A stretch of DNA of 22,753 bases from a virus (Duplodnaviria; Heunggongvirae; Uroviricota; Caudoviricetes): IMG/VR virus record IMGVR_UViG_2526164651_000008, positions 1-22,753 of that record; one strand, 5' to 3'. The notes under the pieces are model-generated. The model made no database searches, was not told where the DNA came from, and worked only from the letters and a program-made list of their open reading frames with translations. The position numbers were made by a program, and so were the translations under genes. This document shows, piece by piece, positions 1-22,753 of this stretch (position 1 is its first letter; the number at the start of each line of letters is the position of its first letter).

Positions 1-9200: not shown

Positions 9201-9692
9201 CAGATACTGCGAAGTGGTTTTGCCCTTAATGGTGATGTCTTTTTCCGTCACCCAGCCACCGTTACGCTGTATCTGAACCAGCAGGCGGACTTCCGACGGA
9301 TTCCGGTCCCCCTTTGAGGTGGTTTCCACCAGTGCCTGCACACCGAAGGTCAGGCGCAGACGATCAATGTTTGCCGACGTGATGGTCCGGGTGATCGGCG
9401 TGTCGTATTTCACTTCCGTACCCAGCACCGTCTCGGAGCCGGAAGATTCAACCCCCTCCGGCGGTGTCTGCTCCTGCTCGCCGGCGCGGAACACTACCGT
9501 AACACCGGAAAAGTTTGTCTTCCCCTCGCTGTCCAGGACCGGCGTACCGTTCAGCAGCACGCTTTTTAATCCATCCACCGGACCGTCAACCGCCCCTTCG
9601 CTGATGGCATCAATCACACTCAGCAACTGCGTGGATTTCAGGTTGTCCTTCGCTTCGCGCGGGGTATGCCCCTTACTGCTGCCTTTACCCAT
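6217..9692 (-). pseudogene. J: Tail tip / host specificity protein J, interrupted by a frameshift near 6991-7000
   Basis: The 930-aa N-terminal ORF ([33 protein letters not shown]...) is J-like. It leaves frame after ...[11 protein letters not shown] and runs into a junk tail; the 268-aa ORF in another frame resumes with ...[46 protein letters not shown]..., the J C-terminal domain. Confidence 0.85.
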
Positions 9693-9752
9693 TCCTCACG
9701 CTCCATAAACGACAAAACCGCCCGCAGGCGGTTTCACATAAAACATTTTGCA

Positions 9753-10394
9753 TCAGCGACCAATCACCACAACCTGACCACCATCCCCTTCGTCTGCCGT
9801 GCTGATCTCCTGAGAAACCACACGTGACCCCACGCGCATTTCACCGTACAGAACGGGCAGAACATTGCCCTGGGCAACCATGTTATCCAGTGACGAGAAA
9901 TACGTGTTCTGCTTACCGTTATCCGTTGTCTGTGTACGGGGAGTTCTGGCTTTCGGTGCCAGCATCTGTGCAACACCGCCAAGCGTCATACTGGCACCGA
10001 GAGAAAACAGCAGATTACTCGCCATAATTCCTACCCCCGGCATCCATATAGCAACCGCCATAACAGCCGCCCCCAGCACCGCCTGAAACACACCGCCACT
10101 TTTAGCTCCCACCAGACGCGGTACTATGTGGATCACTGCACCATTTGCCAGCGGCTCATTAAGACGGGCAGACAATTCGGTTTCACCTGCATCACGCCCG
10201 GCAATGCGCACCTGATACCAGCCGTCACTCAGTTTCTGACGAAACGCCGGGAGCTGTGTGGCCAGTGCCCGGATGGCTTCAGCCCCCGTTTTCACACGAA
10301 GGTCGATGCGGCGACCAAATCGTTGTAAATCCCCGTAAAGGCAGATGCGCGCCATGCCCGGTGACGCCAGAGGGAGTGTGTGCGTCGCTGCCAT
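9753..10394 (-). CDS. I: Tail assembly protein I
   Basis: 213-aa ORF starting MAATHTLPLASPGMARICLYGDLQRFGRRIDLRVKTGAEAIRALATQLPAF..., matching lambda gpI as I recall it. Confidence 0.85.
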   Translation of the reverse strand: MAATHTLPLASPGMARICLYGDLQRFGRRIDLRVKTGAEAIRALATQLPAFRQKLSDGWYQVRIAGRDAGETELSARLNEPLANGAVIHIVPRLVGAKSGGVFQAVLGAAVMAVAIWMPGVGIMASNLLFSLGASMTLGGVAQMLAPKARTPRTQTTDNGKQNTYFSSLDNMVAQGNVLPVLYGEMRVGSRVVSQEISTADEGDGGQVVVIGR

Positions 10395-11035
10395 TTGTCG
10401 GTGTACCGCTCTCGTTTGCTCAGTTGTTCAGGAATATGGTGCAGCAGCCCGCCGTCACCGCAGTAAATGGCGGCATGATTCGGCACCGATGAACCAAAAC
10501 AGCACAGCAGCACATCGCCCGGCTGCGCCTCTGTCAGTGCGACACGGTAAAAACCCGTCACCTCCATATTGTCAAGATAGAGATTCTGACCGTTACGCCA
10601 CCAGTCATCCCCGCGATGAAAATCCGGCATCTCAATCCCCGCCAGATGATAAGCATCCCGGAACAGCGTGTAACAGTCCGTCACCCCGTGCTCAAAGCGC
10701 CGCCCGGTGAGATGCGGCACACAGCGGAATTTATGAATCTCACCCCGGCAGACCAGCCACCAAGGCAAATCACTCTGCACCTGCAGCCGCCGGTCAGCCT
10801 CACTCAGCCAGGGCAGACCACCGGGATGACTGTGGACCAGCGCCACAATCTCACCCAGCATTTGTGCCCGCAGCCAGTCCTCCGGAGCCATCCGGAACCG
10901 TTCCTCCGGCTCACCGGAGATATTCTCGCTGGGAAGATACCTGTCTCCCTCCGGCGTTCTCACCACGAAGCCACACGACTCCGCTGGCGCACATCGCCGG
11001 GCGTGCGCCAGAATCGCTGATTCTGTCTGTGTCAT
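10292..11035 (-). CDS. K: Tail assembly protein K (MPN/JAMM plus NlpC/P60-like), with a probable aberrant C-terminal extension overlapping I
   Basis: Starts at the internal Met (MTQTESAILAHARRCAPAESCGF...) of the 335-aa ORF. HSHPGG (JAMM) and DCYTLF...HAAIY (NlpC/P60 Cys/His) motifs are present. The last ~40 residues (R/W/H-rich) overlap the I start by 103 nt and look like out-of-frame read-through. Confidence 0.75.
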   Translation of the reverse strand: MTQTESAILAHARRCAPAESCGFVVRTPEGDRYLPSENISGEPEERFRMAPEDWLRAQMLGEIVALVHSHPGGLPWLSEADRRLQVQSDLPWWLVCRGEIHKFRCVPHLTGRRFEHGVTDCYTLFRDAYHLAGIEMPDFHRGDDWWRNGQNLYLDNMEVTGFYRVALTEAQPGDVLLCCFGSSVPNHAAIYCGDGGLLHHIPEQLSKRERYTDKWQRRTHSLWRHRAWRASAFTGIYNDLVAASTFV

Positions 11036-11039
11036 GGAT

Positions 11040-11738
11040 TTACTGAGAAAGTTTATTGATGGAAAGGAAACCGCCGAAATTACCGGTATTGTTGCGCAAC
11101 TCACACCCGCGCATACACTTGCTGCATTTGTCCTTCCGGATATCCGTCGTTGGTTTGTCGAACTCGTCAGCCACTGCCCTGCCCGTGTAACCACACTCAT
11201 CAGAACGGTAAGTCCACATACAGGTATTCGCCAGCATGATACGCCCCGGGAAAACCGCGCCATCCGTCTCCGTTGGTGTGGCCAGCACAAAAGAGGCACT
11301 GACCGCGCTCAGTTCGCTGCACTGCTCGATGCGCCAGCGGCTGATCACCTCCTGTTCCGGATCGGCGTCGCTGTTTCCGTTGACGAAGTTCACCGCATCC
11401 AGAAAACGGGCGTAAACCTTACGCCTGACCACCGTTCCGCCGACCAGACTCTGCAGATCTTCCGCCATACCGGTGACCATGCCGTGCAGGTTAGAGACCG
11501 TCAGTGTCGGACGGGCAGCACAGCCCCTGCCGTTCAGTTCAAACCCCGACCCCTGAATGGGGTATGCCTGATACTGCCGCCCCTGCCAGGTGACCGGCTC
11601 ACCTTTTTCGTTCTGCTCATTACAGAAAAAATAACGCTCACCACCGACCTCTGTCAGATCGATTTCCCAGAGCTCCACCCGGGCTGACTGCTCCGCACGG
11701 GTGCATTCATTCAGTGTTTCCTGCCGGATATCCTGCAT
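11040..11738 (-). CDS. L: Minor tail protein L
   Basis: 232-aa ORF, MQDIRQETLNECTRAEQSARVELWEIDLTEVGGERYFFCNEQNEKGEPVTWQGRQYQ..., collinear with lambda gpL. Confidence 0.9.
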   Translation of the reverse strand: MQDIRQETLNECTRAEQSARVELWEIDLTEVGGERYFFCNEQNEKGEPVTWQGRQYQAYPIQGSGFELNGRGCAARPTLTVSNLHGMVTGMAEDLQSLVGGTVVRRKVYARFLDAVNFVNGNSDADPEQEVISRWRIEQCSELSAVSASFVLATPTETDGAVFPGRIMLANTCMWTYRSDECGYTGRAVADEFDKPTTDIRKDKCSKCMRGCELRNNTGNFGGFLSINKLSQ

Positions 11739-12068
11739 CAGTTCACCACCTGTTCAAAATCGGCCGTTACAGTCACCCATAACGCCCCCACGCTTGCCGA
11801 CCATTTACGACAAACCACCCTTGATCGGTTTCCAGTCATAAGGTGGCGTCCACTGAAATGCGCGGACGCCACCGTGCCGTTCCAGAAAGGCTTTTAAAGA
11901 TGGGTGTTCACCTTTACGAACACGTATCGTCACGCTGTAAGTCGACAACTGGTTATTCAGTCCCGCCGCACGACGCTGTTCATAACCATCGCCCAGCTTC
12001 ACTGTCACCACTTTCGGCTCTGATACCACATTCATATCCGGGCGCACTTTCCAGTGAAACGTCTCCAT
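11738..12068 (-). pseudogene. M: Minor tail protein M with a 1-nt frameshift in a G run
   Basis: METFHWKVRPDMNVVSEPKVVTVKLGDGYEQRRAAGLNNQLSTYSVTIRVRKG...TPPYDWKPIK matches lambda gpM, then stops early. The adjacent frame continues ...VVCRKWSASVGALWVTVTADFEQVVN with a TGATG stop/start overlap onto L. The indel maps to the CCC run at 11818-11820. Confidence 0.75.
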
Positions 12069-15044
12069 TACCGGTATGCTCCACTTAACCGGCCACCATC
12101 ACGGGCCTGCTGTTGCATAAAGTCCGCGGCCGCTTTTTTCCCGAGGTCATAAACCACCTTCAGGGCAGCCGGACCTATCTGCCCGTTCGTGCCGTCGTTA
12201 TTGATCTCAATGTTGTACTGCGGGGCAAACATCACCATGCCTGAACCACCAGTATCCGCCACAACCCCCAGCTTACCATCAGCACCGCGACGCAGTGGCA
12301 GAATGGCTTCAGGTCCCGCTTCCCCCATCACACCCGCGCCTTTTGCAAAAGCAAAAAACGTCGGACGGTTAACCACCGTGCCACTGTAGCGACTCAAATC
12401 AGCAGACTGGTAAACACCGCCATCAGCATTAGTCGTGAAGCCGAATAAAGAACCGACGCCCTTTACCGCCTGCATCATGGCCATCTGTGCCATAATTCTG
12501 GCCATATCTGACAACAGGGAAGAGGTGAAGGATTTAAAATTCAGCTTACCGGTGGTACAGAATGTCGCCAGTGCATTACCGGCACTGCTGAATGCCACTG
12601 TAAACATCTGTTCTGCCGTTCCCGCCGCATTATCCGCATCCGCCGTAAAATTCTGAAACGCCCGCATGGCACCGTTTTTCCAGTCGCCCTGCGCCACTTC
12701 CAGTTCCTGCCAGTAGCGTTTGTTTTCATTCAGTTGTCGCTTCAGGCTCCCCTTCAGCACCTCCTCAGCCCTCCGGTAGTCCTCCGTCCCGTAAGTGCCT
12801 TTCTGGCGACTGTCATTCTCAAGCTGTTGCAACTGTTGCCGGTATTCCTGCCGGATGCGCAACTGTGCCTGGTAGCGCTGCCGCTGCTTATCCCCCATAC
12901 CTGCAGTGGCAATATCCAGATTGTGCTGCTCACGCAGTGCACGTTCTTTGTCTGCCAGCTGGCTGGTCAGCTGAACCGTTTTTTTCTCAGGTCGTTAAGC
13001 GCTGTCTGTTTCTGCAGCTCCTGCTGTTTCACATCCAGCAGCGTCAGCGCCTGAATCAGCTCATTCTTACGGGCCAGCACACTCTTTTCATCTGCCGTCA
13101 GCTTTTTCCCGTCCAGGTCGCTGATGCGCTGCTGCAGGGCCAGAAGCTGTTTATGCGCTTCAGTCATCCTTTCAGTGGCAATGCCTGCTGACTGTCTGGC
13201 AGCAGCAATCTGCCCTTCCACCTGTGCCTGCTGCTGACTGTACTGCAGCAATAACCGGGTGGCCTCATCATTACGGGTTGCCCGTGTATTTTTCTTAATG
13301 GCTTTTTCGTAACGTTCATTTTCACGCTGTATCGCCGCATCCCTGACAGCCTGGTCGGCGTACTGCATGGCATTAATACGCGCAATTTCCCGCTGATGTC
13401 GTGCAGCTCCCGTTTCATTCATCCGGTTCAGCGCGGCATTTTCAGCATTCCGGCGTTTTTTCTCCTGAAGATCGTTAAGACGCTGCTGATCGTACTCCAC
13501 CTGTGTGGAGGCGTTTGTCCACGGATATTTTTTCGCGCGCTGAATTTTTTCCTGTAACGCATCAATCTGCGCATCCAGCGAGTCTTCACGACCAATATTC
13601 ATGGCCGCATCCCAGAACTGCTTCCACCAGTCAGACAAGGTTTGCAGCGTACTACCCAGCGCATTGAGATTATTATCAATATCAGATGTGCGTTTACCGG
13701 TTTCCTCTGCCAGCGCAGACATGGCGATCCGGGCCGCATCACTGGACCGCCCCTGCTCCCCAAGGACGCGTATCTGCTCAAGCTGAGTGGCAGTCAAAAA
13801 ATGCAGCGCATTGTCCAGCGCCTTCGCGGCATTTACAGGATCATCCTTCAGCCGCTTAAACTGATTTATGGTATCGCTGACCGACTGGCCAACCGATCGC
13901 TCCATCTGTGCGGCAGCTTTCGCCACCATACCAATATCGTTTCCATGAAATGCCCCACTGCCCACCACCTGTGCCAGCGCACCGGCTGCCGCATGTTGCG
14001 TGATACCATTCCCGGATATGGCCCGGCTGAGTTTCCACAACTGCCCGACAGTGACACCGGCATAATGTCCCGTCAGCGCCAGCTGACGGTTAAATTCCTC
14101 GCCCTCCTTCCGCCGTCATGCCAGGCTTTACCCAGACCCAGGACCGCCGCGACAAGTCCGCCAATAACGCCGCCAGTCATCATGCCTTTCGGCGACATCT
14201 GTGCGCCTGTCCATCCGGCACGGTTAGCCAGCGTTATCCCGGATCCCCTCAGCGCACCAAAATTGCCGCGCGCCATCTGACTGATTAACACCCCCAGCTC
14301 CCGCCGGGCTGCCGCACTTTTCAGCCCCAGCGAATGTGTGGCTTTTCCTGCCCGCTCCATTTTGCGGATATACACTTCTGCAGCACTGCTTACCCCCAGC
14401 TGAGCCGCCCTGGCGCGAAGCAACTCAGAAGACGACAGATTCTGGCGGGTTGCCTGCTCTTTAAGCTGGCGGATAAACGCCGCTTTCTGCCGGGTGGCCT
14501 GTTCCTCTGCCTGCGTCAGGGCACGGGTTTTCGCCGTGATCTCCGAAATCAGCGCCAGATAATCCTGCTGACCAACCCCGCCACTGTTTCTGGCCTGTCG
14601 GATCTGCTGCTGAATACGCTGTAATTCCTGAAGCCCCGCACCGGCCTGTTTCACACTGTCAATCTGGCGATAAAAGGCGGCAGCCGCTTTATCCTGCGCC
14701 TCCGCCAGTGCCCTGGCCTGCGCCTGTTCCTCGCGCATTTTCTGATTCAGGGCATCCACGCGCAGACGGGTTTGTTCCACCTCACGGGCCATGCGTTCAT
14801 GAGCCCGTGCATTCTTCTCCACCGTCTGCGCATGGGCTGATGCTGCTGTTGCAGCCGAAGAAGCCGCCTGCATTGTCTGCCGGGCCGCCTGAGTCTGACG
14901 CTCCATAAAACGCTGCATACGGGCAGAAGACCGTTCTGCATCGCTGGCTGCACCATTCAGAAGGTTTTTGATACGGGGAATTTCATTTTTAAACTCTGCC
15001 GCATCAATCCCCAAATCAATGACCAGGTTGGCTATCTGGTCCAT
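12068..15044 (-). pseudogene. H: Tail tape measure protein H, split into three ORFs by two frameshifts
   Basis: N-terminal ORF (MDQIANLVIDLGIDAAEF...), middle ORF and C-terminal ORF (...INNDGTNGQIGPAALKVVYDLGKKAAADFMQQQARDGGRLSGAYR, an H-type C-terminus) are collinear once the frame is changed near 14101-14113 and at the T7 run 12979-12985. The middle portion is coiled-coil rich. Confidence 0.8.
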
Positions 15045-15345
15045 AACGCACACCTCCGGAAATACCTTCCCCAAGATGCATCAGTTCTTCGTCCGTTCGC
15101 TCCGGTATCCCGTTCTCTTCCGGTAAAAGGCTGAAATCAGCCACCGCAGCATCGATGCTGCCGGACACCATTCTCACGATCAATGCCTTCAGCGAGGCAA
15201 ACTGCGCATCCATCCACACATCACTGAAGCTCTGCATCCGGAAATAATCGCCCCACTCACCAAGCTCAGTGGCCGACATATCCGACAGCATCCGCCGCCA
15301 GTCTGCCCGCCGGAACTCCCGGGCAAGCCGCATGACAAACTGCAT
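15016..15345 (-). CDS. T: T-frame portion of the G-T tail assembly chaperone (expressed by -1 frameshift from G)
   Basis: 109-aa ORF in the -1 frame relative to G. It is open upstream across the G stop, overlaps the G 3' end, and sits directly upstream of H, the conserved lambda G/GT arrangement. Confidence 0.6.
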   Translation of the reverse strand: MQFVMRLAREFRRADWRRMLSDMSATELGEWGDYFRMQSFSDVWMDAQFASLKALIVRMVSGSIDAAVADFSLLPEENGIPERTDEELMHLGEGISGGVRYGPDSQPGH

Positions 15346-15353
15346 TTCCCGCG

Positions 15354-15664
15354 TCAGGACTTTTCCGGCGTCAGCGCCTCATGATCATCATCCCCGGCAT
15401 TCTCAATGGTCCCCATACCGCTCAGCGACAGAACCCTCTCCGCCCCCGTGCCCAGCGCATCATACGACCATGTTGTCATAATGGATGCGCAAAGCGTCTC
15501 AACATCCTGAGACTGCTCAGCATTCCACAGTGAGCGGGAAACCAGCCAGGCATTGATATCCATTCCCATACGCAGAAAAGCAATCTGTCGTTCAGCCTCC
15601 GGCAGTTCTCCCTCCTGTGCATCAAACTTTGCCGTTCGCTGCTGAACAAACGTCAGATATTCAA
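15354..15664 (-). pseudogene. G: Tail assembly chaperone G, 5'-truncated by IS600
   Basis: The ORF on the minus strand abuts the IS600 end at 15665; its apparent ATG (15680) lies inside the IS terminal repeat. Position immediately upstream of T/H identifies it as G. Confidence 0.6.
15360..15366 (-). other. Candidate G-T -1 programmed frameshift heptamer GGAAAAG (variant of lambda GGGAAAG)
   Basis: In the G frame the sequence reads CCG GAA AAG TCC TGA; the -1 frame is open from upstream through the T ORF. The heptamer differs from the lambda slippery site by one base. Confidence 0.35.
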
Positions 15665-15707
15665 TGAGGTGTACTGGCAATAGCGGACACTACCATTTGT
15701 TCTTTTT

Positions 15708-16526
15708 TTAAGCAGCCATCTGATGATATTTTTCCCTGAAGGCTGCCGGGGAGATATTCCCCAGACGAGAGTGACGACGCTGACGATTGTAGAAAATCTC
15801 AATGTATTCCCGTATTACTGAGATGGCTTCATCCCGGTTATTAAAACGATAGTGGCTCAGGCTCTCATTTTTCAGCGTTCCCCAGAAGCTTTCCATCGGA
15901 GCGTTGTCGTAACAGTTACCTTTACGCGACATTGATGTTTTCAGACCAAACTGCTCCTGTATGACCCGGTAATCGTATGCGCAGTACTGTGAACCTCGAT
16001 CAGAGTGGTGGATTAGCCCGGCAGGTGGGCGCTGGCTCCTGAGCGCCATAAACAGGGCTTTACCTGTCAGCTCTTTTGTCATGCGCTCTCCCATGGCGTA
16101 GCCGACAATTTCACACGTATAAACATCTTTGATGCCAGCGAGGTACAACCATCCCTCCTGTGTGGCAACATACGTCAGGTCCGCCACCCAGACCTGATTT
16201 GGTGCTGTAGGAGCGAACGTCTGGTTCAGCAGATTTGGCGCAACTGGCAGATTGTGGTTCGGGTTCGTAGTCGCTCTGAACTTGCGTTTCTGCTTACAGC
16301 GTAGCCTTAGCTCCTTACGAAGACGTGCCAGTCGGTCACGACCAACGATGATGCCATTCTCTGCCAGCTCCGTCTGGAGCCGCCGGGTTCCATATGTTTC
16401 GCGAGTGCGGATATGTGCCACCTTAATCTCCAGTTTTAGCCGCTCATCATTTTGTTTTCTGTCTGAGGGTTCATGCTGTACCCAGTTGTAATAACCGCTC
16501 CTGGATACACCAAATACCTGACACAT
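15708..16526 (-). CDS. IS600 OrfB transposase (DDE integrase domain)
   Basis: 272-aa ORF with an IS3-family catalytic core (...[14 protein letters not shown]...NAPMESFWGTLKNE...). Confidence 0.85.
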   Translation of the reverse strand: MCQVFGVSRSGYYNWVQHEPSDRKQNDERLKLEIKVAHIRTRETYGTRRLQTELAENGIIVGRDRLARLRKELRLRCKQKRKFRATTNPNHNLPVAPNLLNQTFAPTAPNQVWVADLTYVATQEGWLYLAGIKDVYTCEIVGYAMGERMTKELTGKALFMALRSQRPPAGLIHHSDRGSQYCAYDYRVIQEQFGLKTSMSRKGNCYDNAPMESFWGTLKNESLSHYRFNNRDEAISVIREYIEIFYNRQRRHSRLGNISPAAFREKYHQMAA

Positions 16527-16561
16527 CGCTTCAATGGGAAATTGTTGTCGCCATTGTTCGA

Positions 16562-16864
16562 TTAACGCGTATTTTTCAGCGACTCCTGTGCAAAATACGC
16601 TGTTGCTTTTTTTAATATATCTCGCTCAAGGCGAGCTTCATTTAACGCCTTACGCAGTTGCAGAATTTCAGATTCCAGTTCAGCCACCGTGCGGGAACCA
16701 GGAGTACCGAGCCCTTTTCTGGCGGCGGTAACCCATTGTCCTAAAGTGCCTTCAGGAAGGGATAATCGGGAAGCGCCTTCACTGATCGAAAGTTGATTTT
16801 CAAGAACCGTTCTGACAGCTTCGGCTTTGAACTCTTTAGAGTAACGTTGGGTTTTTCTGCTCAT
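16562..16864 (-). CDS. IS600 OrfA (helix-turn-helix and leucine zipper)
   Basis: 100-aa ORF MSRKTQRYSKEFKAEAVRTVLENQLSISEGASRLSLPEGTLGQWV...; it ends shortly after the A7G frameshift window that leads into orfB. Confidence 0.85.
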   Translation of the reverse strand: MSRKTQRYSKEFKAEAVRTVLENQLSISEGASRLSLPEGTLGQWVTAARKGLGTPGSRTVAELESEILQLRKALNEARLERDILKKATAYFAQESLKNTR

Positions 16865-16928
16865 TATTAGCTCCTTCTGATGCCATTCTATTTCAGGAAG
16901 GAGTGTCCGTTAAACTCAGGCTACCTCA

Positions 16929-17067
16929 ATATGGTACCCGCGCTTCGGGAACTGATGCAGGCGAAGCATCGCGCACAGAAAGCAGTAGATGAGCTGGTGG
17001 ACTGTGTGGCAGAGCTGGAAACCAGAGTCGGAAAGTTTGAAAAACTGGTGCAGGAGGTGCTGCGCTG
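16929..17067 (+). pseudogene. 3' fragment of a phage nin-region gene truncated by IS600
   Basis: Open frame ...VPALRELMQAKHRAQKAVDELVDCVAELETRVGKFEKLVQEVLR* begins at the IS600 boundary. Its stop overlaps the rusA ATG (TGATG). Confidence 0.45.
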
Positions 17068-17427
17068 ATGCGCCATGAGTTTATTTTACCTTATCCGCCG
17101 ACGGTGAATACTTACTGGCGACGTCGTGGCAGCACATATTTTGTATCAAAAGCCGGTGAGCGTTATCGTCGGGATGTGGCGCTTATTGTCCGTCAGCAGT
17201 GACTGAAATTAAGCCTGTCCGGAAGACTGGCGATAAAGATTATTGCAGAGCCACCGGATAAGCGGCGTCGTGACCTGGACAATATCCTGAAAGCACCACT
17301 GGATGCACTGACACATGCGGGGTTGCTTATCGACGACGAGCAGTTTGATGAAACCAATATTGTGCGCGGACTGCCTGTTCCTGGTGGTCGGTTGGGGATA
17401 AAAATCACAGAGCTGGAGTGTGCATGA
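17067..17427 (+). pseudogene. rusA: RusA-like Holliday junction resolvase with a +1 frameshift and an in-frame TGA
   Basis: MRHEFILPYPP, then an extra A at about 17100 shifts the frame; the shifted frame reads TVNTYWRRRGSTYFVSKAGERYRRDVALIVRQQ, then TGA (17200-17202), then LKLSLSGRLAIKIIAEPPDKRRRDLDNILKAPLDALTHAGLLIDDEQFDETNIVRGLPVPGGRLGIKITELECA. The DKRRRDLDN and GGRL segments are RusA-like. Confidence 0.7.
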
Positions 17428-18113
17428 ATAACCAGTATTTACAGTTTGTTCGTGAGCAGCTCATTATCGCCACCGCTGATTTGAGTGGGGCGACAAAAGG
17501 TCAGCTTGAAGCCTGGCAGGAGAATGCCATGTTCGATACAGGGCGTTACAGGCGTAAAAAAATCCGGTACCGCGATGAGGTGACCGGAAAAATGATAACG
17601 CGGGATAATCCACCAATCCCGGGAAAACAATCACTGGCGAAGGGGGCGTCAATTCCTCTGGTCAGTCAGGTTGCGTTTTCGACATCATCGTGGCGGCGGG
17701 CTGTTCTGTCTCTTGAAGAGCACCATAAAGCCTGGTTGTTGTGGTGTTACAGCGGAAGTATTTGCTGGGAGTATCAGATCACCATAACCCACTGGGCGTG
17801 GGAAGAGTTTAAGGCTCATTCTGGCACTAGGAAAATTGCAGAGAAAACACAGGAACGCCTGAAAAAATTAATCTGGCTGGCGGCGCAGGCGGTAAAAGCA
17901 GAACTTTTTGGTGGGGAAGGTTATGAATATCAGGAGCTGGCATTACTGGCGGGAGTAACAACCAAAAACTGGTCCAAAACATTTACTGGTCACTGGGTTG
18001 TAATGAAACACATTTTTCACCGACTGGATAGTGAGGCTTTATTGTTTGTGATGAGAACACGTTCAGAACAAAAAGCGGCATTTTCAAAGCAAAGTATTGC
18101 AAAAGTAGATTAA
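17424..18113 (+). CDS. Putative late-gene antiterminator (Q-like), assigned by position
   Basis: 230-aa ORF whose ATG overlaps the rusA stop (ATGA). It sits between rusA and the tRNA array, where lambdoid phages encode Q. I do not recognise the sequence itself. Confidence 0.45.
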   Translation: MNNQYLQFVREQLIIATADLSGATKGQLEAWQENAMFDTGRYRRKKIRYRDEVTGKMITRDNPPIPGKQSLAKGASIPLVSQVAFSTSSWRRAVLSLEEHHKAWLLWCYSGSICWEYQITITHWAWEEFKAHSGTRKIAEKTQERLKKLIWLAAQAVKAELFGGEGYEYQELALLAGVTTKNWSKTFTGHWVVMKHIFHRLDSEALLFVMRTRSEQKAAFSKQSIAKVD

Positions 18114-18176
18114 AAGGCATATATTTCATGCAAATCTGATACTTTGCCGATTTTGTACGCGATGGCAAAGTAAGCA

Positions 18177-18202
18177 AAACCCGCCGCCGAGCGGTTTTTT
18201 TA
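18177..18202 (+). terminator. Terminator-like element (short GC hairpin plus T7) between the Q-like gene and the tRNA array; possible tR' equivalent
   Basis: AAAACCCGCCGCCGAGCGGTTTTTTT: a CCGC/GCGG stem with a 6-nt loop, flanked by an A tract and seven T. Confidence 0.4.
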
Positions 18203-18289
18203 TGCCTGAAAAATGGCACAGGACGTTAAACGTGCTGGTGGTCAGATGAGTTTGCAGATGTGATGACATATGGTTATTATTCTGCCTCC

Positions 18290-18366
18290 GGCCCTTTAGC
18301 TCAGTTGGTCAGAGCGAGCGACTCATAATCGCCAGGTCGCTGGTTCAAGTCCAGCAAGGGCCACCA
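18290..18366 (+). tRNA. tRNA-Ile2 (anticodon CAT, ileX/ileZ-like; reads AUA after lysidine modification)
   Basis: GGCCCTTTAGCTCAG...CGACTCATAATCG...GGTTCAAGTCCAGCAAGGGCCACCA. Cloverleaf with U8, GCTC/GAGC D stem, CTCATAA anticodon loop, TTCAAGT T loop and encoded CCA. Very similar to E. coli ileX as I recall it. Confidence 0.85.
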
Positions 18367-18367
18367 A

Positions 18368-18444
18368 CCACCACTAGCTCATCCGGATAGAGCATCAACC
18401 TTCTAAGTTGACGGTGCGAGGTTCGAGTCCTCGGTGGTGGGCCA
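18368..18444 (+). tRNA. tRNA-Arg (anticodon TCT, reads AGA)
   Basis: CCACCACTAGCTCATCCGGATAGAGCATCAACCTTCTAAGTTGACGGTGCGAGGTTCGAGTCCTCGGTGGTGGGCCA: 7-bp acceptor stem, anticodon loop CTTCTAA, T loop TTCGAGT, encoded CCA. It starts 1 nt after the previous tRNA. Confidence 0.85.
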
Positions 18445-18446
18445 GC

Positions 18447-18522
<76 letters not shown>

Positions 18523-18525
18523 TAT

Positions 18526-22753: not shown

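What the first reader, a model, noticed from the sequence alone, without database searches (positions are those of the whole stretch)
15345..15372. Non-canonical G-T frameshift heptamer (GGAAAAG) in the tail chaperone overlap
The G and T frames overlap as in lambda, but the only plausible slippery heptamer before the G stop is G GAA AAG rather than lambda G GGA AAG. After a -1 slip the P-site tRNA-Glu would have to re-pair with a middle-position G-U wobble. Either this is a lower-efficiency variant site or the GT fusion is no longer made.
Basis: inference. Interest (0 to 1): 0.35.

Follow-up and report, generated by a model that had tools for sequence, protein, structure and literature searches.

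The report
Known G-T frameshift site variant
The odd-looking slip site GGAAAAG is real, but it is the usual, long-annotated form of the tail-chaperone frameshift site in a large group of lambda-like phages (N15, phi80, mEp460, Gifsy), and in this window the gene carrying it has been cut off by an insertion sequence.

Summary
Observation confirmed. On the minus strand, CCG GAA AAG TCC TGA ends a gpG-like ORF. The heptamer G GAA AAG lies at 15366-15360. It is the only Z_ZZN-type site in the 25-nt G/T overlap, and T is in the -1 frame.

It is not a decay mutation. All relatives at 93% or more nucleotide identity that I read carry GGAAAAG (16 sequence variants, about 100 loci), among them isolated phages such as mEp460, cdtI and Ayreon. 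So do 13 of 24 diverged lineages, including Fels-1, Gifsy-1/2, phi80 and HK225. Codon choice (GAA, AAG, preceding codon ending in G) is fixed while the flanks diverge. The N15 GenBank record marks exactly GGAAAAG as the "slippery sequence for -1 translational frameshift". Lambda's GGGAAAG and the Stx-phage AAAAAAG occupy the homologous position.

T-frame protein conservation starts right after the slip-site lysine, and many relatives have no T start codon. GT is therefore most likely made by tRNA-Lys slipping AAG to AAA, with near-cognate tRNA-Glu re-pairing. I found no conserved stimulator, and efficiency is unmeasured.

In this window the unit is dead for another reason. IS600 (15665-16928) removes the first 25 codons of G, the V/U/Z genes are missing, and the tape-measure gene has three frame-breaking deletions.

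Already known; low interest.

The parts
15360..15366 (-). Slip site G GAA AAG (plus strand CTTTTCC). P-site codon GAA is 15365-15363; A-site codon AAG is 15362-15360.
   Evidence: Identical in all close relatives. The same heptamer is annotated as the slippery sequence in N15.
15354..15664 (-). 3' relic of the tail assembly chaperone gene G (codons 26 to 128 plus stop TGA 15356-15354). The listed ORF 15354-15680 borrows a TTG and four codons from the IS600 end.
   Evidence: Pfam Phage_TAC_2 matches profile positions 26-121 of 126. The alignment with intact G of CFSAN029787 and mEp460 starts at residue 26. Nucleotide homology to intact phages begins at 15665.
15354..15378 (-). G/T overlap, the only stretch in which a -1 shift yields GT. 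The T frame opens after the TGA at 15381-15379; the G frame closes at 15354.
   Evidence: Read from the sequence. The same 24-25 nt overlap is found in close relatives.
15016..15360 (-). T-frame extension of GT (K|VLTREMQFVMRLAREF...), ending at the stop at 15018-15016. The ATG at 15345, used by annotators as a separate T start, lies inside it.
   Evidence: Pfam Phage_tail_T. T-frame residues are conserved from the first codon after the slip. 13 of 30 relatives have no in-frame start before the LAREF motif.
15665..16928 (-). IS600 (IS3 family, 1264 bp; orfA 16864-16562, orfB 16526-15708). It truncates G. The flanking triplets CAA and ATA differ, so there is no target-site duplication.
   Evidence: BLAST hits annotated 'IS3-like element IS600 family transposase'. 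Ends read. The far side carries RusA/Q early-region DNA, not the 5' end of G.
12068..15044 (-). Tape-measure gene H, now a pseudogene split into at least three ORFs.
   Evidence: Against the 99.5%-identical intact copy in E. coli CFSAN029787: 1-nt deletions near 14112 and 12978, and a roughly 40-nt deletion near 13458. Pfam TMP_2, TMP_4 and Tape_meas_lam_C are spread over three ORFs.

Best explanation
GGAAAAG is the native, conserved -1 programmed frameshift site of a large sub-family of lambda-type G/GT tail assembly chaperone genes (N15, phi80, HK225, mEp460, cdtI, Fels-1, Gifsy-1/2 and many Enterobacterales prophages). It is not a mutated lambda site. Inferred mechanism: GAA sits in the P site and AAG in the A site. 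tRNA-Lys (mnm5s2UUU) slips from AAG to the better-matched AAA. tRNA-Glu (mnm5s2UUC) re-pairs on GGA through Watson-Crick pairs at positions 1 and 3 and a central G-U. A small fraction of ribosomes then continue in the T frame and give ...TPEK|VLTREMQFVMRLAREF... (GT). This makes it an A_AAG-driven site with a near-cognate P-site partner. It probably works at a low level, which is what a roughly 30:1 G:GT system needs. In this window the site is a fossil. IS600 has removed the start and first 25 codons of G, the upstream tail genes V, U and Z are absent, and H is frame-broken. Neither G nor GT can be made here.
For: Shown. (a) The heptamer, the frames and the 25-nt overlap. (b) Identity of the site in every close relative read (16 sequence variants covering about 100 of the 17 phage records, 80 IMG/VR contigs and 7 genome loci), including isolated phages. 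(c) Presence at the homologous position in 13 GGAAAAG and 2 AGAAAAG lineages out of 24 clusters at 80% identity, with T protein identity down to about 40%. (d) Codon-level constraint. GAA (never GAG) and AAG (never AAA) are used in all 15 GAA-type clusters, although local usage is 50% GAA and 36% AAG; the naive probability is 6e-12. The preceding codon encodes P, L, A or T yet ends in G in 13 of 15 clusters; the naive probability is 4e-4. (e) T-frame amino-acid conservation begins immediately after the slip lysine, and 13 of 30 relatives have no in-frame start codon before LAREF, so T can only be reached from G. (f) The N15 record NC_001901.1 carries a misc_feature 'slippery sequence for -1 translational frameshift' whose sequence is GGAAAAG. 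(g) A_AAG single-tRNA -1 sites with non-XXX P-site codons are used naturally: IS1222 G_CGA_AAG and Bacillus cdd A_CGA_AAG (Atkins et al. 2016, PMC5009743). (h) Truncation and decay in this window.
Against: No efficiency measurement exists for this site in its phage context. In a reconstituted E. coli system AUG GAA AAG gave mainly 0-frame product with wild-type EF-G and was used as the 'less slippery' control (PMC6924986). In reporters, Z_ZZN tetramers without a stimulator were barely above background as a group (mean 0.147% against 0.112%), and reached up to 5.6% with the IS3 pseudoknot, A_AAG ranking first (PMC4066793). I found no conserved stimulator: the downstream fold has z=-0.08, alifold finds nothing, and the upstream SD-like motif is explained by the amino-acid sequence. 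Morganella prophages have A GAA AAG, where position-1 re-pairing also fails. The role of P-site re-pairing is therefore not firmly established. The lineage counts are not phylogenetically independent, so the naive probabilities overstate significance.
Confidence: 0.85

Rival explanations
1. Decay mutation: an ancestral lambda-type GGGAAAG lost a G-to-A position in this degenerating prophage, so the site no longer works.
For: The prophage is clearly decaying. Lambda, phage 21, HK630 and PhiR12_1 have GGGAAAG at the homologous position.
Against: Every close relative has GGAAAAG, including isolated phages and the intact 99.5%-identical prophage of CFSAN029787. So do 13 diverged lineages, and N15 annotates it as the slip site. 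The difference long predates this prophage's decay.
Confidence: 0.02
2. T is translated on its own from the ATG at 15345, as PGAP and most phage records annotate it, and no frameshift is needed in this sub-family.
For: An in-frame ATG exists at 15345. Records annotate T as a separate CDS.
Against: The ATG is not conserved. 13 of 30 relatives (Gifsy-2, phi80, mEp213, and the Kluyvera, Kosakonia, Morganella and Providencia loci) have no ATG, GTG or TTG in the T frame before the LAREF motif. T-frame residues upstream of the ATG (K|VLTRE) are conserved as protein. The only purine-rich stretch before the ATG (GGGAA) ends 1 nt from it. In lambda, T exists only as GT (Levin et al. 1993, as cited in PMC5009743).
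Confidence: 0.05
3. The weak heptamer is compensated by a dnaX-like stimulator: an internal Shine-Dalgarno-like GAGG 10 nt upstream, and/or a downstream RNA structure.
For: GAGG ends 10 nt before the heptamer in the window. SD-like pairing of -4 kcal/mol or stronger peaks at 6-10 nt upstream in 8 of 21 GAA-type sequences. Pantoea GGTAAAG sites have GGGGAGGA 9 nt upstream.
Against: Synonymous-codon resampling that keeps the protein sequence gives the same count (7.85 expected against 8 observed, P=0.59). The N15, phi80, HK225 and mEp213 group has no such motif. The downstream fold is no better than shuffles (z=-0.08). The 12-sequence alifold finds 4 invariant pairs and no covariation.
Confidence: 0.08

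Closest known systems
Phage N15 genes 14/15 (and phi80, HK225, mEp237, mEp213 G/T)
   Same: Same gene pair, same -1 relationship, and the same heptamer GGAAAAG at the homologous position. It is annotated in NC_001901.1 as 'slippery sequence for -1 translational frameshift'.
   Different: The codon before the site is GCG (Ala) rather than CCG (Pro). The G stop lies 5 codons after the site rather than 1. T is only about 43% identical.
Phage lambda G/GT -1 frameshift at G GGA AAG
   Same: Homologous genes (Phage_TAC_2 and Phage_tail_T) and a homologous slip position just before the end of G. The A-site codon AAG and the T-frame continuation K|V..GEL.F..KLARE are shared. The function is a roughly 30:1 G:GT ratio for tail assembly (PMC5009743).
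   Different: The P-site codon is GAA (Glu), not GGA (Gly). P-site re-pairing is therefore near-cognate (central G-U) rather than cognate, and the site does not fit X_XXY_YYZ.
A_AAG tetranucleotide -1 sites (IS1222 G_CGA_AAG; Bacillus subtilis cdd A_CGA_AAG)
   Same: Shifting is driven by tRNA-Lys moving from AAG to AAA, with a P-site codon that cannot re-pair cognately (PMC5009743; PMC4066793).
   Different: Those cases rely on stimulators; in the tetramer reporter assays this was the IS3 pseudoknot. No stimulator was detected here. GAA to GGA keeps two Watson-Crick pairs and a G-U, which is better than CGA to GCG.
E. coli dnaX A AAA AAG
   Same: The same A-site AAG to AAA slip by the single E. 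coli tRNA-Lys (PMC6924986).
   Different: dnaX has a fully slippery P-site codon plus an upstream SD and a downstream hairpin, and shifts at high efficiency. None of these features is supported here.

Membership tests
Lambda-type tail assembly chaperone G/GT programmed -1 frameshift | Two overlapping ORFs immediately upstream of the tape-measure gene: a gpG-like chaperone and a gpT-like extension | tested here: met
   Pfam Phage_TAC_2 (E=1e-25) and Phage_tail_T (E=7e-15). H starts at 15044, overlapping the end of T.
Lambda-type tail assembly chaperone G/GT programmed -1 frameshift | The downstream ORF is in the -1 frame relative to G and open across the end of G | tested here: met
   The T frame is open from 15378 and the G stop is at 15356-15354.
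Lambda-type tail assembly chaperone G/GT programmed -1 frameshift | A shift-prone sequence inside the overlap, conserved among relatives | tested here: met
   G GAA AAG is invariant in close relatives and present in 13 of 24 diverged clusters. Synonymous positions are fixed.
Lambda-type tail assembly chaperone G/GT programmed -1 frameshift | T has no conserved initiation signal of its own, and protein conservation runs from the slip site | tested here: met
   13 of 30 relatives have no in-frame start. The K|[VA][LFI]..E..F motif is conserved.
Lambda-type tail assembly chaperone G/GT programmed -1 frameshift | An intact, translatable G ORF, so that G and GT are actually produced | tested here: not met
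   In this window G lacks codons 1-25 and its start. IS600 abuts at 15665, and V, U and Z are absent. This copy is a relic of a family member, not a working one.
Lambda-type tail assembly chaperone G/GT programmed -1 frameshift | GT fusion protein demonstrated, with measured efficiency | not testable with these tools
   Needs a reporter assay or mass spectrometry. No published in vivo value for GGAAAAG in a phage context was found.
Canonical X_XXY_YYZ slippery heptamer | Positions 1-3 identical and positions 4-6 identical, allowing cognate or wobble re-pairing of both tRNAs | tested here: not met
   G_GAA_AAG: positions 1-3 are G, G, A. P-site re-pairing GAA to GGA needs a second-position G-U (PMC6924986).
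Z_ZZN tetranucleotide (A_AAG) -1 shift site | An in-frame A_AAG that allows A-site tRNA-Lys to re-pair on AAA | tested here: met
   GA A_AAG in the G frame. The motif class is defined in PMC4066793.
IS600 (IS3 family) | About 1264 bp, TG...CA ends, orfA and orfB, near-identity to annotated IS600 copies | tested here: met
   15665-16928. 99% identical to elements annotated 'IS3-like element IS600 family transposase'. Ends read, ORFs.

The most novel reading that the evidence does not exclude
GGAAAAG might support GT synthesis at a level similar to lambda's roughly 3-4%. That would be unexpected, given that it behaves as non-slippery in vitro and breaks the X_XXY_YYZ rule. It would imply that a central G-U P-site re-pairing by mnm5s2U-tRNA-Glu is well tolerated in vivo, or that an unrecognised stimulator exists. 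One candidate is the conserved acidic ...[TS][PA]EK nascent peptide or the nearby stop codon. Alternatively, this sub-family may be tuned to a markedly different G:GT ratio from lambda.
Probability: 0.12. Interest if true: 0.4.

Novelty: already known. Interest (0 to 1): 0.1.

Why it matters
It matters little for discovery. The site is a long-annotated variant (N15), and here it sits in a dead gene. Two practical points follow. First, most records, including RefSeq/PGAP, annotate T of this sub-family as a free-standing CDS with no ribosomal slippage. Frameshift finders restricted to X_XXY_YYZ will therefore miss what appears to be the commonest G-T site among lambda-like Enterobacterales prophages. 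Second, the set of natural variants at one homologous position forms a ready-made series. It comprises GGAAAAG, AGAAAAG, GGGAAAG, AAAAAAG, GGTAAAG, GGCAAAA, GGGAAAA and CCCAAAA. It could be used to test how much P-site re-pairing matters for low-level -1 frameshifting in vivo.

Tried and rejected
1. Upstream SD-like stimulator. A positional peak of anti-SD pairing 6-10 nt before the heptamer looked promising. Synonymous-codon resampling reproduced it (7.85 expected against 8 observed, P=0.59), so it is a by-product of the acidic E-A/E-D protein sequence. Rejected.

2. Downstream stimulatory structure. The window fold is -29.3 kcal/mol against a shuffle mean of -29.1 (z=-0.08). RNAalifold on 12 diverse relatives gives 4 invariant pairs and no covariation. 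Rejected.

3. Other shift sites in the overlap. There are none in the window or in close relatives.

4. Over-representation of the heptamer in the window. It is not significant.

5. Transcriptional slippage. A run of four A is far too short (established knowledge). Not pursued.

6. Out-of-frame decoding of GGA by the prophage-encoded tRNA-Gly(UCC) at 18526-18600. This would need tRNA-Pro to re-pair CCG to GCC. I considered it unlikely and could not test it.

7. Literature searches for GGAAAAG or 'G GAA AAG' in a phage context. They found only the Peng 2019 in vitro control. Xu, Hendrix and Duda 2004/2013/2014 are not held, so I could not check whether they list or measured this site.

8. The IMG/VR scan returned only near-identical relatives. 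It was useful for counting but not for diversity. Diversity came from genome contigs and tblastn against phages.

Full report
**1. What is in the sequence**

The tail genes lie on the minus strand. The minus strand reads ...GAT CAT GAG GCG CTG ACG CCG GAA AAG TCC TGA.
- The G-frame stop is at 15356-15354, and the heptamer G GAA AAG is at 15366-15360.
- The -1 frame is closed by a TGA at 15381-15379 and is then open through 15016. The G/T overlap is therefore 25 nt.
- GGAAAAG is the only Z_ZZN-type site in the overlap.
- Pfam identifies the two ORFs as Phage_TAC_2 (lambda gpG; E=1e-25) and Phage_tail_T (E=7e-15). Tape-measure domains follow.

As a bare heptamer it is not enriched: 5 copies against 3.1 expected.

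**2. Is it a decay mutation? No.**

Megablast of the G-T region finds 17 phage records at 96-97% identity. They include cdtI, mEp460, Tritos, Ayreon, phi458, HannyBb and the PhiR and vB_EcoS series. It also finds 1840 E. coli genomes with full-length matches. The site is identical in every close relative I read:
- mEp460 and the intact 99.5%-identical prophage of E. coli CFSAN029787;
- Ayreon;
- in all, 16 sequence variants covering about 100 loci, drawn from the 80 IMG/VR contigs, the close genome loci and the fetched phage records.

More distant relatives keep it while their flanks diverge.
- Fels-1, Gifsy-1 and Gifsy-2 all read CCG GAA AAG.
- A survey with one genome per species covered Shigella, Escherichia ruysiae, Citrobacter, Symbiopectobacterium, Leclercia, Kluyvera, Atlantibacter, Proteus, Kosakonia, Phytobacter and Providencia. 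All read NNG GAA AAG, with T protein identity down to about 40%.
- Phages N15, phi80, HK225, mEp237 and mEp213 read GCG GAA AAG.

I clustered 61 distinct 127-nt segments at 80% identity, which gives 24 clusters:

| Heptamer | Clusters | Found in |
|---|---|---|
| GGAAAAG | 13 | listed above |
| AGAAAAG | 2 | Morganella |
| GGGAAAG | 3 | lambda/21/HK630; PhiR12_1/Stx2a_JNE; Edwardsiella |
| AAAAAAG | 1 | CP-1639-type Stx phages |
| GGTAAAG | 1 | Pantoea |
| GGCAAAA | 2 | Kluyvera genomosp. 1; Ewingella |
| GGGAAAA | 1 | Providencia rustigianii |
| CCCAAAA | 1 | Vibrio |

All sit at the homologous position, a fixed distance before the conserved T motif ..F...LAREF. The constant element is A_AAR.

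**3. It is already annotated**

The N15 RefSeq record carries a misc_feature 'slippery sequence for -1 translational frameshift' at 10027-10033. That sequence is GGAAAAG. Gifsy-1 and Gifsy-2 annotate T as part of a G frameshift product. This fixes the novelty class as already known.

**4. Evidence that the site is used**

(a) Codon-level constraint.
- All 15 GAA-type clusters use GAA and AAG, although the window's own tail genes use GAA 50% and AAG 36% of the time.
- The preceding codon encodes Pro, Leu, Ala or Thr, yet ends in G in 13 of 15 clusters.
- The naive probabilities are 6e-12 and 4e-4. They overstate significance because the lineages are related.

(b) The T-frame peptide is conserved from the first codon after the slip-site lysine (K|VLTRE, ALTRE, VLNRE, VLASE, AHAAA ...). 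In 13 of 30 relatives there is no ATG, GTG or TTG in the T frame before LAREF. The ATG at 15345 that annotators use is not conserved.

(c) Isolated phages with long tails carry this site. In lambda, GT is required for tail assembly at about a 30:1 G:GT ratio (PMC5009743).

**5. Mechanism (inferred)**

A-site tRNA-Lys slips from AAG to AAA, the well-known shift-prone step in E. coli (PMC5009743; PMC4066793). P-site tRNA-Glu moves from GAA to GGA, keeping pairs at positions 1 and 3 with a central G-U (PMC6924986).

The near-universal G at heptamer position 1 argues that P-site re-pairing matters. The Morganella AGAAAAG and the GGTAAAG and GGCAAAA variants argue that A_AAR alone can suffice.

Caveats:
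- In a reconstituted system G GAA AAG gave mainly 0-frame product.
- Z_ZZN tetramers without a stimulator were barely above background in reporters as a group, and reached up to 5.6% with a pseudoknot, A_AAG ranking first.

I looked for stimulators and found none:
- The downstream fold has z=-0.08.
- Alifold finds no covarying structure.
- An apparent SD-like peak 6-10 nt upstream is fully reproduced by synonymous resampling.

Efficiency in vivo therefore remains unmeasured. It is probably low.

**6. This particular copy is dead**

- Homology to intact phages starts at 15665. The next 1264 bp (15665-16928) are IS600.
- The G relic matches Pfam positions 26-121 of 126 and aligns from residue 26 of intact G. 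Its nominal TTG start lies inside the IS end.
- Beyond the IS lie RusA/Q early-region sequences, not the 5' end of G.
- The flanking triplets differ (CAA and ATA). This looks like an IS-mediated rearrangement rather than a simple insertion.
- The region of the reference prophage that covers most of Z, all of U and V, and the first 75 nt of G is absent from the window. Its gpFI-to-Z segment reappears inverted at 20727-21733.
- H has two 1-nt deletions and a roughly 40-nt deletion relative to CFSAN029787. J is split.

GT is indeed 'no longer made' here, but not because of the heptamer.

**7. Verdict**

- Observation: confirmed.
- Interpretation: partly supported.
- Novelty: already known.
- Interest: low.

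Noticed in passing
window 15665-16928: A complete IS600 (1264 bp) abuts codon 26 of G. The flanking triplets CAA and ATA differ, so there is no 3-bp target duplication. The far side carries lambdoid early-region DNA (RusA, Q). This suggests recombination between IS600 copies (inversion or deletion) rather than a simple insertion.
   Followed up: partly
window 12068-15044 (-): The tape-measure gene H is a pseudogene. Relative to the intact copy in E. coli CFSAN029787 it has 1-nt deletions near 14112 and 12978, and a roughly 40-nt deletion near 13458 flanked by a short repeat.
   Followed up: yes
window 6217-9692 (-): The tail tip gene J is split into two ORFs (6900-9692 and 6217-7023). The C-terminal receptor-binding domains are on the second ORF. 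This is another frame-breaking lesion.
   Followed up: no
window 1675-3318 (+): An IpaH-type effector (N-terminal T3SS LRR plus C-terminal NEL E3 ubiquitin ligase, Pfam E=6e-77) sits next to the tail-fibre and Lom genes. Together with the IS600 load, this points to a Shigella or EIEC host.
   Followed up: no
window 18290-18600 (+): A cluster of four tRNA genes lies downstream of the Q antiterminator gene: Met/Ile-type CAT, Arg-TCT, Thr-TGT and Gly-TCC. The Gly-UCC tRNA reads GGA, which is the -1-frame codon at the slip site. This is probably coincidence.
   Followed up: no
window 19298-20494 (-): An IS110-family transposase gene (DEDD_Tnp_IS110 plus Transposase_20). It is a second insertion sequence, lying between the tRNA cluster and the inverted head-gene fragment.
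   Followed up: no
window 20727-21733 (+): This stretch matches the gpFI, head-tail joining and start-of-Z region of the reference prophage at 95.5% identity. It lies in the opposite orientation to G-T-H, so the prophage has been rearranged.
   Followed up: partly
L001 (mEp460), L002 (CFSAN029787), L003 (Ayreon), L125-L129: Most records, including RefSeq/PGAP, annotate T of this sub-family as an independent CDS from a non-conserved ATG with no ribosomal slippage. Among the records fetched, only N15 (slippery-sequence feature) and phage 21 (joined GT CDS) mark the site; the Gifsy-1 and Gifsy-2 product names mention the frameshift.
   Followed up: partly
L035-L038 (Pantoea), L018-L020 (Morganella), L015/L016, L039, L134: Natural variants occur at the homologous slip position: GGTAAAG (with a strong GGGGAGGA 9 nt upstream), AGAAAAG, GGCAAAA, GGGAAAA and CCCAAAA. 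In several (Proteus, Morganella, Providencia, and the Kluyvera genomosp. 1 and Ewingella loci) the G stop codon follows the slip codon directly.
   Followed up: partly

Follow-up and report, generated by a model that had tools for sequence, protein, structure and literature searches.

Has the Holliday junction resolvase gene rusA in this prophage DNA (22,753 nt, referred to throughout as the window) been decaying under two independent lesions, or has it been interrupted once? The initial annotation, made from the raw sequence, had placed a +1 frameshift, caused by an extra A near 17100, ahead of an in-frame TGA in the shifted frame, and had taken the two together as a sign of relaxed selection in a cryptic prophage. 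The window matches the final 22,753 nt of AFGY01000037.1 (assembly GCA_000213735.2) at 100 % identity; a published strain table (PMC6397287) lists this assembly as Shigella flexneri K-227. It is very probable that rusA of this strain is a recent pseudogene, created by one C>T substitution that changed Arg45 to a stop, and that a true truncation of the gene is present in this strain only.

Reading frame and identity of rusA

The gene under study is:

17068..17427, + strand, rusA pseudogene (single-frame translation, Pfam RusA, PDB 1Q8R, gapless alignment to intact homologues)

Read in one frame, this region translates as MRHEFILPYPPTVNTYWRRRGSTYFVSKAGERYRRDVALIVRQQ*LKLSLSGRLAIKIIAEPPDKRRRDLDNILKAPLDALTHAGLLIDDEQFDETNIVRGLPVPGGRLGIKITELECA*, which is 120 codons: 44 sense codons, then the TGA at 17200-17202, then a further 74 sense codons closed by the TGA at 17425-17427. 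The ATG at 17068 overlaps the stop of the preceding ORF as TGATG; the extent first given for the gene, 17067-17427, is thus correct at its end and off by one at its start.

With the premature stop entered as X or R, the translation matches Pfam RusA (PF05866) in one stretch over aa 8-107 and profile positions 1-115 of 124 (E=2.8e-15, 57.5 bits; gathering score cut-off 22.8 bits) and E. coli RusA (PDB 1Q8R) without gaps over residues 4-116 (E=5.4e-23). Both matches span the stop, and the gene is a member of the RusA family, as had been proposed. It is not an uninterrupted ORF of about 120 codons, due to the TGA at codon 45.

The RusA of E. coli K-12, encoded in the DLP12 prophage (PDB 1Q8R, 2H8C), is of near-equal length (120 aa, against 119 aa for the window) and shares approximately 40 % identity with the conceptual translation, end to end and gap-free. 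Each gene is found a short way upstream of the late regulator Q, in a lambdoid prophage that is defective. Unlike that of K-12, the window gene has a nonsense codon at position 45, and it falls within a sub-lineage of O157 and EIEC prophages (87-94 % nucleotide identity) rather than being the DLP12 allele.

Recognisable RusA sequence is present in the same frame on both sides of 17100 and on both sides of the TGA. Alignment to intact rusA homologues, which had been suggested as a check on the two lesions, shows TGA against CGA or CGG and no indel. Against rusA as annotated, and intact, in E. coli TD225-C4 (93.6 % identity) and O157:H7 Gim1-1, the 360 nt align without indel, and none is seen within the gene in comparisons with five intact homologues and with eight loci carrying the same allele; gaps are confined to the outermost ends, 5′ and 3′, of two phage genes whose termini differ. 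Around 17100 the window reads CCGCCGACGGTGAATACTTACTGG and the homologues read CCGCC[G/A]ACGGTGAA[C/T]AC[C/T]TACTGG, with substitutions only and no extra A. Since the RusA homology is held in a single frame and the alignments are gapless, the frameshift does not exist: no indel moves the homology into another frame, and rusA carries one lesion, not two. Long-term decay of rusA, with the TGA and a +1 frameshift near 17100 as separate lesions, has nothing in its favour and is virtually ruled out by one frame that holds the homology from residue 4 to residue 116 and by the lack of any indel in the comparisons just described.

The premature stop and intact alleles of the gene

The remaining lesion is:

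17200..17202, + strand, premature stop TGA, codon 45; T replaces C of CGA (Arg45) at 17200

The reading frame bears out the in-frame TGA of the initial annotation, which falls at codon 45. For comparison, the exact Q protein of the window was looked up, giving ten loci, and the rusA genes of these were compared base by base. Codon 45 is CGA or CGG (Arg) in all eight other same-allele loci, as it is in five more distant intact homologues, and an uninterrupted 119-aa RusA is encoded at eight out of eight. In S. flexneri 89-141 (CP026803.1, L009) and in two undegraded phage contigs (L014 and L017), the sole difference in rusA is at 17200, where the window has T and these have C. The loci of J17B (L008), record UGYT01 (L010), 2850-71 (L012), and K-272 (L013), together with L015, have C at 17200 and one other substitution each.

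Four S. flexneri strains, 89-141, K-272, 2850-71, and J17B, also share the IS600, rusA, Q, tRNA, and ISEc20 context of the window. Their rusA genes encode 119 aa and have 0-1 further DNA differences from the window; C at 17200 gives Arg45 in these strains, whereas T gives a stop in K-227. The intact Shigella protein is titled 'MULTISPECIES: RusA family crossover junction endodeoxyribonuclease [Shigella]'. A transition from C to T at 17200, changing codon 45 from CGA (Arg) to TGA, would account for the K-227 allele.

Over 6,690 bp, K-227 and 89-141 differ by one substitution, that at 17200, and by three T-homopolymer lengths. The latter are differences of one base each from the finished 89-141 genome, at 18194, 19238, and 20733, and are probably due to the sequencing chemistry behind one or other assembly.

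Source strain and rarity of the truncated allele

The product of the interrupted frame has been deposited as a protein:

17068..17202, + strand, truncated 44-aa ORF (GenBank EGK36370.1)

The entry is titled 'crossover junction endodeoxyribonuclease rusA [Shigella flexneri K-227]' and corresponds exactly to the 44-aa product. The same product was found on three contigs, these being the K-227 contig, L006, and the Logan assembly of run SRR059822, and the intact 119-aa protein on at least 1000 contigs with Shigella and Shigella flexneri names. In L006, the 44-aa product is an artefact of the contig end, the last base being the ancestral C. Among the contigs found, the true 44-aa truncation is present only in K-227 and in the one read-run assembly. 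A 27-mer scan for the TGA allele in species-representative genomes gave no match. A 19-mer scan for the allele gave six places in representative genomes and one in IMG/VR, none of them homologous to the window; by our own estimate, about four matches to a 19-mer are expected by chance in 596 Gb.

The main doubt left is whether rusA of K-227 is really intact, with the T at 17200 an error of base calling or consensus in the draft assembly of 2011; this is unlikely. Such an error would explain why the T allele is unique to this assembly, against a CGA version on at least 1000 contigs, and the draft does differ from the finished sister genome at the three T-homopolymers within 6.7 kb, where the error could be in either. 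However, the separate SRR059822 assembly is identical to the window over 1217 nt, T included. The T has therefore been reproduced from reads by a second assembler, although the run is possibly K-227's own reads and the independence of this confirmation is not assured. In addition, no homopolymer surrounds the change (CAGCAG[T/C]GACTG), and it is a substitution, unlike the indels at the other three sites. A genuine nonsense substitution in K-227 is therefore preferred.

Predicted consequence for the RusA protein

In E. coli RusA, the critical residues are D70, D72, K76, and D90/D91, for catalysis and Mg2+ binding, and R69, for DNA binding (PMC1636454). Their equivalents in the window, from the 1Q8R alignment with an offset of +1, are D69, D71, K75, D89/D90, and R68, all of which are downstream of codon 45. 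These residues, R68 included, are present and invariant in an alignment of six sequences, and all the catalytic residues of K-12 RusA are kept in the conceptual translation of the window. Translation of the K-227 gene would end after 44 residues, ahead of the Mg2+-binding and catalytic residues, leaving no active Holliday-junction resolvase. Because the stop is upstream of all of the catalytic residues, the 44-aa peptide is, judged from the sequence, almost certainly without resolvase activity. The first in-frame ATG, GTG, or TTG after the premature stop is a TTG at 17323, from which a 34-aa C-terminal piece without D69, D71, and K75 would be made.

The base after the premature stop is C. In E. 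coli, UGA followed by C is a poor terminator, a leaky context, and it is conceivable that traces of full-length RusA are made by read-through of the UGA-C. That the UGA is decoded, whether by near-cognate Trp read-through or as selenocysteine, to give a functional full-length RusA is a different proposition and a very unlikely one. Along with the poorly terminating context, it could draw on the unblemished state of the rest of the rusA frame and on a hairpin 16 nt downstream that folds better than shuffled sequence (z=-2.7). However, the codon is CGA or CGG (Arg) in every relative, with no conservation of UGA, and read-through of a few per cent in a gene that is probably untranscribed is unlikely to matter. 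The CGA alleles carry the same hairpin sequence, therefore it is not a dedicated recoding signal, and no Rfam family matches at the hairpin. A SECIS element or programmed recoding of the UGA was rejected as a candidate for these reasons. Truncation at codon 45, with loss of the resolvase, is the reading that is retained.

IS600 and the junction upstream of rusA

Upstream of rusA are an insertion sequence and the remnant of another gene:

15665..16928, - strand, IS600, IS3 family, 1264 bp (orfA 16562-16864, orfB 15708-16526; identity to RefSeq elements)

16931..17068, + strand, 45-codon 3′ remnant of the 80-aa gene preceding rusA (compared with L014)

The insertion sequence is 99.4 % identical to the RefSeq 'IS3-like element IS600 family transposase' and has imperfect terminal repeats, with ends TGAGGT...GGACACT, which were read by eye, the inverted-repeat finder having missed them. 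Its length of approximately 1.26 kb, terminal inverted repeats, orfA and orfB, and near-identity to annotated IS600 identify it as IS600. There is no 3-bp target duplication at this copy; the flanking triplets differ (caa and ata), and it therefore marks the junction of a rearrangement, not the site of a simple insertion. Its left edge cuts the tail chaperone gene G (- strand) and its right edge cuts the 80-aa gene (+ strand). The full 80-aa ORF is present in L014, where homology to the window begins at 16929; in the window, the 5′ part of the gene is gone at the IS600 junction and the stop that overlaps the rusA ATG is kept. In J17B and UGYT01, a Band_7 gene is found to the left of this IS600 instead. 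This different neighbour shows that there has been further IS-mediated shuffling, with the IS600 copy having been a breakpoint more than once.

IS600 separates rusA and Q from any early phage promoter, and a consensus scan of 16865-17068 found no outward-facing (+) promoter-like site, the only site there pointing into the IS. Since IS600 cuts rusA off from the phage early promoter in the sister strains as well, the 'inactivation' of rusA in K-227 may have no phenotype.

The quiescent rusA of E. coli K-12 is activated by insertion of IS2 or IS10 upstream (PMC1636454). The window is like these K-12 alleles, rus-1 and rus-2, in that an IS is close upstream of a prophage rusA, with IS600 ending 139 bp before the ATG. 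Unlike the activated alleles, it has no outward promoter-like site that could be found, and the K-227 gene is broken anyway. By analogy with IS2 and IS10, IS600 might drive the intact rusA of most S. flexneri, making K-227 a natural or leaky knock-out, but this is extremely unlikely. If true, S. flexneri would have a second active Holliday-junction resolvase and K-227 would have a measurable recombination or repair phenotype.

Q, the tRNA genes, and the ISEc20-like element

Downstream of rusA are:

17424..18113, + strand, late-gene antiterminator Q, 229 aa, intact (Pfam PF06323)

18290..18600, + strand, phage tRNA array Met(CAT), Arg(TCT), Thr(TGT), Gly(TCC) (ARAGORN, Rfam tRNA)

19243..20727, - strand, ISEc20-like IS110-family element, transposase 19298-20494 (99 % identical to annotated elements)

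An intact Q-like gene with an ATG overlapping the rusA stop had been described here, and this is correct. The Q protein matches PF06323 over profile positions 1-217 of 220 (E=1.6e-89, 299.8 bits), and an identical copy is present in 108 blocks of the collection. Its ATG at 17424-17426 overlaps the rusA stop as ATGA, with GGAG 5 nt upstream of the ATG. In K-227, 222 nt, from the premature stop to the start of Q, would be left untranslated. The ATGA coupling would thereby be lost, possibly with a polar effect on Q.

A promoter-like TTGCAA-17-TATATT is present at the end of Q, with a GC-rich hairpin and T-run (18183-18203) about 60 nt further on. In its sequence, this layout (18097-18203, + strand), just ahead of the tRNA genes, resembles a pR′/tR′ late-promoter and terminator pair for Q. 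Three of the four tRNA genes in the window, tRNA-Met, -Thr, and -Gly, are annotated after Q in phage vB_EcoM-606R7. The first, at 18290-18366, is called as Met(CAT) by ARAGORN, and RefSeq has a tRNA-Ile at the matching place downstream of Q in an O157:H7 prophage; the window gene may be a lysidine-modified tRNA-Ile2 rather than a tRNA-Met. The 640 bp from tRNA-Gly to the IS (18601-19242) have no match to phage vB_EcoM-606R7.

Relatives that are 99 % identical to the next element are annotated 'IS110-like element ISEc20 family transposase'. It takes the place expected for the lysis, terminase, portal, and capsid genes, directly before FI/FII/Z′ (Pfam neighbours). Downstream of FI and FII, the tail gene Z is truncated by a second partial IS600 (21729-22078), which shares 98.9 % identity with 15660-16008 over a match that takes in 5 nt of flank. 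A further IS3-family transposase fragment (22472-22753) runs off the end of the contig.

Order of events and selection on rusA

The scar made up of IS600, rusA, Q, the tRNA genes, and ISEc20 is found with CGA kept at five other loci, in 89-141, K-272, 2850-71, J17B, and record UGYT01. Because these five scar-sharing loci keep CGA, the nonsense mutation is younger than the scar, which gives a relative timing for the loss of rusA. The IS600 and ISEc20 insertions, by which the prophage would have been immobilised, and the loss of the replication, lysis, and head genes would have come first, and the nonsense mutation later.

With the frameshift nonexistent, the argument from two lesions in 360 bp to relaxed selection falls; the single C>T is the only substitution in 6.69 kb relative to 89-141. 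One SNP is informative on selection in neither direction. Nor does the intact rusA frame of the sister strains speak for purifying selection, since the genomes are near-identical across the region and decay has had little time to set in. A priori, relaxed selection on a stranded rusA is plausible.

The correct record for the gene is a rusA pseudogene carrying a single nonsense substitution (Arg45 to stop), not a frameshifted gene, and GenBank EGK36370.1, as a genuine 44-aa 'rusA' protein, is a wrong annotation. Alignment is needed to check lesions that have been read by eye in raw sequence; one of the two here was imaginary. This is an ordinary strain-private pseudogene, within known biology, and adds to the cases of gene loss still under way in the IS-ridden prophage remnants of Shigella.

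Defects of the prophage outside rusA

The prophage is cryptic, as had been suggested, but it is the inserted IS elements, the missing modules, and the damage to tail genes that support this, not rusA. Genes for replication, lysis, terminase, portal, or capsid are absent from the window. The replication and recombination module on which selection was said to be relaxed does not remain either; rusA and Q form an island of approximately 1.2 kb, cut off from the early region by the IS600 at 15665-16928. The lambda-like tail module (3498-15680, - strand) is 98.4-99.6 % identical to the intact orthologous prophage of EIEC strain VL46, against which the following lesions in tail genes were scored:

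3992, tail-fibre gene (DUF4376), 1-bp deletion in an A8 run

~6991, J (gpJ), 4-bp deletion

~11821, M (gpM), 1-bp insertion

12978, tape measure gene H, 1-bp deletion

13447, tape measure gene H, 63-bp deletion

14111, tape measure gene H, 1-bp deletion

Due to the IS600 and ISEc20 insertions, the missing modules, and the frameshifted J, M, H, and tail-fibre genes, the prophage is clearly defective, on evidence that is all outside rusA. The tail lesions in homopolymers could be sequencing errors of the draft; the 4-bp and 63-bp deletions belong to a different class.

The tail end of the prophage carries an intact gene for an ipaH-type T3SS E3 ubiquitin-ligase effector (1675-3318, + strand, 547 aa), the orthologue of which is annotated IpaHe in EIEC. 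Judging by the predicted product, the remnant still holds virulence cargo. Beside this gene, 1368-1547 (- strand) and 408-611 (- strand) give Rfam matches to the Shigella sRNA CssrB (230 bits) and to IS009 (129 bits), respectively.
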